64,000 bases of DNA, taken from Pristiophorus japonicus. Taxonomy: Eukaryota. The notes below the pieces were generated by a model. The model searched no databases. It saw nothing but the letters and a program-made list of their open reading frames with translations, and was not told the origin of the DNA. The stretch's first letter is position 1, and each line of letters begins with the position of its first letter. The position numbers were made by a program, and so were the translations under genes. Where the stretch lies: the NCBI RefSeq assembly GCF_044704955.1, contig NW_027252889.1, forward strand, positions 496,001 through 560,000, read 5' to 3'. Shown one piece after another: positions 1 through 64,000 of the stretch.

Positions 1-2763
1 CTCAACATCCAAGGGTATTCAACATTTAGGAAGGATAGACAGAAAGGAAAAGGAGGCGGGGTAACGTTGCTGGTTAAAGAGGAAATTACTGCAATTGTAA
101 GGAAAGACATTAGCTTGGATGATGTGGAATCGGTATGGGCGGAGCTACGGAATACCAAGGGGCAGAAAACGCTAGTGGGAGTTGTGTACAGACCTCCAAA
201 CAGTAGTAGTGATGTTGGGGAGGGCATCAAACAGGAAATTAGGGGTGCATGCAATAAAGGTGCAGCAGTTATCATGCGTGACTTTAATATGCACATAGAT
301 TGGGCTAAGCAAACTGGAAACAATACGGTGAAGGAGAATTTCCTGGAGTGCAGAAGGAATGGTTTTCTAGACCAATATGTCGAGGAACCAACTAGTGGGG
401 AGGCCATCTTAGACTGGGTGTTGTGTAATTAGAGAGGATTAATTAGCAATCTCGTTGTGCGAGGCCCTTTGGGGAAGAGTGACCATAACATGGTGGAATT
501 CTACATTAGGATGGAGAATGAAACAGTTAATTCAGAGACCATGGTCCAGAACTTAAAGAAGGGTAACTTTGAAGGTATGAGGCGTGAATTGGCTAGGATA
601 GATTGGCGAATGATACTAAAGGGGTTGACAGTGGATGGGCAATGGCAGACATTTAGAGACCACATGGATGAACTACAACAATTGTACATCCCTGTCTGGT
701 GAAAAAATAAAAAAGGGAAGGTGGCTCAACCGTGGCTATCAAGGGAAATCAGGGATAGTATTAAAGCCAAGGAAGTGGCATACAAATTGACCAGAAATAG
801 CAGCGACCCCGGGGACTGGGAGAAATTTAGAACTCAGCAGAGGAGGACAAAGGGTTTGATTAGGGCAGGGAAAATGGAGTACGAGAAGAAGCTTGCAGGG
901 AACATTAAAATGGACTGCAAAAGCTTCTATAGATATGTAAAGAGAAAAAGGTTAGGAAAGACAAACGCAGGTCCTCTGCAGTCAGAATCAGGGGAAGTCA
1001 TAACTGGGAACAAAGAAATGGCGGACCAATTGAACAAGTACTTGGGTTCGGTATTCACTAAGGAGGACACAAACAACCTTCCGGATATAAAAGAGGTCAG
1101 AGAGTCTCATAAGAAGGAGGAACTGAGGGAAATCCTAATTAGTCAGGAAATTGTGTTAGGGAAACTGATGGGATTGAAGGCCGATAAATCCCCAGGGCCT
1201 GATGATCTGCATCCCAGAATACTTAAGGAGGTGGCCTTGGAAATAGTGGATGCATTGAGTCATTTTCCAACATTCTATAGATTCTGGATCAGTTCCTATG
1301 GAGTGGAGGGTAGCCAATGTAACCCCACTTTTTAAAAAAGGAGGGAAGAGAGAAAACAGGGAATTATAGACTGGTCAGCCTGACATCGGTAGTGGGGAAT
1401 TTGTTGGAATCAATTATTAAGGATGTCATAGCAGCGCATTTGGAAAGAGGTGACATGATAGGTCCAAGTCAGCATGGATTTGTGAAAGGGAAATCATGCT
1501 TGACAAATCTTCTGGAATTTTTTGAGGATGTTTCCAGTAGAGTGGACAACTAGTTAATGTGGTGTATTTGGACTTTCAGAAGGCTTTCGAGAAAGTCCCA
1601 CACAAGAGATTAATGTGCAAAGTTAAAGCACATGGGATTGGGGGTAGTGTGCTGACATGGATTGAGAACTGGTTGTCAGACAGGAAGCAAAGAGTAGGAG
1701 TAAATGGGTACTTTTCAGAATGGCAGGCAGTGACTAGTGGGGTACCGCAAGGTTCTGTGCTGGGGCCCCAGCTGTTTACATTGTACATTAATGATTTAGA
1801 CAAGGGGATTAAATGTAGTATCTCCAAATTTGCGGATGACACTAAGTTGGGTGGCAGTGTGAGCTGCGAGGAGGATGCTATGAGACTGCAGAGTGACTTG
1901 GATAGGTTAGGTAAGCGGGCAAATGCATGGCAGATGAAGTATAAAGTGGATAAATGTGAGGTTATCCACTTTGGTGGTAAAAACAGAGAGACAGACTATT
2001 ATTTGAATGGTGACAGATTAGGAAAAGGGGAGGTGCAACGAGACCTGGGTGTCATGGTACATCAGTCATTAAAGGCTGGCATGCAGGTACAGCAGGCGGT
2101 TAAGAAAGCAAATGGCATGTTGGCCTTCATAGCGAGGGGATTTGAGTACAGGGGCAGGGAGGTATTGCTACAGTTATACAGGGCCTTGGTGAGGCCACAC
2201 CTGGAGTATTGTGCACAGTTTTGGTCTCCTAACTTGAGGAAGGACATTCTTGCTATTGAGGGAGTGCAGCGAAGATTCACCAGACTGATTCCTGGGATGG
2301 CGGGACTGACATATCAAGAAAGACTGGATCAACTGGGCTTGTATTCACTGGAGGTCAGAAGAATGAGAGAGGATCTCGTAGAAATATTGAAAATTCTGAC
2401 GGGTTTAAGACAGGTTAGATGCAGGAAGAATGTTCCCAAGAATGTTGGGGAAGTCCAGAACCAGGGGTCACAGTCTAAGCATAAGGGGTAAGCCATTTAG
2501 GACCGAGATGAGGAGAAACTTCTTCACCCAGGGAGTGGTGAACCTGTGGAATTCTCTACCACAGGAAGTTGTTGAGGCCAATTCACTGAATATATTCAAA
2601 AAGGAGTTAGATGTAGTCCTTACTACTAGGGGGATCAAGGGGTATGGCGAGAAAGAAGGAATGGGGTACTGAAGTTGTATGTTCAGCCATGAACTCATTG
2701 AATGGCGCTGCATGCTCGAAGGGCTGAATGGCCTACTCCTGCACCTATTTTCTATGTTTCTAT
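1..2763 (+). mobile_element. CR1 LINE, ORF2 (endonuclease + RT), decayed, 5' part outside window
   Basis: ORFs 67-2672 carry VGVVYRPP, DFN, KSPGPD, YLDFQKAF, GVPQGSVLGP, KFADDTK, RPHLEYC with stops and frameshifts; ends in ttctatgtttcta tail. Confidence 0.95.
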
Positions 2764-3769
2764 TGCAGACTGCTCAATGAACCCTCCAACTCTCCACTTC
2801 TCTCTCCAACTTTAGAAACCGTTACAAAAACCCATCATTTTGACCAGCATTTCCGACACTTCTACCAATTTCTTCCTTGACGGCTTGGTGCCTGTCGCCC
2901 TAGTTCCATTGTTGTGAAGCACTTTGAGACAATTATGTGAAAGGAGCTTTGTAAATGCAAGTGTTTGTTGTCTTCCACCTGCGCTGCCTTTATGTCGATC
3001 TAATTCCCACTGAAATCACTGTCACACTGACTCAATGTCAGACTGGAGGGGCGGTGCTCCGCAGCCAGTGCACAAGCAGCGCGGGATGGGGCAGGCGGTC
3101 CGGGTGCAACAGATGCAGCCGGAGAAGACATCTGAAATATTTTCAGGTTGTGTTGAAAGCCTGCGTGGATTCATTATACCCTGAGAAATATGTAAATAGA
3201 TGTCACTCAGTCCCATGGTGAATCCCCACGTGTCCTCACTTGGTGCCTTTTGCTTGCCCGTTTATAATGGACACTTGTGGTCTTCCCAGCTGCTCACCGC
3301 AGAATGTCCACTCGAAGCTGGGACAGAGGGACCGATTTTGGAAAGTTGTTTTTTTCCCCTCCATCTCCTGTACCGCTGTTTCTGCATCGTTGTCCGTGCA
3401 ATAGTTCTTTTCTGATGTTTCCTTTTTGCACAGCCCTCCAGCCACTGTATTGTTGCTGTCAAGCTGTGAATCTCTTCTCTAACCATACTGCTCTGCACGG
3501 AGGCTCACTGGGCCTTGCCAGTGGCTCCTGTGGATTTGGAGGTGGAAGAGGAGTTCAGGGAGGGGGCAGAATGAGTGATGGACTTGTACCTCAGGTGCCT
3601 GGCAGCCACTCGGAATTGGCCCTGGCACACCTAGTTGGCCAAGTCCGTGGAGACCTGCATTTGCCCCTTCTGCCACACATGAAAGTCTGTGACACAGTTG
3701 GACCTGTTATATTCTTGGGTCTCTTGCTCTGGATCCTTCAGCTTCTAAAGTTTTAGATTCATAGGCGAA

Positions 3770-4160
3770 TCCCCTCGGCCCCAGCAACATCTTCAATGGC
3801 TCTGATATACATAGAAGTTACAACATGTGTCACCTGCCCTAATATCTCCTCATGTGGCTCGGTGTCAAATGTTGTCTGATAACGCTCCTGTGAAGCTCCT
3901 TGAGACATTTTACTATGTTAAAGGCGCTGTATAAATACAAGTTGTTGTAGCTTGGGGAGGACAGAGCCAGATCAGTAATTCCCTCATGTTGGTCCTCTCA
4001 CCAGTTGCCGCAAGCCCAGTCTGGCAGCAATGTCCCTCAGGACTCGGCCAGCTCGGTCAGTGCTGGTACTCCCGAGTCTTGGTGATGGACATTGAAGCTG
4101 CCTAGCCAGAGTACATTCTGTGCCCTTGCTACCCTCAGTCCTTTCTCCAAGTGGTGCTTA
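3770..4160 (-). mobile_element. old LINE endonuclease fragment with SINE/L2-tail piece (3840-3950)
   Basis: Minus-strand HHLEKGLRVARAQNVLWLGSFNVHHQ resembles the APE GDFN region; the ctcctgtgaagc...aagttgttg tail recurs throughout the window; boundaries approximate. Confidence 0.55.
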
Positions 4161-4503
4161 TACAAAGTGTGCACTTGCCTTTCAAAGTGGTACCTGGCAT
4201 TGGACACGAGGAAACAATTTATTTGCATAGACTTTTTTGAGAAGGCAAAAAAGATAATTTCAGGAGACCAGAGCTCTGCCAGGAATCTCGCTGCCAGATA
4301 GTCGGAAAATCGTGGGCGGCATCTGCTGAACCTTCCATATATTGTCCCAGTGGGCGAGACTTCCAACATTACTCCTTTACAGTCACACTATAGTCGTACA
4401 TCGATGTGTTTGTTTAAATCATAAATTGTTAGTTCACAGACCTCAGGCTTCCTACCAGGTTGGCCATGTTCTCTCTCTGGGTCACACCCTCCCAAACCGT
4501 CAA

Positions 4504-5500
4504 CAGTCTGTTTGTATTGGGTACATTCCAGACCCACTGCAGTCTGTGTGTATTGGGTACATTCCAGACCCACTGCAGTCTGTGTGTATTGGGTACATTC
4601 CAGACCCACTACAGTCTGTGTGTATTGGGTACATTCCAGACCCACTACAGTCTGTGTGTGTTGGACACATTCCAGACACACTACAGTCTGTGTGTATTGG
4701 GTACATTCCAGACCCACTGCAGTCTGTGTGTATTGGGTACATTCCAGACCCACTACAGTCTGTGTGCACTGGGTACATTCCAGACCCACTACAGTCTGTG
4801 TCTATTGGGTACATTCCAGACTCACTATAGTCTGTGTGTATTGGGTACATTCCAGACCCACTACAGTCTGTGTGTATTGGGTACATTCCAGACCCACTAC
4901 AGTCTGTGTGTATTGGGTACATTCCAGACCCATTACAGTCTGTGTGTATTGGGTACATTCCAGACCCACGACAGTCTGTGTGTATTGTGTACATTGCAGA
5001 CCCACTACAGTCTGTGTGTATTGTGTACATTCCAGACCCACTACAGTCTGTGTGTATTGGGTACATTCCAGACCCACTACAGTCTGTGTGTATTGGGTAC
5101 ATTCCAGAACCACTACAGTCTGTGTGTATTGGGTACATTCCAGAACCACTACAGTCTGTGTGTATTGGGTACATTCCAGACCCACTACAGTCTGTGTGTA
5201 TTGGGTACATTCCAGACCCACTACAGTCTGTGTGTATTGGGTACATTCCAGACCCACTACAGTCTGTGTGTATTGGGTACATTCCAGAACCACTACAGTC
5301 TGTGTGTATTGGGTACATTCCAGAACCACTACAGTCTGTGTGTATTGGGTACATTCCAGACCCACTACAGTCTGTGTGTATTGGGTACATTCCAGACCCA
5401 CGACAGTCTGTGTGTATTGGGTACATTCCAGACCCACTACAGTCTGTGTGTATTGTGCACATTCCAGACCCACTACAGTCTGTGTGTATTGGGTACATTC
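4504..5500. repeat. 36-bp minisatellite, ~28 copies
   Basis: Unit cagtctgtgtgtattgggtacattccagacccacta; explains the periodic ORFs on both strands. Confidence 0.97.
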
Positions 5501-5794
5501 CGGGCCCACGGACGAGTTTCTCACGGGACTCTATTATTAAATATTTTCTGGCTTTCAACTCCAAAACGAGACGCAGTACTTTGCCGCCCAGCCATTCTGA
5601 AAGCGGATTGCACATTCCTGAATTAATTAACAGGCTGAAGGATGGTGTATTGCAGCTTGGAAAGGGTCGAGGGCTCATTTGTTTGCATTGATGAGTGCAG
5701 ATTTAGTCACTCAGAGATGCATTGTTTTATATATATACCCTGTCAATATCCTGATTTAACCAGGTATGTCACCATTATTCCTATTACTGCACTT

Positions 5795-6998
5795 GTTTTA
5801 TGTGGCGGTCGGAAGAGAGGGCTGTGGCTGGTGAGGTGACCAGGGTCAGGGACCTGCTCGATGGCGGAGGAGCGGGCTGGATGACGCCAGACACGCTGGC
5901 GCGGCGCCTAAATTCTGCCAACGTCCGCCACGCGGCCGATGCCATCGAGTCGCTAAAAACAGCTCTGGGCCCTGACTCCGTTAGGTGCATCGAGGAGGCT
6001 CAAGCACGTGGGGAGATCCCGTCCGAACTGACCCCCGTCCGGACGGAATTCCTCATCGGCGCCAAACCCCGGAACCTTCCTCGGGGGCCGGCGCCTCACA
6101 ACTTGAGCCGCCTCGGGGAAATCCCCTCCGTGCCTTTCAGTTCCGCGCGGAGGGGTTTCATGTACGGGCTGCTCCTGCACACTCTCAACTTTGCCATCCT
6201 CGCCTGCCGTCCGGACACGCCATGGCGTACCATCTTGCCGTCCTGAGGAGGCGGGGGTCCCCGATGGAGGGCACTCTACGCAGGGGTCCTCCCACTATTC
6301 GTCGGGGACTTGGCCTGGAGGGTGGTGCACGGAGCAGTGCCGTGCAACAAATTTTTAAGCCGGTTCACGGACTCCCAGGCCGCCTGCAATTTCTGCGGTC
6401 TGGAGGAGTCCGTGTTCCATGTTTTTATTGAGTGCACGAGGTAGCAGCCCCTGTTCCATTATTTGAAGGGGCTGCTCCTGAAATTCTGGCTGCACTTCAG
6501 TCCCACTCTCCTGATCTTTGGGCACCCTGTGCGGAGGGGAGCGGGTAGGTCCGAAGGCCTCCTCGTAGGACTGCTCCTGGGCACGGCCAAGGGTGCCATC
6601 AGCCGGTCCAGGCAGCGGGCGGTCGAGGGGGTCGTTCAACCTGACTGCCTGCCTCTCTTCCGCTCTTACATCCGGTCCAGGGTGTCCTTGGAGATGGAGC
6701 ACGCGGTGTCCACCGGTACGCTCGCGGCCTTCCGCGAGAGGTGGGCACCGGAGGGACTGGAGTGCATCATCACGCCCGGCAACCAAATTTTAGTTTGATT
6801 TTACGTTTTTAAGTTTAATTTGTTTTAATTGCCGGTGCTTTTAGTGTCCCCCTTCCCTTTTATAGGGGGCACTGGGGAAAATTGTGATTTTAGTGCCAAA
6901 AAAAAAAAAAAAAGGGCCTTGTAAATGTCTGGTGTGTCACCCAGGTCGGGTGGCACGGTTTAATGTGTTTTGTTTTGCAGATAAACTCCAAAAAGAGT
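5795..6998 (+). mobile_element. 5'-truncated Tx1 (L1 superfamily) LINE with 11-bp TSD
   Basis: ORF2 C-terminus with C-x2-C...ESVFHVFIEC zinc motif; T/A-rich 3' UTR; TSD ttactgcactt at 5784-5794 and 6999-7009; empty site in the paralogous intron at 60064-60074. Confidence 0.9.
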
Positions 6999-7254
6999 TT
7001 ACTGCACTTTTCCCTCAACATGTATTTTCCCGTTGAATCCTGTGTGTGAGGTTTTGTCCCACCATGTGCTCACTTAAACAAATTAAAAACAAATGGAGTT
7101 TGTCCCAGATTTCACCCTCCATTCTGTACTTAGAATTTCCACTCAGTGTTGTTACTGTAAAAGTGACAACGTTGTACAACATTTACTTACACATGAGATG
7201 TTGGTATTGTAACATTATTAGATATCAAACCAATATAATGTAGAATATACTTAC

Positions 7255-7608
7255 TGGTTATGTTCAGCCGGGTTCCATTTCCATAGATTGTTCCCCAAAT
7301 ACCACAGATATAGACAGCGCTGTCTCTGCGCTCCACGCCTCTGATGGTCAGAATGCAGCTGTTACTGGCAACATCTCTGGAAAGCTGAAACCGCTCAGAG
7401 ACACCTTGTGATCGGTAAACCCAGCCATCTACATAATGAGTAAATATTTTGTGTTTCCTATCCTGTGAGAGGTACCAGTGTACAGTATATTTATCCACAC
7501 GGTGATTCACATTGCTGCTCTCCAGGGTACACCCAAACTGCACCGTCCCACCCTCGGGCACCGTCACAACTTCTGGGGACTGGATAAGAACCGGACTTGC
7601 CTTTCGAC
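7255..7608 (-). CDS. Gene A exon 2: germline-joined V-J Ig domain (IgSF V-set, PRARP/VJC1-like)
   Basis: Acceptor ttatttactattcacAG and donor A|GTAAGT, both phase 1; 354 nt open; (G)RKASPVLIQSP...FGC...HWY...SERFQLSRD...LTI...DSAVYIC-GIWGTI-YGNGTRLNIT; no RSS. Confidence 0.93.
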
Positions 7609-7715
7609 CTGTGAATAGTAAATAACTGAGGATCAGAACAGATGAGGAACAACATGAAGTAATAAGTTGAAACCGAAGTGATTATAAAATCTCCTGTGTG
7701 TTTGCGAATGGATAT

Positions 7716-8322
7716 TGGTCTGAAATCCCACTCCTCTGTTTCCCGCGGGCGCTCGACAGAAAATGGTAAAAAAGATGCGCACCGACCTTTTCCTGCTGCG
7801 CCCACCAGAGATCCCGGTCCTGAGGCCTACTCTCCCTGCACATCGGAGCGTGTGTCTGTCAGGACGGATGTATGTTGGAGCTGGAGTGACATGGCACTGG
7901 GCAGCCAATCCAGGTCAAGTATTTTCTCATTCATAATAATGGGAACTCGGTCAGTAGGAGTTCTCATTATGATTGAGAAACACTGCCCCCCAACATCCAA
8001 ACACAAGTAAAAAATAGAAAAAACACATCACATATTTAAGATTGATTTTAATTAAAGTTAATAAATGTCTTCGAAAAAAATATTATTTTTCAAACTTTTT
8101 TTAAAAAGATTTTTCATTATGGTTTAAAATAAACTTCCCTTAGTGGACAGTGTTTTTAACATTAAAATATGCTTTTTAAATGTTATTGTTACATGTTTTT
8201 GTATGTTTCAAAGCTGGTTTTCTGCACATGCGCATTGCACACCGAAAACCGGCTTTTGTGATGCCTTCCCCGGTCCGTACACACTCCGGACAGACTCAGG
8301 GAGGCCGGGATATCTGTCCCAA
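7716..8322. mobile_element. degenerate non-autonomous DNA element (MITE-like)
   Basis: GC-rich ends with an AT-rich core and weak terminal inverted similarity; architecture like 23224-24982. Confidence 0.35.
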
Positions 8323-8904
8323 TGTGTATTATCAGTAATTTGTAGCCGAGTTGTTCAAACATATCCTGAGCTTAGCTGTCCCACATTGCCCTGTACTGAC
8401 CAACAATCCCAGTGTGAACAGGCAGCCCAAAAACACACACACTGCAACTGAACTCAGAACTCCTGCTGTGGATATGTTCTTTGTTGCCTTTACCACGGAG
8501 GTTGGTACAACAAGGATCAGAAAATCAGGTAAAAAGCTGCCAGTTTTAGTAATATTTTGCGATACCCAACACAAGATTCTGATGTAGGTTCAGATACAGA
8601 AGGCTCTCGGTCCACTTCATCTCATCCTTCCAGAATTCCAATACTACCATCGTCCCATTGCAGCGTCCAGCGGTTTGTAAACCTGTCCCGTGTTCTGGCC
8701 TCGCCTGGGAACCTGTTCCAGCTTTTGATCACCGTCTTCAAATAACTGAGTCCTGAACTTGGCCTTTACAATCCTGACTGTGCCCTCCTGCCCTGGTTAT
8801 ATCTGAAAGTATTGTTCTGGGTTTGCTTTACCTACCCCACAACACGTGCTGTCCTTCCCCTGGGGCACGGGTACCTCCTATTGTTTATTTCCAATATTTT
8901 TATT

Positions 8905-9725
8905 CATTTATTCGTGGGCATCGCCGGCAAGGCCAGCATTTATTGCCCATCCCTAATTGCCTTAGAGAAGGAGGTGGTGAGCCGCCTTATACAACTGAGA
9001 GCAAGTGCTCTACTCGGAACTCCGACACGGCAAGGGAGCCCCAGATGGGCAGAGGAAACGTTTCAAGGACACCCTCAAAGCCTCCCTGATAAAATGCAAC
9101 ATCCCCACTGGCATCTGGGAATCCCTGGCCCAAAGACCGCCCTAAGTGGAGGAAGAGCATCCGGGAGGGCGTTGAGCATCTCGAGTCTCGTCGCCGAGAG
9201 CGTGCAGAAACCAAGCGCAGGTAGCAGAAGGAGAGTGCGGCAAACCAGTCCCATCCACCCTTTCCTTCAACCACTGTGTGTCCCACCTGTGACAGAGACT
9301 GTAATTCCTGTATTAGACTGTTCAGTCACCAGAGAACTCACTTCTCGAGTGGAAGCAAGTCTTCCTTGATTCCGAGGGACTGCCTGTGATGATGATGACA
9401 ACTGAGTGGCTTTTTAGACCATTTCAGAGGGCAGTTAAGGGTCAACCACATTGCACTGGGTCTGGAGTCACATATAGGCCAGACCGGGCAAGGACGGCAG
9501 ATTTCCTTCCCTAAAGGCCATTAATGAACCAGATGGGTTTTTATGACAATCCGGTGGTTTCATGGTCACCATTACTGACACTGGCTTTTTATTCCAGATT
9601 TATTTATTCACTGAATTTAAATTCCCCAGCGGCCGTGGTGGGATTTGAACTCATGTCTCTGGATCATTAATCCAGGCCTCTGGATTACTCATCCAATGAT
9701 ATAACCACTATGCTACCGTTCCCGA
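8905..9725 (-). mobile_element. SINE interrupted by an RTE 3' fragment (~8995-9400, + strand)
   Basis: tRNA-like head near 9640-9720; the insert matches the 3' end of the RTE at 34030-34400 and ends in tgatgatgatga. Confidence 0.65.
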
Positions 9726-9825
9726 TATATACGGCACCTTTCATTTATTCTTACTGAACACCATTCATCATTAATCAGCCCAGCTGGGAAGCTTGTTGAG
9801 CTCTTTGTGAGATCTTGGCTGCGTC

Positions 9826-10432
9826 CACTGAATCCACCCCCCCCACCCCCCGAGTCCACCTCCCCCCCCGTCCCCGCTCAATCCACACTCCCCCCACCCC
9901 CTGAGTCCACCCCCCCCACCCCCCGAGTCCACCCCCTCCGTCCCTGCTCAATCCACACTCTCCCCCACCCCCTGAGTCCACCCCCCCCACCCCCCGAGTC
10001 CACCCCCCCCCCGTCCCTGCTCAATCCACCCCCCCCCACCCCCTGAGTCCACCCCCCCCGTCCCCGCTCAATCCACACTCTCCCCCCACCCCCCGAGTCC
10101 ACCGCCCCCCACCCCCGCTCAATCCACACACTCCCCCCCCACCCCCTGAGTCCACCGCCCCCCACCCCCGCTCAATCAACACTCCCCCCCCCACCCTGAG
10201 TCCACCTCCCCGTCCCCGCTCAATCCACACTCTCCCCCCACCCCCCGAGTCCACCTCCCCCCACCCCCACTCAATCCACACTCCCCCCCACCCTGAGTCC
10301 ACCGCCCCCCACCCCCGCTCAATCCACAAACTCCCCCCCACCCCCTGAGTCCACCTCCCCCCCGCCCCCGCTCAATCCACACTCTCCCCCCCTCCGCGAA
10401 TCCACAGTTCCTCCCCCCCGACCCCTGCTGAA
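9826..10432. repeat. C-rich compound tandem repeat (G-rich on minus strand)
   Basis: Alternating gagtccacc / ctcaatccac modules separated by C-runs. Confidence 0.9.
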
Positions 10433-10611
10433 TCCACAGTCCCACCCCCCCATCCAAGGCAAGTCAAAAAATCTTTGTGCGGCCACAAATCCCCCTTGCC
10501 CCAAACTCCAACCCACTTCCCCCATTTACCTGGAAATTGTCAGGCCGCCAGGGGCCACCGGATCTTCATCTCCAGCAGACACTCTGTGCCCTCTTCCCAG
10601 CCTGGAGTGGG

Positions 10612-11240
10612 CGGCAGTATTTATACAGACCCGGGAGGTGCAGACATCACTCCCCAAGACCCACTCTGGGTTAAAATCGACCGGCGGTATTTATACAGAC
10701 CCGGGAGGTGCAGAGATCACTCCCCAAGACCCACTCTGGGTTAAAATCGACCGGCAGTATTTATACAGACCCGAGAGGTGCAGAGATCACTCCCCAAGAC
10801 CCACTCTGGGTTAAAATCGACCGGCAGTATTTATACAGACCCGGGAGGTGCAGAGACCACTCCGCTAGACCCACTCTGGGGTAAAATCGACCGGCAGTAT
10901 TTATACAAGGCCCGGGAGATGCAGAGACCACTCCCCAAGACCCACTCTGGGTTAAAATCGACCGACAGTATTTATACAGACCCGGGAGGTGCAGAGATCA
11001 CTGCCCAAGACCCACTCCGGGTTAAAATCGACCGACAGTATTTATACAAGGCCCGGGAGGTGCAGAGATCACTCCCCAAGACCCACTCTGGGTTAAAATC
11101 GACCGGCGGTATTTATACAAGGCCCAGGAGATGCAGAGACCACTCCCCAAGACCCACTAGGGTTAAAATCGACCGGCAGTATTTATACAGATCCGGGAGG
11201 TGCAGAGAGACCACTCCCCAAGACCCACTCCGGGTTAAAG
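10612..11240. repeat. ~70-bp minisatellite, ~9 copies
   Basis: Unit cggcagtatttatacagacccgggaggtgcagagatcactccccaagacccactctgggttaaaatcgac. Confidence 0.95.
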
Positions 11241-12147
11241 ACCCCAGAGAATGACCTGTGAAGTGCTCCGGTGGGGATCTGGAAAAGGTTAAAGGGCAGA
11301 AGTGATGCGTGCAGAAGACAAAAGGAGGCCTAATGGGAGAAATAAAATAAATAAAAGACTTATACGAAACGCAGAGTGTGAGTCGAATGAGAAGAGTGAA
11401 ACACAGGTCTTGCTGCTGTTTAACCTGTGGTCAAATCTGATTTTTAATTTGTTCTGAAAACCTGAGCGATATAGTAAATACAGTTTCAGCAGGAGATCTT
11501 TCCATTCCCAATACAATAAATGTGTTATTTAAAGAGAGAATCCCTTCACAGCACAGGGATGTACAACAGTGACTCCCTTCAGTAGGTACCATTGGCTCAC
11601 TCCATTCCCCCCGAACGTGGCAGCTAACAAACTCCCATTGGAACAGCTATTTCAATTGCTCACTATCTGCAATTTATCTTTTCAAAGTTCCATTATATGT
11701 GTCTTCCCTTGTCCACCGCCCCTCCCTTAGTTCCACATTGGCAGCCACTTGACCAATTAGAATGATGGTTTCTGAATCAGGGTCAATCCTCCAATCCATT
11801 TGTCTCAATCCTTCCCTCATCTCTTTAAATTTAGCAACTATAAAGTTGTAAACCTGGCTCCTGGTCTTTGGTATAATTGGGTCTCAGATAGAAACATACA
11901 CATGATGCAGCCATTCGGCCCATGGTACCTGTGCTGGCCCATTGCAAGAGCTATTTAATTAATCCCATCCCCTGCTCTCTCCCCATAGCCCTGCAGAATT
12001 TTCCTTTTCAAGTATTTATCCAATTTCCTTCTGAAAGTTGTTATTGAATCTGGTTCCACCGCCCTTTCAGGCAGTGCACTCCAGATCATAACAAAGGGGA
12101 GGGGTACTGATGGGGGCAAGGTGGTTCATGGTCAAACATGACAGCCC

Positions 12148-13104
12148 CCTACCATGCTACTCACTGCCTTCCCCACTGCCCCCTACCATGCTACTCACTG
12201 CTTCCCCACTGCCCCATACCATGCTACTCACTGCTTCCCCACTGCCCCATACCATGCTACTGACTGCTTCCCCACTGCCCCATACCATGCTACTCACTGC
12301 TTCCCCACTGCCCCATACCATGCTGCTCACTGCCTTCCCCACTGCTCCATACCATGCTACTCACTGCCTTCCCCACAGCCCCATACCATGCTACTCACTG
12401 CTTCCCCACTGCCCCATACCATGCTACTCACTGCTTCCCCACTGCCCCATACCATGCTACTCACTGCTTCCCCACTGCCCCATACCATGCTACTCACTGC
12501 CTTCCCCACAGCCCCATACCATGCTACTCACTGCCTTCCCCACAGCCCCATACCATGCTACTCACTGCCTTCTCCACTCTCCATACCATGCTACTCACTG
12601 CCTTCCCCACTGCCCCATACCATGCTACTCACTGCTTCCCCACTGCCCCATACCATGCTACTCACTGCCTTCCCCACTGCCCCATACCATGCTACTCACT
12701 GCTTCCCCACTGCCCCATACCATGCTACTCACTGCTTCCCCACTGCCCCATACCATTCTACTCACTGCTTCCCCACTGCCCCATACCATGCTACTCACTG
12801 CTTCCCCACTGCCCCATACCATGCTACTCACTGCCTTCCCCACTGCCCCATACCATGCTACTCACTGCCTTCCCCACTGCCCCATACCATGCTACTCACT
12901 GCTTCCCCACTGCCCCATACCATGCTACTCACTGCTTCCCCACTGCCCCATACTATGCTACTCACTGCCTTCCCCACTGCCCCATACCATGCTACTCACT
13001 GCCTTCCCCACTGCCCCATACCATGCTACTCACTGCCTTCCCCACTGCTCCATACCATGCTACTCACTGCCTTCCCCACTTCCCCATACCATGCTACTCA
13101 CTGC
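12148..13104. repeat. 31/32-bp minisatellite, ~30 copies
   Basis: Unit taccatgctactcactgc(c)ttccccactgcccca. Confidence 0.95.
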
Positions 13105-13109
13105 CTGCC

Positions 13110-14017
13110 GTCAGGGAAGGAGGGGATGGTGAAAAAGGTCGGGGGAGGGGGAGGGGAAGTGAACACGGTCGGGGGAGGGGATGGTGAAAAAGGTCGGGGG
13201 AGGGGGAGGGGGTGAACACTGTCAGGGGAGGGGGTGAACACGGTCGGGGGAGGGGGAGAACACGGTCGGGGGAGGGGAGGGGGTGAACACGGTCGGGGGA
13301 GGGGGAGCAGGTGAACACGGCCGGTGGAGGGGGTGAACACGTTCGGGGGAGGGGTGAACACGGTCGGGGGAGCGGTGAACACGGTCGGGAGAGGGGGAAG
13401 TGATGAACATGGTCGGAGGAGGGGGAGGGGTGAACACGGTCGGGGGAGGGGTGAACACGGTCGGGGGAGGGGGTGAACTCTGGAGGGGGAGGGGGAGGGG
13501 GTGAACCCTGGAGGGGGAGGGGGTGAACACGGTCGGGGGAGGGGATGAACAACGGGAGGGGGAGGGGGTGATCACGGTCGGGGGAGGGGGTGAACACGGT
13601 CGGGGAAGGGGGAGGGGATGAACATGGTCGGGGGAGAACACGGTCGGGGGAGGGGTTGGGGAAGGGGGTGAACACGGTCGGGGGAGGGGGAGTGGATGAA
13701 CACGGTCGGGGGAGGGGAAGGGGGTGAACACGGTCGGGGGAGGGGAAGGGGGTGAACACGATCGGGGGAGGGGGTGAACACGGTCGGGGGAGGGGGAGGG
13801 GTGAACACGGTCGGGGGAGGGGGTGAACACGGTTGGGGGAGGGGAAGGGGATGAACACTGTCGGGGGAGGGGAGAACACGGTCGGGGGAGGGGAGAACAC
13901 GGTCGGGGGAGGGGAGAACACGGTCGGGGGAGGGGGAGGGGAGGGGATGAACACGGTCGGGGGAGGGGGAGGGGAGAACACGGTCGGGGGAGGGGAGGGG
14001 ATGAACACTGTCGGGGG
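13110..14017. repeat. G-rich ~21-27-bp minisatellite
   Basis: Unit ggggtgaacacggtcgggggag with variable G/A tracts. Confidence 0.93.
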
Positions 14018-15170
14018 TCCTCCAGCCCTTCAACCCTCCGGGAACTCTGCACTCTAATTCTGGCCTCTTGTGCATCCCCCACTTCCTTCGCCCCACCATT
14101 CTGGTGGCCGTGCCTTCAGCTGTCTGGGCCCGAAGCTGTGGCATTCCCTCCCTAAACCTCTCCGTCTCTACTTCCTTTTGGTCACTCCTTAAACCCGACC
14201 TCTTCACCTGGCTTAATATCTGTTTATGTGGCTCGGTGTCAAATTGTGTCTGATACCGTTCCTGAGAAGCACCTTGTGAGGGTTTATTACGTTAAAGGCA
14301 CTATAAATACAAGTTGTTCTCATTGAATGGGTCGGGCTGCAGCCCACAATTGGATTTGTGCAGCCACAAACACACTCGGCAAACAGTGAGGGGGAGCCCG
14401 GCTTCTCCAAGTATTGGCGGACCGGATTAAACACACGGAGAACTGCAAAGCCCAAATTCTGGTTCGAAAACGAATGGAGTTGTGAGCATCGGTGAATAAA
14501 TGGGAGCAGTGGCAATACCAACAAATCAGTAAGTTAGTGGGACAGTGAGAACTGAACCAACTCCAGAGCCAGGGACACACGGAAATCAATTCCTGAAGCA
14601 GCAGGCACATCAGCAGATGAATGGATTAACAGCAACATTGGTGAATTGAGAGAGAATGGGCTAGCAACAAATCAATAAAGGAAGGGAGCAGCTGGCACTG
14701 GTGAACTAATATCCCTTCTTACCTTTGCTGCCACTGCTTCCTGCCCCCGAGGCTGTTAACCCACTTTCACTGGTTTCACCAGCGGTTTACGTTTCAAAGC
14801 ACTGTGACCCATCCTCGTGTATTTGCTGACTACAAGGCAAGTTCAAAACACTAAAGGTGGTTTCAGCTAAGAAAGAGGCTTTTACTTTGCTACGGCACTT
14901 AGACAGTTAATATATATTTGTATAATATAATCAGTTTATGGTCTTTCAAAAATTCCTGCTTAAAATTCACTGGTGGCTGAATTTTAATATAGATTGCTGT
15001 ATAGATAGAGACACATAAATAGGTGTATCCCACTCAATGATATTCACAAACACCCCATACAAGTAAAACACATTCAAAAATATTCCAATTTGTCTTTCTT
15101 GGATCCAAAATGGATGACCTCACACTTCCCTGTAATAAACCCCACCTGCCATAGTTTTGCCCACTCACTG

Positions 15171-15722
15171 AGTGGATATCTGAACGGAATATATGGAATT
15201 AAAGACAGTAAGGTAAACGGGATATATGTAACATAAAATAAGCCATGGATGAATAGCTGGGAGAATGTCAGATTGCAAATAGTGCAACATCAGCATAGCT
15301 AACAGTCTGTCTCAAGGTTTCAAGTCACTAATCCTGCCAATAACATCTAATTGTAACATGAAATACATCTGCAGAATTGCAAGGTCTCAGTTAATAGTCA
15401 CACCATTAGATTGAAACATTTAGAGGCAATGCTTGAGCTTTCAAGAAGAACATCTCATATAGATTGACTAATGAGTGGCTGAGTTAGACTGTCCATCCAT
15501 TTGTATTTTGTTATTTGATTTCAAAACTGTATAACTGTTGACGCTTTACGATGTAACTTCACCTATCCGTAGGGAGTGTGTACGCTCTATCCAGAGAGTA
15601 TATTTTCTGTCTGATAGGTCTTACTGGCCAGTAATAAAGACTGCTTTGTTCAAAGCACAAGAGATATTCGACTCAGTAATTTTACTGAACCAGATTGAGG
15701 GAAAAGAATCCAGAAATTTACA
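15171..15722 (+). repeat. ERV 5' LTR
   Basis: ~12 mismatches to the 3' LTR (manual count); AATAAA in R; ends CA; begins AG instead of TG. Confidence 0.95.
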
Positions 15723-15724
15723 TT

Positions 15725-15742
15725 TGGTGTCAGAAGTGGGAT
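15725..15742 (+). promoter_or_regulatory. primer-binding site, tRNA-Leu (CAA-type)
   Basis: tggtgtcagaagtgggat, complementary to the tRNA-Leu 3' end, 2 nt after the LTR. Confidence 0.85.
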
Positions 15743-17350
15743 CTCAACGGACGACTGCCGAAAACTTGCGAATTAAGAGCCAGACTAGCCTTGGACGAGA
15801 CGAGGGGAAAGTGGCCACTGGAGTGAGTATGATTTCAATACTGCTCCAGTTTCCCCCGGTTTCAAAAGTCCGAGGAAAGTTTAGCCACTCGCTGGTTCTC
15901 AGGTAGTGTCTGAACGAGATCCAGGACAATCTGGTGAATACCTTTCAAACTTAGAATAGGGATAGAGATAGGGAAATTGCGCGGTGACGCAAACCAAGCG
16001 GCGACTTGGAAAGATAGGTTATAGTTAGAGCTAGATAGGGATGGATGATCAATCATGGATCCAAAAATTAATAGGAAAGAAAAGAGACTCTTGTGAATGT
16101 CTGTTTAAATGAGAAATGCTTCTGTGATTTTTACTGTAGAAAAAAAGCCGGGGAGTTGTGGTTTGTTTTATCTCAAACAGAATGAAAGTTTGTTTTAACC
16201 CTTCGTAGTGTTGTCCTGTATGTGGGAAGTTTAAGAGTGTGAACCTTATTGAATTACGTATATTCGGATGATAAGTTACGGAGCCAGGAAATGCCCAAAG
16301 GATAGGTTTGTTGAAAAAAAAAAGAAAAAATTACATGGTCCCGGTGGTTAAAAAAAAAGAAAAACTTGTTGAAAGAAAACATTCAGAGAAGGCACAGCAA
16401 AACAACTGAGATGGATTCAAAAGGATTTTTAAAAAAAATTATATTAAATAACACGACCTTGAGGCTGGAACAATTGAGATAACGAAAAGCAGTCCACAGC
16501 CTACGTGCCAGACTTCTCTCTAGTTATAAAAACAAAGTTACGTACTAAATAGGTGCTGAAAGAAAAAAATGTTCTGAGATTTTAAATTATGAAAAAAATT
16601 CCACTGCAGTAAAATAAATCACTCCTGTCCAGTTGGCAGAAAAACTCCATTAAATTAGGGCTTTCATTGACTGACTGAATTTAAACTGCGCAGTAACGCG
16701 AAAGGATAGGGAAATTTGGAAACTGAAAGAAATTAATTGAGGCTCATAAGAGATCAAAATTAGAAAATTAGGCTCACAGGGAATAAAATGGGGATTTAAA
16801 TAGAGGATAGGTGTTCAACTCAGGTACGACGTCGACCTTGTATATCACTTGGCCCGTCTAGGCTCTGATTGAATTTTAAAAAAAAAACCCCGCAGCAACT
16901 CGGAAGGTAGGGCCGACGCGAGACGCGCAGCGGCGCAGACGCACAAACAACGCGAGACGCACAGCAGCGCGAGCGTGCGGCCGAGAGGAGAAGGGCCGAA
17001 GCGAACGCGCAGGAAAACGAACGCGCAGTGACGTAGACGCGCAGTACGTAAACGCGCAGTGACGCAGAGGCGCAGCAACGCGAATCGCGAAAGTCAGTGC
17101 TAATGTCAGTAAGTCTTTGTAAGTCTTAAGTGTTTAGAGTTTTAAGTAAAGTTTTAAGTATCCTAAATCGCGCGACGACGCGAACCGCGCGGCGACGCGG
17201 GTAAGTGTTAGCATTAGTAAAGTTTGGTTATTTGGAGTTAGTTAAAGTCAGTGTTAGTTTCTGTAAAGTCTGTGTCTATTTTTAAGTTTGTTTAAATTGC
17301 ACGACGACACGAACGCGTAACGACACAGTAATACGAGGAGCAGCGTGAAA

Positions 17351-18770
17351 ATGGGTAATCAGTTAGATAAAACTACGGATGCGGATAGTCCGCTACAAAA
17401 GTTATGTGAGGAATTCCCTGAAAGAGCTGAAGACTTTAGAAAATTATCAGGAGCCCTGAATAAATTATTAGGGGATGACCAGTGGCCTCTAGGTGACACT
17501 AGAAGCATAGAGGTAGCAAAAAAAAAGCACAGGGATTAATTTGGAGAAGGGGACGAGGAAAAGGGGATAAAAATTTAATTGCAACCTGGCGACATTATTG
17601 TCAGAAATTAAAAGATGCATCACTTCTGTCAAGTTGGCAAACAAATGCTATTAAATTAGGACTTTCATTGACAGAGGGAACACATGTTAAAACTGTAGAC
17701 GTCTTAAAGAAAGAATGTGCGCACGAGAAACTTGCTAAGAGATCCTCTGGGACCTCTGAGAAAGGTATTGATCAACTACGAGTTAAAATGGCTGGCATTG
17801 TGTTAACCGAGGCTGATGATGAAATTGATGAGTGGCCACTGACTCAGCGCCCAACGGCGCCTCCCGCACCCCCTGGCCTCTTGCTCCAGTCCTCTTCCCA
17901 ACACCCTCCACCTTACACTCCGGCGAGAGGAGTTAGGAACAACCCCATACCACCAAAGCAACAAACCCAAACTGACTCCTCATCCTCTGATAGCGATTCG
18001 GATCCCCAGTTTACAAGCAATATAGCCGAAAGGACCAGATCTCACACTCGAAAGGGCAGACTATATCTCGACATCACAAACAGTCCCGTAAATCTTCTAG
18101 TCAATCTATCAGTCCAAGTTGTGAAAGACATAGCAAACACCCCGCCGATCGAGACGCAGAACTGTCAAGCAGTCAGACAGCTCCGAAACATCCTCCGACC
18201 TAGAAATGATTTCCAAGATCCCAAAGTCCCAACACCAATTCCCTGTCAGACCAATGCCAAACCCTGATGCACAACAAGCTGCAGACCACCTCTCTATAGA
18301 TGTCTGTGATCTTCAAACAACTATTTGATTGCTCACGCTATCCGGACAGATGGAGAGGACAGTTAGATATTATTGGCAGGAAAAGAAAGGGGAGGGGGGA
18401 GGTGCGCCCCCAACCCGGGTCAAGACTGAATACGTGACTAGAAAGGAAGAGCCATCTCGGGAGGAAGGATCAATAGAACCGTAGTGTTGCATTGGATGGA
18501 TAAGCAAGGATACGGTTATACTAAACAACCAAACGGCCCGAGCCCTGCTAATAAACCTCCCTATTGTCCCCGGCATGGTATGGGAAGAGGCCGGGACTGG
18601 GTAAGAGGAATTGACTGTTTTAATTGTGGGCAGGAAGGACATTGGAATAAAAATTGCCCCTACCGTCAGCATGGAAAAGGAAGAGGAGGGGGGCAAGGGG
18701 GGAGAGGAGGATCTTACACTAACTTCTCCCAGAAACAACCCCTTTGGTCAATTGTCCCCCAATTGACTAA
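17351..18770 (+). pseudogene. gag: ERV gag remnant
   Basis: MGNQ myristoylation-type start, PTAP and PPPY late domains, CFNCGQEGHWNKNC CCHC knuckle; frameshifts; most of capsid apparently missing. Confidence 0.85.
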
Positions 18771-18775
18771 GCAGC

Positions 18776-21184
18776 TTGATTGTGCAGGGATCCTCCCCGG
18801 ACGACGAACCCATTCTGAATGAGTGGCAACCCTTTTTGATAGATACGGGAGCCTTCATGTCTTCTGTACAATCAAAGCTTAAACTCCCTGCCTCTACTGA
18901 AACACAGGAACTTTCAGGATTCCTGGGACAAATCTCGACATTCCCAGTGTCAGAACCGGTTAAAATGGGTTACCAGGAAGAATCGGTGGAACATCGAGTT
19001 GTTATCACAACCAATCTGGACTGTAACTTGATGGCTAGAGACCTCCTTTGCAAATTCCAGTTGCATTTGGAGTATGGAGATAATGGGATTATTGTAAAAC
19101 AGGAAACCCTTAAGCGGCAGTATTATACCACTAGAACCCCTCAGTGGTGGTCTCTGGACCTGCCGCAGGCACCCTATCACGTGACCCTAGCATACGATCC
19201 CAGTGGAAAGAATCAGGACCTGCAGAACTTTTATCAGGATCACGAAGAGGAAGTGAAGGGAATTCTATTAAGGGCTAGAGTGACTGGACTGGAAAGAGAG
19301 GCAGATTTTGTGGAAGTGGATAAGAATCTGTGGAAACAACCCCTAACAATGGCACCGCATATTGCTCGTGAAGTATTAGCCCCTCATCATGCTAAAGATT
19401 TGGGAGTTATGGTACGCAAGGCCATAGATGAGGCTGACCCTACCAGCCGGGATGTGCAAATCGTAAAACATGGCCGAACAGTCCAATTTCATGGAGACCC
19501 CGAGAAGATCTTAACGACTCTACAGCATCATACTGGCTCGGACATACCTGACTATGTGGATCCTCATGTGTGGGCAGAGGACCCCTCCCAAGTGGGTTAT
19601 ACTCCCATTAATTGAGATCCCAGTGCAGGGCAATGTGGACTGGCCCTCTATCCGACAGAACCCACTGAAATCACAGGCAATCCTAAACTGACCTTTCGGC
19701 ACGATACTGCAATTAATCCGGCCTGTTTTCTTACTGAGCCACCCCAAGATGAGGAAGAACCCAGTCATGATTGCTTATCTTTAATTTAAGAGGCCACATC
19801 AGTCAGGGAAGATTTAGTTGATGGAAGATCCAGACTGTATTCTTACTGAGCCACCCCAAGATGAGGAAGAACCCAGTCATGATTGTTTATGTATGTTGAC
19901 GGAAGTACTTCTATTAATCCAGAAGATACACGAATCTCAGGATACGCCATAGTAAACCAGGAGAATCAGGTCTTGGAATCTGCCGCTTTGAAACCGCCTA
20001 TTCTGCTCAACAAGCTGAACTATTCGCCCTCACCCGAGCCTGTATCTTGGCCAAAGATCTCAAAGTCAATATCTATACCGACTCTAGGTATGCCTTTGGG
20101 GTGGCCCATGATTTCGGACAATTATGGAAAAATAGGGGATTCCTAACCTCACAGGGGAATGAGATATCTCATAAACAGTTAGTATCTGATTTGTTGCAAG
20201 CCCTCATGTTCCCCAAACGCATTGCCATTGTCAAATGTACTGCCCATACTACCGGAAATTCTCTGGTTGATATAGGGAATCATTGTCCTGACCAAGAGGC
20301 CAAACAGGCCTCTCGTGACCAACAGATGGTAGTGCCCAAAATTATGAGTTAGACTAAAAATCCTGCGAAGGATAAGTTAGCCTCGGACAAACCAATGCTA
20401 ACCATCCAAGATGTTATAAAAGCACAGGAGGACGCTCCTGAAAAAGATAAACTGTTGTGGAAATATTATGCATGTACTTATGACAATGTTTCTAAACTCT
20501 GGACCACTCCCGCGGAACAGACTTGCATGTCTGACGAGTTGGCTCTATGGGTTATAGAATGTCTGCATTTTGCTACTCATTGTGGAGCAAGGGCAACAAG
20601 TGATACGCTTTTGGCCACTTGGTGGCACCCTAGACTCCAGGCGTTGGCCCAGAACATCAGTAGTCGTTGCCTTGTTGGCCAGCAACATAATCCAGGGAAG
20701 GGAGTCCCCTGTGATTGGGGTAAAATGCCCCTACCCGAAGGTCCCTTTGAGACATTTCAGTTGGACTACATTGAGTTGCAAAAAGTTCAGTGTTACAAAT
20801 ATGTGTTAGTAATAGTAGATGTGTTTAGCAGATGGATTGAAGCCTACCCTAACCTGGACAATAAGACTCAAACTGTTGTTAAGGTGTTAATGAGGGAAAT
20901 TGTTCCTAGATATGAGATCTCAGCTAGACTGATGACCACCTATGTTCTTTCTCTGACTCAGGCTCTGCGACTAGTTCACAACCAGGTTCAAGATGCTCAC
21001 CTCGACCTCCCAGTTTTACCCGAATTGTCCCTCGTGGCACCAGGGAAGTATGGATTCGGAAGGGATTAGAGCCACAATGGGAGGGGCCTTTTTTTAGGTG
21101 TCATTCACTACCCCCACTGCAGCCAAGGTTGAGGGGAAAAGTGCCTGGGTTCACCTGCACCACTGCAAGCTCATCACCATTTAA
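18776..21184 (+). pseudogene. pol: ERV pro-pol remnant (protease, candidate 2H domain, RNase H, integrase; RT core deleted)
   Basis: FLIDTGA; YHVTL...PHIA; MYVDGS and VNIYTDSRYAFG; H-x3-H...C integrase zinc finger, LDYIEL, VDVFSRWIEAYP; no YxDD. Confidence 0.9.
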
Positions 21185-21379
21185 ACAAATTTTGCTGGTT
21201 AGTCTAATTCCTGTTTCTGTTCCAGATCTCCTCTTCCCCATAGCTGAACAAGGCAGTTGAAGGAGGATCAGTTTGAACTTTTACCTGTAAGACAGCCAAA
21301 TACACTGACGGAGACCTGAAGAAGGGAAACGGGAAAACAGAACTCTTTTTATCAGCTAAATAATTGGACTATTTATAAG

Positions 21380-22109
21380 ATGAAACTGTGTCTGTATGCC
21401 ACTGTCTGCATAATAGTGTTGATATATGACAGTTTTGGCGCACGGGAAGGAAGACAAAGGCGAGAGCTCCATGTAAACACCTTTTTGTATATATCTTACG
21501 TTTATGCGGAAAAAGGGCACTTCACTCGATGCTGGGTTTGTTCACATATCCCTATACATTCCAAAGGGGGAATTCCTTTGCGCACCGTTCCACTGACCCT
21601 AACTGAGACTGTTAGATGGATTCAAAGAAACGATATTGGAACAGGTAGCTAACCGCACTGCTGAGACTCTGGAGGGCATCACAGCTGAAATGGTAGCGAT
21701 AAGGACCGTAGCATTACAAAACCGAATGGCCCTCGATTACCTGTTAGCTGAGAAAGGGGGAACGTGTGCCCTGATAGGATCTGAATGTTGCACTTACATT
21801 CCTGATAGTTCAGAAAACATAACCCACCTTGCCGATCACATAAGGAGGGAGGTGAAGAAGTTATCCACACCAGCAAAAGAACTTAGCAGGTTTGATTGGT
21901 TTCTGGGTGGATCTTGGAGATCCTATCTAATACATGGGGCAATTGTTCTCATCGTAATAATAATTACCTGCTGTTTGATTGTTGGTTGCCTTAACCTCTG
22001 CTGTAAAGTAATGATGACAAGGTTAGCAGACCCTCTTGTGGTCAAGGGTTCCCGGGTTATGATCCAACAAACGAGAGAACTACTCAACAATGCAATACTC
22101 CTAGAATGA
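21380..22109 (+). pseudogene. env: ERV env remnant (gamma-type; most of SU and the fusion peptide deleted)
   Basis: Signal peptide, CWVC, ISD LQNRMALDYLLAEKGGT, CX6CC, hydrophobic TM; frameshift at the deletion junction ~21636-21650. Confidence 0.92.
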
Positions 22110-22144
22110 TCCTAAATGTTATCATAGAATGATAAAAGGGGGTA

Positions 22145-22696
22145 TGTGGATATCTGAACGGAATATATGGAATTAAGGACAGTAAGGTAAACGGGATATA
22201 TGTAACATAAAATAAGCCATGGATGAATAGCTGGGAGAATGTCAGATTGCAAATAGTGCAACATCAGCATAGCTAACAGTCTGTCTCAAGGTTTCAAGTC
22301 ACTAATCCTGCCAATAACATCTAATTGTAACATGAAATACATCTGCAGAATTGCAAGGTCTCAGTTAATAGTCACACCATTAGATTGAAACATTTAGAGG
22401 CAATGCTTGAGCTTTCAAGAAGAACATCTCATATAGATTGACAAATGAGTGGCTGAGTTAGACTGTCAATCCATTTGTATTTTGTTATCTGATTTCAAAA
22501 CTGTATAACTGTTAACGCTTTACGATGTAACTTCACCTATCCGTAGGGAGTGTGTACGCTCTATCCAGAGAGTATATCTTCTGTCTGATAGGTCTTACTG
22601 GCCGGTAATAAAGACTGCTTTGTTCAAAGCACAAGAGGTATTCGACTCAGTAATTTTACTGAACCAGATTGAGGTAAAAGAATCCGGGAATTTACA
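22145..22696 (+). repeat. ERV 3' LTR
   Basis: TG...CA after the polypurine tract; followed by TSD actg. Confidence 0.95.
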
Positions 22697-23223
22697 ACTG
22701 AGTCTGTCTATGTACCTTTGTAACTTCCTGTTCCCATCTGCACAACTTCCTGTGTCTCCTAACTCAGTGCCATCTTGGATGTGTAACTCTGTCCCTCCAT
22801 CCAAATCACTAATAAATATGGTGAAGAGCTGAGGCCCCAGTCCCGATCCCTGGGAAACACCACTTGTCACATCCTGCTAATCAGAGTACTTGTCACTGTC
22901 TCCTATCTCTCAACCAATGACCAACACATGTCACTGAGTCCCCTTCAATTCCATGTCTTCTCATGTTTCATAATCTGTCAGGAACCTGATCTTTCTGGAA
23001 GTTCATGCAGACCATATCCATAGACACTCCCCTATCCACCATGTGAGTGAGCTCCTAAACACATTCAGCTCGATGAACCAGACATGACCTAGTCTTCACA
23101 ATCCGTGCTGGCTCTCTTTGATCAGCTCAGACTTGTCCACGTGCTCGGTCACTCTGTCCCTGGTGATCTATTCCAGCAACTTCCCCACAACTGACATTAA
23201 ACTGACAGGTCAGTAGTTACTTG

Positions 23224-24982
23224 GGGGCCAAGTTTTGGCCTGAGTTGCTCCTGTTTTTTTGGAGCAACTGGTTTAGAATAGAGTATCTTAGAAATTGCAA
23301 TTCTCGGCATTTAGTTTGCTCCAGTTCTAGTCAGTTGGAACAGTTTCAGTTTGGAACAGATTTTTATTTTCAAAAGGGTGTGTGTCCGGCCACTTACGCC
23401 CGTTTTGAAAGTTTAGGCAGTGAAAACATACTCCAAACTAACTTAGAATGGAGTAAGTGTAGATTTTTGTACGCTCAGAAAAACCTTGTCGACACTTAGA
23501 AAATCAGGCGTAGGTTACAAATCAGGCGTAGGGAATGGCAGGGGTTTAAAGGGAAGTTTACAAACATTAAACACTTCAGTTTTACAAATAAAGAGCCATC
23601 ATCAATGATAAATGATAAATACATCAATAAATCAACCAATAAATCAATCATTTTTTTTTTAAATTAAAAAATCAATAAATAAAACATTTTCTACTTACCG
23701 ACTGCAGCACCGGGAGTCCTCTAACAGCGTGCTGGGACTCCCCCCGCCCCAGTGTGTCTCTATCTCTCTGTCTGTGTGTCTCTCACTCTCTGTCTGTCAG
23801 TGTCTGTGTTTCTGACAGTGAGGGTGGGGGGGGGGAAGAGGGGGAGGAGGGGGATGGGGAGGAGGAGGGGGCGAGAGGGGGGCGGCAGGGAGAAGGGAGG
23901 GGAGGGGGTGAGAGGGTGAGAGGGGGGAGAGGGTGAGAGGGAGGAGAGGGGAGGGGGGAGGAGAGCAGAGGGAGGAGAGGGGAGGGGAGGGAGGAGAGAG
24001 GAGGGGAGTGGAGAGAAGGGAGGGAGAGAAGGGNNNNNNNNNNNNNNNNNNNNNNNNNNNNNNNNNNNNNNNNNNNNNNNNNNNNNNNNNNNNNNNNNNN
24101 NNNNNNNNNNNNNNNNNNNNNNNNNNNNNNNNNNNNNNNNNNNNNNNNNNNNNNNNNNNNNNNNNNNNNNNNNNNNNNNNNNNNNNNNNNNNNNNNNNNN
24201 NNNNNNNGAGCGGGAGGGAGGGAAGGGAGAAAGGAGAGAAAAGGAGAGGGAGGCTGAACAGGGAGGCTGAATGGGCCGGGCCCAAGACTTCGGGCTGGGC
24301 CTGCTTTTAGCACCGGGTTTACAGGTAGGTGCCGTCGGGTGCAGGGTCCATGGACCGGGATCCGGTGGGGGTCGGGATTGTGGGTCGGGGGGGGGGGAAT
24401 GGGTGCGGAGGTCGGGGGGGGGGGGGGGGAGGTGAGAGTCAGTGGGTGGGGGGGGGGGTCGGGTCGGGTCCGGGGGGTGGGGGAAGCGGGAGTTGAGTCG
24501 GGGGTGGGGAGGTGAGGATCGGGGGGTGGGGAGGTGAGAGTCAGGGGGTGGGGGGGGGTCGGGTCGGGTCCGGGGGGTGGGGGAGCGGGAGTTGAGTCGG
24601 GGGGGGGGGAGGTGAGGGTCGGGGGGTGGGGGGGGTTGGGTCGGGTCGGGAGGAAGCAAGATCTGGGCGTGGGAGGTGCAGCCTTATCCACGCAGCCCCA
24701 GTGAGGCTATTCGGCCAGGGCTCGGGGCTGTGTGCTTCAGGCCCCTCCCACACAGTTTTGGGCACCTGGAGCTACTGCACATGCGCGCCCACTGTAGTGC
24801 GCATGTGCAGAGGTCCCGGCACTGTTTTCAGCGCAGGCACCTGGCTCCGCCCCCCACAGCTCGTGATGCGCCGCGACCAGAGGACCTGCTGAGAGCCGGA
24901 GAATAGGTACGTTTTTTTTAAGGCACACTTTGTGGCGCGAAAAACGGGCGTCCAGTCGGGGCGTGGCCCGAAACTTGGGCCC
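23224..24982. mobile_element. non-autonomous PIF/Harbinger-type DNA transposon (contains an N-gap)
   Basis: TIRs ggggccaagttt / aaacttgggccc; 3-bp TSD ttg at 23221-23223 and 24983-24985. Confidence 0.75.
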
Positions 24983-25349
24983 TTGCATTCTGCCTCCCCC
25001 TTCTTAAAATATGGAGCACCATTTGCAATTTTCCAGACCAAGGACATAATTCCTGATTCTAGAGAACTCTGGAAAACAATGACAAACACATCTACAATTT
25101 CCTCACTGGTTTCTTTTAATATCCGGGGTGGTAACCAGCAGGTCCTGGAGATCTGTCTCTCTTCAGTCACAATATTTACACAGTGACATTTTTTACATGC
25201 ATTAACTCCAGTAAGTTCTTCTAAATGGATGCAAAGTTTCCATTGCCCAAGTCTGCCGTGCCCTTATTATCTATTATAGTCTCGCCTGTATCTGTCTTTA
25301 TTGGGCCCACATTCCCCTTCAGCTGCTCCCTTTCTCCAAATAAACTGAA

Positions 25350-25960
25350 ACACCCATCAGTGCCTTTGTCACCTCGAGACTTGACTATTCCAACACACTC
25401 CTAGCCGGCCTCCACATTCAACCCTACGTAAACTAGAGGTGATCCAAAACTCAGCTGTCCGTGTCCGAACTCGCACCAAGTCCCACTCACCCATCACCCC
25501 TGAGCTCGCTGACCGACATTAGCTTCCAGTTAAGCAATGCCTCGATTTCAAAATTCTCATCCTTGTTTTCAAATCCCTCCATGGCCTTGCCCCTCCCTAT
25601 CTCTGTAATCTCCTCCAGCCCCACAACCCCCGCCCCCCCCCCGCCCGCCCGAGATATCTGCGCTCCTCTAATTCTGCCCTCTTGCCCATCCCTGATTATA
25701 ATCGCTCCACCATTGGTGGCCGTGCCTTCTGTTGCCTGGGCCCCAAGCTCTAGAACTCCCTGCCTTAAACCTCTCTACCTCTCTTTCCTCCTTCAAGACA
25801 ATCCTTAAAACATACCTCTTTGACCAAGCTTTTGATCACCTGCACTAATTTCTGCTTATGCAGCTTGGTGTCAAATTTTATCTCTCATAATACTCCTGTG
25901 AAGCCCCTTGGGAAGTTTCACTAGATTAAAGGTGCTATATAAATACCAGTTGTTGTTGTT
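25350..25960 (+). mobile_element. L2 3' end / L2-tailed SINE
   Basis: Matches 36170-36680, 29255-29885, 42610-42925 and 63650-64000; ends gttgttgttg. Confidence 0.8.
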
Positions 25961-26483
25961 GATAACTTCTGCTGTTTGCTTTGATAATCTTCACCAGTTT
26001 TTTCTGTATTCCTTTATGCAGCTCTTACTTTCTTTGTATCCCTTTGTTGCTTTATTTCCACATTGCCTTGCATTTGTGTCAGCCTTTGCTTTTAGTATAA
26101 TACTGTCTCTTACCTCACAGGAGGGGCCAGCCTACTGATAGCTCACCCAACGCCTGTTCTTCACAAGTGAATCTGAACAATACATCGTGGATGGCTTCTC
26201 AGCCTGGAAGAGCAGTTGATCCTATTGGTCTCCACACCCCAGCAGTCACACACACAGACCAGGAGTGGGATAACTGGGCAGTGTGGCTCAGTGTCACATC
26301 TTACCGGGTATTTGTCCACTGAACCATGAGAAATCCCAACATATCTCAATTCTTAAACATAAATATCTGACTGCAAAATACCCGACTCACACCACCCGGC
26401 CACAATCGCTAAATCAAACTCAGAAATGTGATCATATGAAACCAAACCCAGGTTGGATGCCCCCACTCTGGGCATTTACTTAC

Positions 26484-26535
26484 CCACTGCGACACAGAGG
26501 GTCAGAGTCACGGCTGTGAGCCTCGGGCCAAACAT
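26484..26535 (-). CDS. Gene A exon 1: signal-peptide (leader) exon
   Basis: ATG...MFGPRLTAVTLTLCVAV-G|GTAAGT, 52 nt, phase 1 matching the VJ exon; homologous to the gene B leader (shared ACTCTGACCCTCTG...GTGG|GTA). Confidence 0.8.
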
Positions 26536-26700
26536 TTCAAATTAATTATTTTTAAAAGATGAAATTCCTGTTCATTCACACACTGTATAATATGCTACCG
26601 TCGATGTTTCAGAGACAGCTGATTGTCACTGAACTTCCTTACAGGGTTCTCACAGCTCAAGTACAAACCACATAAAGAGGAACGAATAACAAGAGCAAGT
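26536..26700 (-). promoter_or_regulatory. putative gene A promoter
   Basis: Unique sequence upstream of the ATG with E-box cagctg (26616), ETS acttcct (26633), RUNX aaaccaca (26665), gaggaa (26677). Confidence 0.45.
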
Positions 26701-27109
26701 GGGCTGTCCTCTGGAAAAAACATATTCACACAAAGAAAGACTTGCATTTATATAGCGCCTTTCACGAGCACCAGACGTCTCAAAGCGCTTTACAACCACT
26801 GTAGTACTTTTGGAGTGTAGTCACTGTTGTAATGTGGGAAACGGGGCAGCCAATTTGTGCACAGCAAGCTCCCACAAACAGCAATGTGATAATGACCAGA
26901 TAATTTGTTTTTGTTGTCGATTGAGGGATAAATATTGGCGAGGACAGGGGATAACTCTCCTGCTCTTCTTTGAAATGGTGCCATAGGAGCTTTTACATCC
27001 ACCTGAGAGCAGACAGTGTCTCGGTTTATCTCAGCCATGATGGTATTAAATGGCGGAGCAGGCTCGAGGGGCCGTATGGCCGACTCCTGCTCCTGTTTCT
27101 TATGTTCTT

Positions 27110-28605
27110 ATATAATGTCCCTTCGACAGTCTTCCTGCTATCGTGGTTTCTCCAACAGTGCCGCTCCCTTCGGCCTCAGCTCCACCACTGACCCTTGCTC
27201 CCCGTTTCTTCTCTCTCAGGGACAATGGTGCGTCTTCACCTATCTTGCTCCCTTTTGGCTTCTTTGTCTCCCCACTCGTTGTCCTGCTGCCCCTTTAAGA
27301 CTCCTGCCTCTTGCACCCTCTCCTTGTCTTGTCCCCTCCTGCTCCCCAGGATATCTGACTCCCCGCCTTTCTTTGGAGTACTTACACTTACCCCGTTCCC
27401 ACCTCCGCTCTCCCCACGGACACCCGATTCCTTAGGGTGAGCTGAGCCGTATTATGGCTCGACTCTGCCCTTGACCAATGCTGCCCCCCGCTGTCTTTGT
27501 CCTTTTCCACCACACTTGGTATGTTTTCCACCATCTCCATCCTGTTCTCTGCTCCGCAATTTTCTGCCTCTTCTTGTGCTCTTTTCTCATTCCGTTCGCC
27601 GGCAGTGTCCTCCGCCTGCTCTGCTCCTCCAGCCACTCCACTCACACCTCCTGCTCGTTCTCCCGTCTCCTCGTCACTCGAGGGGCTTCCTTCTGCCTCA
27701 CACTCAGAGGGTGGGGCCTTTGTGACACACCCCACAGCTCTCTGCCTTGCAACTCCAAGTAATGTGTCCAGATTCGCCGCAGTTATAGCAGTACAGGTCT
27801 GGACAGCTTCTTCCAAGCTGGTCGTGTCCGAGACAATAATAGCAAATCTTCACCTGGTTACCATGCAGTACCCGGAAGTACTGCAGTCCTTCCATTGTCT
27901 CAAATTTCATGCTGGGTAATGACATCATCCCCTCTGGGAAGCACACCTTTACATAACGGGTTCAACCTGCTTCCCGCGTTCCTGGAGAGTATCTCCTCTT
28001 TATTGCCGAGCAAATTTTAATGTCCCACGACTCCAACTTTTTTATTAGCACATGGTCCTCAATATAAACCGTCAGGTTTAAGAATGAGACCACCACCTCT
28101 TCAGAGTACAGCAGAGATACATCCAAGAACTTACCACCAACCTTCAAACTCAGTAAAAGTCTTCCCACCTCCTCTCAGCCACTGACCGTCACCTCGAACC
28201 CAACATTGGGCTTTGGTCGGCAGGCAAAGCAGCTTCTCTCACCGCAGTCCTCATGTACTGCCTGGATAATGTCCCAAGCTCGTATCTCCTTATCCTCGCA
28301 CTGAACCACCACCGTGTTTTCTTTTCCCAATCTCCTGGGGTCCCGGCCCAAATCTTTGGGTCTTTTATTCTCCCTTCCCCCAACATTTTCTCCCCTGATT
28401 AAATGCATCCTGGGAACATTGTCCTCTGAGGGGCCCAGCACTCCGGGTCCCTCAGCAGACATCTGGCTGCTGTTTATGGGCCAAAAAGGCCCCAAAACTG
28501 GAAAAACATATCCCCAAAACTCAACAGCAACTTTTTACAAACTCACTCCAACCCCCAGCATTAATCAAACAACCAGCAGTCCCTGCTCACTCCTGGCCCC
28601 TCCCA
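27110..28605 (-). mobile_element. Tx1/L1-type ORF1 (gag-like zinc-knuckle) remnant inserted in a SINE (~26735-27025 and 28610-28640)
   Basis: CYYCLGHDQLGRSC, CYNCGESGHITWSC, CGVC knuckles; broken ORFs; SINE head gagagtgctacccactgagccacggctga resumes after it. Confidence 0.7.
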
Positions 28606-30041
28606 CCGAGAGAGTGCTACCCACTGAGCCACGGCTGATGGTAATTCGAGTGGGAGGAGCTTGTGTGGTGTATCAACACCGGCGCGGACCCATTGGGCCT
28701 CAGGGCCTGTGTGCGTTGTAGATTATGTATAATTCATCCCTAATCCTTCCTACATTCTTAACATTACCACTTATTATAGGATATCAGGTCAGCATTTACA
28801 GGAAATACCCTGGTTGGGCATTTTCCTGTTGTGGTACGGCTTCTAAAAATAATTCGACCAGTTTTAGCAGAAGAGGTTGTTCATGGCCCGGTTTTGGATG
28901 CCAATCACGTGTATGAAGGACCAAAATCTATTCCTGTTACGGAAGTGTCATTAAGGAGGCAGTGTAAATAAAACCGCTGCAGATTATTTATGGATTGACC
29001 ATTTTTGAAAGAGCGGCTTTGTTTGTGGGTTTGATGACGTGTGTACATACACTTTAAACTGGGGATAACACCCACCCCTGCTGATGGTCACTTGGGCTGT
29101 GCACAGTGACATTTAAGGCAGCCAGTACAATCAGTCTGGTTACAAATGTCACAAATAAGAGAGGACAAGAACAAATGATTTTGAGAGTTCCTCCTTGTTA
29201 CTGTGTTTTCACAATTTTACTGGAGAGGAAATTGTGAGCTTGTGATCTGGGAACACTTAGACGCCTTCTTCCACTTCTGTAATATCGCCCGTCTCTGCCC
29301 CTGCCCATCTGCGACTGAAACCCTCACCCATGCTCTTGTTCCCTACAGACACAACTATTCCAACACTCTCCTGGCCGGCCTCACATCTTCCACCCTCCAT
29401 AAACTTGAACTCATCCAAAACTCTGCTGCCCTTAGCCTAACTCGCACTAGTCCCATTCATCCATCACCCGCTGTGCTCGCTGACCAACATTAGCTCCCAG
29501 TCACCAACACCTCAAATTTAAAATTCTCATCCTTGTGTTTAAATCTCTCCGTGGCCTCGCCCATCCCTTCCTCTGTAAACTCCTACAACTCTATAACCCT
29601 CTGAGACTTCTACGTTCCTCCAAATTTGGCCTCTTGTGCATCCCTCATTCTCTTCCCCCAACCATTGGTTCAGCCGTCTAGGCCCGAATCTTCCTTCCCA
29701 AATCTCTTCACTTCTCCACCTCTCTCTCCTCAAGATGCTGCTTACAGCCGACCTCTTTGACCAAGTGTTTGATCACCTGCCTTCTTTAGTGGCTCGATGT
29801 CAACTCTTGTCTGATTACACTCCTGTGAAGCACATTGGAACATTTTTCTAAATGAAGGCGCTATATAAATGCAAGTTGTTGTTATCTCAGTTTCCAAATT
29901 CCAGATATACATTTTTGACAGAGAATCACAATTTATAGGGAGAGAGAGACAGATACAAAGATAAAGAATAGGCTGGATCAGCCTCGGCCATATCACTCAA
30001 AATTCCACTGTTGTGCAGCTACAACAACACTCAAAGCTCGA

Positions 30042-31170
30042 CACTATCCCAGATTAACCAACGACTCCCTCCACCACCGACACACCGTGTCTGCAGTGAG
30101 CACTAACTCACTATCCCAGATTAAACAACGACTCCCTCCACCACCGACACACTGTGTCTGCAGTGAGCACTAACTCACTATCCCAGATTAAACAACGACT
30201 CCCTCCACCACCGACACACTGTGTCTGCAGTGAGCACTAACTCACTATCCCAGATTAAACATCGACTCCCTCCACCACCGACACACTGTGTCTGCAGTGA
30301 GCACTAACTCACTATCCCAGATTAAACAACGACTCTCTCCACCACCGACACACTGTGTCTGCAGTGAGCACTAACTCACTATCCCAGATTAAACAACGAC
30401 TCCCTCCACCACCGACACACCGTGTCTGCAGTGAGCACTAACTCACTATCCCAGATTAAACAACGACTCCCTCCACCACCGACACACCGTGTCTGCAGTG
30501 AGCACTAACTCACTATCCCAGATTAAACAACGACTCCCTCCACCACCGACACACCATGTCTGCAGTGAGCACTAACTCACTATCCCAGATTAAACAACGA
30601 CTCCCTCCACCTCCGACACACCGTGTCTGCAGTGAGCACTAACTCACTATCCCAGATTAAACAACGACTCCCTCCACCACCGACACACCGTGTCTGCAGT
30701 GAGCACTAACTCACTATCCCAGATTAAACAACGACTCCCTCCACCACCGACACACCGTGTCTGCAGTGAGCACTAACTCACTATCCCAGATTAAACAACG
30801 ACTCCCTCCACCACCGACACACCGTGTCTGCAGTGAGCACTAACTCACTATCCCAGATTAAACAACGACTCCCTCCACCACCGACACACCGTGTCTGCAG
30901 TGAGCACTAACTCACTATCCCAGATTAAACAACGACTCCCTCCACCACCGACACACCGTGTCTGCAGTGAGCACTAACTCACTATCCCAGATTAAACAAC
31001 GACTCCCTCCACCACCGACACACCGTGTCTGCAGTGAACACTAACTCACTATCCCAGATTAAACAACGACTCCCTCCACCACCGACACACCGTGTCTGCA
31101 GTGAGCACTAACTCACTATCCCAGATTAAACAACGACTCCCTCCACCACCGACACACCGTGTCTGCAGTG
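30042..31170. repeat. 67-bp minisatellite, ~17 near-identical copies
   Basis: Unit cactatcccagattaaacaacgactccctccaccaccgacacaccgtgtctgcagtgagcactaact. Confidence 0.97.
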
Positions 31171-31779
31171 AACACTTACTACTGCATGGACTGCAGCAAC
31201 TCACCAAGGCTTCTTCGGCAGCATTTCCGAATCCCACGAGCTCCACCATCTAGAAGGACATTGGAACACCACCACCTCCAATTTCTCCAGTCACACACCA
31301 TCCTGACTTCGATGTATATTCATTGTTGCTGGGTCACAATCCAGGAACTCCCTCCCTAAAAGCACGGTGGGAGTACCTTGAAGAGCAACAACTTGCATTT
31401 ACATAGCACCATTAATGTAGTAAAATGTCCCAAGGTGCTTCACAGGAGCATTATCAACATTTGACACCGAACCACATGAGGAGATATTAGGACAGGTGAC
31501 CAAAAGCTTGGTCAAACAGCTAGGTTTCAAGGAGTGTCTCAGAGGAGGAGAGAGAGGTAGTGAGGCGGAGGGGTTTAGGGAGGATATTCCGGAGTTTAGG
31601 GCCTAGGCACACAGACTACATCGGTCCAACAAGGCAGCTGGTGATGGGCAGTAAATGCAGGGCTTGGCCGCGACACACACATTGCAAAGAATGATTTAAA
31701 AAAGCTTCAGGTGGTACAGCGGTGGAGAAAGAGGGAATATGAGGTGAGGATGCCAGCCACTGGGGACGCCTGCCCTGCA

Positions 31780-34403
31780 AACACCACGAATAGATTTTCT
31801 CCTTACATCAGGGAACCCAGCGACCCAAAGTACAAGGCCTCATGGCAACACCCTGGCTCCAAGCACTGGTATCTGCGAGACTACATCATTGTTTGTGTGA
31901 GGGACCACAAGGACGTGTGCATCACCCGCGCCGTGACAGGACTGACAACTGCTGGATGGACAATGTAGCCCCAAAACAATGGTGGCAACAGAAATTGATG
32001 CTGGAGTACTCAAAGACCCTGCTAAGAAAGCTCCATTCAGCCAGCATCTCACAACCAACCTGACGACTTCCAGTGAACCGGAGACGCAGAGTGTCCACTG
32101 TAGTCTGTGTGCCTAGGCCCTAAACTCTGGAATATCCTCCCCAAACCCCTCCGCCTCAAGGCCTCCATAATTAGCACCTGTGAAGAGACACTCGGTCACT
32201 CCACCAGGAAACACCAAGACTGGTTCGATGAGTACGACCAGGAGGTCCAGGAGCTAATAAGTCGCAAACGCAAGGCATTCTTGAACTGCAAAGAGCATCA
32301 TAACTCGAGAACAAGAAAGCAGCTCTATCAATGTCTGAAGGTTGATGTCCAAAATAAAACTCGTGACCGAATGAACAAATGGTGGGTGGAAAAAGCGCAG
32401 GAGATCCAGCAAGTAGCCCACAACCACGACATGCGTGGATCCTTTAGCGCAGTCAAGACCACCTATGGCCCAAGCACCCAAGGTCCAACCCACTTGTGGG
32501 CCAAGAACGGAGACATATTCATTAAGGACAGAGAGGCAGTCAGTGCCCGCTGGAAGGAACAATTCGAAGATCTCCTTAACCAAGAATCTGTCTTTGACAT
32601 GAATGTCCTCGACTTCATTCTGCAGCATGCTACCCACCATCACCTCAGCACAACCCCAGCCCGGCATGAGGTTGAAAAGGCCATATGACAACTGAAGAAC
32701 AACAAGGTCTCAGGACCAGATGGAATCCCCGCTGATGCACTAAAGCATGGTGGAAAAGTACTATTGGCACGAATCCATGAACTCATTTCTCTTATTTGGA
32801 AGGAGGAGAGCATGCCTGGAGCTCTCAGATGCTGTAATCGTGACCATCTTCAAAAAAGGTGACAAGTCCGATTGTGGTAATTACAGAGGAGTTTCCCTGC
32901 TGTGAGCCACAGGGAAAGTCATCGCAAGTATCCTCTTCAATCGCTTTCTCCCAGTGGCTGAAGAGCCTCTCCCAGAGTCACAATGCGATTCCGGCCACTA
33001 AGGGGCACAATAGACATGATCTTCACCACGCGTCAAGTTCAAGAGAAATGCAGGGAGCAGCATCAACCTCTGTACATGGCTTTCTTTGACCTCACAAAGG
33101 CCTTCAACACTGTCAAACGTGAGAGATTATGGAGTATCCTCCTCAAATTCATCAGCCCTCAAATGTTTGTCACCATCCTCTGCCAGCTTCACGATGACAC
33201 GCAAGCCGTGACCAATGGATCCACCACAGACCCAATGCACATGTGGACCGGAGTCAAGCAAGGCTGTGTCATTGCACCAACGCTCTTCTCCATCTTCCTT
33301 GCTACAATGCTCCATCTCACCCTCAATAAGCTCCCTGCTGGAGTGGAATTAATCTACAGAACCAGCAGGAAACTGTTCAAACTCCGTCGCCTCCATGTTC
33401 ATCCAACCTCTGTCATTGAATTACAGTACGTAGACGACGCTTGCATTTGTGCATACACGGAGGTCGAAATCCAAACCATCGACTACACCTTCACCGAAGT
33501 GTACGAGAGTATGAGCCTTGCTCTAAACACCCGTAAGACAAAGGTCCTCGACCAAGCTGCCTCCGCCACACTGTACTAACCCCCGATTATCAAGATCCAT
33601 GACAAGGCCTTGGACAACGTGGACCATTTTCCATACCTCGGGAGCCCACTGTCAACAAGGGCAGACATCGATGATGAAGTCCAACACCGCCTTCAGTGTG
33701 CCAGTGCAGCCTTCGATCGCCTGAGGAAGAGAGTGCTTGAAGACCAGGACCTCAAACCTGGCACCAAGCTCATGGTCTACCCGCACTCCTATATGCTTCA
33801 GAGACATGGACTATGTACAGCAGGCACCTCAAAGCACTGGAGAAGTACCACACCAACACTGCCTGCGCAAGATCCTGCAAATCCATTGGCAGTCTAGGTG
33901 CACCAACGTCAGTGTTCTCGCTCAGGCCAACATCCCCAGCATCGAAGTATTGACCACACTCGATCAGCTTCGACGGACAGGCCACATTGTCCACATGCCC
34001 GACACTAGACTCTCAAAACAAGTGCTCTGCTCAGAGCTCCGACACGGCATGCGAGTCCCAAATGGGCAGAGGAAACTCTTCAAGGACACCCTCAAAGCCT
34101 CCTTGAAAAAGTGCAACATCCCCACCGACACCTGGGAATCCCTGGCCCAAGACAGCTCAAAATGGAGAAGCATCCGGGAAGGTGCCGAACACCTCGAGCC
34201 TCTTCGCCGGGAGCACGCGGAAGCCAAGCGCAAACAGCGGAAGGAGCGCACGACAATCCAAGCACCGTACCCAGCCATCACTCCAACCACCGTCTGCCCC
34301 ACCTGTGACAGAGACTGTAGGACCCGCATTGGACTCATCATTCATTTGAGAACTCATTAGTGTGGAAGCAAGTCATTCTCGACTCCGAGGGACTGCTGAA
34401 GAA
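31780..34403 (+). mobile_element. RTE-clade LINE, decayed
   Basis: WQHPGSKHW, FFDLTKAFNTV, GVKQGCVIAPTLF, ELQYVDD, FPYLGS, C-terminal CPTC...HLRTH. Confidence 0.92.
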
Positions 34404-36680
34404 GTTTCAAGGCAATACACGTGTCCTTGCCATCTCATGTAGCCTTGCGACTCCCATCGTCTCAATCACAGAAAGGACCATTTCTGACCACTTCTTTGCA
34501 TCGCTCTCCCCCCACATCCTGCTCCCTCCCCACCCCCAAGCCTACTTCCTTTTGTGTCTGCCTTAGAAAAAAAACTTTCGTAACTCACAACTGCAAGTCC
34601 AAAATCCCAACAGTCCAGCCTTTGGCCCTCCATTCACCACGACATTTCTGCAGTCACCGATCTGCTCCACAACAACCTCGCCACCACCTTTGGTGCCCTA
34701 GTCCCTAATAAAACCAGTACTGTCTCTCACCCTGGCCGTTCCCATGGTACAACCCTCATCCTCACTCCCTTAAGTACAAGGTACGCAGACTTGAACGGGT
34801 AAAGCGGACAACTGGTTTCACCATTCACCACCAGATCTGGCTGGACCACATAAACAACTATCGGGTCCTGCTCTGGTCTGCCAAAATCGCTCACTATTCC
34901 AGAATCATTTTGCAATGTAAAGATAAACCCTCCAGCTTCTTTTCTCTACTGTTAACCGTCTTCTTAAACCCCTCTCTCCTGTCTCCTCCACCCTCACCTC
35001 CAACAACAAGTGTGAGGAGCTCATGAACGTCTTTGTCTCTAAGATTGTGACCATCCATTCAGCTGCCCCTGCCACTTCCCTCCCTACCCCTAGCCCACCA
35101 GGATCCTCCCTGGCCCAGCCCTCTAATTGTTCTCTGATCTTCCCTCGTGCCCCCTCCGACCCAATCTAGTCCACATAAGCCACTTGCTGCCCCATCAAAC
35201 CCATTCCCACTAAACTGCTGACCATACAACTTCCTTTTCTGGATCCCATGTTAGCTGACATTGTTAATGGTTCTCTCTCCTCGGGTACTGTCACCCTCTC
35301 CATCAAATCTGTCACCATCACCCCTCTCAAAAATTAAATCCTTGTCCCCTCCGTCCTTGTAAAGTGCCAGCCCATCTCCAACCTCCATTTCCTCTCCAGA
35401 GTCCTTGAACATGTTGTCGCCTCCCAAATCAGTGCCCATCTTTCCTGGAACTCCATACTGAATCCCTCCAATCAGGTCTTCACCCCTGCCACAGAACCAA
35501 AATGGCTATCAAAGTCACAAATGAAATCCGATGTGACTGTGACAAAGGTAACCTATCGCTCTTTGTCCTCCTTGACTTGTCTGCAGCCTTTGACATGGTT
35601 CACCACTCCATCCTTCTCCAATACCTCTCCACCATCGTCCAGCTGGGTGGGACTGCACTCGCCTGGTTCCATTCTTATCTATCTGATCGTAGCCAGAGAA
35701 TCACCTGCAATGGCTTCTCTTCCTGCTCCTGCAATATTACCTCTGGTGTCCCCTAATGATCTATCCTTGGCCCCCTTCTATTTTTCATCTACATGCTGCC
35801 TTTTGGCAAAAACACAGCATCAGTTTCCACATGTATGCTAACAACATCCAGCTCTACCTCACTACACGTGTCTCGACCCCTCCACTCTCTCTAAATGATC
35901 ACACTGTACTGGATGAACAGAGATTTTCTCCAATTAAATATTGAGAAGCCCGAAGCCATTGTCTTCGGTCCCTGCCACAAACACCATTCCATCGCCACTG
36001 ATTTCATCCCTCTCCCCAACCTCTGTCTGAGGTTGAACCAGACGGTTCGCAACCTTGCTGTCGTATTTGACCCTGAAATGATCTTCCGACCAAATATCCG
36101 CGCCAAAACTAAGACCACCTATTTCCACATCGTAACATCGCCCGTCTCTGCCCCAGCCTCAGCTCATTTGCTGCTGAAACCCTCATCTATGTCTTTGTTA
36201 CCTCTAGACTTGACTATTCCAACGTACTCCTGCCTGGCCTTCCATATTCAACACTATGTGAATTTGAGGTCATCCAAAACTTTGCTGTCCTAACTCGCTC
36301 AATCTAGTTAATCTATCACCCTTGTGCTCTCTGACCTATATTGGCTATCATTTAAGCAATGCCCCAATGTTAAAATTCTCATCCTTCTTATCAAATCCCT
36401 GCATGACCTTGTCTCTCCCTATCTCTGTAATCTCCTTCAGCCTCACAACTGCCCCCCCCCCCACACTGCAACCCCCCTCCGCCCCGCCCCCAACCCGAGA
36501 TGTCTGCACTCCTCTAATTCTGCCCTGTTGAGCTTCCCTGATTTTAATTGCTGAACCACTGGCGGCCGTGCCTTCAGCTTCCAAAGCCCTAAGCTCTGGA
36601 ATTCTCTCCCTATACCTCTCTGCCTCTCCGCCTCTCTTGCCTCCTTTAAAACGCTCCTTAAATCCTACCTCTTTGACCAA
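34404..36680 (+). mobile_element. L2 LINE, decayed
   Basis: LLDLSAAFDMVHH, ALAWFHSYLSDR, ITSGVP, HMYANNIQLY, QLNIEKPEAIVFG; L2-type 3' end. Confidence 0.88.
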
Positions 36681-39600
36681 GAGTGCAGGCAGAGAAGTGG
36701 GTGACCACCAGACGTAGTAAGTGTGCTAGGCATGAGTCCATCTCGCTTTCAAATCAATATTTAATTCTGAGTATCGGTAAGGACGAAGGCACCAAGCTGG
36801 CTCAGCTGCACAGGGGGGAGGGACGAAGAACAAAAAACTCCTAGTGATAGGGTATTCTATAGTTAGGGGAACAGACAGGCGTTTCTGCGGCTGTACACGT
36901 GACTCCCGAATGGTTTTATGCCTCCCTGGTGCCAGAGTCAAGGGTAGGGCCTCAAAGGTAGTTATCTCCGGGTTACTATCAGTGCCACGTGCTAATGAGT
37001 GCAAGAATAGAAGGATAGAGAGGATGAACACGTGCTGGAAAATTGGTGCAGGAGGGAGGGCTTTAAAGTCGAGGCATTGGGACTGCTTCTGGGGAGATGG
37101 GACCTGTACAAACTGGACGGGTTGCACCTCAACAGCGCCGGGACCAATAACCTCGCAGAGAGTTTTGCTGGTGTAGTTGGGGAGAGCTGAAGCTCGCTTG
37201 GCAGGGGGATGGGAACCTGAGAACAAATTCAAAAGGGAAGGAAGTAAAGCAGAAGTTGGATAGCAAGAACCTACAAAGCGAATCTGTAAAACAGAGGAAA
37301 CAGGGCTTAGTATGTAGTAAGCAAGGAGATCTTCCTGTGCTGAATGGTATATACTTTAATGCAAGGAGTATAGCGAATAAGGCGGATGAGATAAGAGCGT
37401 AGATAGACACTTGGGAGTATGACATTATAGCCATTACAGAAACATTGCTGAAAGAGGGGCAGGTTTGGAAGATTAATAATCCTGGCTACAGGATATTTTG
37501 ACAAGATAGAGAGGGGGGTAAAAAGGGGGGGGGGGAGCGGGGTGGGTTGCAGTACAAATTAAAGTAACTATTACAGCGGTAAGGAGGGATGATATGTTAG
37601 AGGGATCATTAACTGAGGCCATATGGGTCGAATTGAAAAATAAAAAAGGGGCGATCACACAGCTGGGAGTGTATTATAGACCTCCAAACAGTGGGGGGGA
37701 GATAGAGGAGCAAATATGTAGGCTGTGAAATCTAAACACCATAGGGTAGTAATAGTAGGGGATTTTAACGATGGAAATATTGATTGGGACAAATTTAGTG
37801 TGAAGGGTATAGAGGGTGCGGAATTCTTGAAATGCATTGAAGAGAATGTTTTAGTCAGTATGCAACAAGCCCAACACGAGAGGGGGCAGGCTTGGATTTG
37901 GTTTTGGGAAATGAAGCTGGGCAAGATGAAGGGGTATTAGTGGGGGAGCATTTGGGTGCTAGTGACCATAATTCAGTCAGATTCAAGTTGGTTATGGATA
38001 AGGACAAGAATAGGCCTGAAATAAAAGTTACTAATTGGGAAAAAGCTAATTTTGCTAAGTTAAGGAGTGATGTGTCTATAGTGGACTGGAAACAGCTACT
38101 TGTGGGTAAATCGGTGCCGGAATAGTGGGAGGCATTCAAGGAGGAGATCCGAAAGGTTCAGGCCAAACATGTGCCCTTAAAGAAAATGCTGGGAAAAATA
38201 ATTCTCGAGCCCCCTGGATGTCTAGGGACTTACAGGAGAGGATTAAGAAAAAAAGGGACACTTATGTCACATATCAATGGCTAAATACTTTAGAGGAATA
38301 TAGAAAGATAAGAGGTAAAATTAAAAAGGATATTAGGAATGCTAAGAGAGAGCACGAGAAATTCTTGGCCAGTAAAATTAAGGAAAACCCTAAGATGTTC
38401 TATAAATATATTAAGAGTAAGAGGGTAACTAAGGAAAGGGTATTAGAGACCATGAGGGTAATCTCTGTGAGGAGGCAGAAGATGTTGGTAGGGTTCTTAA
38501 CGAATACTTGCCATCTGTTTCCTCAAAGGTGGTAATGCAGATACTGCTATCGAGGAGGAGTGTGATATTCTGGATGAATATAGTGAGAGAGGAAGTATTT
38601 AGGGGTTTAGCAGCTTTGAAAGTAGATAAGTCCCCAGGCCCAAATGAAATGCATCTCAGGTTGTTGAGTGAAGTAAAAGAGGAAATAGCAGAGGCCTTGA
38701 CCATCATTTTCCAGTCCTCTTTGGATATGGGCCAGAGGATTGGAGGACTGCTAATGTAGTACCCTTGTTTAAGAAGGGAGAAAATGATAGGCCAAGTAAT
38801 TACAGGCCAGTCAGCCTAACGTGAGTGGTGGGAAAATGATTGGAAAAAATCCTGAAAGACAGGATAAATCTGCATTTGGATAGGCAAGGATTAATTAGGG
38901 ACAGTCAGCACGGATTTGTTAAGGGAAGATCGTGTTTGACTAACCTGATTGAATTTTTTGAGGAGGTAACCAAGAGGGTCGATGAGGGAAGTGCGTACGA
39001 TTAGCAAGGCTTTTGATAAGGTCCCGCATGGTAGACTGGTCATGAAGGTTAAAGGCCATGGGATCCAAGGCAAAGTGTCAAGTTGGATCCAAAATTGGCT
39101 TGGAGGTAGGAAGCAAAGGGTAATGATTGATGGATGATCTTGTGACTGGAAGGATATTTGTAGTGGGGTTCTGCAGGGCTCAGTACTGGGTCCCTTGCTT
39201 TTTGTGGTACAAATCAACGATTTAGATTTGAATATTGGAAGTATGATTAAGAAGTTTGCAGACAACACTAAAATTGGCTGTGTGGTTGATAATGAAGAGG
39301 AAAGTCATGGGCTGCAGGAGGATATCAATCTACGGGTCAGGTAGGCAGAGCGGTGGCAAATGGAATTTAATTCAGAGAAGTGTGAGGTGATGCACTTTGG
39401 GAGGGCTAATAAGCAAAGGGTATACACATTAAGCGGTAGGCCACTTAATAGTGTAGATGGGCAAAGGGACCTTGGAGTGCTTGTCCACAGATCCCTGAAA
39501 GTAGGTCAGGTGGATAAGGTGGTTAAGAAGGCATACAGAATGCTTGCCTTTATTGGCCAAGACATAGAATATAAGAGCAGGGAGGTTATGTTGAATTGTA

Positions 39601-40497
39601 TAATGCTTTGGTTAGGCCACAGCTGGAGTACTGCATGCAGTTCTGGTCGCCGTATTATAAGAACGTGATTGTACGAGAGAGGATGCAGAGGAGATTTACT
39701 AGGATGCTGCCTGGAATGGAGAATCTCAGTTATGAGAACAGATTGGATAGGCTGGGTTTGTTCTAATTGGAACAGAGGAGGTTGAGGGGAGACCTCATTG
39801 AGGTGTACAAAATATTGAGGGGCTGGAGATAGTGGATAGTAAGGGTCTATTTCCATTGATGGAGGGGGCTAATACGAGGGGGCAGAGGTTTAAGGTGGTT
39901 GGTGGAAGGTTTAGAGGGGATTTGTGGTTGGGTTCTTCTTTACACAGAGGGTTATGGGGATCTGGAACTCGATGCCTGGAAGAGTGGTGGATGCAGAAAC
40001 CCTCACCACTTTTAAGAGATGGTTGGATGGGCACTTAAATTGCTGTAGCCTGCAGGGTTACGGACCAAGAGCTGGTAATTGGGATTAGACTAGATGACCT
40101 TTTGTTGGTCGGCGCAGATATAATGGTCAGTACTGCAGGGAATAGAAACGGCCAGGGTGATCTCCTGGACTAGTTTCGATCGCCTGGATGGGTCGGAGAG
40201 AAATTTTCCCAGATTTTTTCTCCCTTAATTGGCCTGGGTTTTTAATCTGGATTTTGCCTCTCCCAGGAGATCACATGGCTCCAGTTGGGGTGGAGTGTCG
40301 ATGTTTTTAGTATAAGGGGTGTTGCAGTACTGTGTGGTGGACTGGTTGGACTGGGTGCTCTTTGTCTTTCCGTTATTGTTCATGGGTTTGTATGTAACCT
40401 TTAGGCTGATGACGAAGGGCCGTGCGGCTCTTTGTCGTCTGCTGCAGACACGATGGGACGGAATGTCCTCCTTCTGCGCTGTAAATTTCTGTTTCTA
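36681..40497 (+). mobile_element. CR1 LINE with ORF1 esterase remnant, ORF2 and long 3' UTR
   Basis: VIGYSIVRGTDRRFCG (SGNH-like ORF1), IVGDFN, ASDHN, KSPGPN, KFADNTK; ends tttctgtttcta. Confidence 0.9.
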
Positions 40498-41249
40498 AGC
40501 TTTTCTGTGGTTCAGTTGAAATTGTGCTTTATAATGCTCCTGTGAAACATCTTGGAACATTGTACCCTGTTGAAGGTGCTATATAGATACCAGTTGTTCT
40601 TGTTGTTAACTTACATTAAGTGGTTTTGCTGCATCAAATATTGAGGTTTTTGTAAAGTTTAATTTTTTCTGACATTTACTTGCATCAGTGAAATGAAAAA
40701 TAAAAAGCTTCTGCTGAATAATGTGTGAGAAACTTGTTCACAACGATATAAAGATCAAGTTCAAGAGCTAAGCACATAAACCACAGACTTTACAGTGTTT
40801 CCTTTGGCCTCTGCTCATTTCTCAGCCTATTTCCTCAACTCAGGCCCACGTTTGATTCTGCAAACCATATTAGGTTAAAATGTGAAGGCTGAGACAGCGA
40901 TTGGCACGTCTCCCATGGGCATGTTATTCCGATAGTAAAATAGGAGCGAGGTGCACTTGACAAAAATAATCAGTTTCAATGAACAAAAGTTTCAAATTCA
41001 GGAACAGTTATACCCATCCTTCGCTTTGAAGCCCAGACTGATATTAAGCAAATATTATAAAGGTGCCGCTGACCATTGAATGAAACTGTCACTCACAGCC
41101 TAGTTCAAAGATACCCATTTTCACCCCCTCCCCCCACATGAGGAATTATCTTCATAGTAAATGATCTACTACACTTAGAGACCCAGGGATAATCTTGAAG
41201 TGGAGCATTCATCGGGCAGGTGATGGGCGGAGAGATCCTAAAATAGTGA

Positions 41250-42610
41250 GTATACTTTCTACCCTTGTAAGAGACCTTCCTCAGGCTGCACGTGGAACAC
41301 TGTCAGTTTTGGTCTCCTCACATGGTGGGTGATTTTGAGGCTTTGCAAAGGGTGCAGAGGAGGGCCACTTGACTAGTTCCCAGTTTAAAGTTTCCTAGTT
41401 ATCAAGGTAGGCTAAACGAGCTGGGACTCTACACATTGGAGAAGACTTAGGGCTGATCTATTCAAGGTTTATAAGATAATGAAGGGAATTGATTATGTTC
41501 GAGTTGACAGTTTGTTCCAATTACAAAGGTTAGGGAGGACCAGGGGTCACGATGTGAAATTGTGTAAGGCCAGATCGAGGTTAGATGTTAGGAGGTGGTT
41601 CTTTGCCCAGGGAACAGCGGACCCTGGCCTTCATAGCTAGGGGATTTGAGTATTTGAGCAGGGAGGTCTTACTGCAGTTGTACAGGACCTTGGTGAGGCC
41701 TCACCTGGAATATTGTGTTCAGTTTTGGTCTCCGAATCTGAGGAAGGGCGTTCTTGCTATTTAGGGAGTTTAGCGAAGGTTCATCAGACTAATTCATGGG
41801 ATGGCAGGACTGACGTATGAGAAAAGACTGGATCAACTGGGCCTTTATACATTGGGGTTTAGAAGGATGAGAGGGAATCTCATAGAAACAGACAAGATTC
41901 TGACGGGACGGGACAGGTTAGATGCAGGTAGAATGTTCCCGATGTAGGAGAAGTCCAGAACCAGGGGACACAGTTTTAGGATAAGGGGTAGGCCAATTAG
42001 GACTGAGATGAGGAGAAACTTCTTCACTCAGAGTTGTTAACCTGTGGAATTCCCTGCCGTAGAGAGTTGTTGATGCCCGTTCATTGGATATATTCAAGAG
42101 GGAGTTAGATATGGCCCTTATGGCTAAGAAGATCAAGGGATATGGAGAGAAAGCAGGAAAGGGGTACTGAGGGAATGATCAGCCATTGAATGGTGGTGCA
42201 GGCTCGAAGGGCCGAATGGCCTACTCCTGCGCCTATTTTCTATGTTTCTACCCTGGAACAGACTGCTGGCTCATGCGATGGACACGGATTCAGTGAATTT
42301 CTTCAAGCGAGAGCTGAACCTGTTTCTGGTTGTGGTGGAGATCACCTCATACAATAGGTAGGTACTGCAAGAAATTATCAGGGCCAGCGTGATCTCCCGG
42401 ATTAGTTTTGATCACCTGGGGGCAGGGGGCGGAGAGGAATTTCCCGCATTTTTCCCTCATTTGGCCTGGGTTTCTTTCTGTTTTTTCATCTCTCCCAGGA
42501 AATCACATGGTTTTGAGTGGGGTGGAGTGTATATATTGTGGTACACAAGGTATCACAATTGTGTGGGACAGGCTGGATGGAGCAGTAGGTCTTTTCCTGT
42601 CCGTCATTGT
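41250..42610 (+). mobile_element. nested CR1 3' fragments (younger copy ~41624-42250 inside an older one)
   Basis: ccctgg flanks the inner copy on both sides; inner copy ends ttctatgtttcta. Confidence 0.8.
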
Positions 42611-44323
42611 TCGAGATCTCTGCGTTCCTCTAATTCTGCCCTCTTGAGCATCCCCGATTATAATCACTCAACCATTGGTGGCCATGCCTTCTGTTGCCTG
42701 GGCCCTAAGCTCTAGAACTCCCTGTCTAAACCTCTCTGCCTCTCTTTCCTCCTTCAAGACAATCCTTAAAACCTACCTCTTTGAACAAGCTTTTGATCAC
42801 CTGCGCTAATTTCTCCTTATGTGGCTTGGTGTCAATTTTTATTGTCTCATAATACTCCTGTGAAGCACCTTGGGATGTTTCACTGTGTTAAAGGTGCTAT
42901 ATAAATACCAGTTGTTGTTGTTGTTGAGGTAGGCTGTAAGAAGCCGGATTCATTTTCAGGGTCAGGCCTCATTTGCATGGAACCACCAAGCTGAAGGCAC
43001 GTTATAATTAATCATATGGTAGCTCGCCATTTTGGGAGGGAGGGGTTCGAAATCTGGGGAGTCAAGTTAGCAGAAAAGTATTAAGGGGGAGGAGTAGGTT
43101 GATCAGTCTTTTTGGAGTCTTTTGGGAGGTGCAGGAAGAATAAATATTGTTGCAGATGTTGGTGCTGGACTCCTCCCACTTGTCCATCCTCTCAACCACA
43201 TGCGTGGAAACTGTCTCTACCAGCTGCTCACGAGACTGATGCTCCCAAATCATTGGCCTGGGAGGACTGTTGTTTTTCCTCCTGCCATGGTGGTACGGTA
43301 CTGATCCTCTCTTCCACTCCTCGGTCTTCATTCTCACTAGTGGTTCGCCTGGTGATAACCCTTCTCACTGTCCAGTGCCTCACTAATGGGCGTATCAGTG
43401 CTGATGCTCGGACAGGTAAGATGCCAGGATGGAATTAGTGAGGATGCAACATGGAGGCAGCTGGACATAGGGGCAAAGGTGGCATGTGGGCCCAAGCAGA
43501 GGTGCCATCGTTACCGTTAATGTGAGCTTCCCCTTCTGCCCCTTTGTGCTGGGTGCCCATTTTAAATATTTCTTCACTCATTTCCCTCAAGATCCTGAGA
43601 TGGAAACCATCCACCTACCTTAAGTTTAAGTTGTGTGTTGTGTCCAATCTCTGTGTGAATAATAACCCCCACCTCTGCTGGTTCTACATCTCAATAACCA
43701 CCTCCTCTATGAAAGCTGAGACAAAGGCCTTATGTCATATCTCTTTCTTTCCCACCCTCCCACGACTACCTTTGTCTCCCCTATCTCTCAGTAGCACTGA
43801 CTACCTGCTCACTACCCAATATGCTTGTTGAAGCCTTTTTATTTCCTTTATGTTTTTATTGCTAGTTAACTCTGTTACTCTCTTATTTATCCTTTTGTAG
43901 CTGTCCTGTATTCATTATATTGGTTCGTAAACCTTGCATCACTTTCTTTCATCAGCTTGGCTTCCCTGGAACCACATTTTGAAGATTGGAAGATGTAAAA
44001 GGTACTGTTGACAATGGGTAGAAACACTCAGTTCCTCTGGTGGGAGCAGGAGTTGGGAAAATAACTGCAGTTAAGGAGTTAGACCAGAATTCGGAATTTG
44101 CTTCCAAGCTGCCTTACGCACAACTCAATTATTGTATTATCCTTTTCATTTAGTATCACTGAAGTCTTGTCAGCCTGTTTGCTTTGATATCTGTCCCTCC
44201 TCCCTCTACATACCACCTGATGATTTGTCACAAGTAACTGGTGTCACCAAGTAACATCTGCTTATCTGATCGATTATAGTGTCTGATAGATTAGTGGCTG
44301 CAGGGGCACACTTTCCAGTTGGA

Positions 44324-44375
44324 ATGATCTGTAAAATGTTCCTGGTTTTCACTCTGACCCTCTGCTCTTCTGTGG
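44324..44375 (+). CDS. Gene B exon 1: signal-peptide (leader) exon
   Basis: ATG...MICKMFLVFTLTLCSSV-G|GTAGGT, 52 nt, phase 1; same length and TLTLCxxVG end as the gene A leader. Confidence 0.8.
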
Positions 44376-45004
44376 GTAGGTACTTGTTCCAGTTTGGTTC
44401 GGAAGTAGTGAATGTTTGCTTCAGTATGTTCGACTTTTGATGGGTTCTGTTACTGATTGCGAAACCGTGTCCTGTTAGACATACATATTCTGCAGTGATC
44501 TAGCAATGTGCTGAATTTATTAACATCAATTTCAACGTGTGTGCCTCAGAAGAGGAAGCAGCATTATTATATTGGCAGATTCCAATCAGCGTGCATTTAC
44601 ACCAACTTCTGGTGTGAGACGGGAGCTGGAGTTTGGCTTTAAGTATGACTTGGCTCCTGGCTGCCTGTTTAGGAAAGAGCACTATACCTGTCTGCATAAA
44701 AATAATTTGCATTTATATAGCACCTTTAACAGGATATCCAAATGGCGCTCTGGATTAATGTCGGACTTTGACTCTCACTGCACCTCACTCCAGAGTGGAG
44801 TTAAATCCTGACACTGGATTTGCAATGGAACTTTAGTTATGCACCAACGTTAAACTTGCGGTGCAAACATTGCCGTGACCGTGTGATCACATCTCTGAGG
44901 CTGTGGAAAAAAGGCTTCATTGGACATTATTACTGCCCCACACTCTCACTCTCACTCTCCCCTTCAACACTGAGTGGGTGAAACCTGTGCCTTCATTTCA
45001 AGTA

Positions 45005-47110
45005 CAGGTTGAACCTCCCTTAAAAACAGATAGCAAGAGTTTCTATAGGTATATAAACAGGAAGAGTGGCTAAAGTAAATGTTGGTCCCTTAGAGGACGC
45101 GACCGGGGAATTAGTAATGGGGAACATGGAGACGGCAGAAACTCTGAACAAATATTTTGTATCAGTCTTTACAGTAGAGGACACTAACAATATCCCAACA
45201 GTGGATAGTCAAGGGGCAATGGAGGGGGGGGGGGGGGGGGGGGCGAAGAACTTAACACAATCACAATGGAGGTGGTACTCAGTAAGATAATGGGTCTAAA
45301 GGCAGATAAATCCCCATGACATGATGGCTTGCATCCTAAGCTCTTAAGAGAAGTAGCGGCAGGGATAGTAGATGCACTGGTTGTAACATAGCAACATTCC
45401 CTGGATTCTGGGGAGGTCCCAGCAGATTGGAAAACTGCAAATGTAACGCCCCTATTTAAAAAAAAAAGGCAGACAAAAAGCGGGAAACGAGAGACCAGTT
45501 CGCCTAACATCTGTGGTTGGGAAAATGTTGGAGTCCATTATTAAAGAAGTAGTAGCAGGACATTTGGAAAAGCATAATTCGGTCAGGCAGTCAGCATGGA
45601 TTTATGAAGGGGAAGTCATGTTTGACAAATTTGCTGGAATTCTTTGAGGATGCAACGAACAGGATGGATAAAGGGGAACCAGTGGATGTGGTGTATTTGG
45701 ACTTCCAGAAGGCAAGGTGCCACATAAAAGGTTACTGCACAAGATAAAAGTTACGGGGTTGGGGGTAATATATTAGCATGGATAGAGGATTGGCTAACGA
45801 ACAGAAAACAGAGAGTCAGGATAAATGGTTCATTCTCGGGTTGGCAATCAGTAACTAGTGGGGTGCCACAGGGATCAGTGCCGGGACCACAACTATTTAC
45901 AATCTATATTAACGACTTGGAAGAAGGGACTGAGTGTCACGTTGCCAAGTTTGCTGACGATACAAAGATGGGAGGAAAAGCAATGGGTGAGGAGGACACA
46001 AAAAATCTGCAAAAGAACGTAGACAGGCTAAGTGAGTGGGTAAAAATTTGGCAGATGGAGTATAATGTTGGAAAGTGTGAGGTCACGTACTTTGGCAGAA
46101 AAAAATCAAAGAGCAAGTTATTATTTAAATGGAGAAAGATTGCAAAGTGCTACAGTACAGCAAGTGATCAGGAAGGCCAATGTAATCTTGGTTTTTATTG
46201 CAAAGGGGATGGAGTATAAAAGTAGGGAAGTCTTGCTACAGTTATACAGGATATTGGTGAGGCCACACCTGGAATATTTATGAAAGGATATACTTGCTTT
46301 GGCGGCAGTTCAGAGAAGGTTCACAAGGTTGATTCCGGAGATGAGGGGGTTAACCGATGTGGAAAGGTTGAGTAGGTTGGGTCTCTACTCATTGGAATTG
46401 AGAGGTGATCTTATCGAAATGTATAAGATGATGAGGGGGCTTGACAAGGTGAATACAGAGAGAATGTTTCCACTGATAGGGGAGACTAGAACTAGGGGGC
46501 ATAATCTTAGAATAAGGGGCCGTTTTAAAACTGAGATGAGGAAAAATGTCTTTTCTCAGAGGGTTGTAAAACTGTGGAATTCACTGCCTCAGAGAGCTAT
46601 TGAAGCTGGGACACTGAATAAATTTACGATAGAGATAGACAGTTTTTGAACCGATAAGGGAATAAGGGGTTCTGGGGAACGGGCAGGGAAGTGGATCTGA
46701 GACATGATCGGATCAGCCAAATGGCAGAGCAGGCTTGAGGTGCCGTATGGCCTACTCCTGCTCCTATTTATGATGTTATTATGTTCTTATCCAGAACTCC
46801 CGTATCCAGAGCCACCCCTCGTCCAGAACCATTCCCGGCCACCGGTGGCACATGCTCAGAAGTCCTACATGAACAAATTGAAGTCCTTCCTCGCTGCCGA
46901 CTCCAGCAATCGTTGGCCTGACCCCGCGATCCACCCCCCCCCGCCCCATGATCTCTCTGCCGCACTCCCAGCCCCAAGCCAGCCAGCCCTGATATCCCCT
47001 TACTCAGTACCTGTACCATCCAATTTAACATGACCACCCCTCATCCGGAAAAATCCCTTATGCAGAACAGGCCAGGTTTCCAGGGTTCTGGATAAGGGAG
47101 GTTCAACATG
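45005..47110. mobile_element. Tc1/mariner (Tigger/pogo-like) MITE with a CR1 (~45022-46787, +) inserted in its left TIR
   Basis: caggttgaacctccctta|...|tccagaac versus gttctggataagggaggttcaacatg; TA target duplication at 45003 and 47111. Confidence 0.85.
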
Positions 47111-47164
47111 TACAGAAAACCCTGTCAGCGACTCAAAAGCACAACACTGCGGATGCTGGAAATC

Positions 47165-47305
47165 TGAAATCAAAACAGAAAATGCTGGAAATACTCAGCA
47201 GGTCAGAACTGACGAAGGAGCATCAACCTGAAACGTTAACTCTGTTTCTCTCTCCGTAGATGCTCTGAACTGCTGAATGTTTCCAGCATTTTCTGATTTT
47301 ATTCC
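47165..47305. repeat. short palindromic (hairpin) interspersed repeat
   Basis: cagaaaatgctggaaatactcagcagg ... ctgctgaatgtttccagcattttctg inverted arms. Confidence 0.7.
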
Positions 47306-49399
47306 TGGCAGTAGCCCTCAGAGGATTCACATGCATAACAACAACTTGCACCTGTAACATAGTAAAACATCCCAAGACACTTCACAGGAGCATTATCAAA
47401 CAAAATGTGATACTGCGCTTGGTCAAAGTAGTAGGTTTTAATGAGGAGAGAGAGGTCGAGCGGCGGAGAGGTTTAGGGAGAGAATTCTAGTGCTTAGGGC
47501 CAAGGCAGCTGAAGGCATGGCCGCCAATGTTGGAGCGACTGAAATCGAGGTTGCACAAGAGGCCAGAATTGGAGGAGCGCTGAGATCTCGGAGGGTTGTA
47601 GGGCTGGTGGAATTCAGGGAGGGATGAGGGATTTGAAAACAAGGATGAGAATTTTTGAGGCATTAACAGACCAGGAGCCAATTTAGGTCACGAGCACAAG
47701 GGTAAAGTCTAGAGGTAACAAAGGCATGGATGGGAGGTTTCAACAACAGATAAGCTGAGGCAGGGGCAGAGTCTGACCATGTTACAGAGGTTGAAGTTGA
47801 CGATCTTGGTGATAGTGCGGATATGTGGTCAGAAGCTCATCTCGGGGTCAAGTGCGACACCAAGGTTGCGAGCGGTCTGGTCCAGCCTCAGACAGTTGCC
47901 AGGAGAGGGATGGTGTCGGTGGTTCGGGAAGAGAAGTAGTTGCAGGTGATTCTCGGGCTACGACTGGACTTTATAATAGGCTTATAAAGTATAGGCACTG
48001 TAGGAAGGTGGTGTTCAATGGGCATCTTGCTGGATAGTGTTAGAGCAGCCTGCTAAACCTTCTGGGTCTGTTGTGGTCGATGGTGTCAGTCCTTTGAGTG
48101 TTCAAACATCTGGAGAAATAACTGCTGCTGCTGTAACTCTGACAGCCAGTTCACCACTTCAGGACAACATTTCTATTCTTCCATTTTAACTGGTTCTCCA
48201 GTGGCCGATAAGGGCTGAAACTCTTACTGCACCATGTGTGATGGAGTGCCTCTTGTCTCAGGATGACCAGCACTTGCTTTGCTCCTTTATATTCTCCAAA
48301 CCGATTCAATCCAGTCCACCGAAGGTAGCTCAGCTCCGGCACACTTTTATTGTTCGATGAAACTCAAGACTGGTCACAAATCTGCAATATTGAGTTTAAA
48401 TAAACCCTTTCCTGTTTCTGTAATCAGGGACATGGGTGAACACTTATTGGCACCATCCACTTCCCATGGTCCTCGGGCCCGAAAACCTCTGGAGAGGATG
48501 GAGAGTTTTCCCACAGTACATAAATGTGTCAAAAAACCAATTTCCTCGCTCTTTTTTAGCACAATAATGGTGCAAGTGCTGAGGATTGCGAGAAAATTCA
48601 AGGCCCATGTCAACATTTTATATCGAAAAAACCCAACATTTCACTGTCATGGTTTGTTAACCAATCCAATTACTCATAATACTTTTTTTTTACAATGGTG
48701 CAGATTTTGCGGGAGGAATCACGGTGTGTTCAAACAGGTCCTAGATCCCCTGTCGAGGGCACCGCGCTGTTTTTAGTCTCTGATTATCGCAAGTTACAGT
48801 GCAAAAGCCCACAGAGAGTCTTGGGCCTAAAAATCTGTTCTAATATTAGTGCCGGGCGATGTTTACCGTGTCCAAACGGGATATTCACTAGTAGCGCCCC
48901 AAGAGGGGAGTGGAGCACTTAGGGAAGCGTTCTACGCTACTTTGAGGGCTCTAGGGGTGGTAGCACTGCATGGATAATGAAGGTCTGGTGCTCGGAAACC
49001 TGAAAAATGACAGAAAGGTGAAGGGAGCGTTGGAAACATCGGCAGCAGTATGTGCGACCTCACAGAATCACGGCAATGTTAAAAGATTTTACAACTGACC
49101 AGCCACAGGCTCCTGCTCTATAACATCGCCCCAGGAGCTTCCATGGAACACCCGCTCTCCCTGTCGGTGACAGTGCCAGGCGCTACGGCAGGCGAAAGGA
49201 GTGAAGTTCAGGATCGCGGCACTAACGTGGCGTTGTACACCCATGACGTCACCAAGTGGGTGGTGCTAGAGTGCACGGCGTTAACTGATAGCGCCGCTGC
49301 TAAACCACCACTGAGGTTCACGGCAGGCACCGACAGCGCGGCACTCGGGCAGCAAGTGCTTAGCGGCTAGAAGGCAGTAGAGCAGGGGAGCGATGGGGG

Positions 49400-50720
49400 A
49401 AATGATAACCAGAGTGTGACAGGAAGGGACAGAATTTATAAACATAAGTGTATCAGAAAGTGAGGTCAAAGCAGGGAAAATGGTAAAAGACAAAATCAAA
49501 AGCACTTTATATGAATGCACACAGCATTTGTAACAAGACAGATGAATTGACGGCACAAATAGATAGAAATGGGTATGATCTGATAACCATTACAGAGCCA
49601 TGGTTGCAAGGTGACCAAGGCTGGGAACTGAAAATTCAGGGATTTTTGGCAATTCGGAAGGATGGACAGAGTGGAAAAGGAGGTGGGGTAGCTCTGTTAA
49701 TAAAGGATGAGATCAGTGCAGTAATGAGAAATGATATTGGCTCAGAAGATCAAGATGTAGAATCAATTTGGGTGGAGATCAGAAATAATGTGAAGAAGTC
49801 ACTGGTGGGCATCGTCTATAGACCCCCTAACAGAAGCTACACTGTTGGACAGAGTATAAATCAAGCAGTATTGGAATCTTGTAAGAAAGTTACGGCAATA
49901 ATCATGGGCAATTTTAATCTATATATTGATTGGACAAATCAAATTGGCCAAGATAGTCTTGAGGAAGAATTCATCGAGTGTATCTGGAATGGTTTCCTTG
50001 AACAGTACATTGTGGAAACAACCAGGGAGCAGGCTATCTTAGATCTGGTACTGTGTAAACATAAGAAACATAAGAAATAGGAGCAGGAGTAGGCCAAAGG
50101 GCCTCTTGAGCCTGGTCCGCCATTCAATAAGATCATGGCTGATCTGATTATTGGCTCAGCTCAACTTTCCTGCCCGCTCCCCATAACCCCTTTACTCCCT
50201 TATCACTCAAAAATCTGTCTATCTCCACCTTAAATATATTCAATGACCCAGTCTCCACAGCTCTCTGGGGCAGAGAATTCCACAGATTTACAACTAACTG
50301 GGAGAAGAAATTCCTCCTCATCTCAGTTTAGAATGGGCGACCCCTTATTCTAAAACTATGCCCCCTAGTTCTAGATTCCCTCATAAGTGGAAATATCCTC
50401 TCTGCATTTACCTTGTCGAGCCCACTCATTATCTTCTATGTCTCAATAAGATCCCCTCTCATTCTTCTGAACTTCAATGTGTACAGGCCCAACCTACTCA
50501 ACCTTTCCTCATAAATCAACCCCTTCATCTCAGGAATCAACCGAGTGAACCTTCTCTGAACTACCTCCAATGCAAGTATATGTTTCAATGCTAAGGGTTA
50601 TGGGGAGTGGGCGGAGAAGTGGAGCTGAGCCCAAGATCAGATCAGCCATGATCTTATTAATTGATGGAGCAGTCTCGAGGAGCCAAATGGCCTACTCCTG
50701 CTCCTAATGTTATGTTCTAG
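49400..50720. mobile_element. CR1 endonuclease fragment (+, 49490-50058) joined to CR1 3' fragments (-, 50059-50590; +, to 50720)
   Basis: MNAHSICNK, ITEPWL, GGGVALLIK, VYRPP, GNFN; cataagaaataggagcagg CR1 tail. Confidence 0.85.
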
Positions 50721-51623
50721 CGCCCCCCCCTTGGGCACTAACGGGTGCTGCTAAGCAAACAACTCTTTCACCCCAAGTGTAATGTGGTGTAACGTGTTAG
50801 TGTAATGAACAGTGAGCGCCGTTCATTCTCCGCTGACCACTGACTGACCAATAATAATTGCAATTTATTCCCCGGTAACTGAAAGTTCGAATGTCCGAAA
50901 TAAAGTTTAAAGCAGAATATAAAATTCTAAATATGAAGACCCTCTCACAGTAACATGATTAAATGTATCTATTGAATTGTCTTTTACTGTCTTCCCTAAA
51001 GCCTATACTTGAAAGCTTCGCCTTGTCTCAAGAGTTGGGACTGCTCCTCAACAGGTCGACAGTTTCTAACCACATTCTGGCAATGGCATTCTCAGCATGT
51101 GCAGCTGCAAAATTGTCCAGCGTGCAATAATGTACAAGATCACCGGCCAGAATATTCCAGCTATAACACTCCCATATACAATTCCCCCCTTCCTGTTCAA
51201 CATTGTTAGTGTACGTCATTAAATACAGAGCAACCAGGCAGCTGGTGGGCAAAAGCAAGCTGGTCATTAATTCACATCAGGCAGTAGGAGAGGTTGGACG
51301 TTTAGCAAGAGTGAGTTCTCTCGGAGAAGGACATCATTTAGACTGAGTACTTTATACTGTGGGATTATTGAGCAATGCAGGGGGTGTGAAAGGGAGAAAT
51401 GTGCTTCTTGATGAGAAAGCATTTGCTTTGGATGGGCTATTTACAGTGCGGCACTATTTGGTCATGCAGTTAAATATTAAACATCGAATGATTAATTCTC
51501 TTGCAAAGAACTATATTAAATGCAGGAGATGTCGTCAAATGCTGAGATTGTGTTTTGTTTTTGGTTTATCGACTGCCAGTCGTGGCTCAGTGGGCAGCAC
51601 TCCCGCCTGAGTCAGAAGGTTAG

Positions 51624-54600
51624 AACATAAGAACGTAAGAAATAGGAGCAGGAATAGGCCATACGGCCCCTCGAGCCTGCTCCGCCATTTGATACGATCA
51701 TAGCTGATCCGATCATGGACTCAGGTCCACTTCCCTGCCCACTCCCCATAACCCCTTATTCCCTTGTCGGTTAAGAAACTGTCTATCTCTGTTTTAAATT
51801 TAATCAGCTCCCACAGCTCTCTGAGGCAGCAAATTCCACAGATTTACTACCCTCAGAGAAGAAATTCCTCCTCATGGGCAGCCCCTTATTCTAAGATTAT
51901 ACCCCCTAGTTCTAGTCGCCCCTATCAGTGGAAACATCCTCTCTGCATCCACCTTGTCAAGCCCCCTCATAATCTTACACGTTTCGATAAGATCACCTCT
52001 CATTCTTCTGAATTCCAATGAGTAGAGGCCCAATCTACTCAACCTTTCCTCATAAGTCAACCCGCTCATCTCCGGAATCAACCTCGTGAACTGCCTGCAA
52101 AGCAAGTATATCTTTTCTTAAATATGGAAGGGCTTAAACCTGGGCCTCATAATCTTGTATGTTTCGATAAGATCACCTCTCATTCTTCTGAATTACAATG
52201 AGTAGAAGCCCAATCTACTCAACCTTTCATAGAAATAATAGGTGCAAGAGCAGGCCATTCGGCCCTTCGAGCCTGCACCACCATTCAATATGATCATAGC
52301 TGATCATGCAACTTCAGTACCCACATCCTGCTTTCTCTCCATACCTCTAATCCCTTTAGCCATAAGGGCCACATCTAACTCCCTTTTGAATGTATCTAAT
52401 GAACTGGACTCAACAACTTTCTGTGGTAGAGAATTCCATAGGTTCACAATTCTCTGGGTGAAAAAGTTTCTCATCTCAGCCCTATATGGCTTACCCCTTA
52501 TCCTTCGACTGTGAGCCCAGGTTCTGGACTTCCCCAACATCGGGAACATTCTTCCTGCATCATCAGAATTTTATATGCTTCTATGGGATCCCCTTTCATT
52601 CTTCTAAATTCCAGTGAATATAAGCCTTGTCGATCCAGTCTTTCTTCATATGTCAGTCCTGCCATCCCAGGGATCTGCCTGATGAACCTTTGCTGCACTC
52701 CCTCAATAGCAAGAATGTCCTTCCTCAGATTAGGTGACAAAATCTGCACACAATACTCAAGGCGTGGTCTCACCAAGGCCCTGTACAACTGCAGCAAGAC
52801 CTCCCTGCCCCTATACTCAAATCCTCTCGCTATGGAGGCCAACATGCCATTTGCTTTCTTAACTGCCTGCTGTACGTGCATGCCTACTTTCAATGACTGA
52901 TGTACCATGACACCCAGATCTCGTTGCATCTCCCATTTTACTGATTGGTCACTATTCAGATAATAATCTGTCTTCCTGTTTTTGCCACCAAAGTGGATAA
53001 CCTCACACTTATCCACATTATACTGCATCTGCCATGCATCTGCCCACTCACCTAACCTATCCAAGTCACCCTGCAGCCTCTTAGCATCCTCCTCACAGCT
53101 CACACTGCCACCCAGCTTAGTGTCATCTGCAAACTTGGAGATATTACATTCAATTCCATCGTCTAAATTATTAATATATATTGTAAATAGCTGGTGTCCC
53201 AGGACAGAACCTTGCGGTACCCCACTAGTTACTGCCTGCCATTCTGAAAAGGACCCGTTTATTCCTTCTCTTTGCTTTCTGTCTGCCAACCAGTTCTCTA
53301 TCCACATCAATATATTACCCCCAATCCCATGTGCCTTAATTTTGCACATTAATCTCTTGTGTGGGACCTTGTCAAAAGCCTTTTGAAAGTCCAAATACAC
53401 CACATCCACTGGTTCTCCCTTATCCACTCTACTAGTTACATCCTTAAAAAATGAAGAAAGATTTGTTCAGCATGATTTCCCTTTCATAAATCCATGCTGA
53501 CTTGGACCGATCCTGTCACTGCTTTCCAAATGTGCTGCTATTACATCTTTAATAATCGATTCCAGCATTTTCCCCACTACCGATGTCAGGCTAACTGGTC
53601 TATAATTCCCTGTTTTCTCTCTCACTCTTTTCTTAAAAAGTGGGGTTAAATTAGCTACGCTCCAATCCATAGGAACTGATCCAGAGTCCATGGAATGTTG
53701 GAAAATGATCACCAATGCATCTACTATTTCTAGCGCCACTTCCTTAAGTACTCTGGGATGAAGACGATCAGGCCCTGGGGATTTATCAGCCTTTAGTCCC
53801 TTCAATTTCCCCAATACCATTTCCCGACTAATAAGGATTTCCCCCAATTCCTCCTTCTCGCGAGACCCTCGGTCCCCTCGTATTTTCGAGAGATTATTTG
53901 TGTCTTTCTTAGTGAAGACGGAACCAACGTATTTTGTTCAATTGGTCTGCCATTTCCTTGTTCCCTATTATGAATTCACCTGATTCTGAATGCAAGGGAC
54001 CTACATTAGTCTTCACTAATCTTTTTCTCTTCACATATCTATAGAAGCTTTTGCAGTCAGTTTTTATGTTCCCTGCAAGCTTACTCTTATACTCTCTTTC
54101 CCCTCTCCTAATTAAACCCTTAGTCTTCCTCTGCTGAATTTTAAATTTCTCCCAGTCCTCAGGTTTGCTGCTTTTTCTGGCCAATTTATATGCCTCTTCC
54201 TTGGATTTAACACTATCTCTAATTTCCCTCATTAGCCACGGTTGAGCCACCTTCCCCGTTTTATTTTTACGCCACACAGGGATGTACAATTGTTGTAGTT
54301 CATCCATGTGATCTTTAATTGTTTGCCATTGCCTATCCACCATCAACCATTTAAGTATCATTCGCCAGTCTATCCTAGCCAATTCACATCTCATACCATC
54401 GAAGTTACCTTTCTTTAATTTCAGGACTCGAGTCTCTGAATTAACTCTGTAACTCTCCATCTTAATGAATAATTCTACCATATTATGGTCACTCTTCCCC
54501 AAGGGGCCTTACACGACAAGATTGCTAATTAATCCTCTCTCATTACACAAGACCCAATCTAGGATGGCCTGCTCTCTCGTTGGTTCCTCGACATATTGGT

Positions 54601-54990
54601 CTAGACATAAGTCATACCCCTCATCTCCGGAATCAATCAAGTGAACCTTCTGTGAACTGCCTCCAAAGCAAGTATATCCTTTCTTAAATACGGAAACCAA
54701 AACTGCATGCAGTATTCTAGGTGTGGCCTCACCAATACCCTGTATAACTGTAGCACGACTTCCCTGCTTTTATACTCCATCCCCTTTACAATAAAGGCCA
54801 AGATTCCATTGGCCTTCCTCATCACTTGATGTACCAGCATACTATCCTTTTGTGGTTCATGCACCAGGACCCCCAGGTCCCGCTGTACTTTGCAATTTTT
54901 CTCCATTTAAATAATAACTTGCTCTTCAATTTTTTTTGCCAACGTACGTAACCTCACACTTTCCAACATCATACTCCATCTGCCAAATCT
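51624..54990 (-). mobile_element. stack of nested CR1 copies; largest ~52229-54605
   Basis: ORFs 52498-54502 are the same family as 1-2763 in opposite orientation; an older copy is interrupted at ~52228 and resumes at ~54606. Confidence 0.92.
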
Positions 54991-56795
54991 CCCCCAGGAT
55001 CTGCTCGACCTGGTAGAGAATTTTAATAAAGCAACCCCGACCGCTGGTGGCGGGGAGGGGGAAGGCCCCTATCTCCATCTCTGATGTTGGAGAAACTGGA
55101 GATGGTTTTCTCCCCGGTTTCCCAATACACCCCGGTGCCTGGGGCGGAGGGGACCCCGATCCGCCTCCTGGTCTGGCACCCCTGGAAGAGCCTCGGGAAG
55201 ACTCCTCCTCCGTCGATCCTGGGGGTGGGATCGGGACAAAGGGAGGGCCGACTGGTGCAGCCGGGCCATTCGTCGTACCGTGTGGTCGACGGGCTGGCTG
55301 CTAGCGGTGACCTCCCGGAGGAGGACGGGTGCTCATTGGTGGGCGCGGAAGAGGATTTAGATTCCATCGCCAGTGAGGCGCTCGATGTCCTTGTGCCCTC
55401 CACTGAGTCCCCCCTCATTCCTGTCGAGGAACTCCAGGATTTTATGGCAGAATGCCAGTGTCACTGTAATAAGTTCGAACTGGCTGTGGACAAATGGTCC
55501 GAGCCGGCGCTGTTCATCAGGTCCGTCCGCGCCGCCATCAAAATCATTGGCGTGGACAAGGCCGCGACCCAAATAGACAGTCAGGAGCTGCGCCGGTCTC
55601 AGACGTTCCTCATTGGACTGCTGAGGGAGTGGAGGTCAACACATGACTCCTCTCCCTCTCCACAGGAAGGTTAAGCAGAGGTTGCACTATATTCTTGTCA
55701 TTAAGATAACCACAGCTAGCCTCAACATCAACGGCAGCAGAGAGGCACGTCAGAGTTCATAACTTTTTGCTCCTAAAGGAGATGAAATATGCAGTGTGCT
55801 TCCTGCAAGAAACCCACACCGTTCCGGGAGACGAAGCCACGTGACTCCTGGAATGGCAAGGAGAGGTCCGCATGAGCCACCTCACTGCCACTTCTTGTGG
55901 GGCGGCTATCTTGCTGGCTCCACATTTTTAGCCGGAGATTTTGGGGGTCAAGGAGCCTGTGCCAGGCCGCTTGCTCCAGGTCACTGTTTGCCTGGGGGAT
56001 GTGCCGCTCCATTTAGTGAACGTGTACTCCCCTCAGCCCGGTGTGCAGCAAGTGGACTCTTTTAGGCTCCATCGACGTCACCGACTGCATTGTCCTCGGG
56101 TAGGATTTTAATTGCATCCTCGAGGTGAGGGACCGCTCCGGTGCCCTGCAGAGCTTGGCGGCGATGCAGAAGTTGAGGGACCTGGTCGGGTCCTTCGACT
56201 TGGTGGACGTCTGGCGAAATCTCCATCCCAACTCCAGCGCCTTTATTTGGGTGAGGCCTGGAAGAGGAAGGTCCAGAATCGACCGCCTGTACATTTCCCA
56301 GGCGTACATTTCCTGCGTTCCAGCGGCTTCCATGCGGCCGGTGCCGTGCCCGGACCACCACCTGGTGTGGGTGGAGATTGCTTCGCTCTGCACGTGGGTG
56401 GGGTCCGCGTACTGGCATTTTAACAACCTGCTGCTGGAGGACAAGCGGTGCCAGGATTCGTTCCGTCGGTTCTGGTCCAACAGGAGAAGGAAGCAGGGGG
56501 GCTTCCCCTTCTTGAGGTTGTGGTGAGATGTGGAGAAGACTGACGTCCGTCTCTTCTGTCAAGAGTATGCGAAGGAGTCGACCAAGAGGCAGGAGGTCAG
56601 GGTGGAGCACCTGGAGAAGGAGGTGCGCGACCTGGGTCCTGTCTCGGTCAAGTTGTCGAGGACTCGACCCTGCAGATGATGTACGAAGTGAAGAAGGCCG
56701 CGCTGAAGGACCTGCAGCTTGTCGGGTCCCGAGGCGCGTTAGTGAGGTCGCGGATCCAGTTCCTTCGGCACCTGCACCACGGCACCCCCTTCTAC
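54990..56795 (+). mobile_element. Tx1 LINE fragment (end of ORF1 plus ORF2 endonuclease)
   Basis: SLNINGSR, FLQETHT, DFNC, SRIDRLY, PDHHLV, YWHFNNLLL motifs with stops and frameshifts. Confidence 0.85.
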
Positions 56796-59433
56796 TGTGT
56801 ATCCATTAACACCATGTTGGCGCTGCGGGGGCAGTCATAGAGCTCATCAATGGCAATTCAAGCCGTATGTGTGCAAGGACTGTGGAACAACGGGGCACCT
56901 CCTGTGAATGTGCAAATGACCTGTGACTCACCATGTGGCAGAGTCAGGAGAGGACGACCGATCCAGTGAGGATCACGCTGAACGAGGAGAGGAAACGCAA
57001 CCTGAGGGTGAAGAGGAAGTATACGGGATACACATCTTCAACACCAAAAGCCCTCCGATGATGTTAAAAGTTGAACTCAATGACACTCGAGTCTCCATGG
57101 AATGGGGGGGCGAGTCAATCAATTATGAGCCAGAAAGCATTCGAGAGGCTTGGGGCAACAAAACACAACGACCCAAGCTGATCCAGATTCAGGCAAAGCT
57201 GTGCACCTACACCAAGGAACTGATACCAGTTATTGGTATTGCGGACATAAGACTATCCCATGAGGGAGCGGTGCACGATTTAGCACTTTGGATTGTTCCA
57301 GGTGATGGGCCAACTCTTGGTAGGTGGATGGGGAAGATTCGATGGAACTGGGAAGACCTCTGCGTACTTTCTCCCGCAATCGATGTCTCCCTTGCTCAAA
57401 GACTGACCAAAGCCCCACCTTCAGCTGAACCAGGCATCAAAGTGCAGATCCATTTGCAGATTCCAGAGGCACAGGACGCTCATCACGACCATGAGGAGAT
57501 GAAGATCAACCGAGCAGCAGTACAGGCACGATACCCACCACCCGAAGCCGATGATCTTTTCGCGACGATGGAAGAGGCTCCAGGTCGACCAAGCAGAGTG
57601 GGACTCCGGCCGAAACGATCCGAAAGCGTCCTTCCGACGCCAGAGGCAAAATCCCTGGGGAGGAAGATCACGGCAGTCGGCATCACGGACACGGACGAGA
57701 GTATGTCCAGACCACGGGACGGGGGAGCGTCCAGACCACGGGACGGGAGAGCGTCCAGACCACGGGACGTCGCCGCTATGAAACAGAGACATGTGTTGCC
57801 CAGCAAGGAAGACAACTGGGTTTGGGGCAAAGGTAAAGGGGCGGCTGCTGAGAAGGCCAGGAACCCACTATGTTCCAATAAGTTGTTTGCACTGTGTAAC
57901 CCATGTGAGCGTTCTTTCGCGGCCAATGATGTACTATCATATGGGGTCGGGGGTATCTTACAACAAGCCAAAGTAGCGGGCGAACACCAACTGGTCATAT
58001 ATGTATCTGACAAAGTATTTATAACAAGTGAGGTGTTACCACACGGGGTCGGGCGTGTTGTGCAGCAAGCCAAAGTAGCAGGCGAGCCCCAACCTGTTGT
58101 ACATGTATCCAATAAGTTGACCAAGGCTATAGCCTGGGCTCACGGGACAAAAGAGATGTACCAAAGAGTGTCCCAATATGTGCTCGAGTCAGACAAGCTG
58201 CCTATCCCACAGTTTTGGGAGAGCAAAGGCACCATTAAGGATGTGTTGTTTCGAGAATGTCTAACACTGTAACATGATCCGCCACGGACCAGGCACTGAG
58301 AATGGCGCCAATGCCCTCAGTTAGCTACAGTTGCCCAACATCGGAGTGGAAACACCGCAGTCTGCAGACCTACTCGTTGTTGTGGAAGTGCTAGAAAGTG
58401 AGGGGTCAACTGTAACGGCCACCCAGTTTAGGACCTGGACCAGTCAGGATCCCACATTACCGCCCGCCAATGGTGAACCGCTAGATGGGATGTTGCAGCT
58501 TATCCGTCGCAAAGACAAAAGGCTCATCCCATCAGAGTGCCTCCTATGGGGCAACCCTGCAACATTGCAAAGAAAGGCAGGGAGGCTACACACAGTCGGT
58601 GGTCCGGGGCCTCCATATCATGGCCCAGGATCCACAGGGACCACGCGGCCTCCCGCCACTACTGAAAGTCTCAAGGCCATATCGACCATCCTGGGCTTGC
58701 CAGACCTTAGGGTCAGCGACAATAGTCCGGAGCAGGTAGCCCAAATCACAAAGCCAAGCACCACACGTGTCACGGTGGACTCCCTACAGACCCGGCTATT
58801 CCGGGTGCTACGCAGTCACCAGACAGAAGCACTCAGAACCGAGCCTTCCATATAGTATCAGCAGAGAATGCACCATGATCAGAATAAATGATGTAGACCA
58901 TGTTCAGAGCCCCAGATAGGCCGCTAGCACTGTATTAGCCAAAGAGGGGAATGGAGTGTGTGTGATGAAAATGGAGCATTTGATTGTGAAACCATGTACT
59001 GGGCAAACGCAGAAAGCATTTGGACCAGACCAAACTGCGAACTACAGATAACCAGGAACCACTGTGAAAGACCTGGCCCCCAGCGATCCACTAACACAAT
59101 CGACCTCACCGTCAACCACGAGAATGAACCCACCATGCCAAGACTTCAACTCAGGCAATCGACCCGGGGACGCAGGGCGCCAGATCGCCTCAACTTGTAC
59201 ATAAGACTTTGGAGGGGGCGGGGGGGGAAGTGATGTTATATATGTATGTAAACATCACCGATATGTAACACTTGCCACTAGGGGGCACACCTGTGGGAGA
59301 CCCAAGGGTCACCTGTGCACCCTGGGCAAGCAGGTATAAAAGGTGACTCACCATGCTGCTTCTCCACTCTGGAGTCTGAATCAAGAGACCAAGGTCACAA
59401 CAGTTTGAGCTTGGATTTATTCTGAACATAACA
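56796..59433 (+). mobile_element. Gypsy/Ty3 LTR retrotransposon remnant, 5' LTR missing
   Basis: gag knuckle PCWRCGGSH...CKDCGTTGH, degenerate protease/RT/RNase H/IN pieces, RRAPDRLNL end, polypurine tract, 3' LTR. Confidence 0.8.
59234..59433 (+). repeat. Gypsy 3' LTR (200 bp)
   Basis: tgttat...ataaca inverted termini after a G-rich PPT; TATAAAA at 59335; CTCF-like gccactagggggcac at 59274-59288. Confidence 0.82.
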
Positions 59434-59478
59434 GTGATTATATCTTGTGGTTCCTCATCAGTTATTTACTATTCACAG

Positions 59479-59832
59479 GTCTAAAGGCAAGTCCGGTTCT
59501 TATCCAGTCCCCAGAAGTTGTGACGGTGCCCGAGGGTGGGACGGTGCAGTTTCGGTGTACCCTGGAGAGCAGCAATGTGAATGACCGTGTGGATAAATAT
59601 ACTGTACACTGGTACCTCTCACAGGATAGGAAACACATAATATTTTCTCATTATGTAGGTGGCAGGATTTACCGATCACGCGGTTTCTCTGAGCGGTTTC
59701 AGCTTTCCAGAGATGTTGCCAGTAACAGCTACATTCTGACCATCAGAGGCGTGGAGCGCAGAGACAGCGCGGTCTATATCTGTGGTATTTGGGGATCAAT
59801 CTATGGAAAAGGAACCCGGCTGAATGTAACCA
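59479..59832 (+). CDS. Gene B exon 2: germline-joined V-J Ig domain (IgSF V-set, PRARP/VJC1-like)
   Basis: Acceptor ttatttactattcacAG and donor A|GTAAGT, phase 1; 354 nt open; (G)LKASPVLIQSP...FRC...HWY...DSAVYIC-GIWGSI-YGKGTRLNVT; no RSS. Confidence 0.93.
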
Positions 59833-60254
59833 GTAAGTACTTTCTATATTATATTGTTTTTCGACCTAATGTTACCGTACAAATATCTTGTTTAAATGTT
59901 ATACAAACTGTTCCTTTTACAGTAACACTGAGTTTTAACTACAGAATGGAGGGTAAAATCTGGGCCAAACTCAATTTGTTTTTAACAGAACAAATAATTG
60001 TGAGCACATGGTGGGACAAAATCTCACACACAGGATTCAACGGTAAAATACATGTTGAGGGAAAAGTGCAGTAATAGGAATAATTTAGAGAGCTCGAAAC
60101 CATGAAATCGACCCTGATATTAACCCTCTGCCCCCCCCCCACGCTGTGCGGGAGAGCATCGGAGGGGTGGGTGTTAGTGTTAATTATGGGAAAATTGTCC
60201 CCAACATGCCCAAGTCCTCCAGATAGCGCACTCTCTCCTTTCCCTTCCCGATCA

Positions 60255-60447
60255 TGGCCTATCTCACCTTCCTCACCCAATCAGGCCTCTCTGTCTCTCT
60301 CTCCCCCACCCGATCGTGACCTCTCTCTCTCCCCCACCCGATCGTGACCTCTCTCTCTCTCTCTCTCTCTCCCCCCCACCCGATCGTGACCTCTCTCTCT
60401 CCCTCACCCAATCGTGACCTCTCTCTCTCTCCCCCAGCCCAATCATG

Positions 60448-60480
<33 letters not shown>

Positions 60481-60524
60481 CCACCCGATCGTGGCCTCTC
60501 TCTCTCTCCCCCAGCCCAATCATG

Positions 60525-60559
<35 letters not shown>

Positions 60560-60602
60560 CCGTACGATCGTGGCCTCTATCTCTCTCTCCCACCCGATCA
60601 TG

Positions 60603-60641
<39 letters not shown>

Positions 60642-61320
60642 CGCCCGATCGTGGCCTTTCTCTCTCTCTCTCCCCGCCCGATCATGGCCACTCTCTCTCT
60701 CCCCGCCCGATCATGGCCTCTCTCTCTCTCCCTGCCCGATCATGGCCTCTCTCTCTCTCTCCCCGCCCAATCGTGGCCTTTCTCTCTCTCCCCGCCCGAT
60801 CATGGCCTCTCTCTCTCTCTCTCTCCCCGCCCAATCGTGGCCTTTCTCTCTCTCCCCGCCCGATCGTGGCCTCTCTCTCTNNNNNNNNNNNNNNNNNNNN
60901 NNNNNNNNNNNNNNNNNNNNNNNNNNNNNNNNNNNNNNNNNNNNNNNNNNNNNNNNNNNNNNNNNNNNNNNNNNNNNNNNNNNNNNNNNNNNNNNNNNNN
61001 NNNNNNNNNNNNNNNNNNNNNNNNNNNNNNNNNNNNNNNNNNNNNCCTCTCTCTCTCTCNNNNNNNNNNNNNNNNNNNNNNNNNNNNNNNNNNNNNNNNN
61101 NNNNNNNNNNNNNNNNNNNNNNNNNNNNNNNNNNNNNNNNNNNNNNNNNNNNNNNNNNNNNNNNNNNNNNNNNNNNNNNNNNNNNNNNNNNNNNNNNNNN
61201 NNNNNNNNNNNNNNNNNNNNNNNNNNNNNNNNNNNNNNNNNNTCTCTCCCCCCGCCGATCGTATTCAGTCCCTCTGTCTCTTTCTCCCCCACCCCTCCAG
61301 ATTGTGGCCTCTCTCTCTCT
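60255..61320. repeat. compound (CT)n / cccgatcgtggcct repeat with two N-gaps
   Basis: Directly visible; gaps at 60881-61045 and 61060-61241. Confidence 0.92.
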
Positions 61321-63649
61321 AATCTATCTAGGCATAGGGCCAGCAAGTAAATAAAGTAAACAGCTTGCATTTATATAGTGCTTGTCATGATCTCAGGATA
61401 TCCCAAAGCGGTTTACAGCCAATGAAGTACTTTTGACGTGTAGTCACTGTTGTAATGTCGGAAACACAGCAGCCAAGTTGTGCACAGCAAGCTCCCAGTT
61501 TTAGTTGCTGCAGAAATGATGTTATCCAGTTGCTCAGACTCCAAACATCACATTAAGAAATTGATTCATTGGATTAATGGGTGATTTTTATACTAAAATC
61601 AATAAGCCAAAATATTCAATGAACTTCCTTTTTTACCAATATTTCTGCAGCAGGACTTGTTGTCATTAAAGAGTTCCAGTTAATGCACCGTCTAAATGTA
61701 GGTGTTTCATACAATACTCTCAGGATTTTCTCCATCAAATTAACCCTTTGTCTGCTGCTCCTGTTGTATTCCTTCTGTAATATTATAATACATGTGAATG
61801 AGATATAAAACCACCCCAACTATTCACAACATCTATCCATAATCCATTAACTATCATAAATCTGTGTGCACTTCTTGGCTGCACAAATTCACTTTCATGT
61901 TTTTGTCACACTTTTGGGGAGGGAGATTTTAAGTTTCCTGACTGGGCGGAAATCAGACGGGAGTGGATCAGCCTCCTATTTAAACCCACCCTCTACTGGC
62001 TCACTGGTCTTTACCGTCTCCCCCGCTCCCTCTCTCCCAACTCTCAGTCTCTCCTCCCTTTCTGCTCTCTGTCTCCTCGACTCTCTCTGTGCACTGCCTC
62101 CTCTACTCTATCCTCCGCTCCCTCTCTACCCCTCAGCGCCCTCTCTCTGCTCCCAATACGGGTACAGTAGTGGAGTGTCGTGGTTATGTTACTAGACGAG
62201 TAATTGAGAGTCCCGCACTAATAATCCAGAGAACGTGGGTTCAAATCTCACCCTGGCAGTGAGAGAATTTCAAATCATATTAAAAATAAACACATAGAAA
62301 AAAAACCTGGTAGTGAAAACCTGTTCCCAATAAATCCCTCATTCTCCCACCATCAACATCCCGGGGCTCACTACTGACCACGATCACTACTGGACCAGCC
62401 ATTATCCACAGTGTGGCTGCAGGAGCAACAGAACCGGTTTATATTTCTGTCCTACGCTGGTATTTATTGTGGAATTCCCACCCACACCTCTTCCACTGAA
62501 TTTATACTGAAGTGATTTCCAAAATAAGACAGTGATGGTCACCATCTTTAGTGAAGCCGACACCCACCCAACCCTTGGTGAACTCAGGAGCCCGCTTTAG
62601 GGACAAGTACATCTCTTGGCAGCAGCGCAGTAAAGTTTGCGCCCAGGAACAGTTTGCATCTCAGTCAGCAAATTTCAGCAGCTGGGCCCCGAGTGTGGGG
62701 CGGAGAGCTAATGGAGGCGTTGCCCACCTCTTGTAGGGCACTTGGCTGGCTGAGAATGCGAAAATCCCGAGCTGAACAGCCGGCCTAGGAGCACTGTGAG
62801 AGAGGCCTGGGGGAAAAAATACTGAAAAAAACCCCACCAAAACATTGCCAATAAATAACTCACGTCACCACAACATAAATCACAAAACAAATTCAATAAA
62901 AACCAACCACACTTACCCGAGGTGGACATGACTTACCTCACTGCAGCCGCTACAGGTCGGACTGCCCGCTTTCACAGGCGGTCCCAGCACGGCGCTCTAC
63001 TGAGTGCTACAGATCTGGCGGGAGCCATAAACAACCAGGGGCGTTGCACACCGGCTCGCCTCTTCCAGGCGGTAATGCTCCACACCCTGAAACCCCCGGC
63101 GAGGCACTGGAACCTGGCTGTCCAACCGGAGAGCTTACCGTCACCAATTCCGCACCTCCAGGGCGAAAACAGAGGCGACAAGCCGAAAATCCAGCCCAAT
63201 GTTTTTACAGTGCATTACAACCCTCCCCTACAAGTTCAGCACAAGCCTGACAGTCTCCAGCACCAGGAAGGCTATCCCAACTTGCAGTGATTCACCGGTT
63301 TGTACTCAGAATAACGAATCCAAGATGGCAGGCTCAACAGCTCAGTCACAGTAACAGCCGAGACAGCCACAAAGTTGGCAGCATTAAAACCCGCGAGGTG
63401 CTACGGTGCAACCGAGCACGAGTCAACAGCACCTCCCACAGCGAGCCGGAGGGTGAGTGATGTGAGGGGGTTGGGGTCTCCAGTTCCAGGCCCAGTGTTG
63501 GCACTGCTGGAATACCACAAACTGAACGTTTCCAGGTTTGCAAATTTCACTCAAATTGCAAGTATTAAAGGAACATTTTCAAATATTGGATCTATGAGTG
63601 CCCTTCCTTCTATGTCCATCTCCTGGCTCGCCTCACACATTCTGTCCTT

Positions 63650-64000
63650 CGTAAGCTTGAGGTCATCCAAAACTCGGCTGATGGTGTCCTAACTCGCACC
63701 AAGTCCCACCCACCCATCACCCCTGTGCTCGTTGAGCTACATTGGCTCCCGGTTAAGCAACGCCTCGATTTTACAATTCTCATCCTTGTTTTCAAATCCC
63801 TCCATGGCCGCGCCCTCTCTATCTCTGTAATCTCCTCCAGCCCTACAAACCCCCGAGATGTCTGAGCTCCTCTAATTCTGTCCTCCTGAGCATCCCTGAT
63901 TATAATCGCTCCACCATTGGTGGCCATGCCTTCTGTTGCCTGACCCCAAGCTCTGGAACTCCCTGCCTAAACCTCTCCACCTCTCCTTCTTCCTTTAAGA
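63650..64000 (+). mobile_element. L2 3' end / L2-tailed SINE
   Basis: Highly similar to 25435-25800. Confidence 0.8.

What the first reader, a model, noticed from the sequence alone, without database searches (positions are those of the whole stretch)
59479..60085. V exons are nearly identical while leaders and introns are old: exon-restricted gene conversion between inverted copies
Seen by manual alignment: 17 of 354 nt differ between the VJ exons, with no indels, and only 2-3 of these changes are synonymous. The ~250 nt of intron after the donors (59833-60085 vs 7254-6999) shows many substitutions and several indels. Upstream similarity stops ~45 nt before the acceptor. The leaders share little more than TLTLCxxVG, and the promoters are unalignable by eye. 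Silent sites being much closer than adjacent intron is not explained by purifying selection on protein. Inference: an ancient duplication whose ligand-binding exon is repeatedly homogenised, as in activating/inhibitory paired receptors.
Basis: partly seen in the sequence, partly recalled or inferred. Interest (0 to 1): 0.8.

Follow-up and report, generated by a model that had tools for sequence, protein, structure and literature searches.

The report
Shark receptor V exons kept alike
Two oppositely oriented sawshark immune-receptor genes share a nearly identical antibody-like binding exon inside otherwise unrelated DNA; this fits the known habit of paired inhibitory and activating receptor families of copying binding-domain sequence between genes, seen here in a shark family I found in no paper.

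Summary
The two VJ exons (59479-59832 + and 7608-7255 -) differ at 17 of 354 nt with no indels. Only 2-3 changes are silent. They sit in a 620-bp island of homology, and the rest of the window shares only dispersed repeats.

- The island is not limited to the exon. It includes about 25-40 nt upstream and 242 nt of intron, and the last 78 nt of that intron are 97% identical.
- Silent-site divergence (3.1%) is below intron divergence (9.5%) only marginally (p 0.05-0.10).
- A and B are not each other's closest copies. Pristiophorus japonicus protein models carry at least 13 further distinct V1 exons, the nearest 5 aa from A and 8 aa from B.

At family level the predicted pattern is strong.
- V1 domains group by species, not by tail type. 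Forcing them to group by tail is rejected (AU p 8.5e-46). Both tail types, one ITIM/ITSM-like and one ITAM-like, occur in sharks and rays.
- The sawshark V1 copies are mosaics of a shared pool of variants (PHI p 0.0002-0.011).

This is most likely short-tract gene conversion or similar recombination in a paired-receptor family, a known mechanism in an undescribed family. Earlier notes of this scan report the family, and similar conversion signatures, on other DNA of this genome.

The parts
59479..59832 (+). V1 (membrane-distal VJ-type Ig V-set) exon of gene A. It is intact and starts in phase 1.
   Evidence: Acceptor and donor read directly. Pfam V-set E 9.6e-15. 88-96% identical to V1 of Pristiophorus japonicus protein models.
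7255..7608 (-). V1 exon of gene B. It is intact and carries an extra Cys at codon 84.
   Evidence: Its nearest paralogue V1 is 8-9 aa away.
59441..59478 (+). End of intron 1 shared with B (7632-7609, with a 12-nt indel). This is the 5' limit of the homology island.
   Evidence: Local alignment starts at 59455. Further upstream is no better than shuffled sequence.
59833..59996 (+). Proximal part of intron 2, homologous to B but diverged: about 13% substitutions and 12 indels. Part of it is unique to A.
   Evidence: A DNA contig covers 59811-59937 with 0 differences at single-copy-like depth 14.7.
59997..60074 (+). Distal intron block, 97% identical to B 7076-6999. This is the 3' limit of the island.
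   Evidence: 2 differences in 78. A DNA contig covers 59908-60084 at about 5 times unique depth with 1 difference. No Rfam match and no unusual fold.
44324..44375 (+). Candidate leader exon of gene A (MICKMFLVFTLTLCSSVG). Its pairing with exon A is inferred, not shown.
   Evidence: ATG, hydrophobic core and phase-1 GTAGGT donor. A 14-nt exact core is shared with the B leader. It appears in no protein model and in no listed RNA loose end.
26484..26535 (-). Leader exon of gene B (MFGPRLTAVTLTLCVAVG), the leader used across the family.
   Evidence: 100% identical to the leader of P0002, P0003, P0014 and others. RNA contigs join this leader sequence to V1-type exons (loose end at 59478).
59248..59413 (.). 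Very high-copy interspersed repeat. It ends 65 nt upstream of the acceptor of exon A.
   Evidence: Word depth about 1.5e5 against 15-400 on the exon and intron. Loose ends at 59413.
56923..58272 (+). Retroelement ORF (weak, sub-threshold RT-RNase H matches) in intron 1 of gene A.
   Evidence: Pfam RT_RNaseH_2 and RT_RNaseH, both below the curated cut-offs.

Best explanation
What the exons are. A and B are the membrane-distal V1 exons of two head-to-head members of a large Japanese sawshark family of non-rearranging receptors with tandem VJ domains. The family architecture is leader, V1, V2, sometimes V3, a transmembrane segment and a tail. The tail is either ITIM/ITSM-like (T1) or carries an ITAM-like motif plus YxN (T2).

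Why they are alike. The similarity is not left over from a recent whole-gene duplication. It comes from non-reciprocal sequence exchange among family members, that is short-tract gene conversion or equivalent ectopic recombination. This exchange has pasted V1 sequence, with tens to a few hundred nt of flanking intron, into genes whose other parts differ. The same process reshuffles a shared pool of CDR variants, on which selection for replacement changes may act.

Shown:
- the homology island and its limits;
- the mosaic pattern among sawshark V1 copies;
- the discordance between V1 and tail across species;
- the motifs in the two tail types.

Inferred:
- that the mechanism is gene conversion rather than another form of ectopic recombination;
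- that the inverted orientation of A and B argues for conversion, because unequal crossing-over between inverted copies would invert the interval between them;
- that the 44.3-kb leader belongs to gene A;
- that A and B carry opposite tails. This last point rests only on unchecked scan notes about DNA outside the window.
For: 1. The island. Homology between the two genes is confined to 59455-60074 vs 7632-6999. The 15.1-kb and 18.9-kb first introns and everything else share only dispersed repeats. The leader regions align over 32 nt only.
2. Uneven divergence within and between parts. Exon 4.8%, silent sites 3.1%, proximal intron 13%, distal intron 2.6%. Maximum-chi-square permutation p 0.038.
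3. Many copies. The retrieved sawshark protein models hold at least 13 distinct V1 sequences besides A and B. A is 5 aa from P0114, B is 8 aa from P0136, and A and B are 15 aa apart.
4. Shared variants. For 13-14 of the 15 A/B amino-acid differences, both states are also seen in other paralogues. P0136 is A-like in its first half and B-like in its second.
5. Recombination signal. 184 of 253 pairs of informative sites are incompatible. PHI p is 0.0014, 0.0002 and 0.011 for three window sizes.
6. Nucleotide-level agreement. Five of the ten variant positions seen within the exon in read contigs (59553, 59638, 59680, 59685, 59796) carry the same alternative letters as B.
7. Species tree test. V1 clusters by species or lineage with T1 and T2 mixed: Pjap 100/99, Hfra 100/98, orectolobiforms 100/99, myliobatiforms 98/97. 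Tail type needs 14 changes on the tree, the same as shuffled labels. Holding T2 together is rejected (delta lnL 379, AU p 8.5e-46). Both tail types occur in sharks and batoids.
8. Tail motifs. T2 tails carry YxxL-x7-YxxL and YENV. T1 tails carry TVYATV, xxYADI and TEYAAI.
9. Precedent. Homogenisation of ligand-binding domains by gene conversion is documented for Siglec-11/16 (PMC5701461), the CEACAM families (PMC2832619, PMC5112662) and the KLRC paired receptors (PMC3210942).
Against: - With only two DNA sequences, the silent-site vs intron contrast is marginal (p 0.05-0.10).
- The 3' limit at 60074 may be an insertion in B rather than the end of a conversion tract. A's sequence beyond 60074 is present at about 5-10 times unique depth in DNA contigs, and all 7 kb downstream of B look like transposable elements.
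- A high-copy repeat ends only 28-40 nt from the 5' limit in A, so a rearrangement breakpoint is possible there.
- The family evidence is from amino-acid sequences of automatic gene models, not DNA.
- Recurrent selected substitutions at CDR sites could add to the site incompatibility.
- No RNA contig links the 44.3-kb leader to exon A, and no contig proves that A itself is expressed.
Confidence: 0.6

Rival explanations
1. Birth-and-death plus rearrangement, with no conversion at these two loci. A and B descend from ordinary, fairly recent duplications of family genes at about 5-10% divergence. Later transposable-element insertions, deletions and a breakpoint just upstream of exon A removed the flanking homology. 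The 44.3-kb 'leader' is then a relic, or belongs to another gene, and not to A.
For: - The family is clearly expanding by recent duplication. V2, V3, the leader and the tails are 97-100% identical among paralogues.
- Exon word depth is about 5-28 times the unique depth, and A's distal intron and 3' flank are about 5 times.
- A high-copy repeat ends at 59413, and a retroelement ORF lies at 56.9-58.3 kb, directly upstream of exon A.
- B's downstream 7 kb is rich in transposable elements.
- The A-type leader is in no gene model or listed RNA contig.
Against: - No collinear match of any kind exists between about 15 kb and 19 kb of intron 1 at a sensitivity that finds 65% identity. At 5-10% divergence, stretches between the inserted elements should still align.
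- The 5' limit does not coincide with the repeat edge.
- It does not explain the mosaic sharing of variants.
- It does not explain the mixing of T1 and T2 on the V1 tree in every lineage, which needs recombination between gene types at some point.
- The roughly symmetric head-to-head layout (leader to V1 of 15.1 and 18.9 kb) suggests that the 44.3-kb leader does belong to A.
Confidence: 0.25
2. Purifying selection alone. This would be an ancient duplication in which the exon stays similar because the protein is constrained.
For: The exon has no indels, while the intron has 12.
Against: - dN (0.056) exceeds dS (0.031), so the protein is not the conserved layer.
- 97% identity in 78 nt of distal intron, and identity in the last 24 nt of intron 1, are not protein constraint.
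- Replacements cluster in CDR2: 8 of 17 differences in 48 nt, P 0.0009.
Confidence: 0.03
3. Assembly artefact. One of the two exons was placed by collapse or chimeric joining of near-identical family copies.
For: At least 15 near-identical V1 copies make mis-assembly conceivable. At 59638 the listed DNA contigs show only the alternative letter. N gaps lie 0.8 kb downstream.
Against: - DNA contigs match A exactly over 59502-59584 and 59811-59937, the latter running across the donor at single-copy-like depth. Another covers 59908-60084 with one difference.
- Both copies have intact splice sites and their own private differences and indels.
- The check is weak. The runs are kept as short contigs, probably from the same individual as the assembly, and the 59811-59937 contig has only 22 nt on the exon side.
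Confidence: 0.04

Closest known systems
Mammalian and frog paired receptors with converted ligand-binding domains: Siglec-11/16, Siglec-5/14, CEACAM1/CEACAM3, KLRC/NKG2 (PMC5701461, PMC4042635, PMC2832619, PMC5112662, PMC3210942)
   Same: Genes with opposite signalling tails keep near-identical membrane-distal Ig domains. Ectodomains cluster by species while tails cluster by type. Short-tract gene conversion is the accepted cause.
   Different: Here the domains are VJ-type (antigen-receptor-like) V domains in tandem. The family has at least 15 copies, not a pair. The distal domain is also the most variable one. The opposite tails are shown for the family but not for the two genes in the window.
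Novel immune-type receptors (NITR) of bony fish (PMC2442602)
   Same: Non-rearranging V domains with a J-like end. Large, fast-evolving clusters. Mostly ITIM-bearing, with a minority of activating forms. Extreme V diversity within species.
   Different: NITRs have one V domain, sometimes followed by an I-type domain, and their activating forms use a charged transmembrane residue. The shark proteins have 2-4 V domains and an ITAM-like motif in the tail itself. No orthology was tested here.
SIRP family (SIRP-alpha and SIRP-beta)
   Same: NCBI names several orthologues 'tyrosine-protein phosphatase non-receptor type substrate 1-like'. The N-terminal domain is a V domain with a J-like motif. From my own knowledge, the T1 tail motifs (xxYADI, TEYAAI) recall the SIRP-alpha ITIMs.
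   Different: SIRPs have a V-C1-C1 ectodomain, whereas these proteins are all V. The tail resemblance is from memory and was not tested.
UrIg / UrIg2, non-rearranging shark VJ genes (PMC12227049)
   Same: Germline VJ exon in elasmobranchs. Gene conversion among domains is reported for UrIg2.
   Different: UrIg proteins are V plus many C domains, are secreted or associated with extracellular matrix, and are single-copy or low-copy. The family here has no C domains and has signalling tails.

Membership tests
Paired receptors with a gene-converted ligand-binding domain | Two or more genes have a near-identical membrane-distal domain | tested here: met
   A and B are 95.2% identical in nt and 87% in aa. 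The other sawshark V1 copies are 5-25 aa from A and B.
Paired receptors with a gene-converted ligand-binding domain | The partners carry opposite signalling modules (ITIM against ITAM or a charged transmembrane residue) | tested here: inconclusive
   At family level, T1 tails have ITIM/ITSM-like motifs and T2 tails have YxxL-x7-YxxL plus YENV. The tails of A and B lie outside the window. Only unchecked scan notes (s1-878612, s1-878761) suggest a tyrosine-motif tail downstream of A and an ITSM tail downstream of B. Signalling was not tested.
Paired receptors with a gene-converted ligand-binding domain | Trees disagree: the binding domain groups by species and the tail groups by type | tested here: met
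   Careful ML tree of 38 V1 domains plus 3 outgroup domains. T2 monophyly is rejected (AU p 8.5e-46). Tail type needs 14 changes, the same as shuffled labels.
Paired receptors with a gene-converted ligand-binding domain | DNA-level conversion tracts: flanks older than the tract and significant fragment tests | tested here: inconclusive
   The 620-bp island and unalignable flanks are present. Silent vs intron divergence gives p 0.05-0.10 and the maximum-chi-square scan p 0.038. PHI on protein is significant.
Elasmobranch tandem-VJ receptor family (unnamed; automatic gene models only) | V-set domain with a J-like GxGTxLxV end encoded in one exon, with no recombination signal sequence | tested here: met
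   The exon is followed directly by a GTAAGT donor.
Elasmobranch tandem-VJ receptor family (unnamed; automatic gene models only) | High identity to the V1 domain, and the same leader, as annotated sawshark members | tested here: met
   88-96% identity to V1 of P0001-P0003, P0034 and P0114. B's leader is 100% identical. A's candidate leader differs.
Elasmobranch tandem-VJ receptor family (unnamed; automatic gene models only) | Further V exons, a transmembrane segment and a tyrosine-motif tail downstream in the same gene | not testable with these tools
   No V2, V3, transmembrane or tail exon lies in the window. The neighbouring DNA could not be fetched.

The most novel reading that the evidence does not exclude
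The V1 exon may act as a germline cassette. Short-tract conversion among 15 or more dispersed and inverted copies would keep recombining a limited pool of CDR variants. That would give sharks a hard-wired but combinatorially diversified repertoire of antigen-receptor-like VJ domains, displayed on both inhibitory and ITAM-bearing receptors. In effect this would be a germline counterpart of somatic Ig gene conversion, in a family no paper describes.
Probability: 0.3. Interest if true: 0.65.

Novelty: new member of a known kind. Interest (0 to 1): 0.45.

Why it matters
If confirmed with DNA of all copies, co-evolution of inhibitory and activating receptors through exchange of the binding domain would be shown in cartilaginous fish. 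Until now it is known mainly from mammals and frogs. Here it would act on domains closely resembling antibody light-chain V regions. It would also give a concrete, testable case of how a non-rearranging VJ receptor family generates and maintains binding-site diversity in the germline. That bears on ideas about what V-J domains did beside, or before, the rearranging receptors.

Tried and rejected
No DNA of paralogues or orthologues could be fetched, so GENECONV, DNA trees and per-pair dS vs intron comparisons were not possible.
All searches used the single V exon or database proteins.
- Rfam and RNA folding of the conserved distal intron block gave nothing, so an intronic RNA gene does not explain its conservation.
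- tblastn with whole family proteins found no V2, V3, transmembrane or tail exon in the window. The tails of A and B therefore stay unknown.
- A more permissive alignment upstream of 59455 found nothing above shuffled sequence. The idea that homology runs exactly to the repeat edge at 59413 is rejected.
- The test for dN greater than dS is not significant, so I do not claim positive selection from this pair alone.
- The read data could not show whether A itself is transcribed or which leader it uses. The laid RNA-like contigs come from paralogues; for example, a 1022-nt contig has 11 differences.
- Literature searches found no description of this family. UrIg/UrIg2 are different molecules.

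Full report
**What is there**

The window holds exactly two V-type exons.
- Exon A is 59479-59832 on the + strand.
- Exon B is 7608-7255 on the - strand.
- Each has a cacag acceptor and a GTAAGT donor.
- Each encodes an intact 118-residue V-set domain that ends in a J-like YGxGTRLNV motif (Pfam V-set E about 1e-14).
- The nearest solved structures are lambda-type light-chain V domains.

The two exons are 354 nt long. They differ at 17 positions and have no indels. Two differences are purely silent and one codon carries a double hit. Nei-Gojobori counts give dS 0.031 and dN 0.056. Eight of the 17 differences fall within 48 nt around CDR2 (P 0.0009). This agrees with the scan's note s1-878912.

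**Extent of the similarity**

A self-comparison of the window shows that A and B share only 59455-60074 against 7632-6999. Every other match is a dispersed repeat with no collinearity.

Upstream of the exon, 24 nt are nearly identical. After a 12-nt indel, perhaps 14 more nt align. Beyond that, nothing beats shuffled sequence.

Downstream, 242 nt of A align with 256 nt of B, with 22 substitutions in 232 ungapped columns and 12 gap events. The pattern is a mosaic:

| Segment | Differences | Divergence |
|---|---|---|
| Exon, all sites | 17 of 354 | 4.8% |
| Exon, silent sites | 2.5 of 82.7 | 3.1% (dS) |
| Proximal intron (about 160 nt) | 20 of 154 | 13% |
| Distal intron (59997-60074) | 2 of 78 | 2.6% |

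So the tract is not restricted to the exon, and "old introns" overstates the case.

The statistics are modest:
- silent sites against the whole intron: p 0.05-0.10;
- all exon sites against the intron: p 0.029;
- maximum-chi-square scan with permutation: p 0.038, with the hot segment at 59825-59885.

**Leaders**

Two phase-1 leader-like exons lie upstream on the matching strands.
- 44324-44375 (+) encodes MICKMFLVFTLTLCSSVG.
- 26535-26484 (-) encodes MFGPRLTAVTLTLCVAVG.

They share a 14-nt exact core and the donor. Otherwise their surroundings are unalignable: the local alignment score is 32 and the best shuffle scores 31.

The genes are therefore head to head, with first introns of 15.1 and 18.9 kb. 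This rough symmetry fits an old inverted pair.

The B leader is 100% identical to the leader of at least ten sawshark gene models. The A-type leader occurs in none.

**What the genes are**

A word search with the exon found Pristiophorus japonicus proteins at 88-91% identity. It also found relatives at 59-68% in many sharks and rays. A full-length search gave 109 family members, including one from a chimaera.

The domains fall into three old V types, V1, V2 and V3, each shared by sharks and batoids.

Two tail types recur in both sharks and batoids:
- T1 has KKWACFQ, TVYATV, xxYADIQF and TEYAAIK, which are ITIM/ITSM-like motifs.
- T2 has ADYENV and YMAL-x7-YSEL, which are ITAM-like and YxN motifs.

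I found no paper that describes this family. UrIg and UrIg2 are different, V-plus-C molecules. Earlier notes of this scan describe the same family on other DNA of this genome.

**A and B within the family**

Cluster members of ten sawshark representatives gave at least 13 distinct V1 sequences besides A and B.
- No retrieved protein model has a V1 identical to A or B.
- A is 5 aa from P0114, P0117 and P0130.
- B is 8 aa from P0136 and 9 aa from several others.
- A and B are 15 aa apart, so they are not each other's nearest copies.

For nearly all A/B differences, both states also occur in other paralogues. P0136 reads A-like in its first half and B-like in its second.

Of the 253 pairs of informative sites, 184 are incompatible with a tree. 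A PHI-type permutation test is significant, with p 0.0014, 0.0002 and 0.011 for three window sizes.

Mean pairwise amino-acid difference among sawshark paralogues is 13% for V1 and 3% for V2 and V3. The leader is almost invariant. V1 is therefore the variable cassette of an otherwise very uniform family.

**Cross-species test**

I built a careful ML tree of 38 V1 domains plus 3 V3-domain outgroup rows. The V1 domains came from species that have both T1 and T2 genes. V1 groups by species or lineage, with T1 and T2 mixed:

| Lineage | Support |
|---|---|
| Sawshark | 100/99 |
| Heterodontus | 100/98 |
| Orectolobiforms | 100/99 |
| Myliobatiforms | 98/97 |

Tail type needs 14 changes on the tree, the same as shuffled labels. 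Forcing the T2 genes together costs 379 log-likelihood units (AU p 8.5e-46).

Both tail types predate the split between sharks and rays. So V1 sequence has moved between gene types within each lineage. I tested it with tails, not leaders, and on proteins, not DNA.

**Reads**

Sixteen runs hold part of the stretch. I laid four of them on 58600-60200.

Expression:
- Two runs of unrecorded type cover only the exon and not the intron, so they behave like RNA.
- Their contigs differ from A at several sites, so they come from paralogues.
- One loose end at 59478 is the canonical B-type leader.
- Another, at 59479, is the end of a V exon. This shows V-to-V1 splicing, as in models P0001 and P0138.
- Neither expression of A nor use of the 44.3-kb leader is shown.

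Assembly:
- DNA contigs match A exactly over 59502-59584 and over 59811-59937, which runs across the donor at depth 14.7.
- Another covers 59908-60084 with one difference at depth 73.
- The proximal intron therefore looks unique to A, while the distal block and the next 100 nt are present in about five copies.
- There is no sign of collapse, but this is a weak assembly check.

Repeats:
- A repeat of very high copy number ends at 59413.
- A retroelement ORF lies at 56.9-58.3 kb.

**Weighing the explanations**

A recent whole-gene duplication cannot explain two long introns with no collinear remnant.

Purifying selection cannot explain dN above dS together with similar intron flanks.

Two explanations remain.
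1. Non-reciprocal exchange of a short segment around V1. This fits the island, the mosaic among paralogues and the discordance between V1 and tail.
2. Ordinary duplication followed by a rearrangement just upstream of exon A and an insertion just downstream of exon B. Nearby transposable elements, and the multi-copy depth of A's 3' flank, keep this alive.

I put the first at about 0.6 and the second at about 0.25. Because A and B are inverted, exchange between them, or with copies in either orientation, is more easily achieved by conversion than by crossing-over. This last point is inference.

**Comparison with what is known**

Homogenisation of ligand-binding domains by conversion between inhibitory and activating partners is well documented: Siglec-11/16 (PMC5701461), Siglec-5/14 (PMC4042635), the CEACAM families in mammals and Xenopus (PMC2832619, PMC5112662) and KLRC (PMC3210942). 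The mechanism is therefore known.

What is new:
- the host lineage;
- the antigen-receptor-like VJ nature of the exchanged domain;
- the size of the family.

Other notes of this scan report similar signatures elsewhere in this genome (s1-877558, s1-878806, s1-876502).

**Limits**

- The tails of A and B lie outside the window.
- Scan notes s1-878612 and s1-878761 suggest a VJ exon with a 2-base deletion, a transmembrane exon and a tyrosine-motif tail just beyond A, and VJ-VJ-TM-ITSM exons beyond B. I could not check these notes or their strands.

Noticed in passing
window 52834-52908 (-) and 2054-2125 (+): The odd N-terminus MVHQSLKVGMQVQQAVKKANG of sawshark gene models P0035, P0115 and P0135 matches copies of a reverse-transcriptase-bearing retroelement in this window at 88%. 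Those annotated first exons are therefore transposable-element-derived. They are either exonised or mis-annotated.
   Followed up: partly
window 59445-60074 (+): In copy A the reading frame of the V exon stays open through the donor for the whole shared intron segment. The homology with B ends exactly at the stop codon TAA at 60072-60074. Copy B stops much earlier, at 7187. This is probably coincidence, but a read-through secreted form was not excluded.
   Followed up: no
window 60230-61350: A CT-rich satellite lies 150 nt past the end of the homology island. Its units of about 35-70 nt end in CCCACCCGATCGTGACC. It is interrupted by two N gaps at 60881-61045 and 61060-61242.
   Followed up: no
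window 7355-7357 (-), codon 84 of exon B: B has an extra, unpaired cysteine (SNSCILT where A has SNSYILT). The same variant occurs in paralogues P0002, P0136, P0137 and P0138, so it is a shared family variant and not a private mutation.
   Followed up: partly
window 59479 (loose end in run X5): A contig joins the end of a V exon (…GGCTGAATGTAACCA) directly to the start of a V1-type exon. This shows transcripts in which V1 is not the first domain, as in models P0001 and P0138.
   Followed up: no
window 59479-59832: The 17 A/B differences are 11 transversions and 6 transitions. This is the reverse of the usual neutral bias.
   Followed up: no
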